DNA from: Glaucostegus cemiculus | Taxonomy: Eukaryota | Length of the DNA stretch: 64,000 bases | Direction: 5' to 3' | Assembly (NCBI GenBank): GCA_976551045.1 | Contig: CDPCPM010000102.1 | Span: forward strand, 806,001 to 870,000 | Shown: in pieces, positions 1 through 64,000 of the stretch | Layout: every line of letters starts with the position of its first letter | Numbering within the stretch: the stretch's first letter is position 1 | The notes under the pieces: generated by a model | The model's database searches: none | Told to the model about the DNA's origin: nothing | The model's input: the letters and a program-made list of their open reading frames with translations, nothing else | Program-made: the position numbers and the translations under genes

Positions 1-39
1 AAGGCCCCGGCCTATGCTTGAACAGTGTCACATTTTCCA

Positions 40-405
40 CCTGGATTCAAGTTCAATAACTTACAGTAACTCGCCTTCTTGTTTTGAATCGGAACTGGCC
101 AGTTCTGTTGTAGGTCATCCATGTGTAATTTTAACTTGGTTTCTCTTGACTGACACTGACCCATTGGGCCTTTGCACATGCCACCATAAACTGCTTATCG
201 CTCGGGTCTTACCTTTTTGGAAATATTGTCTCCTCTATTCCCTCTGCTGGAATCCCATTACAAACTCAGGAATTTAAATCTAGTGTTTTGTCCCCTCTTT
301 CCCAGTTCTGAAAGTCTTTGAGCTGAAACACTAACTCTATTCTTCTTTCCACTGATGCTGCCTGACCTGAATATTTCAAGCACTTTCCTGTTTTTTATTG
401 CATTG
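40..405 (+). mobile_element. Penelope-like element 3' tail (pseudo-LTR) remnant
   Basis: Ends in CCCAGTTCTGA...GAAACACTAAC...GATGCTGCCTGACCTGA...TTTTTATT, the same tail that follows the GIY-YIG fragment at 8275-9107. Confidence 0.6.
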
Positions 406-1439
406 AATATAATTGGCCCCATGTGCCTCCAATGCACAAGATTAGTAACTTTAATCATAAAAGAACATCTCCAGTGCACAAATCACTGTACATCCTAAGT
501 TTGCAGAAGTGAACTGTAGAGGTTCCATATGGCTTAACTGACTGTTTGTTTAGTTTGAGGAGAAATAAGAGTTCTGATAAACCATTTGAAGTAGAGAGAG
601 TTTAAGTTTTTAAGCTGTGGTGTGAGCCGAGCCAAAAGATCATAGCACTAAATTCGGCAAAGAAATTAATGCTGAATATGTTCCAGGTCAAAGCAACCAA
701 TTACAGTTTTGTCTGGATGTTGCCTGTCTGTGGTATTTCTCTCCTGTTTGTCTTTGGAACATTGCCATAACCGACAAATCTTACAGATGATCTATTTTTC
801 CCATCCATTTCCCATGAGTGGAAAAAGTGGTACATATGCAGTATTGACTCTGCTGGTTTTTGTTAGATACATCTAGGAAGAAAGATTACAATTTTTCTAA
901 ATGAGGTTTACCACCAGAATAGACATGCAGGAAATCCTGCTGTGACTGAATTTGCCCAAGATCATTTATATACTATGTGAAATTTTTAGCTACAGCTGTT
1001 TAAAGAAAATCTTAAGTGAGTGACATTTCTGGAAGAAAACTGTTGATAATGCAGAGCAGGAGGAAAATTTGAGGAAACTCCATCAGGCATTCTGGTCCAA
1101 AGTCTGGGGAGGAATACAACTTTAGTCCTGAGTTGTTGAGCCAACTAGAATTGATGATTACCAATGTCAGTGAGGAGTTTGAAGAGAATACTTCAACAAA
1201 ATGGAAAAAGTGGATGGTGAATTTTTTTTGGAAACTGTTTTGATTTCTGAAAAGAAATGACATCAAGCATGCAGTACTTTGGTTTATTGGCAGGCAATAA
1301 GTGATTGTATCAAATTGAAAGGAAGTGTTTACAGAAGAGAGTCTGTCAAATTGGAGATGAGAGCCACAAAATGCATTTTGTATGTTGCAGTAAATGGGGA
1401 ACAGTATGGGCATGATTTATTAAAGTGTATGTTTAAACC

Positions 1440-1830
1440 AAAGAAAGATGTTGGGAGGTGGCTTTGAATGAGGATCTTGAAGGAGATGGAGGAACATTAA
1501 ATTTACTGAGGAGCTTACAGGTTAAGGCCTAACTCTCTGAAGGCACATCCGACCAATTTTTTTTTGTGGAGGAGAGTGCAGAGGAGATTTGCAGACTGAG
1601 GAGATTTGGAGTAGATTTAAGTGCTTTTAATTGAATTTGCATGAAGACGTCATGAACGGGATGTGAGGTGGGATGCAATAAAGTCAGCAGACCTGGTACA
1701 AACTGATTTTGGGGAGGTGGGGAAAGAAGTATGGGAGGCCTACTAAAAGCATTGGAGTTGAGTAAAGTGACAAAGCCATAAATGGGCTGATGGCTCAGCA
1801 TTGGGCTGAATGGAGTATAAGTTTACGTGA
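1440..1830 (-). mobile_element. Ancient L2-like LINE 3' region
   Basis: GA-rich decayed sequence (GAGGATCTTGAAGGAGATGGAG...GGCCTAACTCTCTGAAGGCAC) resembling antisense L2 3' coding region; no ORF. Confidence 0.4.
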
Positions 1831-1884
1831 CCTGTTTCAGCTGATGAATGGAATTAATAGCAAAGATATGACATTCTAAGATTT

Positions 1885-2235
1885 TGGAACATAGACCAGT
1901 ACGGCACAGTATGGTCCCTTTGGCCTACAATATTGTGCCCAACTATATAAATGCCTACTCCCTAATTAATCTCACCCTTCCGTCCAACACAGCCCATAAC
2001 CCTCCATTTTACTTGCTTCAGTGTGCCTATCTAAGTCTTTTAAATGTGCCTATTGTATCAGCCCCTACAATGTGTTCCAGGCACCTGCTACTGTCCTTTT
2101 CTTTAAGAAAAGAACCTACCTGTGACATCTCCCCTAAACTTCCCTTCTCTGACCTTAGACTGATGTCCTCTGGTATTGGTCATTGCTGCCCTGTGGAAAA
2201 AGGTGCTGGCTGTACACTCTATCTATGCCCCTCAT
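1885..2235 (-). mobile_element. CR1 LINE 3' fragment
   Basis: Antisense CR1 tail (GAACATAGA...GGTCCCTTTGGCCTACAA) and C-terminal coding remnant, similar to other CR1 copies in the window. Confidence 0.75.
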
Positions 2236-3479
2236 TTTTTTGTTTTGACTATCTTTTCAAAGAGATACTCTTAATAATCCAGCATGCTCAAATATTGGTG
2301 CTGGACTAGCAGAGTATTTTCAGACTATTGAATGTTATGCCTAATATGTTTTAAATTCTTTTAAAAACTTGCATGGTATCTTCTAGTGAACCCAACCATT
2401 TGTAAGGAAGTTTAGGGAAATTTGGTCTTGGTGAGGGGATAGGGAGCACACCGAACCATCAGGATTTCTAATTAGTTGGATGGCAGATGATCAGACTTGC
2501 AATGAAATGAGGAGAGGGTACCTCCTGCCCATAGTGATCTCTTCTTGCAGTACTTAACATTTTTAAGCTGCAAATATTTGTGCCTTCCAGAGTTCTGTCA
2601 GATGTTCTTCCCTTTTCATTTTTATACTATTTTTGTTGGTGTTTAATTACAGTGAGTGCAAAGGTTGTGTAGCAAATGAATTCCAAGGATACCTTGCAAC
2701 TTGTGTTGTCCTTTTGTGATGTATGTCAGTTAGAAACTGAGAGAAATGCTTCCTGTGGGTTGTTGCCATCTTGTAGGTGTGTCATATGATTCTGCCATGT
2801 ATATGCTTTGTACTATTGCTCAGTGTTCAAAGATTGTCTACGAAGAGTAAGGATCAAGCTAACTTGATGGTGAATTTGTGTAAACCTTGACTATAAAAGA
2901 ATCCCCTGTCCAGCCCCACCTTCCTAGCATCCCTTTATTATCACTACCCTTATCTCGAAGCAACCTACTTCCTCGCTATCCATTTCCTCCTATCAATTCC
3001 ACTCTTCACAATCAACCCTTCTCCATTTTTGTCTCCAAAACAAATATATCAAAGCTTAACTCTTATAAATTAGGTTGTTGAACATAGGAGCTGGAACTGT
3101 CAGTGTTCATGCTGTGTAACTGGAAGGCAGAGTGGTCTGGAGTGTATGAGATCTTCAGTCATACTGAGCTCTTTAAAAAAAAAAATTAAGACCCAAAGTA
3201 AATGCTGAATTTGTCAAAATCAAGATTGCAAACTTGGTGTAATTACTTTTTTTCTTCCCCCACTTATCTTGCAACAAGTTGTGATCACATTTAATCCGGT
3301 CTTTGGTTGTATTTGCAATGCTTATCTGGGTGTTGAAGTATGCCATAGCTTCACAAAAAAAATCTCTTGTATCTGGATAGATTTCATTCTGAGAGGTAGA
3401 AAAAGGGGAAATTGGACTAGTGATTTGAACAAATACACCATATTATAATTTGCAAATTTCTTTCATTTTACAGAATGAA

Positions 3480-3790
3480 TGTATCCATCAGCATTTGTTG
3501 CTCATCCTGAGTTGCCCTTGAGGGTGAATGTAAGCCATGTTCATGGATGGCACCTGCTTCCACTGGAAGTACTCCCACAATGTAGGGCAGGGGGTTGTGG
3601 ACCCAGCTGTGATGAAGGCAGTATTTTCAAGTTGGCATTATGTGCAACTTGGAGGGGAACCTGCAACAAGTGGTGTTGCAGGCGATAAAGGTGTCAGGTT
3701 TGGGAGGTGTTGCCAAAGAAGGATTGGTGATTAACTGCTGTGAATTGGGTAGATGCTGTAGCTTCCGTTTATTCAGTGGAGGGGGTAAAT
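3480..3790 (-). mobile_element. Old CR1/L2-group LINE 3' end (same family as the 5500-9210 host element)
   Basis: CATTTGTTGCTCATCCTGAGTTGCCCTTGAG resembles the reverse complement of the tail at 9133-9170. Confidence 0.6.
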
Positions 3791-3859
3791 GTTCAGGGAA
3801 ACAAGTAGGCTGCTTTTTCTTCTTTCCAGAGCTGCATTCATGCAGACTAGTGGAGTGCA

Positions 3860-4440
3860 TTCTATTTCACATTCAGTGAAATTCCACCACCAGCAATCTT
3901 CCCTTTCCTCCCATTTCAGCATTCTAAAGGAATCACTTTCTTTACAACTTGGTGGTCTGTTCTTCCATCTCCCCTAACTGGTCACTGTTTTGGCACTTTC
4001 TCTTCCAACTGCAGCTGGTGCAACGTCCAGTTTTGCCTTCACTCCTCACCATTTATAGACAAATAGACTTTGGTATTTGCTGCTCTTCCAATGCAGTGTG
4101 CTTTATTCTATGCTCCTACTGAGGTCCCCTCCACACTGGGGGAAACCAAATGCAGATTGGGTGACAGCTGTTTTGTTCTGCAGGGGTGGCACTAAAATTC
4201 CAGTTCACTGTCACCTTTAGTTCTCCATCTTATTCCCACTCTGACCTACCTCCTGCACTGTTCTAATGAGGCACCTTGTCTGCTGTTGTGACTTGACTCT
4301 ATATTGAATTCAACTAATTGTGGTAACACTTTAACACTATAACTGTCTAGTTCTGATACAAAGTAAATATTACAGATTAAGACTAAATTTTTCTCTCAGA
4401 CATTTAGCTGGTCTGCTGGGCCTTTCCAATATTTGCTTTT
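3860..4440 (+). mobile_element. Decayed Penelope-like element, GIY-YIG region plus tail
   Basis: CTCCACACTGGGGGAAACCAAATGCAGATTGGGTGACAG aligns by eye with CTCTACATCGGTGAGACCAGATGCAGATTGGGTGACTG at 8430-8467. Confidence 0.65.
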
Positions 4441-5104
4441 GGCATCTCTTCTAGTAGTTTACATTTCAGAGCTTTTTTCATGCCCCTTCTTTTTGTAGGA
4501 GCTCTTGTGTCTATGTGAGTCCTGCTTACCAGTACAGTACTCTTGCTTTTGCCTTTCCTGATGAGATGAAATCAGTAAATTGCTCTTTCAGATTATACAT
4601 AATTAAAATTCTTGAATGATCACAGTGGGATTTGGAGTTTGCTTTTCTCTAGATTTGCAATTATGTCCAAACTCTGATATACTATTCCAGTAACAGAATA
4701 CATGGATGTGATAATGCAGTTAACCATTTTTCTTTTCATTAAGCTATATTGGACTGTTCCTCTTTCGTATCATTGAACTTGCCCACTTGTTGTCCAAATC
4801 CAGTAGACTGATTTACTTCTCATCACTAGACCTGTGTTTATGACTAATTGTATCTTGCTTTCCTTCATTCTTTTAATGGGTATGTAAATCTCACTTCTGT
4901 TCTGCAAAAACAGCATCTTTCCAAGATCTAAACATCTCATGCCTCATTCAACATTTTTGGCTCCTATTTCAAACCATTGACCCTGCTATCTGATCTCAAA
5001 TGGAGTTCATATTTGCTAGATGAGATTTTAAAAATGCATTCCTGCACCATTTCTTCTGAAGGTGCTAATCCTCATGGAAGTAGTTCAAAGGTAAGTCGGT
5101 CATT

Positions 5105-5245
5105 GTTGGAAATCTGAAAATATGAAATGTTGGGAATACCCAGTAAGGTGGGAGTAACATTTGTGGAGAGAAGAATAAAATTACTGTTTTTGGACTAAGG
5201 AGTTCTGACAAAAACCTTTTTTAGATTAGTAATTGTTTATCTCAT
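5105..5245. mobile_element. Very decayed Penelope-type tail fragments (antisense then sense)
   Basis: GAAATGTTGGGAATACCCAGTAAG...CATTTGTGGAGAGA resembles the antisense tail; GTTCTGACAAAAACC resembles the sense core. Confidence 0.35.
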
Positions 5246-6974
5246 ACTGAGATACAGTGGGAAAACTGCCAGACTGGGTTATGAGTAAACATATAAAACC
5301 TTTTTCCCTCTAATCTACAGATTTTTTGATCCTAGTTGGCACTGTTAGAAGTGATCACAACATAGTTCTTGTGGAGGCCAAGTCTGGCTTTCACAGTAAG
5401 GACACCCTTAATATGTGCCACATTACACTTGTGCTAAATAGAACAGATTCAGAAAAGATTTGGTTTCTGTGAAACACTGGACTCCAAGCAGCAGCAGAAA
5501 TGTACACTACCACAATCCATAACCTCATGGCCTGGCATATTCCTCACTTAGTATTAATTTCAAGCAGAGGATCAATGCTGGTTCAAGCAGGTGTGCAAGA
5601 GGTACATCTAAAATTAGGTGCTACTTTAATGAAGCTGCTACACAGAACAACATTCATACTAAACAGCATGTGATAGACTGAGCTAAGCAATCTTGCAGTC
5701 AGTGGGTCTGATCACAGGTCTACAGTGCTACTACGTCTGATGCTGAGTGGTGGACAATAAAATAGGTAATGGGAGGAGGAACCTCTGTGAATATCCCCAA
5801 GCTCAACTATACTAGGGGCCTCTCCTCATCTCACTGCAAAAGGTTAAGGCTAAAGCAATTACAATCATGTTCAGCTGTGGTGCTGAATTGATCCAGCCCA
5901 GCTTCTTCCTCAGATCCCCAACATGGAAACAAGTCTCCAGCCAACTGGATTCGGTCCTAGTGATGTTAAGGAACAGCTGATGACAACGGCCTACATGGGA
6001 GGGTGTGGAACCAGACAGCATCCCAGCTGTGGCATTGAAGACCTGTATGTCAGTAGTAGCTATGCCTGTAGCCAAGCAGTTCCAGTGCAGATGCAACACT
6101 GGCATCTATCTGTTGATGTGGAAATTTTTTTGGCCAGGTCACAAAGTAGGACTAATCCACTTCAGCTAATTACTGTCCAATTTGTCTACTCTCAATCACC
6201 AGAAGTGATGGAATTCATTTAACAGTACTATTAAGCAGCACACATTTACTAATAACTTTCTGGGTTTTGACAAGATGGCTCCCCACACCAGATTTCATCA
6301 GTATTGGTCTAAACATGGGCCAAAAACCTGAATTCCAGAATTATTGCGCTTGATATCAAGACAGCATTGAGTGTGGCTTCAGGGTGCCCTGGTAAGTTGA
6401 AGTTAATGGATATCCAAGAGAAAATGCTGCAGTGGTTGGAGTTGCACCTTGTAAAAAGGAGGATTGTGATGGTTGTTGGAAGTCGATCACCACGGACCCA
6501 GAACATCACTGTGGGGATTCCTTGGGGCAGTCTCCTAAACTCAATTCAACTGCTTTATTAATCCTCCCTATCTCTTGAGGCCTGAACTGGGGATTTTCCT
6601 TGATTGCCCAATGTTTAATTACATTCACAACTCCTCGGCAATTGAAACTGTCCACACCTGTGTGCAGCAAGAATTAGACAAATGGCAAACAACACCTGTA
6701 TCATAATTGTCAGGCACCATCTCCAAAAGTGCATAAACATTTACCTGTTGACATTCAGTGACATTACTATTGCCGAGTCTGTCCTGCATCATGGGAATTG
6801 CCATTGACCAGAAACTCAGTGGACCAGTCACCAATACCATGACTACAGAGCAGGTTGGAGGCTGGGTGTCTTGCAATAAGATGTGCATCTCCTGACATTC
6901 CAAACTTTTTCCACTGTATCTACAAGGTGTAAAACAGGCATCTGATGGAATATTTCCTACTTGTCTGGACAAGT

Positions 6975-8219
6975 TTCAATACCATCATCCCGCAACAGCT
7001 AATCAAGAAGTTGAGCGCTCTGGGCATTAACTCTCCTCTCTGCAACTGGATACTGGATTTTCTAACTTGCAGGCCGCAGTCAGTCAAAATTGGTAAAAAC
7101 ACCTCAAGCACCATCACACTGAGCACTGGCTCCCCACAGGGTTGTGTGCTCAGTCTGCTCCTGTTCACCTTGTTGACATACGAATGTGAGGCCAGATCCA
7201 GCTCCAACCGCATTGTTAAATTTGCCGATGACACGACAGTGGTGGGTCTTGTCACGAATGACGATGAGTCAGACTACAGAGAGGAGGTGAAACAACTAGC
7301 GGTGTGGTGCCATGACAACAACCTCTCCTTGAATGTGGATAAAACCAAGGAGATGATAGTGGATTTTAGGAGGGGCCACTGTGTGCACGCCCCACTGACC
7401 ATCAACTGGTCTGCTGTGGAACAAGTACGCAGCACCAAGTTCCTGGGGGTGCACATCACCGACGACCTGACCTGGTCCACTAACATTACGGCCCTTACGA
7501 AGAAAGCTCAAATGCCTCTACTTCCTGCGGAGACTGAGGAAAGCGTACCCCCATCCCTCCGTCATGAAAACCTTCTATAGGGGGACCATTGAGAGCATCC
7601 TAACTCAATGTATCACTGTTTGGTTTGGGAGCTGCTCAGCTGCTGGGCGGAAGTCCCTCTAGAAGATAGTTAGGGCTGCGGAGTGGATCATAGGTGTCTC
7701 GCTTCCATCCCTCGCAGATGTATACAAAGACCGTTGTGTGAGGAAGACCAAAAGCATAATGGCCGACCCTTCTCACCCCTCCCACCACCTCTTCACAATT
7801 TTGCCATCAGGGAGGAGGCTTAAATATATCAGGGCAAGAACGACCAGGCTGAACAATAGCTGCTTTCCGCAAGCCATCAGAACTGCAAACTCTCATCCCT
7901 CCATCTTCCTTTGTTAACACTAAGAGATGCTAGGTGCACAGAAACGCACCAGCACTTTAAATGCCTGACACCAGCCCGTTCGCTGTAATAACTATTTATT
8001 TATTTACTGGCCATTTTTAATTTAATCTGCGTACTAATTTAATTTTAACTTCTGTAGCTTTTAATGTCTAATGTTTTGTAATGTTTATTCTGTCAAGTGT
8101 GTATGTGTGTCTCTATTGGTTGTTATGTTATTTTATGGGACGAGCACCTGAGGAGGACGGTATCTCGCTCCTATGCATACTATGTATGTATATGATTGTG
8201 ACAATAAAAACTGATTCTG
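6975..8219 (+). mobile_element. Rex1/Babar LINE, young family, 5'-truncated
   Basis: RT motifs [45 protein letters not shown]; 2-bp frameshift after KKAQ relative to the second copy; AATAAA then GATTCTGA tail; AAGT duplicated on both sides. Confidence 0.93.
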
Positions 8220-8274
8220 AAGTGTAGTGTCAACAATCCCCAAGAAGCTCTGCACCACCCAGGACGAAGCAATG

Positions 8275-9107
8275 ACCCTCCCAGCACTTATCCCTGCAAC
8301 TGTGTAAAGTGCTATACCTCCTTCCTCACCACCATTCAGGATCTCAGATAATCCTTCCAGGTGAGGCAGCACTTCAAATGTGAATCCAAGAGTGTCATTT
8401 ATTGCATCTGGTGCTCCCTGTGTGCCCTCCTCTACATCGGTGAGACCAGATGCAGATTGGGTGACTGTTTCATTGAGCACCTTTGCTCTGTCTGCTGCAA
8501 AAGCAAGGATCTCCCAGTGGCCACCCACTTCAATTCCACATCACACTCCCACACTGACGTGTCTATCCATGGCCTCCACTACTGCCATGTTGAGGCCAGA
8601 TACAGGTTGGAGGAGTAAAACCTCATGTTCTGCCTTGGTAGTCTCTCTAACTTCTGGTAACCCCACCTCTCAGCACACCCACCCCCCTCCCCCCTTTGTT
8701 TTCCCTCATTCCTATGAGCCCCTCACCCCTTCTCTTTCCCTCCTATTCCATGGTCCACTGTACTCTCCTACTGGATTCATCCTCCTCCTTCAGCCCTTTG
8801 CCTCTTCTATGTATCACCTCTCAGCTTTTTGCATCACTCCCTTTCATTCCCCCTCCACCATTCATTTGCCCTCCTCCCCTCCCCACCTCACTCAGACTCT
8901 CCCATCACCTGCCAGCTTGTGCTCCTCCCCCTCCCATGACCACCTTATTCTGGCTTCTGCCCTCTTCCGTTCCACTCCTGATGAAGGGTCTCGACCTAAA
9001 ATGTCAGCTGTTTATTTCCTTCCATTGATGCTACCTGACCTGCTGTAAGTTCCTCCAGCATTTTGTGTGTTGCTCCAGATTCCAGCATTTGCAGAATTTC
9101 TTGTCTC
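8275..9107 (+). mobile_element. Penelope-like element 3' part: GIY-YIG endonuclease plus tail
   Basis: ORF 8361-8618 VIYCIWCSLCALLYIGETRCRLGDCFIEH...VATHFN is a PLE GIY-YIG domain; followed by C/T-rich UTR and hammerhead-like motif. Confidence 0.9.
8970..9030 (+). ncRNA. Degenerate minimal hammerhead ribozyme motif in Penelope tail
   Basis: CTGATGA (8978-8984), A, stem GGGT-CTCG-ACCT, then AAAA where GAAA is expected (CpG-decay-like change); probably inactive in this copy. Confidence 0.55.
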
Positions 9108-9689
9108 AGTTCAAGGTGGCAGCTTGCCCTCATCTTGAGGGCCAATTAGGAATGGGTGATAAATGCAGGCCTTGCCAGCAGGGCCCAGGTTCTGAAAAAT
9201 TAACAAAACATTCTTTGAGCAAAGAGCAAGAATAATATAAACAAAAATGGAATCAAACAATTTCCAGGCCTTGGATATCCAATAGCAGAAAGGTACAGCT
9301 CACACCAAGCGCCCAATTAAACCCATTGTGGCATCTGCACGAAACATTACATCGGTTGGTATTTAAAGCTAGACCTTTATGTATCATCTGCAGCTTTTGG
9401 TTGTGGACAGTTCTAGGCTGAAAGCCTAGCAAGTTTAAGTCAGCAAGAGCTGGTCTCCCAGCAACTGTTGATTTGATATTAGACTCCATAGAGAATTATC
9501 CAAAATTAGCTTTTTCTGTTTGTATCTGAATTGGCTGCCTATCATTTTGTTTGGCTTCGCTTTTATTTTTGTATTGTCTGGTCTGCTGGACATGTACTGC
9601 AGTCTTGCCATTGACAAAGAAGTGTAATGTGAACTTGACTGCCATGTTAAGTCATCCAATCTTGCCCTTAGGTATTCCCTTTGTTCAAT

Positions 9690-9875
9690 ACCTTCCCCTC
9701 TCCCACTTTCACTGCTACCTAAAACTAATGTTTTCTTTTCCCCAGTTCTGATCAGGTGTTCTGGACTGGAAATGTTAACTGTTTCTCTCTTCACAGATGC
9801 TGCCTGACCTGCTGAGTGTGTCTAGCATTTTTTTGTTTCTGATTTCAAATTCCCAGTCTCTGCAGACTTTTTTGT
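9690..9875 (+). mobile_element. Penelope-type tail remnant
   Basis: CCCAGTTCTGATCAGG...GAAATGTTAAC...CAGATGCTGCCTGACCTGCTGAG. Confidence 0.7.
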
Positions 9876-9974
9876 CCATCTGCTATCAATGTCCTTGGTT
9901 TTATGTTGCTTCAGAAGCCAGCTGTTTTATCATGCTTTACATTGAACCTATTCTTCACTATCTACTTCACCACA

Positions 9975-10465
9975 AACCTTCATGTCACTGGCAAACTTAC
10001 CAACCCATCCTTCCACTTCCTCATATAAATCATTTATAAAAGTCACAGAGCAGGGATCCCAGAAATGATTCCTGCAGAACACCACTAGTCACTGACCTCC
10101 AGGTTGAATGCTCCCCTTCTACAACCACCCTCTGCCTTCTGTGGGCAAGCCAATTTCAAATCCACACAGCCAATTTTCCATGGATCCCATACATCAAGAC
10201 TTTCTGAATAAGCCCACCATAGGGAACCTTGTCAAGTGCCTTGCTAAGTCCATTTATAACACATCCACTACACTAGCTTCATCAATTTGTCCTGTCACTT
10301 CCTCAAAAAAAACCTCTATTAGGCTCATGAGGCATGACCTGCCCTTTACAAAGCCATGTTGACTATCCCTAATAAGACCATGTTTCTCCAAATGCCATAA
10401 CTCCTGTCCCTAAGAATCCTCTCCAATAGTTTGCCTGCCACTAGTGTAAGACTTGCTGGTCTATA
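9975..10465 (-). mobile_element. CR1 LINE RT internal fragment
   Basis: Antisense reads as decayed HGFVKGRSCL...VDVLYMDLARHLTRF (for DFSKAFDKVP). Confidence 0.75.
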
Positions 10466-11644
10466 ATCAGAAACAAGATTTAGTAGTTTATTGAGTGCTG
10501 AATTACAACTTTATTTCTGGAAATGTGCTTTTATTCAACATTTAGTGTCTTTACTTGAAAAAGGAATTCAAGTTGGAGATGGTTTTGGAAATTGACATAG
10601 CTGCAGTCTCCTTGCCTTATTTTTGATTTTTGCTAACTCCCTGAATCTGGAAAATACGTATAAAAGTATAAATCTAATTTTAGTTTCTGTAAAGAATTTC
10701 AGCCACCTCAACTGAAGGTATCTGCTCATGTTAATTTGCTTCACCCAAACATATGTAAATACATCATGGGTCAGTATTTTGTGTATGTTAACAATTATAG
10801 TTGCTCATGATCTTGGCAGCTGTTTCCTGTTCTTTAGTTCTCCAGTATTGCTGGCTATCTGGTAGTTGTTTTGATTTGAACAATTAATGGAGTTCAGATT
10901 TTTAATAATGTATTGTGGATTGTTTCTGAAATAAGCCTGTTTTGCTGTATGATGTTTTCCTCTGTGCCATAATTGGGCTTCTGCTTTGATCTTGGTTGAA
11001 TGCTTCTGTGATAATTACTTAAACCATCCTTTAGTCAGCAACATCTTTGGAAATTCGTGACTAGTTTTCTTACTGTGGCCAAGCTTTGCTTTGCAGATTT
11101 TGATAAACTCCAGTGGAAAAAAAATACAAAAAAGCAGTCAGTTTGGTACAACTGTGTAAATCTGTCAAATATACTTGGCTTCACTGTCAGATAGCTGACT
11201 TTGCTTTCTTTTTGCAATTGAAAATTGTTACAAGAAATTGTTACAAAATAATATAGTAAAAACAGCCAGAGGTAGGAATTTTAATGATGTATTTGCATTC
11301 ACAGTTGACAAAGGGAAATTTTCACTACCCTGAGATACTGGCATTCAAAATGCTTTGGTGGCTATATTGTTAATGTGCTGAATGTTTAACAAAGTGCCAT
11401 TCTTTTTGATCAGAGATATTCTTATAGTTTAAGGTTTATCTTGCTGGTCAATGCTTTTCATTACATTGCAGCATGGAAGGGAACAATGTTCCCTGCAGTG
11501 GTGGGGTAGACTTGTCTTTTTTCCCCCCAGTCTAAATACAATGTGTTGTTTACCTGTTCAATTATTGTTAACTGATAACAATGTGGAGAACATTTCTAGT
11601 TCTACAGTTTGATGCAGTATATTTTGGCTCCTTTTTTAACCAAA

Positions 11645-12142
11645 CTGACTGTGCTATAGGAAGGATGTGGTTAAGCTAGAGAGGGTGCAGTAAAGACTCT
11701 CAAGGGCTGGAGGCCTTCCATTAAGAATGGACAGGTTGGGATTGTTTTCCATGGAGTGAAGGTGGTTGAGAGGTGACATTCTAGAGGTTTAAAATCTGTG
11801 AGGGACATAGGTAGGATAGATGGTCAGGCTTTTTCCCTTGGGTAGGGGGGAGTCTAAAACTAGACGTGTAGGTTTAAGGTGAGAGGAAAAGATTTCAAGG
11901 GGATCTGAGGGGTGAGCTTTTTCGTACACTGGGTGGTAGGTATATGGAACAATATATGGCCAGAGGAAGTGGTGGAGGCAGGTACAATTACAACATTTAA
12001 AAGATTTTTTTAACAGGTTAGGAATGGTTCAGTGGGACATGAGCCAAATGCAGACAAATGAGATTTAGCTTGGATAGGCATCTTGATTTGGCATGGACAA
12101 GTTGAGCTGATGGGCCTGTTTCCATGCTATATAACTCTCTGA
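11645..12142 (+). mobile_element. CR1 LINE 3' fragment
   Basis: YRKDVVKLERVQ remnant and tail GGGCCTGTTTCCATGCTATATAACTCT. Confidence 0.8.
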
Positions 12143-12519
12143 ATCTACAAATGCACCCCTGAGTGAACTCCTATGACTTTTTAGGCTTTAGATGCTTTAC
12201 CAGGCATAATGCAGATATTACTATGTTACAGTGCAAATTTCTCATGTGATAGGTATCAACCAGGCATGACAAACTGCTTTCATCATACTGGCACAAGTTC
12301 AACCAAGCATCATGGCACCCTTGTAAAATGGTCTACTTGGTGCATATCTGGCTGCTCCATAATTCAAAGTTGCTGGTGGTTTTCAATAACCCACCAAAGG
12401 CTCAATATCCATGGTCTCTTGCAACTGGGGAATATAGTTCAATGGTACTGCAGAGTGCCAACAGACACCAAGATGAAGATGTCTGGACAGGTGATCAAAG
12501 ACTTGACCAAAGAACTGTT

Positions 12520-13330
12520 CTGAGGTTTGCTGAAAGTAGAACTTCCAGAGCTTGTGTACTGGTATCTGAATTTATAGCTGCAAAACACATTGGTGAGGGG
12601 CAAGAGCTGGAGTTCTAATGAGGGTTGAGTTCATGGGATTAGAATTAACTAAATGTGTATTTTTAAAGTGTACTTTCAGTAGAAGCTACTGAACACGAGG
12701 TTGATGGCCAAATGTAGTTTGTGGTATAAAACATGATCAGTAATATGAATGGGAGAAGGATGTCAGGGAAGCACTAGAAAAGTAGAGAATGGTGAGAATG
12801 TAGGAAACAGATGAGCAGAGCTGGCACCAAACCCGCTGGATGGAAATAAGTGCTTTTTGAGATGGAGTGTAGACTGGTGAACTGGAAAATGATGGAAGCT
12901 GAACTTAGCTTGCACATAATTGGTCATTAGATCATGGCCTGGTTTAACTTGAATGGCCAGGGAGCAAGTCATGGAATTGGGCTAGGGAGCAGAGCTCTTA
13001 TTTGAGGAACAAAACTGGCTTCACTTATTGGTGTTTTAAAAGGAGTTTGACTGTTCATCCAGTGCTGATTTTTCTGATGGATAATCATCTGACAACCAGC
13101 AGATGGAAAGGTGATGAAGTAGAACTGGATCAATGTCATCACCAATGCAAGTTGAAACCAGTTTATTAAAGGACAATAAGCAAAACACAGAAGTGAACAT
13201 TTTTCTTTCAACCATCTGGAATGTGTGCCTTCCAGCTGTGAGCATTGCATCAGGTTTTGCTCTAACTTCAAGTTACATCATGGGGTATTGCTCAAAGATT
13301 CAGCAGCTTTTGCTGAATGTGCTTTAACGT
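12520..13330 (-). mobile_element. Ancient L2-like LINE remnant
   Basis: Antisense of about 13117-13160 resembles the L2 RT YADDTQLY motif (GGTGATGACATTGATCCAGTTCTAC); otherwise highly decayed. Confidence 0.4.
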
Positions 13331-13689
13331 GGTCTGATTATTCCACAACCCTTCACAGCAATATGATACCAAGCCACTTAAGCAGAGATCCTAGTAGATG
13401 ACTAGGAGTTTGGTTGGAGGTAATTTCTAAGAAACCTCAACTTTCACTCTGAGGGGGAAATCCAATTTTCTGGGATATTGATGGCTGAATCCATGGTGCC
13501 AACAGCTTACCAATGAAGCAAAATGGTAACCACAAAGCTAGAATTAGAAAAGTGCTGATATTACTGTTTTACTTTCACCTGACCTGGTTGTTGAAATATG
13601 AACAGTGTGGCAAGGGATTTGGGGCTATCAAAAGGACATTGAAATGAAAAGGAAGCTTTGAAAGACCAAATTTACTGTCAAATTTGGTA

Positions 13690-13995
13690 AGGAGGAGAGA
13701 GAAAGATTGGTTTAAGAGGTGGAAGGAAGTTATAAAATCTCCACACCATTGATCTGAATGGAATGAGACTTGTAATAGTTGTCACAACCAGATGATGAGT
13801 TAAATATGCCAGTCTCTAACCAAGAGGGCTGTGGAGGCTTGGTTGCTGAGTGCAGTATATTTAAGGCAGGACACAACTTTGGTCATTGAAGGTCATGGTG
13901 TTAGCACAGGAAGATGGGTGCTGAGGTGAAAAGTTAGCCATCACTGTGTTGAGTGACAGTGTTGATGCAACAGGCTGTATGGCCCACTTTTTTTG
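13690..13995 (+). mobile_element. Old CR1 3' fragment
   Basis: CCAAGAGGGCTGTGGAGGCT...TATATTTAAGGCAG and tail GGCTGTATGGCCCACT. Confidence 0.5.
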
Positions 13996-15889
13996 TTTAT
14001 GCTGTTATTAAAAGTGTACTTGTTCTTGTAATGACTGATTTTATTTCTGTGCTAAATTGTAAAGAAGACATGCAACCTCTTCTAAGAAAACAGCAGTTGA
14101 AGATGGGTGGTGCTTTCTGTCTTGTTGAAGAAGTGGTATAACTGGCAGAATTGTTTGGGCATTTAACTGTACATCTGGCTGATGTTGTGCAAACTAATGA
14201 AATTGCCTTTATTAAACTTTTGTGCTGTAAATCCTGCCCCTCTGCACGCAGTGTGATCAATTAAATACAGAGTAATTGAATATTCAGCCTTGAACCAAAT
14301 CCATGACTACTCCCTTTTATCTGAACATGATTGCTCTCCTTCTGAGCACTTTTTAAAAACATAAACAGGAATTTTAATATTTTGGCATTCTTTTTGTTTT
14401 GATTTTTACTGATAAAATGGAAGTCCTATGGTTTGGAATATCTATTCCACCCAGACCTCTTGATATGCACTTTAAGCACTAAGGTTTTCTGTAGTTTACA
14501 ATTTATTGAAAATATTGATCTTAGTTGCTGGCATATTTTCTGCCTGTTTGTATTCCCAGCACAGAAGTATTTTCATTTGTGTATCACTTCTGCTTTTGGA
14601 AATGGTTATATATAGATTGTGTGCTCTACAGTTCAGTGACATTGCTTTGACATACTTTCACTCTTTCTGGGAAATTTCAGAATGAGGGGAACAGAATTAA
14701 TGTGGTTAAGGAGCATTTTAGAAATTTACAGTCATTTATACACTAATGCAATCTGTGCCTTTAACAATGTACTTAAGCATCTTGATGGCTTGGAATGCAC
14801 CCCATTTTTGTAAAGCATACTTGGGTTGGATTTTCACATAACTTCAAACCCCACCCCACCCCAAAAAGAATTGTCAATCAAATTCTGAAAATGGATCAAA
14901 AATGTTTTTCTGGGACTGTGAACCCATCTCCTCTATCCACACTCTTCCATACAAGTAAGAATAATTCCCTTCCTCTTACATTAAATTGTACAAATGCAAT
15001 ATTGACCACTTGTACCTTTTTTTTCCCCCTTCAAAACAGCTAATGGATCATTAGATATAGCTGCAGTTTAATTTGGAACACTTGAGCTGTTTAGTCATCT
15101 TTTAAAAATGTAATTGGGTTGGGGTTATGTGCCTGTAGCACTTTTGAAAAATGCTTTCCCATTTATTGGTGGTGCCTGTCTCTCTTCTGGTTATTTTTTC
15201 TGACCTAATCTGTTTAACTCTATCTTTCTCTCATCGTTATTGGATGGAATTGTTTTCTCTTGCTAATTGTCCTTTCTGATCACTACTGGAAAGGAATGGT
15301 TGGATTGTTATCTTTTAACTAATGACTTATTTTTGACCTCCAAGATCGGCAAAAGCCAGGAAGTTGTCCATATGAAGTCAGAACCACAACCCAGCTTAGA
15401 GTGCATCTGAAATTCAAAACAAGTCTTCTGAATTGTGAACCCATTACAAATGCTTGATTTTAAAACTATTTGAGCAAACTTTTAGGTTTCAAAATTTGTT
15501 ATAGATTAAAGTTGCCAAAGGAATGGAGGAGAAAAAAAATCAAAGTATTGGCTTTGGGTGCACTTTTATTCCAAACTATTTCCATTAGGGTTTTCTCAGG
15601 TGAATGTTTTGGTATTGTTTTAATTTTTGAAAATGCTGCTTCAATGTTTTTTTTCCCTTCCCACCAGCCCCCCCCTCCAAAAAAAAAAAGTCTAACCCAT
15701 TGCACTTCCAGCACGTGAGGCAATACAGCAGACAAGTAGAATATCAATTCTGGCAAGCTCAAAGTGTAGACTTAATCTGATAGTTATCAAAAATGCTGGA
15801 CTTTGTTTCTGGATGAAATAACAATAATTTAAAAAGCATGCTGATTCAGTCTAATCTGTATCATGTAAAACATGTTTGAAATCTGAGGA

Positions 15890-16270
15890 TGATTCTGGCA
15901 TGTTAAATGAAGGGGAAACGGTGGATGTAGTAAATCCCTAATTTTCAAAAATCATTTGATAAGCTTTCAGATGGCTGTTGAATAAAACAAGATGCACAGA
16001 GGGTGAGGGGTAACAAAGGTGGATGGGGAATTGGCTAAAAACAGAATAAATAGGTAGCAAATCTACCAATTCAAAGAATTATGGCTGTTAGCTTTATGCA
16101 ATTTGCACTCTTAGATTTTCATTTTGGGTTTGCTAATGATACAAAAATAAGTACAAAGAGTAAATAGAGGAGCACTGCATCTGTAAAAGTCCAGGAGTTA
16201 AGCATATGGGTAAGAATGTGATAGGAGGCCAGTATAAAGTTGTGCATTTATGCAGGATGAATAGAAATTG
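15890..16270 (+). mobile_element. Old CR1 RT fragment
   Basis: GTGGATGTAGTA...TTTTCAAAAATCATTTGATAAG (VDV..FQKSFDK) and TTTGCTAATGATACAAAA (FANDTK). Confidence 0.55.
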
Positions 16271-19200
16271 TTGGAGAATAGCAAGTCATAGTTGTGGGGG
16301 GGAAAGAGGGGAGAAATTTGTCACAAACAGATAACAACCACTTAATACAAACAAGATCCAGGCCCCAACCAACCTCCAAAGTAACTTGCAAGCAGTAATT
16401 GGTTTTGAAGTTGCAAGGACAGCTCCCCAAATGCTGCTGTTGGTGAAGGAAATGGGCTTCCAGTTAGCAGTGGGTGGCCATTTGAGAGACACTTTGCAAA
16501 CTGACATGACTGCAAGACATTTTTGTGTACATTCATCAAATGTACAATCAAAAGTGCTATGTTAATAGGATTACATCAACACCTTATCCATGAACACAGA
16601 AGGAATTGTGACACCCATTGATAGTGAGAAACAATAGATGAAGTTTTAGATGTGAAACATCTTCATGCTGAAGCATTTGCACTGTTCTAACATGGTTAAA
16701 GTGTGCCCTGTTTCTCCAACACCAGAATGAGGCCAGGCAAGTTCCAGACTGGTACTTTTTTGCCACATGGCACATCAAGCATGGACACAGTCATATTTCT
16801 TCTGTCAGTCACCCCTTGAAATGGTTGTATGGGCTAAGAGCCACATTTCACAATAAAAGGGGATCTGGTTTTTGTCCTCAGTTTTTAAAGTATTGTTGTG
16901 AGCTAACTTGTTCCAACCAAGATATAGTAATCATTCAAATTATATTTAATCATCTATTATTACCTTTTTGTTCCTAGACAATGTAAAAAGCACAATGGTA
17001 TTTTGAGCTTGGGAAGGTTCTTCAATTTGGTCTTCCCTGCATGTTTGCCTGTGCTAGATAAAGACCTGTTACATCTACAGCTCTGGAGGCCATGCTTGGT
17101 GCTGGGTCTGTCTTCAAACACCCATTTCTTTAGTTGGCCAGAGGCCATGCTTAATGCTCTTGATTTCTGTCTGCTTTATTGAGATGGCTCCTGAGGTATG
17201 GCAAGTAATCCATGTTTTCTGGGGTATCACTGGATCTCATTTGTGGTTTGGGAGAGCCTTGATGTTTGGTGTAAATCCCATCCTTGCATACATGTCAGTA
17301 AAGGAGCCAGTGATTAACTTGGAGCTTAGACTTCCAATGACTGAGGTTGGGATGATCTTGGTTCTGGAGTGGAGATAAAAGAATGCACAGCAGAAGCAAG
17401 AAACCAATAATTCCAATCCAAAAGGAAGCTTGTTGGAGGTGAAGTGTACTAGAGAGCAAGGGGGAGGTTGCAAAGACAGTTGAGTGATGATGCATCTTGT
17501 TTGACCCCAGTCTATACTGTGATTGGGTCTGATGGGTTGCATGTCAGTGTAGCAGACATAAAACAATAATGAATTTGAGGTGACTTCTGTGTAATTCATC
17601 TCAGTTAAAGATTTCTGTGAAGTTGAAAAAACTTTGTCCAGTTCTTTGAGCAACAACTCAAAGAATATAATGTACATTGTACTATTTTTTTTTGAGGTTG
17701 TCTGTTCGGGGGGAGGGTGGTGGAGGGATCCACACTGAATCAGAGCTCTTCCTCCTCTGGGAACAGGACCCTTGCAATGACTTTTGCTCTGCTAGATAGC
17801 ATGAGAACATCTGTAATTATTACAATCAGACTTGTGACCACCTTCATGAAAGGAAACCATTATGGCATGGCTGAGATTCTCTGTGCTTTCCACATCTTGG
17901 ATGAGGTCATGAATTTTTATCAGAAATGATTCTCCATCTTTTTAATTCTTCCAAGGATTTTCTCTTATTCAAGGACTTTGTTTTCAGCTCTTACATAAGA
18001 TAGCAACAAAGTTCTGGAGAGAGAGCATACTGAAAGGGCAGTTGAAGACACTTGGCTCAACCACAACATGCACTGATCAGTCAGACCATGCAATGCAGAG
18101 TATGATGTGAAATGCTTTACTGATATTTGTATAGTTTGATAACATGGAGACTGTTGATTTGCCCTTCTGGGTTCTTTAATTGCCTTCAACTCCACTTCTT
18201 TGCATTAGAATTCAAGTGCCCAATTACTTCTCCAGGGGAGCATCTAACCACCAACAAAAATGGCTGGGAAATTCCACGTGGATAATTGAGCATTGAAGTG
18301 GGGGGGGAAAATATAAGTGTTGCAGCTGACGTAATGTACTTGAATCCACTTTGGTATCTGATCCTTCAGACAGTTTATACTTCAGTGTGAAGTATGAAAC
18401 AAATTGTTGGCAAAGGCTTAACAATGCAGCAAGTAACTTAATCTTTATAAAGAAGAGAAGGGCTCTTTTTAATTCAGCAACACTTTTTCCTGCAATTTCA
18501 ACAGACTGGAATTTGAAATATTGTTCTCATTGTAAGATCCTGTAACAAAAGACAGTGGATATATCAGTTGTACAGTATCTGTTTGTTTGCATAGCCCTTT
18601 GTCAGCTCTGAATAATGTATCAGAGTGGCATGCTGGTATTTCACTATTCAGTATTTTTCATGGGTAGTAAATCATAATGACTCCTAGTCAGTGATTGTAA
18701 AGCAGAATGTCCCAAACTTGAGCTGTAGTTTGGATTTTGTTTTTTTCCTTAAGAGTAGGCAGACTCCGGTCATCTGTTTTGGCATTGTACAGCCCATTAA
18801 GGATAAACTAAATATTTTGTTCATTTTAGTTTTATTGTTTCTTTTTTCCTTGAGGTCTAGAAATTACTAAATGCTTAATCTTTCCAAACAGAAGAGCAAA
18901 CTTGAAAGATTATTGCTGATCATTTTTATTCCAGCTTTATTTTGCTCCTTCCTGGCATGAGGCAGGGGTTATGATTAAATCATAGTGGGTTTCAGCCATT
19001 TCAAACTTGCCTTTTGACACTTGGCAGTTCACACATGGAAGAACAAGATTTGCTGACTGTGGTTTGCCCATGTGTTCTGTCAATGGGATCCCATGGATCC
19101 AGTAGCAGGACTATGTCCTGTTAGAATTCTGGGAATTATCATGCTAGTCAGATGTAAGGCTTGGTGTAGAAACTTGAGACCCCACTGATTTTCTTTAGGG

Positions 19201-19621
19201 GTTTTCTATCTGCAGAAAAGGGGGCAAAACGCAGGTAAGATTATTTGCTTTAATGTTTGTGTGTTCTTAATCTTTTCCATACTTGAATGACTCTGGCATT
19301 TTGAGGCATTCTGAAGTTTTTGGATGCCTTGCAGCTTTTGGGGATGAAGCTCCAGCCTCCACTTGCCTTCTGTAAGAGGATGGCCATCAACCCCTGAGAC
19401 CTACTTGCCATTTGGTTCTCACTGACCAACCCTGCCCCCTGTATCCAGTACAGTCACACAGGTGGTGATCCAGGGCAGTGAGCCTCCTCTAGCATGATGT
19501 TGGCCTGATAGTTCCAATTGTGTCCAAAAATCTATTAATCTATCTCAAATACCCAACCACCCAGCATCCACAGAATTCAACAGACTTGCAATCCTTTTGA
19601 GCAAAAGACATTTTGAAGTAA

Positions 19622-19752
19622 AAATCCAGATGTAGGGTCTCTATACAAATATTGCCCATCCCTTTGCCTCTACAGATGCTGCTTGACCAAGTGAATTCTT
19701 CCAGCAGTTTCTTTTGCTCTAGGTTCCTGCATCTGTTGTCCCTTGTCTCCGT
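19622..19752 (+). mobile_element. Penelope-type tail remnant
   Basis: CCAGATGTAGGGTCTC...CAGATGCTGCTTGACC...TTCTTCCAGCAG. Confidence 0.6.
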
Positions 19753-19869
19753 TTTGAAACTCTCATAAGATGAGAAAATAAAAACTATTTGCTCCCATCA
19801 GTGTCTGTTGCAAAACAGTAATGTAAATGGTCATGACAGTCATGTGAGCCTCCCCTCCTTGGACTCTAA

Positions 19870-20286
19870 TGTTGGCTGCTGCACCAAGACAAAGAGGTAA
19901 ATACAAAGACCCCACCCACCTGAGACATTCCCTCTTCTCTTCTCTTCCATCAGGTAGAAGATACAGGAGCCTGAGGGCATGTACCACTAGACTTAAGGAT
20001 AGCTTCTGCCCAACTGTGATAAGACTATTGAACCGTTCCCTTGTACAATGAGATGGACTATGACCTCACGATCTACCTTGTTGTGACCTTGCACTTTATT
20101 GCACTGCACTTCCTCTGTAGCTGTGACACTTTGCACTGTTATTGTTTTTACCTGTACTACATCAATGCACTCCGTACCAACTCAATGTAACTGCACTGTG
20201 TAATGAATTAACCTGTACGATCGGTTTGTAAGACAAGCTTTTCACTGAACCTCAGTACAAGTGACAATAATAAACCAATACCAATA
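19870..20286 (+). mobile_element. Rex1/Babar LINE 3' end, ACCAAT-tail family
   Basis: KDPTHLRHSLFSSLPSGRRYRSLRACTTRLKDSF..VIRLLN C-terminus; ends AATAATAAACCAATACCAATA. Confidence 0.88.
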
Positions 20287-21020
20287 AGTAGTTCTTTGCA
20301 AAGGCATGGATGTTTTTTTTGTGTGACATTCTCTTCAGATGGAATAAAAAAAAATGTGAACTATATTGCTTTGGCAGCAGTTTTTGCTGATTTGAATTTG
20401 GCTATTGGAGTTGGTATTTTCTATAATCAAGTTCAAAATTGCATATAGAAAAATAGACCTGGTATTGGCAAGTTAGCACATTCCCTAATTCCAGACATGA
20501 AAAGTATGCCATTTCATTGCAGACAGTATATAAAATGACCTGTACAAGAAATAAGAATGGGCCTCAAATATTAAAAATTGAAGTGATTGGGGGCGGGTTG
20601 GGGGGTTGGAATATCTAGAAACCCTAACTTGTCAGAGGAGAATAGATAATTGTCATTCTGGGTTTATGCCCTTCTACATGAAATGTAGGAACTCCCTACC
20701 CCTGCCCCCCTCCTCCCCTGTTTACAATTACAAATGGCCACTCCTCCTCTGTTACAATTTGATGCTGCCTTTGCCATTGACTTTGGCATTCCATAAGCTT
20801 TTCTCACGAGGAACCAATATTGTAATCCATCTATAATTCTTGTGTTGCTCTCATTTCTTTGCAGCTGTTTAAGTTTCTAAAACAGTTGTCTATATGTACA
20901 TTTTACTCTATTAGTTACTTTTGCAAACAAAGGATTGGTGTGAACCTATATTAACAGTGCAGCATGTAGTGTAGAGAAATTTCATAGTTAGTGATTTTTT
21001 TTGTCAGAGCCCTGAAGATT

Positions 21021-21949
21021 CCTGGATGAGGAAGTGGAGGGGTGGGTTAGTAAGTTTGCTGATGACACAAAGGTTGGGGGAGTTGTGGATAGTTTGGAGG
21101 GCTGTCAGAGGCTACAGAGGGACATAGATAGGATGCAGAGTTGGGCTGAGAAATGGCAGATGCAGTTCAACCCAGATAAATGTGAGGTGGTTCATTTTGG
21201 TAGGTCGAACAGGTTGGCGGAATATAGAATTAATGGTAAAGACTCTTGGCAGTGTGGAGGATCAAAGGGATCTTGGGGTCCGAGTCCATAGGACGCTCAG
21301 GGCGGCTGCGCAGGTTGACTCTGGTTAGGAAGGCGTATGGTGTATTGTCCTTCATCGGTCGAGGGATTGAATTTAGGAGTAGGGAGGTAATGCTTCAGTT
21401 GTATAGGTCCCTGGTCAGACCCCACCTGGAGTATTGTGTTCAGTTCTGGTCGCCTCACTACAGGAAGGATGTGGAAGCTATGGAGAGGGTACAGAGGAGG
21501 TTTACGAGGATGCTGCCTGGAATGGGGAGCATGCCTTATGAGAGCAGGCTGCAGGAGCTTGGCCTTTTCTCCTTGGAGAGGAGGAGGATGAGGGGGGACC
21601 TGATTGAGGTGTATAAGATGATGAGAGGTATGGATAGGGTAGATAGAGGCTTTTCCCCAGGGCTGAAATGGTGGCCACAAGAGGACATGGGTTTAAGGTT
21701 CTGGGGGGAAGATATAGGGGAGATGTTAGGGGTAAGTTTTTTACTGAGAGTGGTGAGTGTGTGGAATGGGCTGCCGGAGATGGTGGTGGAGGCTTTCAAG
21801 ACGTTAGGGTCTTTCAAGAGACTGTTGGATAGGTACATGGAGGTAAATAAGATAGAAGGCTGTGGGTAAGCCTAATAGTGTGGGGACATATTCGGCACAG
21901 CTTTGTGGGCTGAAGGGCCTGAATTGTGTGGTAGGTATCTATGTTCTAT
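21021..21949 (+). mobile_element. CR1 LINE, young, 5'-truncated
   Basis: SKFADDTKVGG, WQMQFNPDKC, LYRSLVRPHLEYCVQFWSPHYRKD, LERRRMRGDLIEVYK; tail TCTATGTTCTAT. Confidence 0.95.
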
Positions 21950-22164
21950 TATGGGTTCAAATCTAAAATCACAGGACTGAGCAAATAGTTTTCCAATATT
22001 GATCCCAAATGAAAGTTTCATCAATTTTAGTTGGTTACACAAGTTTAATTTAAGAGTTTTCTGACCGTATTTGAGCTACTTTTTCTGCAGTAGCTGTTTT
22101 GGTGAGAGCATGATCTATTGCAGTTAATTGCATTTCAAAATTACTTGTTTGGTTGCAAAGCTTT

Positions 22165-22375
22165 TGTCTTATCTATCACCTTCACCTACTCTGCAACTTT
22201 AAAATTAATGTCTTTTCCTTCCACCCCCCCACCCGCCACTCCCCAATACCAGTTCTAATGAAAGGTCTTCAACCTGAAATATTAACTCTGCACTTCCATT
22301 CCCACAGGTGCTGCCTGACCTGCCGAACAGTTCCAGCATTTCCTTTTTAATATATATTTTGGATTTGCAATATTT
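22165..22375 (+). mobile_element. Penelope-type tail remnant
   Basis: AGTTCTAATGAAAGGTCTTCAACCTGAAATATTAAC...GCTGCCTGACCTG. Confidence 0.7.
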
Positions 22376-22446
22376 ATTTCATTCTCATTTTCAACAAGTA
22401 TCTGGATATTTAGTCCATAACAGACCAACTTTCCAAGGCTATTAAT

Positions 22447-23797
22447 TTATTGGTATTGGTTCAGTATTGTCACTTGTACAGTGGAAAAACTTGTCTTGCG
22501 TACTGATTGTACAGGTGCATCGTACATGGTGCAGTTACATTAGGTTATTACAGAGTGCATTGATGTAGCACAGGTAGTACAGAGTAAAGTGTTGGTGCTG
22601 TTCACTCCCAGGAACTTGAAGCTCTCAACCCTCTTAACCTTGGCACCATCGATGTAGACAGGTACATGTACACTGCCCTCTTTCCTGAAGCCAATGAGCA
22701 GCTCTTTTGGTGACATTGCGGGAAAGGTTGTTGTCAAGACACCATTCTATTAAGCTCTCTATTTCCTTCCTGTACTCTGACTCATTGCTGTTTGAGATGC
22801 AGCCTACAATGGTGGTATCATCTGCAAACTTGTAGATGGAGTTAGAGCAGAATCTGGCTACACAGTCATGAGTGTATAGGGAGTAGAGTAGAGGGCTGAG
22901 GATGCAGCCTTGTGGAGAACCAGTGAGAATAATTGTGCCAGAGGTATTGCTGCCTATCCTCATTGTGGTCTGTTGGTTAGAAAGTCAAGGATCCAGTTAC
23001 AGAGGGTGGTGTTGAGTTCGAGGTCTCGGTGTTTGATGACAAGTTTGCTTGCGATTAATGTTTTGAAGGCAAAGCTGTAGTCAATAAACAATAGTCGAAT
23101 GTAGCTGTCTTTACTGTCCCGATGCTCCAGAGCAGAGTGTAGGGCCAGGGAAATGGTGTTTTCTGCAGACCTGTTTTGCTGATAGGCGAATTGGAATGGG
23201 TCCAGGTTGTCTGGAGGTTGGAGTTGATGCATGCTATGACTGACCTCTCAAAGCACTTCATGATGGATGTCAGAGCCACAGGTCCATAGTCATTGAGGCA
23301 CGTTACCTCGCTTTTCTTTGTTACTGGAATGATGGTGGTCTTAAAGCAGGTGGGAGCCTGAGATTGAAGCAGGGAGAGGTTAAGTGTGTCTGAAAATACT
23401 TCTGTCAGCTGATCAGCACAAGGTCTGAGCACACCGCCAGGGACACCACCTGGGCCAGGTGCTTTCCTCATGCTCACTCTCCGAAAGACTGATCTTGCAT
23501 TATCACTGGTGACCGTGGGTTCGGTTGCATTGGAGGCTGTCTGGGTGGACAGTGACAAACCACTTCTCTTCTGTTCAAAACGTGCATAGAATATGTTAAG
23601 CTCATCAGGAAGGGATGTGCTGTTGTTAACTATGCAGCCCGTCTTCGTCTTGAATCCTGTTATGGCGCATAAGCCCTGCCGTAAGTGATGGCTGGTCTGA
23701 GACTCTATTTTGAGTTGGTATTGCTTCTTGGTATCCCTGATAGCTTTGTGAAGGTCATACCTCAATTTCTTGCACAGATCAGGATCACCAGATTTGT
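22447..23797 (-). mobile_element. Rex1/Babar LINE RT fragment with internal deletion
   Basis: ORFs 23055-23765, 22960-23232 and 22634-22963: PVALTSIMKCFE, LDPFQFAYQ, LFIDYSFAF, GSPQGCILSPLLYSLYT, KFADDTT; ACCAAT tail near 22450. Confidence 0.92.
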
Positions 23798-25183
23798 ATC
23801 AGTTAAAGAATTTACTACCATTTTAAATAATTGCATCAAATAGTTATTATCACTGATTTTTTTTCCCCATTTAGGTTTTATAACCATTGGTGCTAATGAG
23901 CTCTTGCAGTTTCTGAGCCATTAGGGAGCTGTCAGCTGTTCATGGTCAAGTTTTTTTTCTCAAAGTGTAAATATTGGAATAAAATGTGGCAAGTGGCTTT
24001 GCTTTTTAGTTAATTCACTTCTTTTTCTCTCCAAAACCAATAGGAAACCTTTCACTTAGTAGTTTGTGAATATTTTAACTGAGGGCAAGTGGGTGAACGT
24101 CTTTCACTGGGTTTTCCAAAACAGCATGATGATGTGCTATTATTCGTGGGTTTGATGTATTCCTTTACCCACTTCCTTTGCAAGCTAATTTCTACTAATT
24201 TGCTGTCTTGCTGCTCTCCCACTTTTTCAAAGTTGTATTTCTCATCCTGAAAACCTGTCTTCCATACTGACCTCTATTTTATCATTGAAGCTAAAATACC
24301 ATGAACATTGCTCCCATACAAGATCGTGCCATTCTTCACCTGGATGGTGAACTCTCATGCTTTTTATCATAATTGCTGCTGTTTTATTCTTCTGATTTAT
24401 TGCAGTTTGTGGATACTTCCAATATACCTTAAACTTTGCTATGCAAGTCCCACCCACCTTGTCATTGTCTGTTGTCACTGCAGTGTCAACAACTTGGTAG
24501 AAGTTGGATCTCCTAGTAGGGAAAGTTGTGTACTTTCTTAAATCCACCTCAATTAGTGGCATTAAATAATGAAAACTTACTGGTGTATAAATTGTTGGTT
24601 ATAGTTTCAAGAGCTTAGAACAGAATTGATATCTGAGATGCACATTAAACCGTAATTTCATTTTATTTCATCTGCTTATTTTTGGCATCAATAATTTGAA
24701 GAACAAAGGCCCTTTCAATGGGTTGTGGCAAGATTTTGGAATTTCCATGTGATTCTTTTGTCTCTGCAGACTCGTGAGGAATTCTTGGACTTCACTGTTT
24801 ATATTTGGTGCTATCTTCATGAGAGAGTTTCTGCCAAATTCAAATAATTTGCTAACTGAATTTTCCTTTGCATAAGTTTATATACACATAGTCAATTTAC
24901 TTTGCTGCATTATTGTGGATAAAATATTGCAAAACATTAATTGGACACCAATACAGTAGAAATTGAAACTGAATCATGTAGCTACTATATTATTTCAGTG
25001 TACTTAATGGATAAGGATGAAGACCTTTTTAAAGCTAATTACCATTGAAGAATTTGAACATGTTTAGCCGTGATACTCCAGCTACTAAACTTGAACAAAA
25101 CTTTAGTCACAGTTTAACAAGTGTAGTGATTGTCAGATCAAAACAATGAATAATTTGAAAGTAATGGTTGAAATTTCATTTGA

Positions 25184-25525
25184 GACACAAAAGACTACAG
25201 GTGCTGAAATTTGACAAAGCTGATGGAGGTACTCAGCAGGTCACAAAGCATCTGTGGAGGGAAATGGACGGTCAACATTTTGGGTTGAGACCTTTCATCT
25301 GTACTGAGTCTAAGGAAGGTGCCCAGTATAAAGAGGGGAGTGGTGGGATAAGAGCTGGCAAGTGATAGGTGGATCCAGATGAGGAAGGGTTGATTGACAT
25401 ATGGAGTCAGGTAGGGGAGGGAAGGGTGGAGGTGGCAACAGAGGCTAGGAGGCGATTGGTAGAGATAACTGGCTACAGATTATGGAATTTGATAAGAAAG
25501 GAAGATGGAGAGTGGGACCAAATAA
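25184..25525 (-). mobile_element. Penelope-type tail
   Basis: Antisense CAGATGAAAGGTCTCAACCCAAAATGTTGAC...CAGATGCT...GACCTGCTGAGTACC. Confidence 0.75.
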
Positions 25526-25878
25526 GAGGGTATCTTGCTGTGTGTTCTTCATCTAGTGAAGAACGTGACATGATAATCTGGAATGGATAAGGAATCGACA
25601 TTTTATGAGAAACTGTATTGGTACTGAGTTATCAGGAAGTGCTCAGTGAGTCCACAGGAAGTGGAAGAACATACTGAAGTCTGATCAAGCTGTGAAACTT
25701 TAAAAAGATAATGGTGGACAGAATAAATCTTCAACTTTTTTAAACTGCAGCCCCAGTGCTGTCTTCCTATCAGATATTTGATGCCCACCATTTGTCTTCT
25801 ACTTGATATAACCACTTTCTTGACACATCTGCCTATATGCTGAAATTCTATTCCACCCCTTCCTGCATTTTGGATGGG

Positions 25879-26188
25879 AATTGGTTTATTATTGTCATAT
25901 ACACCGACACATAGTGGAAAAGCTTTGTTTTTTCTGTCATCCAGACAGATCATTCCATACAAAAGTACATTGAGGTAGTAAAAAGGGAAAAGCAATAACA
26001 GGGTGGAGAATATAGTGTTACAAATGTGGACACAGATACAGAGTGCGGTGCAGGTAGACAGATAAGGTGCAAGGGATAGGAGGTAGATTGAGAGATCAAG
26101 AGTTCATCTTTATCATACAAGAGTCTTGTAACAACAGGATAAAAGCTGTCCTTGAGCCTGGTGGTGTCTGTTTTCAAGCTTTTGTATT
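25879..26188 (-). mobile_element. Rex1/Babar 3' end
   Basis: TTRLKDSFYPVVTRLL remnant; tail GACAATAATAAACCAATT. Confidence 0.8.
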
Positions 26189-26359
26189 ATGCAGTCTTTG
26201 AGCCACATGGTCCTTCAGGGAAGTATACTGGCAATTCAGTATGAATGGAATTTGGTGCTGACTAATGCTTATTCTTTCAAGAGATGTGGGTGTGGAATGG
26301 ATAGCATTTATCCAGTATGTTTTCTCCAAATTCCAGCATCTGCAGTCTCTTGTGTCAGC

Positions 26360-26585
26360 ATTTATTGGCTTTTTTTGCCCTTGATGGGTTGACATACCAC
26401 CTTAAATCATTGCAACTTTTTGCTGAAGATATTGCTAGGGTATTGTTAGTTAGGGAGGTCAAGAATTTTATCCAGTGATAACAAATACTTCCAAATCTGA
26501 ATGGTGTGTGACTTGGAAGGGAGCTTGCATTAAGATGTTATTGCTTTTTTTTAGGTAATCATGGATGCAAATTTGGGAGTAGCTA
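26360..26585 (-). mobile_element. Old CR1/L2-group 3' end (same family as 3480-3790)
   Basis: TTGCCCTTGA...GTTAGGGAG...ATGGTGTGTGACTTGGAAGGGAGCTTGCA parallels 3512-3665. Confidence 0.5.
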
Positions 26586-29227
26586 CTGTGGTGGTTTTAA
26601 ACCTTTTTTCCCTGCGTTGGTAAGGATGCATCTTTGTCTTGGCCTCCCAGTCCCAAAGCTGTGTCTTCGTTAACCGATTATTCTGGCTTGTATGAAGAGA
26701 AGTTGTATTGTGTAAGATGGTGGCTTTTTGTTTTAGTGGGAAATTAGTTTTTCAATTCACTCTTGAAAGAGTGCAAGCACTCAGTCCAATGCAGACAACT
26801 TATTATTGGGTATCCAGAAATGAGCATCTGTTGCATGAACTGCTTACTAAGCCCCATTCTGTGCTGTTCTTACATCAGGAAGAACCCTGAGTTGAAGCCA
26901 AGTATTTTTCTTCAGCTCTATCTGTCTTTGACTTTTTAAATTTTTTGGGGTAAATTTTGAGTTACACTTGCACTTAAAGGTGACCTGTTTTTCCTCTGTG
27001 AACATGTGGGGAAAATTTGAGATTTGTTAAAATCTAGTAGATGGTCGCTGGGAAAGAGTTGCAAATGCTTAAGAACCAGATTAACTGTGACCTTATTTGC
27101 CCCGGCATAGCTGTGTATTATTTCTTCCACAATCTTCAGCCTTTAAGAAATGTTATTACTTGAAAATGTGAGGATTTTTATTCTCTTGATTCTGCCCAAT
27201 AGATTTTTTTTTAAAGATTGAGTTGAGTGCTAGTACCATTTGTACATAATCTCCAAATATCTGGACTATGCATTGTTAAATTTACATTATGGTGGCACTC
27301 AAAGCTGTCAGTGTTACAATTTTATTCCTGAAGTCAATACCATAGTTATCTTAAACTGGAACTTAAAAGAAAATCCTAATGTTTTGAGATGAGCAACACT
27401 TTTTTTTAAAAAAGCAACTTAAAACAAAGTTGCATTAAACTGGTCTGAACGCTTTTAAAAAAGGTCTAATTTAAATGGAAATATTTCGTAAGCCCTTTCT
27501 GTATGGGGTTAATCAAAATATTTTGAAATGCTGCTTCTGGCATTGATTACTTAAATGTTATTTCCACGTACTCTGATCTAATGTGCTATTATGGGTGTTG
27601 TGATTGGCAATAAAAATATGCATAAGACCCAATGACTACATTACTGTGTGCAACCACTGTATAGATTCAACATAGTTAAGTTCAGACATAAAGCAATTAT
27701 CAAAATATTTTTGCTAGAGTAATGGAAAAAAACTTGTGATGTGGGGGGGAAAATGAGTACTAGATTTCCTTCTGCGATTTGCAGTGTTCAGTTCATTGGG
27801 ACACCAATTTGGGATAGTTTTTAGTATTGCATTTGCACCTTCAAACCAAACTGCATTTGATGTATGTCTTTGGGTACACACAATGTTGATGTGGATGTTT
27901 AGGCAGCAGGGCTGATTATTATAGAAGCAAAAAAAATAAACAAGGAAATCCTATTGCACTGAGTATTTAAATTATCAAATATTTCATTCTGTAGTGTAAG
28001 CTATTTAAAACTATTTTAATTGCAAGCATCTGTTAATGTCAATTAAAAGGCAAAGTATTTGAAATAGAATCATCAAGTCAAAATCCTTTAAGTTATTGAC
28101 CTGATGTGGTGGTTCCTTGGGAAGTGGCTAGGACACTAGCTGAGTGTTGATTCCTTAGCTTGGCATCAGGCTTGTTTCAAGATGTTGCCAAGTTGTGCTT
28201 TCAGATCCTGAAAATCCACTACAATTCTGAGAAAGAGCACACACTACTAAATTCTACTGTGAGGGATATAAACTGGTGCCAGTTACCAGTAAATACAGCT
28301 GTCTTTTGTGTGCCTTGATGTTTGAGGCAATTGCAATCTGTGAACCTGTTTATGTACACTTTTGTTAGTGGTTTGGTTGTTTAAGACAACTGAAGCCCAA
28401 GAAATTAAGCTGTTGATTTTCCCAGGATCTAAGACTGAAATTTAGCTTGTTTGTGCATTGCCTGTACAGAATGCTACTTGCTATTTTAAGTCTATTTCTT
28501 GCTGGATTGGGGTCATGAAATTTTCTTTGGGGTGCTCCCCTATCAACAGATGTTTCATCTTTAAAATTAGACTTTTTAGTATGACTCATGGTTTCCTTTA
28601 TATTTCAAGCTACCACTTGTACAGAGTTCTTAACTGATATTTTTGTAAAGAAGTTGTATAGAATACTTGAAGTTTTTTTTGAGGATGATTCAGATATTCA
28701 TTTTGAAATAGGATTAAATAATTTTCATTAGTTTAAAATCTAGTGCAGCCAAAACCACAAGATGCTTAATGCAAAAGTTAAGCAAGCCTTTTACAGACCC
28801 TTTTAGTAGACCAAAACATTTAATTCCTTATGCCATGTTAAGATTTTGTTATTTGAAACTTTCATTTTTTCACTTGATGCATTTGCACTTGAGCAAGAAT
28901 TCTGATTTGACTGGATGGTGGTATTGATGTGCCAATTTAATGGAGCATGAAGAATTGAATGAAGAACAACAAACACCAACTATATGGTTTTTATAGATAG
29001 TACCACTGAAAAATACCTCCACACTGCTGATGAGGTTGAGGCAGCTGCATTCTGTTTGGAAGTAGAAGATAAATGTAAATTGGTGCAAATGCTTTACTCT
29101 TTACTCTTTAATCCTTGCTTTACTCACTTAACTCTGGCAGAGTCGTGCAGCAGTTAGTGCACACAGCTCAATTTACCCAGGTTCACTCCTTGCCTTAATC
29201 CTGTGAGTTTACACATTGTGACCACAT

Positions 29228-29895
29228 GCATTCTGGTCACCCCATTATAGGAAGGATGAGGAGGCTGTGGAGAAGTGTAAAGGGGAAAGTACACAGTTAA
29301 TGGCAGGACCCTTAACAGCATTGATGTATAGAGGAATCTTGGGATCAAAGTCTGTAGTTCCCCAAAAGTGGTAAGGTAGTAAAAGCACTGTATGGCATGC
29401 TTGCCTTTATTAGTCATTCATTGAGTTCAAGAGTCAGGAAGTTATGTTGCAGCTTTATAAAACTTTTAGTTAGACCACATCTGGAGTATTGCATTCAATT
29501 CTGGTCACCCCATTACAGGAAGGATGTGGAGGCTTTGGAGATGGTGCAGAAGAGGTTTACCAGGATGCTGCCTGTATTAGAGGGCATGTGCCATAAGAAG
29601 AGGTTGAACAAACAAGGGTTGTTTTCTCTGGAGTGGGTAGAGGCTGAGGGGAGACATGATGGAAGTAAAATTTTACACAAGGTGATGGGTGCCTGCAGTG
29701 CACTGCTAGGGATGGTGGTGGTGGCAGATATGGCATTTAAGGGGCTCTTGGATAGGCACATGAATATGCAGAGAATTGGGGGGGGGGGGTGTTATAGACC
29801 AATAGAGGCAGAAGGGATTAGGTGTCATTGCTTAATTAGTGTGACACATGATGGGCCGAAGGGTCTGTTCTTGCCTTGTGCTATTCAATGTTTGA
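29228..29895 (+). mobile_element. CR1 LINE 3' fragments
   Basis: LVRPHLEYCIQFWSPHYRKDVEALEMVQKRFTRMLP; the FWSPHYRKD segment also occurs at 29230-29270; tail GGGCCGAAGGGTCTGTT. Confidence 0.85.
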
Positions 29896-31467
29896 ATACA
29901 AGGAGTTTCTATGCTTTTGGTTTAAAGCAAAACCTTTCAAGTCATATCTAAAAATTGCCATTTCTCAGTTTCTAATAAAGATATAGTTTACTAGCTGGAG
30001 TATGCAAACTTAATTACACTTTCTTTAAAGAATATTTGCCAAGAAATATTGATTTGATGTCTGCATTTTAACTACACATACTCAATTTACTGATGGCTTT
30101 GTGCTGTATGATTAGTTGACAGTTGTATCATCTATAGCTGTAAAAACAGAGGCCAATTTTTTTGACTGTATTTTGTAAAACTGTTCCCCTTTGGCATGAT
30201 CTTGTGGCACCAATCATACAACAAATGTTATTTTATCGTTAATAGTCACTTTGAACAAGCTTTAAGGCAATTTTGTATCAAAACTTCCAATAACTGAAGG
30301 TGGTTGGAGATAAACCATATGTAGAGCAACTAAAGTGAACTGAAGGGGGCTTTTCAATAGCAGTACCATCTAAGAATAACTGACACTGTTTGTATTATTC
30401 AATATTATTGCACTTTTTTAATTTGTGAAGGAGCCTTGGCTGCAGACACTGTGTCTACAGGTTCCTTAATGCTTTGTGAGAGTACTCATTAACCAGTGTG
30501 AACTTGCAATGAAATAAAAACTCATGCTGGAAATGAGTTGGGCAGCATATGTGGAAAGATACTTGTCAAATGCCACCAGTACATCCATTTTAATGTACAA
30601 CGTACTTTTAGAATGCTTAAAAGCAAGAGTAGGCCATTTGGGATCTCTCGCTTCCCCCATCCCCAGCCCCCCCCCCCCCCCCCACCCAACATGCTCATTG
30701 ACCACACTCTTCCTTGACCTAGACCACTATATTGAATAAATCTGTGCATAGGTTTACTTGTACTTTAGATGGGTCAGTACATCAAGATGCCTTGGCAAGT
30801 GGAAATGGATTGCTGGCTCACTGCAACAGATCCTAATTATGGCCATGATATTAAAAGCCATAAAAGTTTATAGATAACTATGTATATCCTAGCAAATGGG
30901 GAAATACAACAAATATTCTTCATTTGCTCTCTGTGATCAAGTCATGAGGATGTTTAGTGTTGGCAAATTGCTCTTTGCAGAGCTCTTGATATTTTGTATT
31001 ATTTCTTATAGATTTATCATTTTGGTTGTTAAGTGTAAAAAAAAATCAACAGAAAAAGTTAATTCTGGGCTGTTCAAATGGCAGTAAATGCACTTCTAGT
31101 TTATCTCGTCAGTGTAAACTGTAGTCAGTAAAACACTTTTGTTGATGCTTCAGAGACTCGCCACCACATGACATTAACAAATGGTTGCTTGCTTTATTAG
31201 CACATGTTTGGAACAATACATTGTCTTTGGAAACATTGTATTCTTTAAAAGACAATAGTCTGGAATGTTTGACCTGTTGATCACATTGCTGATCTGTTGC
31301 TTACTCAGCAGAAGCAAATACATTGTGTGCAACTCTGTAAACTTTGGTTTATGCCCTACTATTTTTGAGTTCTGTCCTCCCTCTACTGTGCAAATATCCT
31401 GAAAGGATATTAATGAGCCAGTAATCCTACAACTAAAATCAACAAAGGGTGCATAAGGGGATTACCA

Positions 31468-31915
31468 AAAGGCTGCCTGTATTAGAGAGTATGAGCTATC
31501 AGGGGAGGTTGGACAAACTTGGGTTGTTTCCTCTGGAATATTGGAGGCTAAGGGGAAACCTGCTAGACATTTATAAGATTTGAGAGGTATAGATAGAGCA
31601 GACTATCAGAATCTTTCCCAGGGTAGAAATGTCATGTACTAGAGGATGTGCATTTAAGGTGAGACGGAATGTTTGAAGGAGATGTGCGGGTAGGTATTTT
31701 TTTAATACAGAGTGGTCAGTGTCTGGAGCAGGTAGCTGGGGAGAGTGTTGGAAAAAATACGATTAGTGGCATTTGAGGCTGGTAGATTAACATGAATATG
31801 TAGGAAACAGATATATAGATCATGTACAAAGAAGAGAATGAGTTGAATTCAGCATTGTGCTCAGCACAGACATGGGGGACTGAAGGGCCTGTTCCTATGC
31901 TGCACTGTTCTGTAT
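31468..31915 (+). mobile_element. CR1 LINE 3' fragment
   Basis: GCTGCCTGTATTAGAG...TTGGGTTGTTTCCTCTGGA...tail GAAGGGCCTGTTCCTATGCTG. Confidence 0.8.
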
Positions 31916-32235
31916 GTTTAATACCATCTTAGTCACTGCACTATTAATAGAACAAATTAATCCTTTTGCCAAATTTAAACTATGATTAGCATGGCTGTGA
32001 GGTGAACTTTAGTGAACTGAGCCCCTGTGAAAGGTGGGTGTTGCTGAGGACTTTTACTGGTGTGGCTGAAAGCCTGGGGTAAAGATGGGAACCCACCTGC
32101 TATCACTATTACTTCATCCAGAGTCAATGTGTTAGCTGCATGCAACTCAGACCAATAATCAGGCTGAAAGTAAGTCTTTGTTGCCCCTTAGTTGAAGAAA
32201 GCAGGCTTGCTGGTTTCAAGAAGTTCTTTCACATT

Positions 32236-32945
32236 AGTATTGGTTTATTATTGTCACTTGTACTGAGGTACAGTGAAAATCTTGTCTTGCATACTGTTTA
32301 TACAGATCAATTCATTACAGTTCATTGAGGTAGTATAGGGTTAAAACATTAACAGAATACAGAGCAAAGTGTTACAGCTACTGAGGAAGTGCAATGCAGG
32401 TAGACAATAAGGTGCAAGGTTATAAGGTAGATTGTGAGGTTAAGATCCATCTCAGATCAAGTGGACAGTCAGACTTTTTCCCGGGGGACAATGGCTAACA
32501 TGATGGGGTATAATTTTAAGGTGATTTGGAGGAAGGTATTGGGGGAGGGGATGTTGAAGGCAAGTTCTCTTACACCGTGGTGGGTGTGTGGAACACACTG
32601 CTGGCAGAGGTTGTAGGGACAGATGCATTAAGGGCATTTAGGAGACTCTTTTGATAGCCATGTGAATGATAAAGAAATGGAGGGCTATGTGGGAGGGAAG
32701 GAATAGATAGATCTTGGAATAGAATAAAATGTCAGCACAACATTGTGGGCCAAAGGGCCTGTACTGTGTTATGTTCTATGTTCATTGCATAAGGGACCCA
32801 TTCAATAGTCTTATAACAGTGGGATAGAAGCTGTCCATGAGCCAGGTGGTATGTGCCCTCAGGGTCCTGTCTCTTCTACCTGATGGGAGAGGGGAGAAGA
32901 GAGAATGCACTGTGTGGGTGGGATCCTTGATTATGCTTGTTGGTT
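32236..32945 (-). mobile_element. Rex1/Babar 3' end split by a CR1 insertion
   Basis: Tail at 32236-32454 and coding remnant SIIKDPTH..SLFSPLPSGRR at 32782-32945 rejoin seamlessly (CCATCTCA|TTG). Confidence 0.85.
32455..32781 (+). mobile_element. CR1 3' fragment nested in Rex1
   Basis: Tail GGGCCAAAGGGCCTGTACTGTG-TTATGTTCTATGTT; TCA on both flanks. Confidence 0.85.
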
Positions 32946-33064
32946 TCAAGAAGCTCTTACACATCCATTATCTCGTTAGCAACAATGGGTTTCTTGTGTG
33001 CAGAAACAGCTGCAGCTCCACCCAACAATGCAGCCAATGCTACACTCCTTTCTGTACAACCTGG

Positions 33065-33270
33065 GCATATAAAATAATGAGGCATAGGTAGTAAGAAACT
33101 TTTCCCCATGGCAGAGGTGTCTAAGGTCAGAGGGTATTTGTTTGAGGTGAGGGGTATGAGGTTGTGGGGATCCTAGGAAGAACTTTATCACCCAGAGAGT
33201 GATTGCAATCTCTGTGGGAATGGTACAGTCAGGAACTTTTTAGATGTTTCTGAAGCATCTGGAAGAGCAT
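33065..33270 (+). mobile_element. CR1 C-terminal fragment
   Basis: TATAAAATAATGAGGCATAG...AGGAAGAACTTTATCACCCAGAGAGTG. Confidence 0.65.
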
Positions 33271-33274
33271 TTGC

Positions 33275-35620
33275 TACTCCTGGTGAAATGTGGGAGATCA
33301 GGGAGCAGTCAAATGTCCTTTATGATGACATTCACAGGAAGTGTCCAGCTTCAACTCCTCTTTGACTGTGTGGATCAGTTGGAATGGCAGCTGGATTTGC
33401 TGAGGAAAATACAGGAGGCAGAGAGTGTTATAGATGGGAGTTTCAGAGACGTGGTTACACAAGTTTCAGCCAGATAGATGGGTGACTGCCAGGAGGGGCA
33501 GGGAGGTAGTGCAGGAGTCTCCCGAGGCTGATCCCTCAAAAGGTATACTGTTTTGAATTTTACTTAAAAGCCTCTATGGGGAAAACTGACAGCAACAGCC
33601 AGATGGGCAGGCAAGGTGGTGTCGCGGTTAGTGTGACACTATTACAGTGCCAGCGACCCAGGTTCAATTCTGGCCGCTGTCTATAAGGAGTTTGTACTTT
33701 CTCGTCCATGACTGCCTGGGTTTCCTCTGGGTGCTCTGGGTTTTCTCCCACATTCCAAAGATGTTCAGGTTAGGAAGTTGTGGGCATGCTATGTTGACGC
33801 CGGAAGTGTAGCGACACTTGTGGGCTGCCCCCAGTACACTCAATGCAAAAAATGCATTTCACTGTGTTTTAATGTACACATGTCTAATAAAGAAATCCTG
33901 TCTTCTCAGTGGCACCATAACTGTCTGTTGCACTAGGATACATCAAAATCTAGGTGAGCAGTAAGTAATGGGGCACTCAAGTTGGGTACAAATGGGTTAT
34001 TCTGTGGCCAAGAGTGAGACTCCAGGATGGTGTTGCCTCCCTGGTGTCAGGGTCAACAATGTCTCTGAGCAGGCCCAGGACATTCTGAAAGGGGAGGGTA
34101 AGCAGCCAGCGATCATAGCCCATATTGATGCCGATGATGTGGGCAGGAAGGGAGATGAGGGAATTGGGTAGAAAGATTTTTTTAGAAGGAAAACAGGAGT
34201 TTAAGTGTTGAACTCTCAAGATTGCTCCCTGTGCCACATGCCAGTGAGGCAAGAAATAAGATAATGTGGTTCTAAGAATGTGTGGTTAAGGAGTTGTTGC
34301 AGGAGGTGGGGACTACAGGTACAATAATCATAAGGCTCCCTCCCAAGGTAAGTGGGACATGTACAAGAAGGGGTGGTTGTGTCTAGACTGGAAGGGTACT
34401 GATATTCCCTTGGAGAATTGCTAGTGCTGCTTGGGATGGTTTAAACTAGCATGGATGAAGGCTGGGAACTAGAGCAATAAGTCAGCAAGGGATTGAGGGG
34501 AAGGTAGATGTTAGGTCAAGTAAGTCTGACAAGAAGTACTGGGTGAAGTGATTTGGTAGATTGGCCAAGCCAATTTTCTATCCATGGAGGGTAGTGGTTG
34601 GAGGGGTGTTGTTCGGACTGGACATCTCTGACCACTGGTGTTCTGCAGGGATCAGTGCTGGGATCTCTATTAGTGCTGTTTATAAATGATTTTGGATTAA
34701 AATTTAGGTGGGCTGATTAAGTTTGCAGATAACAGAAATTGGTGGAGCTCTGGATAGTGAGGAAGCTTGTCAAAGGATCTAGCAGGATTGAGGTCAGTTG
34801 GAAATATGGGTGGAGAAATGGCAGATGAAGTTTAATCTGGATATGTGAGCTGTTGCACTTTGGGAGGTCAAAAATAAGAGGAAAGTATGCAGTAAATGGC
34901 AGGACCCTTGGGAGCACTGAAGTACAGAGGAAACTTTTTGGTGCAAGTCCATAGGTTCCTGAATGTGGCAACATGAGTGGATAGGGTGGTAAAGCAGGTA
35001 TATGGCACACTTGTCTTCATTAGTTGGGACATTGAGTATAAAGGTTAATAAGTTGTGTTACCGATGTATAAAACTTTGGTTAGGCTACATTTGGAGTTGT
35101 GTGCAGTTCTGGTTGCCACATTACAGGAAAGAGGTGATAGTTTTGGAGAGGGTGCAGAAGAGGTTCACTAGGCTGTTGCCTGGATTAGAGAGTATTACCT
35201 ACAAGAAGTTGGTCAAACTTGGATAGATTTCTCTGGTGCATCGGAAGTTGAGGGGTGTCCTAATTGAAGTGTATAAAATTGAGAGGCATTGACTATCTAG
35301 CCTGTCTGAGTCTTTTTTCCCAGGATGGAAATGTCATGTACCACAGGGCTTAGCTTTAAGGTAACATGGTGGGGGGGGGGGTGACATAGAGGAAGTTTAG
35401 AGATTTACAAATGTTTCTCTTTGTACAGAGAGTGATCGGTGCCTTGAATGTGCTGCTCAGGGGCTAGTGGAAGCAGATGTAAGAGTAATGTTTGAAGCAT
35501 TCAGGCAGGGAATGGAGGGATATGGCCCATATGCAGGCAGATGGGATTACTTAATTTGGCACACTGGTTGGCACAGACATCATGGGCTGAAGGGCCTGTT
35601 CTTGCTGTTTTGTTCTTCTA
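33275..35620 (+). mobile_element. CR1 LINE retaining ORF1 (zinc finger/leucine zipper plus SGNH esterase) joined to RT C-terminus
   Basis: QLQLLFDCVDQLEWQLDLLRKIQEAESVID; CCLPGVRVNNVSEQAQDILKGEGKQPAIIAHIDADDVG (CCLPGA...VHIGTND-type esterase); then GVLQGSVLG near 34637, KFAD and CVQFWLPHYRK. Confidence 0.85.
33606..33905 (+). mobile_element. tRNA-derived V-domain SINE inserted in CR1 ORF1
   Basis: A box GGTGTCGCGGTTAG, B box GGTTCAATTC, V-domain GGGTTTCCTCTGGGTGCTCTGG...CCCACATTCCAAAGA; matches 62834-63129. Confidence 0.9.
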
Positions 35621-35676
35621 TTTGAAAAAGGTCTAGTAGGCAATTAAGCAAATGCTTGTGAATGTGATTAGTATTG

Positions 35677-37170
35677 AATCATAGAATCATGGAGTTATAC
35701 AGCATGGAAACAGGCCCTTCAGCCCAACTGGTTCATGCTGGCTAAAATACCCCATCCAAGCTTGTCCCATTTGCCAACATTTTGACTATAACCTTCTAAA
35801 CCATTCCAATCCATGTACCTGTCCAAATGTCTTTTAAAAGTCATTGTTGTACATACCTCAACCACTTCCTCTAACAGCTCGTTCCATATGGATACTACCC
35901 TATTTTTAAAGTTGACCCTCAAGTTCCTGTTAAATCTTCCCCTCTCACCTTAAATTTATGCCCTCTAGTTTTTAGTTTTCCCAACTCTGGGGTGGGGAAG
36001 GTAAGATTTGAATACATTCACTCTATTGATGCTCCTCATGATTTTATATGACTCTATAAAATTTACCCCACGGTCTCTTGTGCTCTAAGGAGTAGACCTA
36101 GCCTGTCCAGCCTCTACCTGTAACTCAGTTTCTCAAGTCCTGGCAACATCCTTGTCAATCTTTCCTGTACTCTTTCCAGTTTGACAAATTTCCTACAGCA
36201 GGTTGACCAAAACAGAACACAGTGCTCCAAGTGCAGCCTCACCAGCATCCTGTACAACCACACCATGGTCTCCAAACTTTTATACTCACTGCCCTGACTT
36301 ATGAAGGCCAGCGTGCCAAAAGTCACCGTCACCACAGTGTCTTCCTGTGACTCCACTTTCAGTGAACATGTAATTTGTCCTCCAAGCTCCCTCTGTTCAA
36401 CAATACTCCCCAGGGCCCTGCTGTTCATTGTGAAACCCTACCAGGATTTGGCTTTCCAAAATGCAACACCTCACACTTGGCTGAATTAAACTCCATTTGC
36501 CGTTCCTCTGTCCACCTACTCAGCTGATCAAGATCCCCTTGTAATTTTTGATAATCATTTTCCACTATACCACCTATTTTAGTGTCATCATGGCCTGAAC
36601 GTTCCTACCAAATTGTTGATTTAGATGACAAACAACAATGGGCCTAGCCCTGACCCCTGAGGCACACCACTAGTCGTGGGCCTCCAGTTTGAGAAACAAC
36701 CTTCCATCATCACCCTCTGCTTTCTACCATCAAGCCAGTTGTGTATCCAATTAGCCAGCTGTCCCTAAATTCAGTGCAATCTAACCTTCCAGAGAAGCCT
36801 ACCACTTAAAATGCGGTACCTTGTTACAGGCCTTACTGAAGTCCATACAAACCAGGTCTACTACCCTGCCATCATCAACTTTTTTGGTCACCTTGTCAAA
36901 AAAACTCAAGTTTGTTAGACGTGATCTCCCATGCACAAAGCCATGCTGATTACCCCTCATCAACCCTTGTCTTTCTAGATGTATGTATATCTTATCCTTT
37001 AGAATCCTTTCCAGTAACTTACCTGCCATAGATGTTAGACTTGCTGGTCTATAGTTCCCAGGTTTTTCTTTGTTGCCCTTAAATAAAGGCACAATATTCA
37101 CAACAGTCTACAGGCACTTTCACCTGTGGTTAACGTGGTTCCAGCAATTTCTTCTCTGGCCTCCTGCAGT
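35677..37170 (-). mobile_element. CR1 LINE RT through 3' end
   Basis: NIVPLFKG.KEKPGNYRPASLTS, QHGFVHGRS, MDFSKA; LYRMLVRLHLEHCVLFW; tail GAATCATAGAATCATGG. Confidence 0.92.
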
Positions 37171-38754
37171 GTTCTTGTAGATGGGTGCTTGAGCTACAGC
37201 ATAGCATGGTGCCCTGACAATTATCCTGATTACTTTTTTCTCTCTCTCAACTATCTCTGTCCCACATTAATAAAATGCTTCTTGTAGAATTTGAAGGTAG
37301 TGAAGACCTATGCAACATGTTTCATTATTCAGTCTCCTGAGTCAACACACTTGATCATTCTGTCCATTTTTTTTTTACCTTCCATTTTGGCAGATAGAAA
37401 TGTGGTAAACTACCTTCATGACAGTCTGGTTTTTCCCCTTTGTGCTACATTTTGAACCAGCAGCCCCTTTGTGCTACAAGAACCAGCAGCCAGTTTTAAA
37501 ATAAAGCTATGTTTCAAGTGGCCAGACCAGATGGTGCCACAGAATTAACATTTTTTCCCTCCTGCCCACCTTCTCCCATTATGGGGTGAGATCTGTACAT
37601 CCACATCCTTTTGGAGGGTAACTGATTTTTTTTAGGATTTTTTGATCTCTATTTAGAGCTGGCATTAAACTAAACATCCTCTTTTGTAGTGGGATGTGTT
37701 TGGGTTATGAAAGCCAGATGAAAATATTAGAAAGCAGTTTTTTTTTAAAAGGATGCAATGTTTACTATTAAGTTTGCTAATGCTACCAGGCCGCGTGCTG
37801 TTCCCTATCACCATCCCCTGTAATAAAAGATAAGGTATTAAAGCAAAATGGGTAATTAATTAATGCCTGTCTGTCAGTGGTTTTGGAGTTGATGAACTCT
37901 TGCCAAACATCAGTCCAACAAGGTGATGTCAGATGGTGGGGAGGGTTGGGTGGGTGGAGGAGGGCTAGTCTTTGTTAATGTGCCGTCTTGCTCCTTCTTG
38001 GATTCTGTTCCTGTTTAGGGTAGTTTCCATTTTATCACAGGCAGGAGAGACGCTGAGGAAGAGGGGAGGGCAGTTTTTAAAACTTTTATCCAATCTGGGG
38101 TACAGTCCTCTGTGTGAAAGTTGGATTTTACCAGAAACAAAATATCAATGGCCATAACATGCAGTTCCTCATACCTGAGTTAAAAGGCCCAGTTCTTTCC
38201 AAGGACCACTTAATCAAAGACCTGTAGTCACCCAGCATTGAGAAATCCTGTGGAACCAGGATCACTGCCTGTGGTGGCCTCTCACCCACTTCAACGCTGG
38301 AAGTTACCTCGCTTCCTGCAGTGCATGAGGGACCAGTGGGTAGTGAACAGATCATTAGATCACTGAGTAACTCTTCCTGTCTGCAACCTTGCCATGTGAA
38401 AAGAAAATCCCAAGCGTTCCAGCAGTAATATTGTGTTGGATAATCCAGACTATTTTACCAGTATAAAAATTCCAGCAATATGGTACCTTGCTTGGGTAAC
38501 TTCCCTGTCTAGGCTCTGACACTCTTGTGACATACTACTGAGATTGTGGTTGCACACTCTAGTTGAATTGGCCATTCTTACAAGAAGTAATGACCCTACA
38601 GCTTATCAAGTAGAGCTCCATAAATATCCAAATCCTTCCTAAATTTTAATTGGGTTATGACCGCTGGAGTTGCTTGCATGTTCTTGCCTACTTTTCTTGA
38701 AAAAACATTAACTTGACCAGACTAATTTGACTGCATACTTTTGTCTGCAAATGA

Positions 38755-39075
38755 ACATGGAACATAGGACATGGGAGCAGAAGATGCTATTTGGCTGAAT
38801 GAATCAGCTCTACCATTTGCCAAAATCATAGTTTATCTTCTGCCCTGAGCACATTTCCCTGATCTATCTCCTATTCCTTGATTTCATCTCAAAATTGAGT
38901 AATTGATATCTGTTTTAATGTATTCAATGAATACACAGCCCCCCTGAAATAGAGTTCCAAAGCTTTACCACCTTTTACTCATTTGTATCCTAAATGACAT
39001 GCCCTTTACAAACTTTGAGCCCTGGTTCTTGTTTTCTTTTGCCAGGGAAACAACATCCTCCCTGCATCATCTTCC
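38755..39075 (-). mobile_element. Old CR1 3' fragment
   Basis: Antisense tail GAACATGGAACATAGGAC...GGAGCAGAAG, parallels 42742-43142. Confidence 0.6.
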
Positions 39076-39079
39076 CTAC

Positions 39080-41170
39080 AAACACTCAGCAGGTCAGGCA
39101 GCATCTGTGGAAAGAATCAGAATCCGTTTTATTGTCACAACCATATACATACATAATATGCATAGGAGCGAGATACCGTCCTCCTCAGGTGCTCGTCCCA
39201 TTAAATAACAACCAACAGAGACACGCAGACACACTTAACAGAATAAACATTAAAAAACATTAAACATTAAAAACTATGGAAGTTAAAATTAAATTAATAC
39301 GCAGATTAAATTAAAAATGGCCAGTAAATAAATAGTTATTAAAGTGAATGGGCTGGTAGCGGGCATTTAAAGTGCTGGTGCATTTCTGTGCACTTAGCAT
39401 CTCTTAGTGTTAACAAAGGAAGATGGAGGGATGAGAGAGTTTGCAGTTCTGATGGCTTGCAGGAAGAAGCTATTGTTCAGCCTGGTCATTCTTGCCCTGA
39501 TACATTTAAGCCTCCTCCCCGATGGCAAAATTGTAAAGAGGTGATGGGAGGGGTGAGAAGGGTCGGCCATTATGCTTTTGGTCTTCCTCACACAACGGTC
39601 TTTGTATATGTCTGCGAGGGATGGAAGCGAGACACCTATGATCCTCTCCGCAGCCCTAACTATCTTCTGGAGGGACTTCCGCCCAGCAACTGAGCAGCTT
39701 CCAAACCAAACAGTGATACATTGAGTTAGGATGCTCTCAATGGTCCCCCTATAGAAGGTTTTCATAACGGAGGGATGGGAGTTCACTTTCCTCAGTCTCC
39801 GCAGGAAGTAGAGGCGTTTCTGAGCTTTCTTCGTGAGGGCCGTAATGTTAGTGGACCAGGTCAGGTCGTCGGTGATGTGCACCCCCAGGAACTTGGTGCT
39901 GCGTACTTGTTCCACAGCAGACCTGTTGATGGTCAGCGGGGCGTGCACACGGTGACCCCTCCTAAAATCCACTATCATCTCCTTGGTTTTATCCACATTC
40001 AAGGAGATGTTGTTGTCATAGCACCACACGGCTAGTTGTTTCACCTCCTCTCTGTAGTCCGACTCATCGTCATCCATGACAAGACCCACCACTGTCGTGT
40101 CATCGGCAAATTTAACAATGCGGTTGGAGCTGGATCTGGCCTCACAGTTGTGAGTCAACAAGGTGAACAGGAGCGGACTGAGCACACAACCCTGTGGGGA
40201 GCCAGTGCTCAGTGTGATGGTGCTTGAGGTGTTTTCACCAATTCTGACTGACTGCGGCCTGCAAGTGAGAAAGAGAGACAGCCACTTTTTTTTGTCTGCA
40301 ACCTTCAGTCAGAACTGGGAAAGAGAAATGTAAGTGGGTTTTCAGAAAGAGGGATGTGCAGAATACAGTGATTGGATGAGTTGAAATTGGTTAACTTAAA
40401 CAATTATTAGCACATTAAACTATTAGGCAGGTGTAGTGAGTTGCTAATGATAAAGTGGTGGGATTTGCCCAACAGGCTGGATTTGTTTGCAGGATAAGAC
40501 AAAATAGCAAAACTAAACTGATCAGACAGCATTGGGGGGGTGGGAGGAGAAAGAAGCAGCTGATGATTAGGATGAGGGTCCTTTCATCAGACCCAACAAA
40601 AAAGAAATTGGTCTGGGTAGCAAATAAATGTGGGTGAAACAAATGTATTATCTCAGAGTGAATGTGTGTGGTAGATGGGTTAAGATACAATGTTTGTGTA
40701 ATTTGTGGCTGATGTGGTTCTGGCATACTGGACTTTTTCAGCAGGTCAGCCTTTTCATGGGGTGTGTGGAAGAAAATAAGTGGAAATAGTTCTTGTGGGC
40801 AAGAAAAAGCATGTTATCTAAAGTTCAAGAAATTGATATTGAATCTGGAAGGTGCAATGAGCCCAGATGGAAGATGAGGTGTTTCTTGCGGTTGTGTCGG
40901 TTATCCTAAAGGTACAGGAGGCCATGGACGGGTGGAGTGGGATGGTGAATTAAAATGGCAGGCAGCTGGAAGTTTGGTCACTCCTGCAGACTGAGTACAG
41001 GTGCTCCACTAAGCGATCACCCAATATGTTTATTTTCTCCAATGTAGAGGAGGCCACATTGAAAACTGAATGTAGTGTTACTAGGTTAGAAGTGCAGGTG
41101 AATTGCATCTTCACCTGGAAAGGATGATTGGGGCCCTGGTTTGTGGAAGGGGAAGAGGTAAAAGGACATT
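39080..41170 (-). mobile_element. Penelope-like element (GIY-YIG remnant plus two tandem tails), interrupted by Rex1
   Basis: Antisense LYIGE..LGDRL remnant near 41010-41055; tails at 40490-40620 and at 40275-40330 continuing into 39080-39115. Confidence 0.65.
39113..40272 (-). mobile_element. Rex1/Babar LINE, young family, 5'-truncated, open reading frame
   Basis: Uninterrupted ORF 39394-40185 ([38 protein letters not shown]); near-identical to 6975-8219; GATTCT tail; GAAAGA duplicated on both sides. Confidence 0.95.
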
Positions 41171-41229
41171 ACCATTAGCAGCTCATGAAACTGCTTATAA
41201 TGATCCTCCTCAAGCCACTTCAACACATC

Positions 41230-41415
41230 CTATCACAGACATTCCCTTTTGTCTGACACATCCCTTCTCCCATCACCGAAAACATTTACTTGCATCTCTT
41301 CCTGACAAAGGGCCAGAGACCAAAAAAATAACTGTTGCTCTTTCCACAAGTTGCTTGTCTTGGAGTTCTTGCAACACTTTTATTTTAGATTTAGAGTATC
41401 TGCAGTTCTTTTGAT
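41230..41415 (+). mobile_element. Penelope-type tail, inverted relative to the adjacent element
   Basis: CCTGACAAAGGGCCAGAGACCAAAAAAATAACTG...TATCTGCAGTTCTT. Confidence 0.55.
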
Positions 41416-41572
41416 TTTCATTGCCTCTCTATTCTCTATCATTTTAGCAGAATGAGGCCTAGTTGCCTTGATCTTGGCTCTGACAAATTGTTCTATCCTA
41501 GTGACCAGTCTGGTCACTCCCTCTATAACAAGTGCATTTACATTTGAGCTAGTGAACAAATTGCACACCACA

Positions 41573-42378
41573 CAAGTGGCAGATGCAGTTCAACCCAGAT
41601 AAGTGTGAAGTGGTTCATTTTGGTAGGTCGAATATGTTGGTGGAATATAGTATTAATGGTAGGACTCTTGGCAGTGTGGAGGATCAGAGGGATCTTGGGG
41701 TCTGAGTCCATAGGACGCCCAAGGCGGCTGCACAGGTTGAATCTGTGGTTAAGAAGGCATGTGGTGTATTGTCCTTCATCAGGCGCGGGATTGAATTTAG
41801 GAGCAGAGAGGTATTGCTTCAGGTGTATAGGTACCTGGTCAGGCCCTGCTTGAAGTATTGTGCTCAGTTCTGGTTGCCTCACTACAGGAAAGATGTGGAG
41901 GCCTTAGGGTGCAGAGGAGGTTTACAAGGATGCTGCCTGGAATGCAGAGCATGCCTTATGAGAGCAGGTTGCAGGAACTCAGCCTCCTCTCCCTGGAGAG
42001 GAGGAGGATGAGGGGGGGACCTGATAGAGGTATATAAGATGATGAGAGGTATTGATTGCGTAGATAGTCGGAGGCTTTTCCCCAGGGCTAAAATGGTGGC
42101 CACAAGAGGACATAGGTTTAAAGTGCTAGGGAGTAGATATACCGGAAATGTTTAGGGGTAAGTTTTTTACTCAGTGGTGACTGTGTGGAATGGGCTGCCG
42201 GAAAGGGTTGTGGAGGCGGATACGATGTGGTCTTTCAAGAGACTGTTGGATAGGTACATGGAGCAAAATAAGATAGAGGGCTATGGGTAAGCCCACTAGT
42301 TTCTAGTGTAGGGACAAGTTCGGCACAGCTTTGTGGGCCGAAGGGACTGAATTGTGCTGTAGGTGTTCTATGTCCTAT
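41573..42378 (+). mobile_element. CR1 LINE, young, same subfamily as 21021-21949
   Basis: Long near-identical stretches with 21153-21949; VKKACGVLSFIRRGIEFRSREV; tail GTTCTATGTCCTAT. Confidence 0.93.
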
Positions 42379-42519
42379 ACTTAAGGTACTGTATATCTTG
42401 CCACAGCCCTTTTTATAATTTTATTAAATCATGTTAACTTTTGTTTGCATGCTGTAATACCCATACCTTGCTAATTGCCCCCTCATTTTCACTTTTAATT
42501 ACTTGTACAAAGATGCATA

Positions 42520-43560
42520 AGTCCCTTGAACCCCCTCAGCTACTTCAACCTTGCCCCTTCTGAATGCTCTGCTCTCTACTCCCTCTGCACTAACCCTGGC
42601 ATTGTCATCAAACCAGCTGACAAAGGTGGTCTCGTGGTAGTCCGGTGTACTGACCTCTACCTTGCATAGGCCAGACACCAATTCTTGGACACTTCTTCCT
42701 CCCACCTACCCCTTAACCATGGCCCCACTGAAGACCACCAGGACAATAGACAATAGGAGCAGAAGTAGACCTTTCGGCCCTTCGAGTCTGCTCTGCCATT
42801 TTGAGATCATGGCTGATCATGTACCCTCAATAACCTGTTCCTGCCTTGTCCCCATATCCCCTGATTCCCCTATCTATAAGAAACCTATCTAACTCTTCCT
42901 TGAAAGTGCCCAGTGTATTGGCCTCCACTGCCCTCTGAGGCAGTGTATTCCACAGATTTACCACCCTTTGTGAGAAGAAGTTTCTCCTCACTTCTGTCCT
43001 AAATGGCATACCCTTAATTCTAAGCTCATGCCCTCTGGTTCTGGATTTCCCCAACATCTGGAACATATTTCCTACCTCTATCCTGTCCAAACCTTTAATA
43101 ATCCTATAAGTCTCAATCAGATCCCCTCTTAATCTTCTCAACATCACTTATTACTGCAACATCACTTCGGGAGATCCTTTTTCCCAGCAGACCCATTGTT
43201 TCTGTATGCTCTTGCTCTGCCCCCAGTCCAGTCCCTTCCCAACTACATCCATGACACATTACACACTCTCCAACTCTTCCATATCTTTAAGTTTTCCAGC
43301 ATGCATAACCTCTTCACCATGGCTGTCCTGTCCCAATATACCAAATTACCCATCATGACGGCCTCACTGCGCTCTGCTTCTTTCTTGACCAGAACCAGTC
43401 CCCTTCCATTAACATGTTCCTCCACCTGGCTGAACTTGCCCTCACCCTTAACAACTTCACTTTCAATTCCTCTCACTTTCTACAGACCAAGGGCATAGCT
43501 ATGGACACTCGCATGGTCGCCAGCTATGCCTGCCTCTTCATTGGTTATGTTGAACAGTCT
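42520..43560 (+). mobile_element. Penelope-like RT fragment interrupted by CR1
   Basis: IVIKPADKGG (42601-42630), LFTMAVLSQYT (for LFTMDVxSLYT), QTKGIAMDTRMVASYACLFIGYVEQ (43483-43557). Confidence 0.88.
42742..43142 (-). mobile_element. CR1 3' fragment nested in Penelope RT
   Basis: ORF 42827-43147 RRLRGDLIETYRII...RTRGH...RRNFFSQRVVNLWN; antisense tail GACAATAGACAATAG. Confidence 0.92.
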
Positions 43561-44824
43561 CTCCAGATCCACTTTGCTTGAACTATTGATGTTAATCTTT
43601 TAGAAATACTCACTAGTTCTGCTTTCCCTACTGAAATGCAAAACTTAACATTTGTCCATGTTGCACTCCATTGTTGCTATGTGAATACATTTTTTTTTAA
43701 ATACCTAGAAGTTTCACTTGTGCTTTTTTTTAAACTAATTCATTGTGGTGAAAGTAAGCTCTGGCTTTCATAAACTGTGCAGCTTGATGAAATTGCCTGA
43801 AGGATCAGCTGTCACCCTTGGTTTAAATAGGGAAGGATGTGGGCAGGATGGTAAATCCATTGGGATGAAAGGGGTGGGGGGGTAGGTGGAAGTGTGATTG
43901 TGAAATGTGGAAGTAGAATGCAGTAGCAGTGCTGTTATACTATCCTCTTGATAAATTTATGAAACCTGAAGGCGTTACTTCCTGCTGGAGGCAGATGCTG
44001 GAATGATATATAGGTATTGGTTGCAGCAGTGGGCGGATGCCATCTGGATGGTTAATTGGAATAAACCTAATAGTCTTCCATCATCTTTTAAAAGAGTACC
44101 TAGCAGATCTAATGCATTGTGTTTAGCAGCCAAGTTTATAAAAAGGTTTACTTAACAGCTAAGCATTTCTCATTTATAGAGGGAAGCTAATGCTAAGCCA
44201 CTTTCAAGTTAAAAGGAATGTCTTTGTGTCAAAAACACCATATGTAATCCATCTGGATCATTGAATGCTCGACACTATAACTGAAACTATTCAATTCGGC
44301 AATAGTAAACCAGATGCTCTTTACATTTCCCTTCATTCTTAAACTCCTTTTGAATTTATAACCTGACCTCTTGCTGTATTTCATGGCAGATTAAGGTTTG
44401 AATGTGTTGTTCCGCGGCATTTGTTGCACAATGGTGCAGTGTAGGAAGTATAAAGTAATGTATTAACACAATGACAAATTGTCACTATGCAAGGTTGATT
44501 GTCTTATGGGGGAATTTTTTTCCAGTCCTTGCAGTAATGTAAAGACTGAGTAGAAATGCTTGCTCACTGAAAAGGCTGTTTTATCTGTAGAGGCTCCCTT
44601 TCTGTGACAGTTTACAACATTTATACTGTGTATATTTGGTTATTGCATTTAATTGCTTGAGTTAGTGTCCCTGTGTGGTTACCACAGATGTTAATGTGTT
44701 CAAAGCTGGGAGTGGTCTCTACGTTTTGGTTCTAACCTACCCACACTCCTGGGCCATAAATTCAGATTCAACCCAGTGAAGCTTGTCTAAACACAACATA
44801 ATGTATATCTTGGTGGACAGATAT

Positions 44825-44972
44825 TGTTGGTATTGGTTTATTATTGTCAATGGTAGAATGAAAAACTTGTCTTGCATACTGTTCATATGGGTCAATTCAT
44901 TACTCTGTATTCTGTTATTGTTTTTACCTGGACTACCTCAATACAGTGTCATAGCTACAGGGAAGTGCATTA
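44825..44972 (-). mobile_element. Rex1/Babar 3' UTR fragment with internal micro-inversion
   Basis: TGGTATTGGTTTATTATTGTCA tail; 44901-44944 is flipped relative to the copy at 32236-32400. Confidence 0.8.
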
Positions 44973-45854
44973 AACAAAATGTTACCAAATATTACGATAA
45001 CATCACAAACTGGTTATCCCTTCAGAGTCTGCTGAAGTGGAAAAGTCTAGGTGGGAAATATCAATCTGGCTTTTCCATTGGTAATGGAGCCTATTTAATA
45101 AGTGTAATCTGCTTTCATTCCTCTAAATGGCAATAGAAAACTTTACATCACTGCCATATAACTTTTACATCCTATCACCTGGTTGAATGTGGTTAAATTT
45201 TTTAATTCTTTGCAATAGACTTAACCAGAGTTATTTTGGTATTTTTTGCATTTGATTGCAGGATTAATAACAAAGCACATGGGACACATGTCTATTCAAT
45301 TTCATATTGGTTTCTCCACATGAAAGAGTTTGGGAACTATAGACTAAGTTGTCTGGGTACAGGTGATCTCCCTACTCTATGGCCAGTTTTCTTCAGCTCA
45401 AGAGGTCTGAGATGTCTGAAAACTGACTCCAGCTGCAGGGTGGTTTTCATGGGAAGCCTTCCAAGTTCATTCAGTCTAGTCCAATAAACAGTCATCTCTG
45501 TCTGATCTTGCAAGGTCGTTGCCATGTGAGGTTGTATTGGGATTTGTGCAAGGACAAAGACTTTAACATTAAAATAACTTCAAGCTGCATTATTTCCTGA
45601 AAACGCAAGTGTTTTTTTGTGGGTGATGCCTGGACAGAATAAAACATTTTTTGGCTCTGGATGTGGGGTGCATATGAATTCATTGGGGCCTCAAAGCGCT
45701 AGTACTTGCCATCGCAATTTTGACCACTTTTGTGGAAGGGAGCTTTAAAACTGTGTCCTCTTGTGTAATGTGGGTTATAACTAGAAACAGTCGGACTAAA
45801 ACGAGTATTCCTCTGGCAGTTCTCTTTAAACTTTCAATCGCTGTAAATGACCGC

Positions 45855-46130
45855 ACAGTGGTTTTGCAACGAGTGCTGCTGCATCTTGGCTGCAGGGACT
45901 TGGGTTTGATCCTGACCTCACACATTCACTAGGTCTCTAGTTTCCTCCCACATCCCAAAGATGTACAGATAGGTTAATTGGCCACTAAATTGTCTGCAGT
46001 GAAGGTGGGTGAGGGAAGAGAAAGATGTTGTTAAGCATTTTGAGGGAGGACAGTTTATAGGGAGATAAGTTGAGGAATGGGACTGATGGTGTGTTCTGAG
46101 CTTAAGTATAGACTTGATGGACACAACTAA
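45855..46130 (+). mobile_element. Old V-domain SINE
   Basis: B-box-like GGGTTTGATCCTGACC and TTTCCTCCCACATCCCAAAGATGTACAGATAGGTTAATTGG. Confidence 0.65.
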
Positions 46131-46469
46131 TTTTGTGCCAAAAGGAAGTATAAATAACTTTTAGTTTCTGTTTAATTACCTGCAATTGAATTGACTGTTT
46201 TCCATCTTGCCAACGTAGGATTTGTTTTCAGGAGTTTGTGCAAGGGTTTTGGAAGAGGGGTTAAAGAGTTGAGGGAAGACAGGCTGTTATCTAAACATAG
46301 AAAAGGTGAGTTTGCACTGCACAGGTATGGCATCAATGTCATCTTTTTGGCTTATTTCTTCATGCGAAGTTCTCGGGGTTGAGTTGCATTTGTGTGCATG
46401 TAAAGTGGAGTGTTTTGCTTTTGCCAATCATAGAGCAGTGGCTGGGTTTGCTGTGTCTCCCGAACACAG

Positions 46470-46950
46470 ACACAAGAATACAGGAGCAGGAGTAGACCAC
46501 TTGGACCCTCAAGCCTGCCTTGCCATTCAGTATAACAATGGCTGATCTACCTGATCCCTCGACAACCCCACCCCCAACACTTATCGCCCTCAATCCCCAT
46601 GTCTCTCAAACTTGTATACCTTCACCTTAAATACTTCTGATGAGCTGGCCTCCAACTTCTGGGAGATTTGTCACCCTCCGGGAAGAAATCTTTGTGTACC
46701 TTACTTTTAAATGACTGGACTCTTCATCTTGAAACTATGTCCCCTTGTTCAAGATTCTTCCTCTAGTGAAACCATCTCTACTGCTATCCTGTTTAAACCT
46801 CCTTTTGGATCTTGTGTTTCAATAAATTAATCTCTCATTCTTCTAAACTCCAAAGAATGCAGATTTAGCCAGTCTTGATAGGACAACCCTCTCATCCCAG
46901 GGATCGGCCTGGTGAATCTCTTTTGGACTGCTTCCAGTGCTACTTTCTCC
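46470..46950 (-). mobile_element. CR1 3' fragment
   Basis: Antisense tail CACAAGAATACAGGAGCAGGAGTAGACCAC; antisense QKRFTRPIPG remnant at 46895-46925. Confidence 0.75.
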
Positions 46951-47689
46951 TATAAGGGAGGCAAAGACTTAAACAATTGGGCAGCTTGCAAGGACTGGGA
47001 AGAGATATTTTTAAATAAAGGACACTTTTCACCAACTGTGCATTGAATAAACCCGCTTAATAATTTGCATTTGATTTGTCTTTGATACTTAAGGCTTGGA
47101 GGACATGTGCAAGATGTACTCTGGTTGGAACATAAGTCGTATTGTGACAATTTACTTTTTTTGGTACAACTAGATATTGCCAGGACTAGAGAAATCAAAC
47201 ATGATGCTCTATTCAATTAATGTAGTGGTACTTGCTATGTACTCTTATATTATCTGAGCAGACGCAAAAGCTGGCAACTTTTGTACTCCAGGTGGATGGA
47301 AGGCTGATGGGATTAATGAATCTTGGAACAGCAGCAAAAATAAAATTTGTTCATTTGGGGCTCAACAGAGGGTGGACTCTGTGTGGGAGAGAGGGGGCTC
47401 ACCTGGTTTATTTAAAAACTGGAATTTTTTACACCCTACCCCACATTAGCTCAACCAGTCACCTGAAAGAAGGAGAATTTTAACCCACTTGCAAAATACA
47501 ACTAGGTAGTTGGAAGGTTACTGCACTTTCTATCAATTGCCCGTATAGCTGGAATTGTACCTCATTATGTGATGGGAAATATGGGGAATCGATGGTCCAT
47601 TGTTAGGTACAGAGTTCTACTGATGAGTGGTGGTGTACTTCCCAGCATGGGTGATGGTTGATTGGGAGAGGGGGAAAGCTTGGGTGATC

Positions 47690-47945
47690 TAGATTAGTTT
47701 ATTATCATGTACACTGGGATGCAATGAAATTACTTGCTGCGTGTAAGCAGTATACACTGTGATAATAAACACGATGAGCACAAAGCAACAGAATGGTGCA
47801 AAGATAGTAATGCAATCAAAGAAGAAATTCTAAAGTGGCAATAACAGAATAACTGAGGGAGGTAGAATTAAGAGTTTGAGAATGTGGCAGCACCACTGAG
47901 AGAGAGGTGTGAAAGAGGTGATTAGTTCAGAAGTCTGCTAGCTAT
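47690..47945 (-). mobile_element. Old Rex1-like 3' UTR fragment
   Basis: TTTATTATCATGTACACTGGGATGCAATGAAAT antisense tail; GTTCAGAAGTCTGCTAGC. Confidence 0.45.
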
Positions 47946-48084
47946 TGGCTTTCTCCTCCCTTAGTGGTTGTAACTTTTGATTTGAAGTGCTATAGAACTA
48001 GTTTAGTTGAGTCGCTAATAGCAAATTTTAACTTCCTTTTAAGATGGCACCCTTTCTGATTGCTCTGTTTGCCACTCCCTTCGC

Positions 48085-48450
48085 AACAACCCTGAGTGTT
48101 ACTGGTCTTTTCTCAGCAAAGGCCTTCCCTTCTACCTCTATGCTGCACCTCAACAAATTCTGAGCTCGGCACGATGCCGAGCTCTTTTCTCCACCTCCGT
48201 GCTGCCTCCTTCAGTAAGGCATCCTCTTTCCCCCTCCTAATGACCTGTTCTCCTGCCTCCAGTCCTCTTCTTCCACCTGGACTCCCCCACCAGGCCTTTT
48301 ACTTTCCCTGGACCTATTCATTGCCAACTGTCGGCACAACCTCAGCCCTCCTGACCTTTCTGCCCCCGCACCCCCCCTCACCTACTCCAACCTTGCCCCT
48401 TATGAATGCTCTGCTCTCCACTTCCTCTGTACCAACCCCAACATTGTGAC
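48085..48450 (+). mobile_element. Penelope-like ORF N-terminal/pre-RT fragment
   Basis: LSKGLP...LNKF*ARHDAELF..L remnant typical of the PLE region upstream of RT; its end overlaps in type with 42540-42610. Confidence 0.7.
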
Positions 48451-49899
48451 TCTTTCTTTAGCAGAAATATCTGGTGGAAGGAATTAGTATTTAGGGTGTG
48501 GAGGTGAAGCCAATCACAGGCTGCTTTGTCCTGTACTTTGAACAAAAGACAATGTAACATTCTGGCTAGATTGTAAGGAAAAGACTGAGTTATGGAAACA
48601 TTTTTCCTCCAAGACTTCAAGGATTGTTCATCTTTGCAAAGCAAGCTATTTTAATCCTTGGCAAGTTGTGTATGTATTTACCCCATGTTGCCAGGGGAAG
48701 GAGTTACAATGTTTTATTGTGGAAATACAGTGTAAGCCAAGTCACCATCTAGGAGATCTGTATTTATGGACCTTGCCCAAGCCACATGCATGTGGCTGTA
48801 TTTGCATACTTTCATGCTTAGGTTGCCAAAGCTGCCCACAATTTCCCACGCTTAGATTGCCAAGCTGTCCTTGAGATTCCTGTGACTCCTGAATGTTTTC
48901 AGACTCCTGACTCACTGCAGCAGCATGAAGGGGTTCTGCTCCAACACACCATCACTTTTCAATCAATATTCACTGACCGCAGATTTTCTATTTCTTGTAG
49001 GCCTTTGATTATGTGAACAGCATGTTTTTTTGTAGAAGTAATAGAGGGAATTTTAGGTTCTTCAGAATATACACCTTCATTGCATTTTGTCTATAGCTGC
49101 AATAAATACTTGCATTTTGTATCATGAATTTTGACTAGCACTACTGCTTCCTTCTAGTTGACTTCCTAGTTTCATTCAAGTTTGCACCTGTTGGAGTATG
49201 GTCTCTGAAGAAAACTGGAGGTTTTAAACACGCTTCCCTAAAATCTGATTAAAAGGGGAGAATGGCTTCCTGAAAATTTGAAATGAAACACTCCTAAGGC
49301 TGTCAGTGGGCAAAGCTTCAGCATTTTCTCATTGAGTCACTCTTGAGCTATAGAATATCATTGCTTTTATGGAGAACTTTCATCAGAAGGGGCCGATAAG
49401 ACTGGATTAAGAATGGTCTAGAAGTTCTTTGGAGCAGTTTGCTGCATGTCTACCTGCTAAACCTACTCCTAATGTGAACAGTTTCTCCAGCTGCACCTTC
49501 CACAAGGAAGCTGGTGTTGACCTGATGGTCAAAGCCACATAGAGTGGCAAATCTTTTGATCACAGTTCCCACAAAAATGCCTTGGCTGCCAGCTGCTACA
49601 TCTTCAGGCTGAAGCACAGTAAAGCAGCTTGAGTTTTTGCATGCACTTAATATTTGCAAACTTTTCAGTTTCAAGACCTTTCAGCAGAACTGGGTAGGAG
49701 AAGAAACCAATTAGTATAGATAGCAGAAAGGGTGGGGGATGGGTGGAACAAAGAATTTAGCTGACAGGTAGTTAAAATCAGATTACGCTTCTGTGTGTGT
49801 GTAAAATGTTCCCTTCTCAAAGGATAGAAGATGAGATCCCAAATTCTTGCCATTTGACAACATGTTATACACATGGAAGCTTGATGTGATTTTTTTAAA

Positions 49900-50600
49900 A
49901 AAACACATTAGATTATCTGAGTTCAAGAAAGATGGAAAGAAACAAAAAAAGCAAAAAGGGGTTTGGAGATGGCTGGGAGTTTGAGGATAAAGGAGTGGAG
50001 TGTGGGCTTTTTCCTGAGGTGGGTGGCAATTCATGGATGGTATCTAAAATGGGCCCATAAATAAGCAGCTGACATGAGAGCCAGGAAGCTATATAGTCAG
50101 CTGTTCTGTGAGGATATTAATCCAATGAGCAGATAGTAACATTCGGACAAGAAGGAAGAAGAGGTGGAAAGAAATGGATCAGAGCTCTGGAGAAAAACTT
50201 TTTTTTAGAGGAAGTTTGGCCTGTTGGGATAAACGAAATGACAGGGCTGCTGAACATATAGTTAATAAAGATGTTGGCATATTGAGGGTGTAGGGAGAAG
50301 GAAAGAGATGGAGTTTAGATGATTTGCAGTAAAGTAACTTTTTTCCTCTGGGTCATCACTTGCAGTGCATTAATGATCCCAGAAGAATGAATGCTCTTTG
50401 CAGAAAGAGACCTGTCTCTTGTGGCTCAACCAGATCAGGTGTGAATAGTGAAAGCGATTGGATGTCATAACTGTTCAAATCTGTCTCTTGCACTTGGAGG
50501 GAGATGAAGTTGTAGCAAGAGGAGCCACAGTGAGAAAAATGGAGACCAAGACATCCAAGTGGTTTGTAGTTGAGCTTGATAATTGGATGTAGAATTGCAG
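49900..50600 (-). mobile_element. Ancient L2-like remnant
   Basis: GA-rich decayed sequence (GGTTTGGAGATGGCTGGGAGTTTGAGG...); no ORF. Confidence 0.3.
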
Positions 50601-50621
50601 TCCTGAATTAAATTTAAAAAA

Positions 50622-50726
50622 AATTTTAATTTTATTTACAGCGTGGTAACAGGCCCTTTCGGCCCAACGAGTCCGCGCTGCCCATTTTAAACCCCCAAAT
50701 TAACCTACCTGTACGTCTTTAGAATG
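50622..50726 (-). mobile_element. 5'-truncated V-SINE with CR1-type tail, young (CpG-rich)
   Basis: Antisense CATTCTAAAGACGTACAGGTAGGTTAAT...GGACTCGTTGGGCCGAAAGGGCCTGTTACCACGCTGTAAATAAAATT. Confidence 0.8.
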
Positions 50727-50887
50727 AATGAAGCAGTTTAAATTGCAGTCTTGTAAAAATGTCCATGTTGGTTAAAGTAAATTAACAACGTCAAAGGTGA
50801 TGAAATTATCCTCAACAGAATAATTTGAAATAAACTTGCATAAAACTTGTATATTGAGAAATTTCAAAAATGCAGAGTTTCTACTTA

Positions 50888-51915
50888 TAGATTCATAGTT
50901 ATACAGCAGAAACTGGCCCTTCGTCCCAACTCCATACTGACCACGATGCCCATCTGTGTTAATCTCATTTTCCTGCATTTGACCTATATCCTTCTAAACC
51001 TTTTTCTTATCCATGAACCTGTCCAAATATCTTTTAAACGTTGTAATTATATCTGCTTCTGCAGCTCATTCCACATACCCACCACCCTCTGTGTGTGGGG
51101 GTGTGTGTGTGGGGGGGAACTTGCCTCAGATCCTCTTAAATCTTTCCCCTCTCACCTTGAACCTATGCCATCTGGTTTTAGACTCCTCTACCCTGGGGGG
51201 AAAAGACTGACCCTATCTGTGCTCCTCATGATTTTTATAAACATCTATAATGTTGCCCCTCCGCCTCCTACATTCCAGGAAAACAGTTGCAGTCTATCCA
51301 ATCTCTCCTTGTAACCCTAGCCCTCCAGATCCAGCAAAATCCTTGTGAATCTTTTCTGCACCCTCTAGCTTAAAAACATCCTTCCTATTAACAACCGGAA
51401 ATGCACATAATATTCCATGCACAGCCTAACCAATGATTGTACAACTCTTAACATGACATCCCAACTTCTGTACTCCGTGCCATGGCCAATGAAGGCAAGC
51501 ATACCATTTGCTGCCTTCACCACCACACTGTCTACCTGTATCGCTGTTTTCGGGTGCCTAAATACTTGTACCCCAAGGCCCTGCTGTTCAGTAATACTCC
51601 TCCCGAGGTCCCTGCTATTCGCTGCATGTCCTGGCTTTGTTCAGCTTTGCAACATGCATCACCTCAGACGTCAGAGTTAAATTCCGTCAGCCATTCCCTT
51701 GCCCGCTTTCCCTGTTGATCTAGATCCTGTTGTAACTTTAGACAATCTTCTTCACTGTCCACTATACCATCAATTTTGGTGTCGTCTGCAAACTTGCTGA
51801 TCATGCCACTACCTTCTCTTCTAAATTATTGATGTATATGACTGACAAAGGGCATGGCATTGATTCCTGTGCCACACCACAGGCTATAGGTCTCCAATCA
51901 GAAAAACTACACCAC
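50888..51915 (-). mobile_element. CR1 LINE RT C-terminus through 3' end
   Basis: Antisense ISKFADDTKIDG at 51765-51805; tail ATAGATTCATAG...GGCCCTTCGTCCCAAC. Confidence 0.85.
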
Positions 51916-52967
51916 CCCCCCACCCCCATTTGCCATCTTTTGCCTCTGTCATTTACTTCATTTAACTTATGACCAATACACTGGATTTTTAAGAATTGTA
52001 CACCTTATTTTAATGTCTATAATTATGAGTATGAATTGTGCATGTGGGAATGCTTCCAGGAAATTGCTTGCTGATGTGTCAGTATTGCTAAAGAACCATG
52101 CAAAGTTACTTTGGAGTCTAAAAGGCTGTGAGAAGGGGGAAGTTGTTCTGTTTTTCAGATAGTTGATTAAAATTGAAGCCACACTCCCACGTTCAAGGTT
52201 TAAGTGAATGATTGTGAACACTATATTCTGAACGTGGAACAGTAGGAGGATCTGAATTTTATTATGACCATTTCTGAAATTTTGCTGGCTTTTGGAATGG
52301 GGGTAGAGTGAAAGTTTTATCCCTGGTTTCATTCCTGAATAGCCAAGTTATTATCTTAAAGATTGTCTGCTTGGTCTTTATTTCTTCACTAAAGGAAGTT
52401 GTATATCCTTAAAATTTATTTTAAAGACCTCCTGGGTCTGCCTTAATTTTGAATTCCACTTCAGTTCATGAGGTTAAGTTCATCCTGTATTTAACCCTGT
52501 TATTTTAATTCTGATGATTCTGTGCTGTTTCTTCTACCCACCACTAGTCCCAGATCAACATTTCCTTACAAATTTTGGTGCTTAAAGTTCAACTAGTTAC
52601 TTCAGTTGAGGTGTAACCAAGGCTGTAAAGCAACTGGAATATCAAATCTAATTACTTATGAGTGTTCTTTTAGTTGCTCATGCACAAAAATCCCTTTGTT
52701 TCCACAAGTTCTTTAAGGCAAAAAGAAAAGCAGGATATTTTTCTTTAACATTTTCGAATCTATAGTGGATCACTTGATATTTCTGTACTGATAGCCAATT
52801 GCAATTGTCTTTCCTCCTTTGCCATGTCCTTTTGTAACTTCCTCTTGCCTACACAACTGGTGCCTTCTAACATAGTTAGCTGATATACTGATCCATTGGT
52901 AAATAGTGTGATCCCAGTGCAGTGAAGGCATATAGTAATTTTAATTTCAAGTTGATTTGGTATTAAG

Positions 52968-53087
52968 GAAACAAAGGATGCAGATGCTAGAATCTAGGTG
53001 AAAAACACAATGCTGGAGGAACTCAGCAGGCCAGGCAGCATCCATGGAGAAAAGCAGGCAGTCAACATTTCTGTCAGGATCCTTCAT
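52968..53087 (-). mobile_element. Penelope-type tail cut at the hammerhead core
   Basis: Antisense ATGAAGGATCCTGACAGAAATGTTGAC...GATGCTGCCTGGCCTGCTGAGTTCCTCCAGCA. Confidence 0.8.
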
Positions 53088-53770
53088 AGAACATGGAACA
53101 TTACAGCACAGTACAGGCCCTTCGGCCCACAATGTTATGCTGACATTTTATCCTGCTCCAAGATCTATCTTACCCTTCCCTCCCACATAGCCCCACATTT
53201 CTGTATCATTCATGTGTCTTTCTCTTAAATGTCCCCATAACCTCTGCTGGCAGTGCAGTCCACGCACCCACCAACTGCTTAAACAAAAACAAACAAACTT
53301 ACCTCTGACATCGGCCTTGTATCTTCCTCCAGTCATCTTAAAATTATGCCCCTTGTTTTAGCCATTGTCACCCTGGGAAAATTTCTGACTGCCCACTTGA
53401 TCTATGCCTGTTATCACCATTTACACCTCTATCACGTCACCTCATCCTCCTCTCCAAAGGGAAAAGCCCAAGCTCACTCATCTTATCCTCATAAAACATG
53501 GTCTCCAATCCAGGCAGCATCCTGGTAAATCTTCTCTGCACCCTCTCTAAAGCTTCCACATCCTTCCTATAATGAGGTGATCAAAGCTGAACACAATACT
53601 CTAAGTGTGGTCTAACCAGATTTCTGTAGAGCTGCAACACTACATCACATCTCTTGAACTCAATACCCTGACTTGTGAAGGCCAATATGCCACCTTAACA
53701 ACCTGCGCAGCAACCTTGAGGCATCTATGGACATGGACCCCAAGATCCCTCTGTTCCTCCATACTGCTAG
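53088..53770 (-). mobile_element. CR1 3' fragment
   Basis: Antisense tail AGAACATGGAACATTACAGCACAGTACAGGCCCTTCGGCCC; HYRKDVEALERVQRRFTRMLPG on the minus strand. Confidence 0.9.
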
Positions 53771-53939
53771 GAGTAAAAGTCTTAAGGACTTTGGTACTAA
53801 AACAGTTCATGAGAATGATGCATAATGGACAAAATCATTTGAAAGTGGTGTACTGGATATGGTACTTAAAAACGTGGTCTCTGTGACACTGAGGAAGCTA
53901 ACTGCAGATTGGGTGATGGCTTTGTGGAACACTTCCTCT

Positions 53940-54260
53940 TTGGTCTGCAATGTTATCCTGAACATTTAGTGTCTGTCACTTTAATTGTCCATTCCATCCC
54001 CTATTCTGATCTGTCTGCGGCCTCCCTGTAGTGTTCCAACGAAATCTGATGTTAAGATGAGGAACGGTACCTCGTTCATTTGGTCATGTTGAAGCCTTCC
54101 AGATTCTCTGTAGAATTCAATTTTGGGTAAATCACCTTACTTGTTTTGTATCAGAACTGGCTAATTCTGTTTGGCACTTCATATAGCACTCTCTCCTCCC
54201 ATTTCAGTTTTTAAAATTCTTTTGTTTATGTTTACTCTGACAGCTGGCTCTTACAAATGG
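53940..54260 (+). mobile_element. Decayed Penelope C-terminal fragment
   Basis: TGTCACTTTAATT...ATTCTGATCTGTCTGCGGCCTCC...GAGGAACGGTACCTC parallels 8520-8630. Confidence 0.55.
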
Positions 54261-54339
54261 CAATAAGGTGACAAGATAATCTGAAGGCTAAATTTTCTGG
54301 GATGGTCCCAGAGATCATTTACATTTCAGAGGCAGTTTA

Positions 54340-54480
54340 CAGCAATAAATTAATCTACTCGCCTGCGCTTTGGGCTGTGGGAGGAAACCCATGTTGGCGC
54401 CAGGAAAATGTGCAGCACTAGAGTTTGAGATTCAATCTGGGTGACTAGAGTTGAGGCAGCAGCTTCACCTTGCTGCCCTA
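54340..54480 (-). mobile_element. Old V-domain SINE fragment
   Basis: CTTTGGGCTGTGGGAGGAAACCC...GAGATTCAATCTGGG antisense SINE body. Confidence 0.5.
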
Positions 54481-55779
54481 TTCCTAAATTGTAGTGGCTG
54501 TGCATATTGTGTGTTGTGAGTGGTAAGTTAAGAGATTTAAGTTTATAGTCACCATTGGCATTGCCTCTGAGGTGTTCTTTTGCTGACTCAGAACCATCTT
54601 ATTATGCTTTAATTAATGTACAAGAGGACTGTCTTTTCCAAAAGAGCCCCATCTCATCGACACTAGGAAAGTAACACTTTTTGATTAATTTCAGCTCCTT
54701 TTGTAAAATCTTCTGCTGTCATGGTATCTGCACTTGTTGCCTACTCCTGTAGGTTTGCATGTTTCCTGAAGTATTGAAACTGGCCTCCAAGGTATCAGTA
54801 CATTCGGAAGATACATCATCAACTCCACCTGACCTTGGTCTTCTGTTAAACCTTGGCATAACAATCTTTTCATGAAACATCAAACCTGGGTGCATGCCAG
54901 TGACCACATGCTTAACCCTTTTTTCATTCTGTTCATTATACCACATTTGCCTTCCATAACACATACACTCCATGCATAACATGTTAGTAAATCAATGGAT
55001 GTCCATTCCCAATTACCAGTTGTGTCTATAGGTTGTGTTTTCTTTCAATAAGTACATACTAGTGGCCAAATCCACTCATTTGAGTGGATAGCAGTCTTTG
55101 CCACAGCTGCACCAGTTGAGATTTCATTACCCCTTACTGCTGACATCAAAGTAATCTCTCCTTTTCCCAACACTATAGTTATTTTTGGGAAAGAAGCATT
55201 GTAAGTTGAGGACCTCTTCACTGAAGAGCCCATTTTGTTATAGTGCAATATCATAATCTGACCCCCTCCTTCCTCTCCCCAATTTGTATCAACTGCAAAT
55301 TTAGAATTTATTTTTGATTTCAAGAGTCTACATTTTTCATGTAAAATCTGAGGTTCCTTCACTGATCCTAGTGACCACCTCTGTCCACTTTGTTTTTTCC
55401 ACTGCTGAAAGCTACCCTGTACTGCCACTTTTTGGATTGCCAGCTGGCTTCAAGACATGTTTGTCCTCTAGTCTTTATCCTCTGGCTTTAAAGGCCTGTT
55501 TGAAAATCCTACATTTTGCCTTTCCTGTCCATTGTATATGTTACCACCTCCAGTAAGGTTATTCCAATGTTAGTGATAAAATCAAAACATAGCTGGTAGT
55601 GAAGGCACCAAGCAATATTTTAAAAAGTGGTTTACAAGTGGAAAATCCATCAGAGCTTATTATCGGACCTTGTAAATCTGGAATCCCTTTTGGAGTTTAA
55701 TCATTCGTATTTATTTGAATTGCATTTCTAATTCAGCGTTAAAAGCATTTTGCCTTCTAAAGAGGAGCTATATAAATCG

Positions 55780-56110
55780 AACAACCTATGGAAATGAACC
55801 CTGAGCCAGGAAGAGGAATTAGGATGGAGTAAATTATGGCCAAGCTGAAAAGATGTGCTTTAAAATGTTTAACTAGCTTTGTAGATGCCACAAGGTTCAA
55901 TAAGAGTTTTGAGGAGTAGGATTATTCCTGCTGGATTCTTTACCATCCGTAGCAGGGCACTGTTTGCTGTGGGAATCTGTTGTGGAGATGGTGGGACAAG
56001 GAAATGAACGTATGGGTGATGGTAAGGATTTTGAGTTGAATGTATTGGAGGATGGAGCCACTATAGGTTGTTGATAGCTGAATTTGTGGAAGCATGGCAA
56101 CATTTAAAAC
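55780..56110 (-). mobile_element. Ancient L2-like remnant
   Basis: GTAAGGATTTTGAGTTGAATGTATTGG and similar phrases parallel 1440-1830. Confidence 0.3.
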
Positions 56111-57182
56111 TTTTGGAACAACTCTATTTTCTTTTTAAAACTTTATTTCAGTATTTTAAACATGTTTGTCACTCCATCTAAAACCCTTGATCACCAAAGT
56201 CTTTGCAACATAAAGCCAAGCATTCTGCCACTTGGCTGTACTAACCCTTGGCAGGTGTAGCCATTCAGTGATTCTTTTTTATTCATAGTTCCCAAACAAT
56301 GAGGAATTGTTCTAATGAGGATGATTTGCATATCTAATTGAGACTGGACAACTTCATCAAAATTGTGGTTGAAGTGTGTTAATTCAAGTAATAAGTGACT
56401 TGGGATAAACATATTTATTAAGCTACAATAAATATATTTAAATGGTTTTGATTCGGTGTCTTATGGTTTTAATCAATGCATTTAAAATCTAAATATGCTA
56501 TCATTCCTTGCTAGGAAAGGCTGATTATAGCAAGCTCACGGGAGCATAATTTTCAAGTTGAACATCATTCTGACCTGTCTATCTTTGTATTCTTCCTCAT
56601 TTCTATTTTAAAAATTCTTATTCTCCAGCACATTCACGGTAACAGCTGGAGTAGTTACCTTATCCCAGGGTTTTGTAGGTGGGCAGTTATTGAGCTTGCT
56701 GACATTACCCACAATTGTTAATTGCTGGGTGCTTTTCCTGACTTGCAAAGGTTTTGAGGCAGTTATTGCATTTGAAGAACTTGATATGTGACATAGCACA
56801 AAGTAGCATCTTGCATGCATGATCTTAAATAGGCAAACGAGATGAATGATCCCCTCTGTAAAGCATGGATGCCAAAATGGGCTGTGAACTAATCTGACCT
56901 CTCATCTATCTTTGGCACTATCTTTTTCTGTGATGTTATAGTACTGAGGCTGCCTTTCTAGGTACAGGTCAATGTGAGAACATGGCATGCAGGTGAATCC
57001 ATCTGGTTTGCAGTGCTTTGTTTTATTTTTGCTGCTGTAGTAAGGCAGATGGGCCTCTATACTGAAGCTGTATCAACACTCCCTACCATGATATGGATTG
57101 CTTCACAAGAGTGCTTTAAAGCATCATGCTGCCATCTAACTTTCAGATGACTTCAGTTTACCCACACTGTCTATTTAAAGAC

Positions 57183-57243
57183 AGATTGGAACGAACAAGT
57201 TGGGCTGAAGGGCCTGTTTCCATGCTGTACGACTCTTGACTCT
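57183..57243 (+). mobile_element. CR1-type tail only
   Basis: AAGTTGGGCTGAAGGGCCTGTTTCCATGCTGTACGACTCT. Confidence 0.75.
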
Positions 57244-59111
57244 TTTTAGAGGATGGAATCATCTTCATGCCACTAATCTTGGCCATAATGTTCCTGATCT
57301 GCAGAATTGCTCTTCTGCTTTGCAGCCTCCCTTCCTGCTTTCAAAATTCTAATCTTAAATTACTTCAGTTACTCCCTTCTGTCCTATAATCCACTCCAAT
57401 TGCAATTCTATAACTCTTTTTCTGTACTCATTTTAAACTGATCCATGATGTTTTTGTGGCAAGGGAAAACACCCACCAACATGGAAAAGAATTCTATTTT
57501 CCTTCTGTCCCACTTGCTTAATATTCTGGCCCCTTTTCTTGCTACATTTCCCAAGTAGCTGCCATGAAAATCGATTTGTGCATGTGAATCATCTTTGATC
57601 AGCATGAAAGCAAGTTTATTAGTTTTTAAAAAGCAGCTGTTTATCCTAATCTGGTAATGAACTTGTGCACTGATGGTAAAACTTATTTCAAAATAAAAAT
57701 CGGTAAATACTGGAAACTCATTTGGCCTAAGCAACATCTGTGAAGAGAGAATTGACAATTTGTCAGAATTGTTTGCTTCCATGGCTTGGGAGCAAAATTT
57801 AATGGACAGTATATTGTACCTCACATCAGTGTTAAATTGGGTAACATCCTTGACAACCTCTGGTACAATTTAGCATTTCTTTTCCCTGTACTGCCCCCAC
57901 AGATTCCATGGATCCACTTCGGGGAAGGAGACTTGTCTAATCCTGTACTGTATTGGCCTTTATCCCATTTTCCACCTACATCATTGAACATCTCTAACAG
58001 ATAACCCTGAGGTTCTGATCCAATGAAAACATCTTTCATTTCTCTAAGCCATCTTCAAAACTCTAGCCATTGTCATAAGTGAAAACAGAGGGTGCTCTAA
58101 ATCCAGGAGAATAATTGGTTGGGCTACATTTTAAAAAAAAATAGTCTTACTGTTTTGGGTGAGCTATAAAATAGATAGATCCATCCATCCACAGGCAGCT
58201 TGTTTCTAAAGGAATTGGGTTGATGGATTTTAAAACTTAACTAAACATTGTATGCCATGTAGTAGATTGGGAACAATGTAGAGCATACCATAGGAAATGC
58301 GAAGCAATACTATTAAACAAGCAGGAAGCAAAGAAATATTGAGAGGCAGGGACAAGAAGAATTTGCATCTTTCAGCAAATACAGATGATATTTGAATATC
58401 ATTGTACAATTGTCTTGGACTGTATTGTGATCCTTTTGAACAGCCAGTCCAGATGAAATGCCACACTTCATCTGGAGCGTGACTCCAGCCATGTAGGGCA
58501 GGCTAATTCACTTGCATGTACCAGGCTGTGAAAAGATGATTCAGTAATTCCCAACAATTGGAGTGAGGGACGTCTGCTAATGTAGGCTTATTGCCCAGGA
58601 TATTTGTAATCTTTGTGGATAATTCTGTTCTTTTTCTTGCAGAAGTTTGTCCTTTTCCAGATTGTTTTTTTACTTTTTCCCATACTTCTACAGAATAAAC
58701 AGAAGTCTGTCATTGTCTATCTTTAAACCTCTGATCTTTCATGAATCTTAAGTACTTGGAGGTTTCTGGACTGGGTTTTGAAATCATTGTTAGGAATTGC
58801 TTTTTGTAATCTAGTGACATCTTTGCTGTCATTTCTGTTCACCATTTTAACACATTCTATTTGAGCTGCAGCAACAGGTATGTGACTTGTCAGTCAACCA
58901 GAGGGATTGGGGTCTTTGGAAATATTGATTTGCCTTTTCATATCCCTTTTTGGAATTTTTTTGTTTATCCTGTGACCTACTTGTGTGTGAGGCATATCAA
59001 AGATGTGGAGCCGCCATGGTTGGTATGAAACCCTGGATGACATTTGATCAATGCAAAAAGAAAAAGTAATTTTGTTTGAAATGTATTGTTTTGGCACCCT
59101 ATCTTTAATGG

Positions 59112-59290
59112 AGGCACAAGAGACTGCAGATGCTGGAACTAATAACAAAAACACTGCTGGAGGTACTCAACATTTTGGTCTTGATATGCAACATGACAAT
59201 TTCAACACCACCACCCACCCCCAAACAGAAGCTGCTCACTGCTTGAATCACTGAATTCTTCCAGCAGTTTTTGGTCCCTATTTTTAAAGT
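59112..59290. mobile_element. Short element made of two oppositely oriented Penelope-type tails
   Basis: CACAAGAGACTGCAGATGCTGGA...CTGCTGGAGG (antisense tail) followed by GAATTCTTCCAGCAG (sense tail). Confidence 0.55.
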
Positions 59291-59822
59291 CAAATGTTTG
59301 ATTACATTTTTCTGCATATTTTGTTTGGATTGTGTTTAGGTGTAGTTTCTAATTTTGGATTGCCAAAATGACAGTCTCTGTTTTCAGTGAAGTTTGCTCT
59401 ACAGTGCCTTAAGTTTCATATTAAAAATATTGGCAAATAATGTTTGCCAATGTGTTTTGGATAAATGTGGCTTTGCTGATTATCCTTGGAATAAGATGGT
59501 ACTACTTATCTGATTCAATTTTACAAACATCATTCTGAAAATTACTAGCTTGTTTGTCAACAAACTCTTTTCAAAATCCCATCTACATTATTTCTAGTTA
59601 GGAAAGCTATCTATAAACTATATGCTAATTTAAAATGACAGGCTGTTTTAACTGGTCTATAAATTCTCATTACAGTGTGACCTTTTCTTCCAGGTGTCAT
59701 TCCAGAAGTATTGAGCTAAGCAATATTGGTGTCACTTACTATCAACGTTGTATATGTCAGAACGTTAGCTTTTTTAAAGTTAGACTTGAATTTCTTGAAT
59801 TTAAAATAAGTCTTGTATTTGG

Positions 59823-60088
59823 AAGATAAGATACCTTGTCACATGTATATTGAAATGCATTTTTTGCGTAGTGTTCCGGGAGCAGCCTGCAAGTGTTGTC
59901 ACGCTTCCAGCGCCAACATAGCACACCCACAACTTCCTAATCTGTACGTCTTTGAAATGTGGGAGGAAAGTTGAGCACCCAGAAGAAACCCACGCAGTCA
60001 CAGAGAGAACGTATAAACTCCTTACAGACAGCGGCTGGATTTGAACTGGGGCTATAAAGTGTTATGCTAACTGCAATGCTACCATGCC
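59823..60088 (-). mobile_element. tRNA-derived V-domain SINE
   Basis: Reverse complement matches 62834-63129; ATCTT tail. Confidence 0.9.
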
Positions 60089-60544
60089 TGTGATGTTGTA
60101 TACATTGATTTGTATTCATTTTAAAATGAATTGTCACAAATACTGGCATAAATAATTAAGCATTCTAGTATTTATACTCTTGATGTTGGGTGTATCTGCA
60201 ATCCCATTGATTTTTAATTGAGATTGAAGTGCTACTGGAAGGAAAGGTCAGGAAATTTGTTTACTTGTGGTTTGTTCTGTTTAAAGTCTTTTCAATTGAC
60301 TTTGTATTTCTTTTTCATTTTTTATAACAAATGACTCCTGGTAAAGCTGGGGACTGGGCTGTGCTATCAGTGGAGATTTCAAAGCAGGGGCATTCCACTG
60401 TTATTTGGGCTCTTGTTATCATGTGGGACCTCATTGCTCGATTCCAGCACACTTCAGCTTAGCAAGATGATCCTCCTGCATCCAGATGCGATAGCAGGCA
60501 CTGTACTGCACAAGACAAATCCAGGCCTTTGTTGTCACAAATGA

Positions 60545-61160
60545 TAAGGGGTCAATGGTGGAAAGGGTGAGCAGCTTCAAGTTCATGAGTGTCAACATCT
60601 CATTTTGGTCCCAACACATTGATGCATTCACAAAGAAGGTATGCCAGTAGCTGTACTTCATTCAGAGTTTGAGGAGATTTTGTATGTCACACCATAGAGT
60701 TAAATTTCTACAGATGAATGGTAGAGAGCAGTCTGGTTGCATCACCAGCTGGTATAGAGGCTCCAATGCACAGGGTCAAAAGAGGCAGTAGAATGTTGTA
60801 GACTCAGCCAGCTCCATCACGAGCACAACCCTTCCTGCCACCAAGGACATCTTCAAGAGGTGGTGCCTCAAGAAGGCAGCATCCACCATTAAAGACCCTC
60901 ACCACCCAGGCCATCCCCTCTCCATGTTATGACCATTGGGCAGGAGGTACAGGAGCCTGAAGACCCACACTCAAGGTTTCAGGAACAGCTTCTTCCCTTC
61001 TGCCATCTGATTTCTGAACAGTCTATGAACACCACCTTGTTATTTCCTCTTTTGCTTTATTTATTTTTGTAGCTTGTAGTAATTTTTGTCTCTTGCACTG
61101 TACTACTGCCACAAAACAACAAATTTCATGACCTGTCAGTGATGATAAACCTGGTTCTGA
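60545..61160 (+). mobile_element. Rex1/Babar 3' fragment, third subfamily
   Basis: VERVSSFKFMSV; IKDPHHPGH..., GRRYRSLKTHT.RFRNSFFP remnants; tail GATGATAAACCTGGTTCTGA. Confidence 0.82.
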
Positions 61161-61905
61161 AGATGCCTTGTCCTGTAGCAGGAACTTCCATGGCCTTCTC
61201 CCAGTGGCCAAAGAGCTGTTCTCTGAATCATGGTGTGGATTCCATCCATTTGGGAGCATGTTGGACATGGATCTTCACTCTGGTGACTCTAATAAACGTG
61301 CAAGGAACAGCAACCATATGATCCTTTGCAACTTCTCAGATTACGGGGACTGTGGAGTAGCCCTCAAATTTAGCTGCCTTTTACAAAGTCATTTCCATTT
61401 TGTGCCTGCTTTAGGTTCACAGATTGTAGGCCATCATAATGTATAGACTGGAGTTGAGCTAATCTACAGGACAAATAGTAATCTGTTTAGTTTGCACTTC
61501 TACTCCAGAACCAAGGTCACCCCACACTTTATCACCAAGTTGCAGTTCACAGGCAGCACTTGCATATGTGCACATTCTGAGGACAAGTTTCAAGTCATCG
61601 GTTAATCTCTCACTGAAATCATAGAGAAGGGGCCTTGCATTTCTGCAAAAGCTTTCACCGTTTGACTACAAATGTCCATGCCAGGACTTGGCAAAATGTG
61701 AACTTCTCTTGTCTCACAGGCACCTCTGAATTCTGACGTCAGTGATGAGTAACTATCACCTTATGTATGCTAACCTGGCACAAAACTCTTCTACCAGACA
61801 GAAGTCCATGTTTCAGAAGCATGTAGGAGGATGGAGATCATTTATCTATAACAGGCCTCTCGGTACTAGAGAGAATATTAATGCTGTAAAATCCTTAATA
61901 TATAA

Positions 61906-62530
61906 ATTGGTTTATTATTGTCACATGTACAGAGGTGTATGCCATCCATACAGATCATTTAGTCACATCAGTGCATTGAGGCAGTACAAGGAAAGACAAT
62001 AACAGAATGCAGAATAAAATGTTACACTTGCAGAGAAAGTGCATTGCAGGTAGACAGTAAGGTGTAAGGTCACAATGAGGTAGATTGTGAGGTCAAGAGT
62101 CCATCTTATATGACTATTAAACAGTCCCTTAGTATGATAAGAATGGGATAAAAGCTATCCTTGAGCCTGGTGATATGTGCTTTCTGGCTCTTGTATCTTC
62201 TGCCTGATTTTTGGGGGAGGGGTGAGAGAAGGTGGGGAGAAGAGAGAATATCTGGGGTGGGTGGGTTCTTTGATTTATGCTGGCTGCATTACTGAAGCAG
62301 CAAGAGGGTATAGACAGAGTCCATGGAGGGGAGGCTGGTTTCCCTGATGTGCTGATCTGTGTCTACAGCTCTTGCAGTTTCTTGTGGTCCCAGGCAGAGC
62401 AGTTGCCATACCAAGCCGTGATGCATCCAAATAAGATGCTTTCTATGGTGCATAAAAGAAAAAATTGGTAAGGGTAAAATAGGACATGCCAAATTTCTTT
62501 AGCCTCCTGAGGAAGTAATGTGCTTCCGTT
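61906..62530 (-). mobile_element. Rex1/Babar 3' fragment
   Basis: YFLRRLKKFGM, CTIESILFGCITAWYGNCSA; tail GACAATAATAAACCAAT. Confidence 0.88.
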
Positions 62531-62833
62531 GATATACTTATCCATCCAATCTCTGAGTCTTCCCCCCTCCCTTCCTCCCCCAGTATTGATATCCCCATTG
62601 CTCTCTGGCTCCAAAGGGCAAGCTGTGCCATTTGCTAGTCTGATCACATCAAACACCACCAAAACAAAAGCTGCCTTGAAAAAGTGTTGTATCTTCACTG
62701 ATTAAGGGAATTCTTGGCCCATGATCATTCAAACTAGAGAAGTACCATTTTGGGATGGCCTTGAGTACCTAGAAACACAGCACAGAATGGCAGGAGCAAG
62801 TTACCCACCTGCACAAGTGGTCAAGCACCTTCT

Positions 62834-63129
62834 GGCAGGCATGGTAGCATAGTGGTTAGCATAATGCTTTACAGCGCCAGCGACCCGGGTTCAAATCCGG
62901 CCACTGTCTGTAAGGAATTTGTATGTTCTCTCCATGTCTTTGTGTGGGTTTTGCTCCAGGTACTCCAGTTTCCCCCCACATTCCAAAGACGTACGAGTTA
63001 GGAAGTTATGGGCATGCTATGTTGGTGCCGGAAGTGTGGCGACACTTGCGGGCTGCCCCCCAAAATCACTACGCAAAAGATGTATTACACTGTGTTTTAA
63101 TGTACATGTGACTAAAGATCTTATCTTCT
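62834..63129 (+). mobile_element. tRNA-derived V-domain SINE, full length
   Basis: A box TAGCATAGTGG, B box GGTTCAAATCC, V-domain, tail TGTACATGTGACTAAAGATCTTATCTT. Confidence 0.92.
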
Positions 63130-63399
63130 GTTTCCACATCGCCTTCCTAAACACAGGTCTTGCACTGGTTCGTCAGCCACATTAGAATTCAAATGGAAGC
63201 AGGTTATCTTTAATTATAAAGGAATGCTGGAGATGTTTTTCAAACCAAAAACAAATCTTCCAGAAGTGAAAGAAGATGCACGAGCTAATGACAACAAGCA
63301 AATTAATATTTATGCAAGTGTTAAGCAACTAGACAAATCCTGTGGGGTTCTCCAAAGGTCTGCATCCAAGGGTTCTATTCTTTGGGTCATTTTCAGGTT

Positions 63400-63600
63400 G
63401 GCAGATTCTCAGTTGGGTTTCACAAGGATCAGTTCTGGGCCCTCAGCTGTTCACTATTTGCATCAATACGGTCTTCGTCTGAGTCTCTGCTTCCAAGTTG
63501 ATGCTGATACAAAACAAGCTGGGGAAGTAAGCCACAAGGAACATTCAGCAAGTCGGCAAAGGGTCCCAGACTATTGAAGTGGTGAGCAAAATACTGGTAG
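63400..63600 (+). mobile_element. Old CR1 RT fragment
   Basis: CAAGGATCAGTTCTGGGCCCTCAGCTGTTC (QGSVLGPQLF) and GCTGATACAAAA (ADDTK-like). Confidence 0.55.
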
Positions 63601-63948
63601 GTAGAGTATACAAGAACACTTGGTCCTTCAAGCTTGCCCTCCCATGCAGTATAATCAAGTCTGAATACTTGCTGTGTGTATTCCTATGTTAACTTTGCAC
63701 TTAATTGAAGTGCACTAAACAGCCAGTCTTCTCTCCAAGAGTTCACAACTGTTCTAAGTATTGCCCAATGTCAATCTCGGATGGAACTGGTGAATTGCTG
63801 CACTTGTCTTTACAAAGATTCTGTATTAATACAGGTCTTGTGACTTGGAATGAAGAAAATTTTACAGAATCAGTTTCACAATGCAGTAAAAATGAGTTGC
63901 ATCAGCACAGAAGCAACTTGTATTAGTAACGTTGGGGAGCTCTAATTA

Positions 63949-64000
63949 CAGGCACGATAGCGTAGTGGTTAGCGCGATGCTGTTACAGCACCAGCGATTG
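63949..64000 (+). mobile_element. SINE tRNA head cut by the window end
   Basis: GGCACGATAGCGTAGTGGTTAGCGCGATGCTGTTACAGCACCAGCGA matches the heads at 33606 and 62834. Confidence 0.8.

Follow-up and report, generated by a model that had tools for sequence, protein, structure and literature searches.

A decayed minimal hammerhead ribozyme in the 3' pseudo-LTR of a truncated Penelope-like element of Glaucostegus cemiculus, and its genomic relatives

Introduction

The stretch of Glaucostegus cemiculus DNA analyzed here (the window, 64,000 nt or 64 kb) contains a sequence that resembles a hammerhead ribozyme. Is this motif part of a mobile element, does it belong to a known class of hammerheads, and could it or its relatives still cleave RNA? 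A first-pass annotation of the window had placed the motif in the tail of a Penelope-like element (PLE). We located the motif within its element, compared it with copies across the genome, and weighed several explanations for its present form.

Results

Position of the motif and its host element

The hammerhead letters quoted in the first-pass annotation are present at 8978-9008 (+): CTGATGA at 8978-8984, an extra A at 8985, stem II at 8986-8997, and AAAA at 8998-9001. The complete 38-nt motif spans 8973-9010 (+) and was matched with an E value of 1.7e-27 when the window was searched with profiles built from intact genomic copies. Controls were clean. The same profiles gave best E values of 0.86 and 0.38 on the reversed window, and none of 10 shuffled windows had a match at E<0.01. 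A plain search of the window for CTGATGA-N-GAAA returned 0 matches versus 1.7 expected by chance and is thus uninformative.

Judging from its sequence, the surrounding element is a 5'-truncated PLE of about 840 nt belonging to family A (one of the families, A to E, defined below). Its parts follow one another at 8270-9107 (+) as endonuclease remnant, pyrimidine-rich pseudo-LTR (pLTR), hammerhead, and tail. The features are as follows.

8270-9107 (+): 5'-truncated Penelope-like element, family A (blastn and tblastn to genomic relatives; profile match)
8232-8660 (+): broken C-terminal endonuclease coding remnant, GIY-YIG-like (similarity to genomic relatives)
8973-8977 (+): stem I 5' arm, positions 2.5-2.1, with the lesion G2.3C (profile alignment to family A)
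8978-8985 (+): intact core box C3-A9, followed by the additional A that separates 9 from 10.1
8986-8997 (+): stem II, 4 bp with a 4-nt loop; C11.1U makes the closing pair G-U
8998-9005 (+): the lesion G12A, A13-A15.1, C15.2U, and G16.2-U16.1-C17; predicted cleavage site after 9005
9006-9010 (+): stem I 3' arm with G1.1A and A1.2G; 3/5 pairs left
9011-9107 (+): downstream pLTR end plus the optional ~35-nt tail (family A 3'-end positions)

The 5' edge of the element (8270) is uncertain by about 30 nt, and its 3' end lies at 9107. A profile match covers 8530-9117 (E 4e-141), and no target-site duplication of at least 6 nt was found around the element. A LINE fragment at 6933-8220 (+) ends just ahead of the Penelope remnant; it is related to another fragment at 39118-40290 (-), with RVT_1, a Pfam ALKBH8_N match, and a short tandem 3' end.

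The endonuclease remnant has two internal stops (within 8232-8636) and a short deletion, carries the family stop codon at 8658-8660, and is 50-70% identical to many genomic relatives. It has no Pfam match itself, and its GIY-YIG identity is taken from those relatives. They show weak Pfam GIY-YIG matches (E 0.014 and 0.043, below the cut-off) and GIY-YIG clusters at 0.97 in a protein atlas, where RVT_1 look-alikes also appear. The annotation had set the hammerhead downstream of a GIY-YIG ORF. It was right about the position, as the hammerhead starts about 320 nt behind the remnant, but not about the ORF, which is a two-stop remnant.

The same arrangement recurs in the genome. At all 20 loci chosen for a good endonuclease match, a hammerhead of the same orientation is located a few hundred nt downstream, and reverse transcriptase (RT) is also found upstream in 12/20, giving the order RT-EN-hammerhead (one is the window's own locus). 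A C-x4-C-x2-C motif precedes the endonuclease in the relatives; linkers of this type have been described for the Neptune and Nematis clades (PMC8557442). Measured from C3, family A 3' ends are bimodal, with 30/130 at +88 to +103 and 86/130 at +124 to +133. The two groups are about 35 nt apart, which matches the optional 30-40 bp tail typical of PLEs (PMC8557442, Fig. 2 legend). Inverted 5' pieces are common in the genomic loci, as in EN+ PLEs with an inverted 5'-truncated pLTR. It is these endonuclease relatives, the downstream hammerhead, the bimodal tail, and the inverted 5' pieces that identify the window element as a truncated PLE.

Families and their fit to the published minimal type I hammerhead

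When the 285 of 356 copies that scored above 35 bits and covered most of the motif were clustered, families A to E emerged, in agreement with the earlier suggestion that several PLE subfamilies are present. A separate genome search with the 161-nt tail of the window copy yielded 41 scored matches out of 3,432 candidates.

Family anatomy was read from 68 family A copies that had not been selected by motif pattern. Their majority sequence is CAGUC / CUGAUGA / extra A / 4-bp stem II / GAAA / GACUG, with G10.1-C11.1 closing stem II, followed by C15.2-G16.2, U16.1, and C17. Stem I of family A consists of 5 bp, CAGUC pairing with GACUG, and the cleavage triplet is GUC; family B has GUU with a stem I of 4-5 bp. 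The extra nucleotide between 9 and 10.1 is A in 61/68 family A copies. In the closing pair of stem II, 10.1 is G in 61/68 and 11.1 is C in 52/68, with 14 carrying a CpG-type T; the corresponding pair in family B is G-U in 11/28 copies and A-U in 11/28. At the palindrome positions 15.2 and 16.2, family A has C in 40/68 and G in 49/68, and almost all other copies show CpG transitions.

At the sequence level this consensus equals that of Cervera and De la Pena (PMC4209133), which comprises a CUGANGAH core, G10.1-C11.1, a loopless palindrome at 15.2-16.2, NUH, and a short helix I. The assignment to Penelope-type minimal type I hammerheads with an extra nucleotide after A9 is therefore upheld. GAAA, an NUH triplet, and stem I, whose absence had been named as evidence against a hammerhead, are all present in the family. 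Two details of the annotation need correction. The extra A had been regarded as a special tolerated variant, but it is already part of the published CUGANGAH. A GTTAAC/GTTGAC segment had been proposed as palindromic stem III, but stem III is the loopless ACGU (15.1-16.1). The proposed segment corresponds to G16.2-U16.1-H17 plus the first three bases of the stem I 3' arm and spans the cleavage site. It was therefore rejected as stem III. In family D it reads GUU-GAC, which is self-complementary only via G-U pairs.

A pattern for the intact core had 684 exact matches in the genome, and the reversed pattern had none. The family A copies L032, L034-L037, and L039-L042 share G at 2.2 and sequence beyond the tail; they are probably one insertion multiplied within a larger repeat, and they inflate the count of 684. 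Among pattern-selected copies, the full minimal-hammerhead descriptor was passed by 15/30 of family A and 12/30 of family B. Rfam misses PLE minimal hammerheads: its covariance models gave no hammerhead match up to E 10 in the 64-kb window, and none in four loci with pattern-selected copies, intact ones included.

The pair 2.1-1.1 is C-G in 46/59 family A copies and U-A in 18/22 family B copies, a double change that reads as one inherited compensatory event. In a formal covariation analysis of 17 sequences, the double-change cells were reached by 45/500 shuffles and the covariation score by 155/500, so that neither value stands above the shuffled background. In the predicted fold the monomer is rod-like: stems I and II form, and the core pairs with the cleavage region. 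This modeled shape would fit inactivity and proves nothing. The predicted ACGU self-duplex is weak, at -1.7 kcal/mol. We rejected the minimum-energy structure of a folded dimer as evidence for catalysis, since its stems are swapped and a double hammerhead is not representable by folding.

About 50 nt after C3, another pyrimidine tract is found in all families. Its terminal YAG is immediately followed by an ATG, which opens a frame through the tail; GG replaces AG in some copies. This second site could mark an ORF start or a hairpin arm.

Lesions of the window copy and decay of inserted copies

The window copy differs from the family A consensus by six lesions: G2.3C, C11.1U, G12A, C15.2U, G1.1A, and A1.2G. 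The core-adjacent pair of stem I (2.1-1.1) is lost and C15.2U disrupts the ACGU palindrome, so that the copy lacks an intact core, the stem III palindrome, and the 2.1-1.1 pair. G12 is the general base of the hammerhead (PMC6155905), and because it is mutated the window copy is predicted to be catalytically dead.

The 38-nt motif contains four CpG sites. We compared their decay with that of other sites in 42 family A copies, the remainder of the 68 once copies with a different tail or a truncated 5' half had been set aside; this set is enriched for well-preserved copies, many of them picked by endonuclease similarity. CpG cells differed in 83/336 cases (24.7%) versus 61/1218 (5.0%) at other ribozyme sites, and G12A was present in 18/42 copies. 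As CpG sites decay about five times faster than other sites, most lesions are accounted for. The non-CpG core differed in 24/420 cells (5.7%) versus 105/1921 (5.5%) in the tail (Fisher p 0.81). Since the non-CpG core changes at the rate of the tail, no purifying selection is visible on inserted copies, which evolve neutrally. U4C was observed in 8/42 copies, above the 5% background and with an ordinary family A tail, and these copies may be a further sub-lineage.

Copy number was estimated in 464 kb, comprising the window and 40 stretches of 10 kb at round coordinates, seven of them from the window's contig; the choice was blind to the motif but not random. This sample contained 86 tail matches and one copy passing the full descriptor, whereas the reversed control and the 10 shuffled ones had 0. 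Should the sample be representative, there are roughly 5e5 tail fragments genome-wide, about 1% of them intact.

Other copies in the window

Nine further sites had been named in the window. Six of them (308, 9748, 19627, 22255, 25302, and 53087) are clear, with E values of 2e-5 to 1e-20. Altogether eight of the nine stand, one only as a copy split by a LINE. The site at 41302 (+) had no match with any of three profiles, though it is alignable by eye. The copies are as follows.

293-387 (+): decayed family B copy with a deletion in the core box (E 5.9e-16)
9731-9831 (+): decayed family B copy with G8C (E 2.2e-18)
19625-19713 (+): decayed copy with several lesions in the core, scored highest by the family C profile (E 7.6e-12)
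22246-22348 (+): decayed family B copy with G5A (E 2.4e-20)
25178-25506 (-): decayed copy with U4A, a family E tail, and G12A (profile and alignment)
39076-40328 (-): family B copy split by a LINE insertion (joined halves E 1.4e-9)
40506-40599 (-): strongly decayed copy, GAAA lost (E 0.003-0.01, weak)
49660-49709 (-): 3'-truncated family B copy with A6C, absent from the first-pass annotation (E 2.5e-6)
52971-53100 (-): copy of family D type that lacks the 5' end of the core box (E 1.1e-15; clustering)

In the split copy, the 5' half lies at about 40270-40328 and the 3' half at 39076-39117 (-); the site at 40315 alone gave E 0.076. The inserted LINE is the fragment at 39118-40290 (-) mentioned above, and its RT ORF occupies 39394-40308. 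The weak copy at 40592 is supported by a second, more decayed endonuclease remnant at 40811-41162 (-), which precedes it by about 220 nt on the same strand. At least one core lesion is found at each of the 11 aligned sites in the window, as had been stated, and the full descriptor has 0 matches there.

Tail-only fragments without a ribozyme lie at 57699-57751 (-), 59225-59273 (+), and 59102-59172 (-), the last two forming an inverted pair. LINE-like coding remnants also occur at 21240-21869 (+), 29358-29951 (+), and 23055-23798. The first two have no Pfam match and look like CR1/L2-type remnants.

Proposed origin of the window copy

We consider it very probable that the window motif is a decayed minimal type I hammerhead of a PLE 3' pLTR, predicted to be dead, that arose by copying of uncut RNA and then decayed neutrally at CpG sites. 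The explanation starts from its position behind an endonuclease remnant, its fit to the consensus, and its six lesions. In the source element the ribozyme would be unable to close stem III alone, and would require a dimer, because ACGU has no loop. Through their ACGU segments, two ribozymes on the same tandem transcript would pair with each other, and their cleavage after GUC would be slow, with possible assistance from the protein of the element. In published work, monomers of minimal hammerheads have no activity and dimers only a weak one (PMC4209133), and the hammerhead of an Anolis element needs protein (PMC11167929). We take the tandem or dimer arrangement from the literature, as none of 20 extended loci contained a full-length element with both pLTRs; the longest homology shared among them was about 2 kb. 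For most new copies the template would have been uncut RNA, with reverse transcription beginning at the tail and frequently ending early. Once a copy is inserted, its four CpG sites would decay fastest and it would evolve neutrally.

Subfamilies with altered cores

Some subfamilies depart from the consensus in the core itself. Family B is marked by U2.1-A1.1, by GUU as its triplet, and by a stem II of greater length. The family B pattern had 485 matches, a few of which belong to family A. Family C has C in place of A9, with 344 exact pattern matches and 0 in the control, and its stem I is shortened to 3-4 bp. The stem II loop of family C is often UUCG instead of CUCG. A pattern with a non-U base at position 4 had 318 matches, and among the first 30 of these, 21 were U4A and 9 were U4C. 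The family A tail was present in 0/21 of the U4A copies versus 5/9 of the U4C copies, and the U4A copies with their own tail make up family E.

Endonuclease remnants were found upstream of family C copies at 3/26 and 2/22 loci in two C clusters, the latter two being doubtful, and at 2/21 U4A loci (loci of C and E with such remnants: L140, L144, L148; L233, L234). Tail divergence in a small unselected sample was 11% for C (n=12), 11% for E (n=4), 13% for A (n=12), and 17% for B (n=24). Because of these values, families C and E appear to be not older than A or B.

Neither C at 9 nor A at 4 occurs in any of the 56 motifs of Fig. S3 of PMC4209133, read by eye. No description of these families was found in the literature searched on hammerhead core variants, hammerhead mutational scans, and Penelope elements of sharks and other Chondrichthyes, which covered few subscription papers; Lunse et al. 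2017 may list such variants. C at 9 and U4A were both also found in reads from other organisms. One highly expressed locus of another organism, represented by about 3,000 reads in RNA run X23 aligned to L057:1496-1531, contains a short copy that has both C at 9 and G12A.

These subfamilies raise an alternative to which we assign a little less than an even chance, namely that the hammerhead was already dispensable in source elements. Families C and E would then have spread without a working ribozyme, the motif being kept as a structural or promoter-overlapping signal. The abundance of family C, the absence of the family A tail from the 21 U4A copies, the separate endonuclease remnants upstream of C and E, their apparent age, and the shortened stem I of family C all point this way. 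So do the absence of both changes from the 56 published motifs and the finding that ribozyme mutants of the Anolis element leave insertion in vitro unaffected (PMC11167929). However, both C and E keep the remainder of the core along with stem II and the palindromic ACGU. The C of family C could instead be an insertion between G8 and A9 that is perhaps tolerated. Some natural hammerhead core variants keep low but real activity (PMC3088659); C at 9 and U4A are unmentioned in the sections consulted. The age samples are also small (n=4 to 24).

The 5' boundary of short copies

Many short copies begin at -5 to -3 from C3, at the opening letters of stem I. A pattern that fixed nothing upstream of C3 was used to collect 24 short copies of family C, and among these, identity was 22, 18, and 21/24 at -1 to -3, 12/24 at -4, and 8/24 at -5. 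Each of four public runs showed a pile-up of loose ends at -5 to -3 and a G at the end of the loose consensus for -4; the most numerous class of loose ends begins at -5, where the full 5-bp helix has its base. The base before AGT was G in 20/34 non-C cases (p 5e-5) and in 13/24 cases without inverted 5' pieces (p 0.003), versus about 26% expected. Target-site duplications of 11-15 nt abut the start in 6/54 short copies (null at most 10 in 162 pairings). Where a clear target duplication abuts the stem I start, the 5' flank is target DNA, and splicing to a host exon was rejected as the origin of those copies.

Starts at the cleavage site were not enriched, with 6/185 non-selected copies beginning within 4 nt of it; the 30-bit threshold of this count disfavors copies that start late. 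RNA reads from three runs of one other organism, whose relation to this genome is not established, cover the tail on both strands and show no pile-up of molecule ends. No GT..AG joint was present among the joints listed for these runs.

It is possible, if somewhat doubtful, that the beginning of short copies at stem I reflects the start of a capped transcript at this point, at an initiator-like YYAGTYY. The ribozyme would then sit at the very 5' end of the RNA, and the stubs would be full-length copies of short uncut transcripts. The drop in identity between -3 and -5, the loose ends in all four public runs, and the target duplications abutting the start are consistent with this proposal. The G before AGT, at about twice its expected frequency, is too; an untemplated 5' G has been attributed to the cap (PMC3287187). 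The largest class at -5, however, fits equally well with a reverse transcriptase leaving its template after the helix, and in L079 the G sits inside the target duplication and is thus microhomology, not an untemplated base. Furthermore, the RNA reads list no pile-up of molecule starts, the start site of D. virilis Penelope lies about 120 nt upstream of the ribozyme (PMC4209133, PMC2377424), and pattern-selected family A copies are mostly long (26/30).

We regard it as quite improbable that the polypyrimidine tract and YAG running into stem I act as a 3' splice site, with spliced and unspliced RNAs differing in stem I. A pyrimidine tract that closes with CAG at -5 to -3 is present in every family, long family B copies carry CTAAC about 25 nt upstream, and D. 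virilis Penelope offers a precedent (PMC4209133, PMC2377424). Nevertheless, the joints listed include no GT..AG joint, the entire pLTR is pyrimidine-rich, and the 5' flank of duplication-flanked short copies is target DNA rather than a carried exon.

Finally, it is vanishingly improbable that the motif arose by chance or is a host-domesticated structure specific to the window locus, as hundreds of exact relatives genome-wide refute a chance origin and the window copy is more lesioned than its typical relatives.

Discussion

The kind of motif found here is already known, having been described in 2014 (PMC4209133), and the window copy is ordinary. Like other metazoan PLE minimal hammerheads, the family combines CUGANGAH and its extra nucleotide with G10.1-C11.1, a loopless palindrome, NUH, and a short helix I. 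It also shares with them the 3' pLTR location, mostly solo truncated copies, and many families per genome. The 56 motifs aligned in that study include no cartilaginous fish, however, and none from a family that has C at 9 or A at 4; the window copy, moreover, is broken. Our rough figure of 5e5 tail matches compares with 4,000-9,000 intact motifs in coelacanth and Xenopus (PMC4209133), but the counting methods differ.

The Poseidon element PAc of Anolis (Frangieh et al. 2024, PMC11167929) likewise has a pLTR hammerhead and two 3' ends that define an optional tail, and likewise has no reads whose start or end falls at the cleavage site. PAc cleaves with the help of protein, whereas the element described here is known from its sequence alone, and the latter has the Neptune/Nematis-type C-x4-C-x2-C before its endonuclease (PMC8557442). 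Non-LTR retrozymes (bioRxiv 10.64898/2026.07.22.740005) also carry type I hammerheads from PLE pLTRs and are reported in one chondrichthyan species. They form tandem arrays with a ribozyme in each unit, unlike the window copies, which are dispersed or in inverted pairs; no head-to-tail ribozyme array was found within the 64-kb window, and the main copy is attached to an endonuclease remnant. In the D. virilis Penelope hammerhead (PMC4209133, PMC2377424), a 3' splice-site-like sequence also abuts helix I, but helix III is longer and the intron is proven, while splicing was not seen here in the joints listed.

The window copy itself is fossil repeat DNA with no importance of its own. The function of PLE hammerheads has been called unclear (PMC8557442). 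In this genome, related subfamilies differ in having canonical or altered cores, each is represented by hundreds of intact copies, and the 5' boundary at stem I is sharp, which makes that function testable with short RNAs.

We think it rather unlikely that the subfamilies with C at 9 or U4A spread to thousands of copies with stubs that derive from uncut capped RNAs starting at stem I. If this were true, the genome would record either that cleavage is unneeded for mobility or that functional variants exist in which the "extra" nucleotide lies between G8 and A9. In both cases, the A/B/C/E series would be a natural test set for the role of the hammerhead in PLEs.
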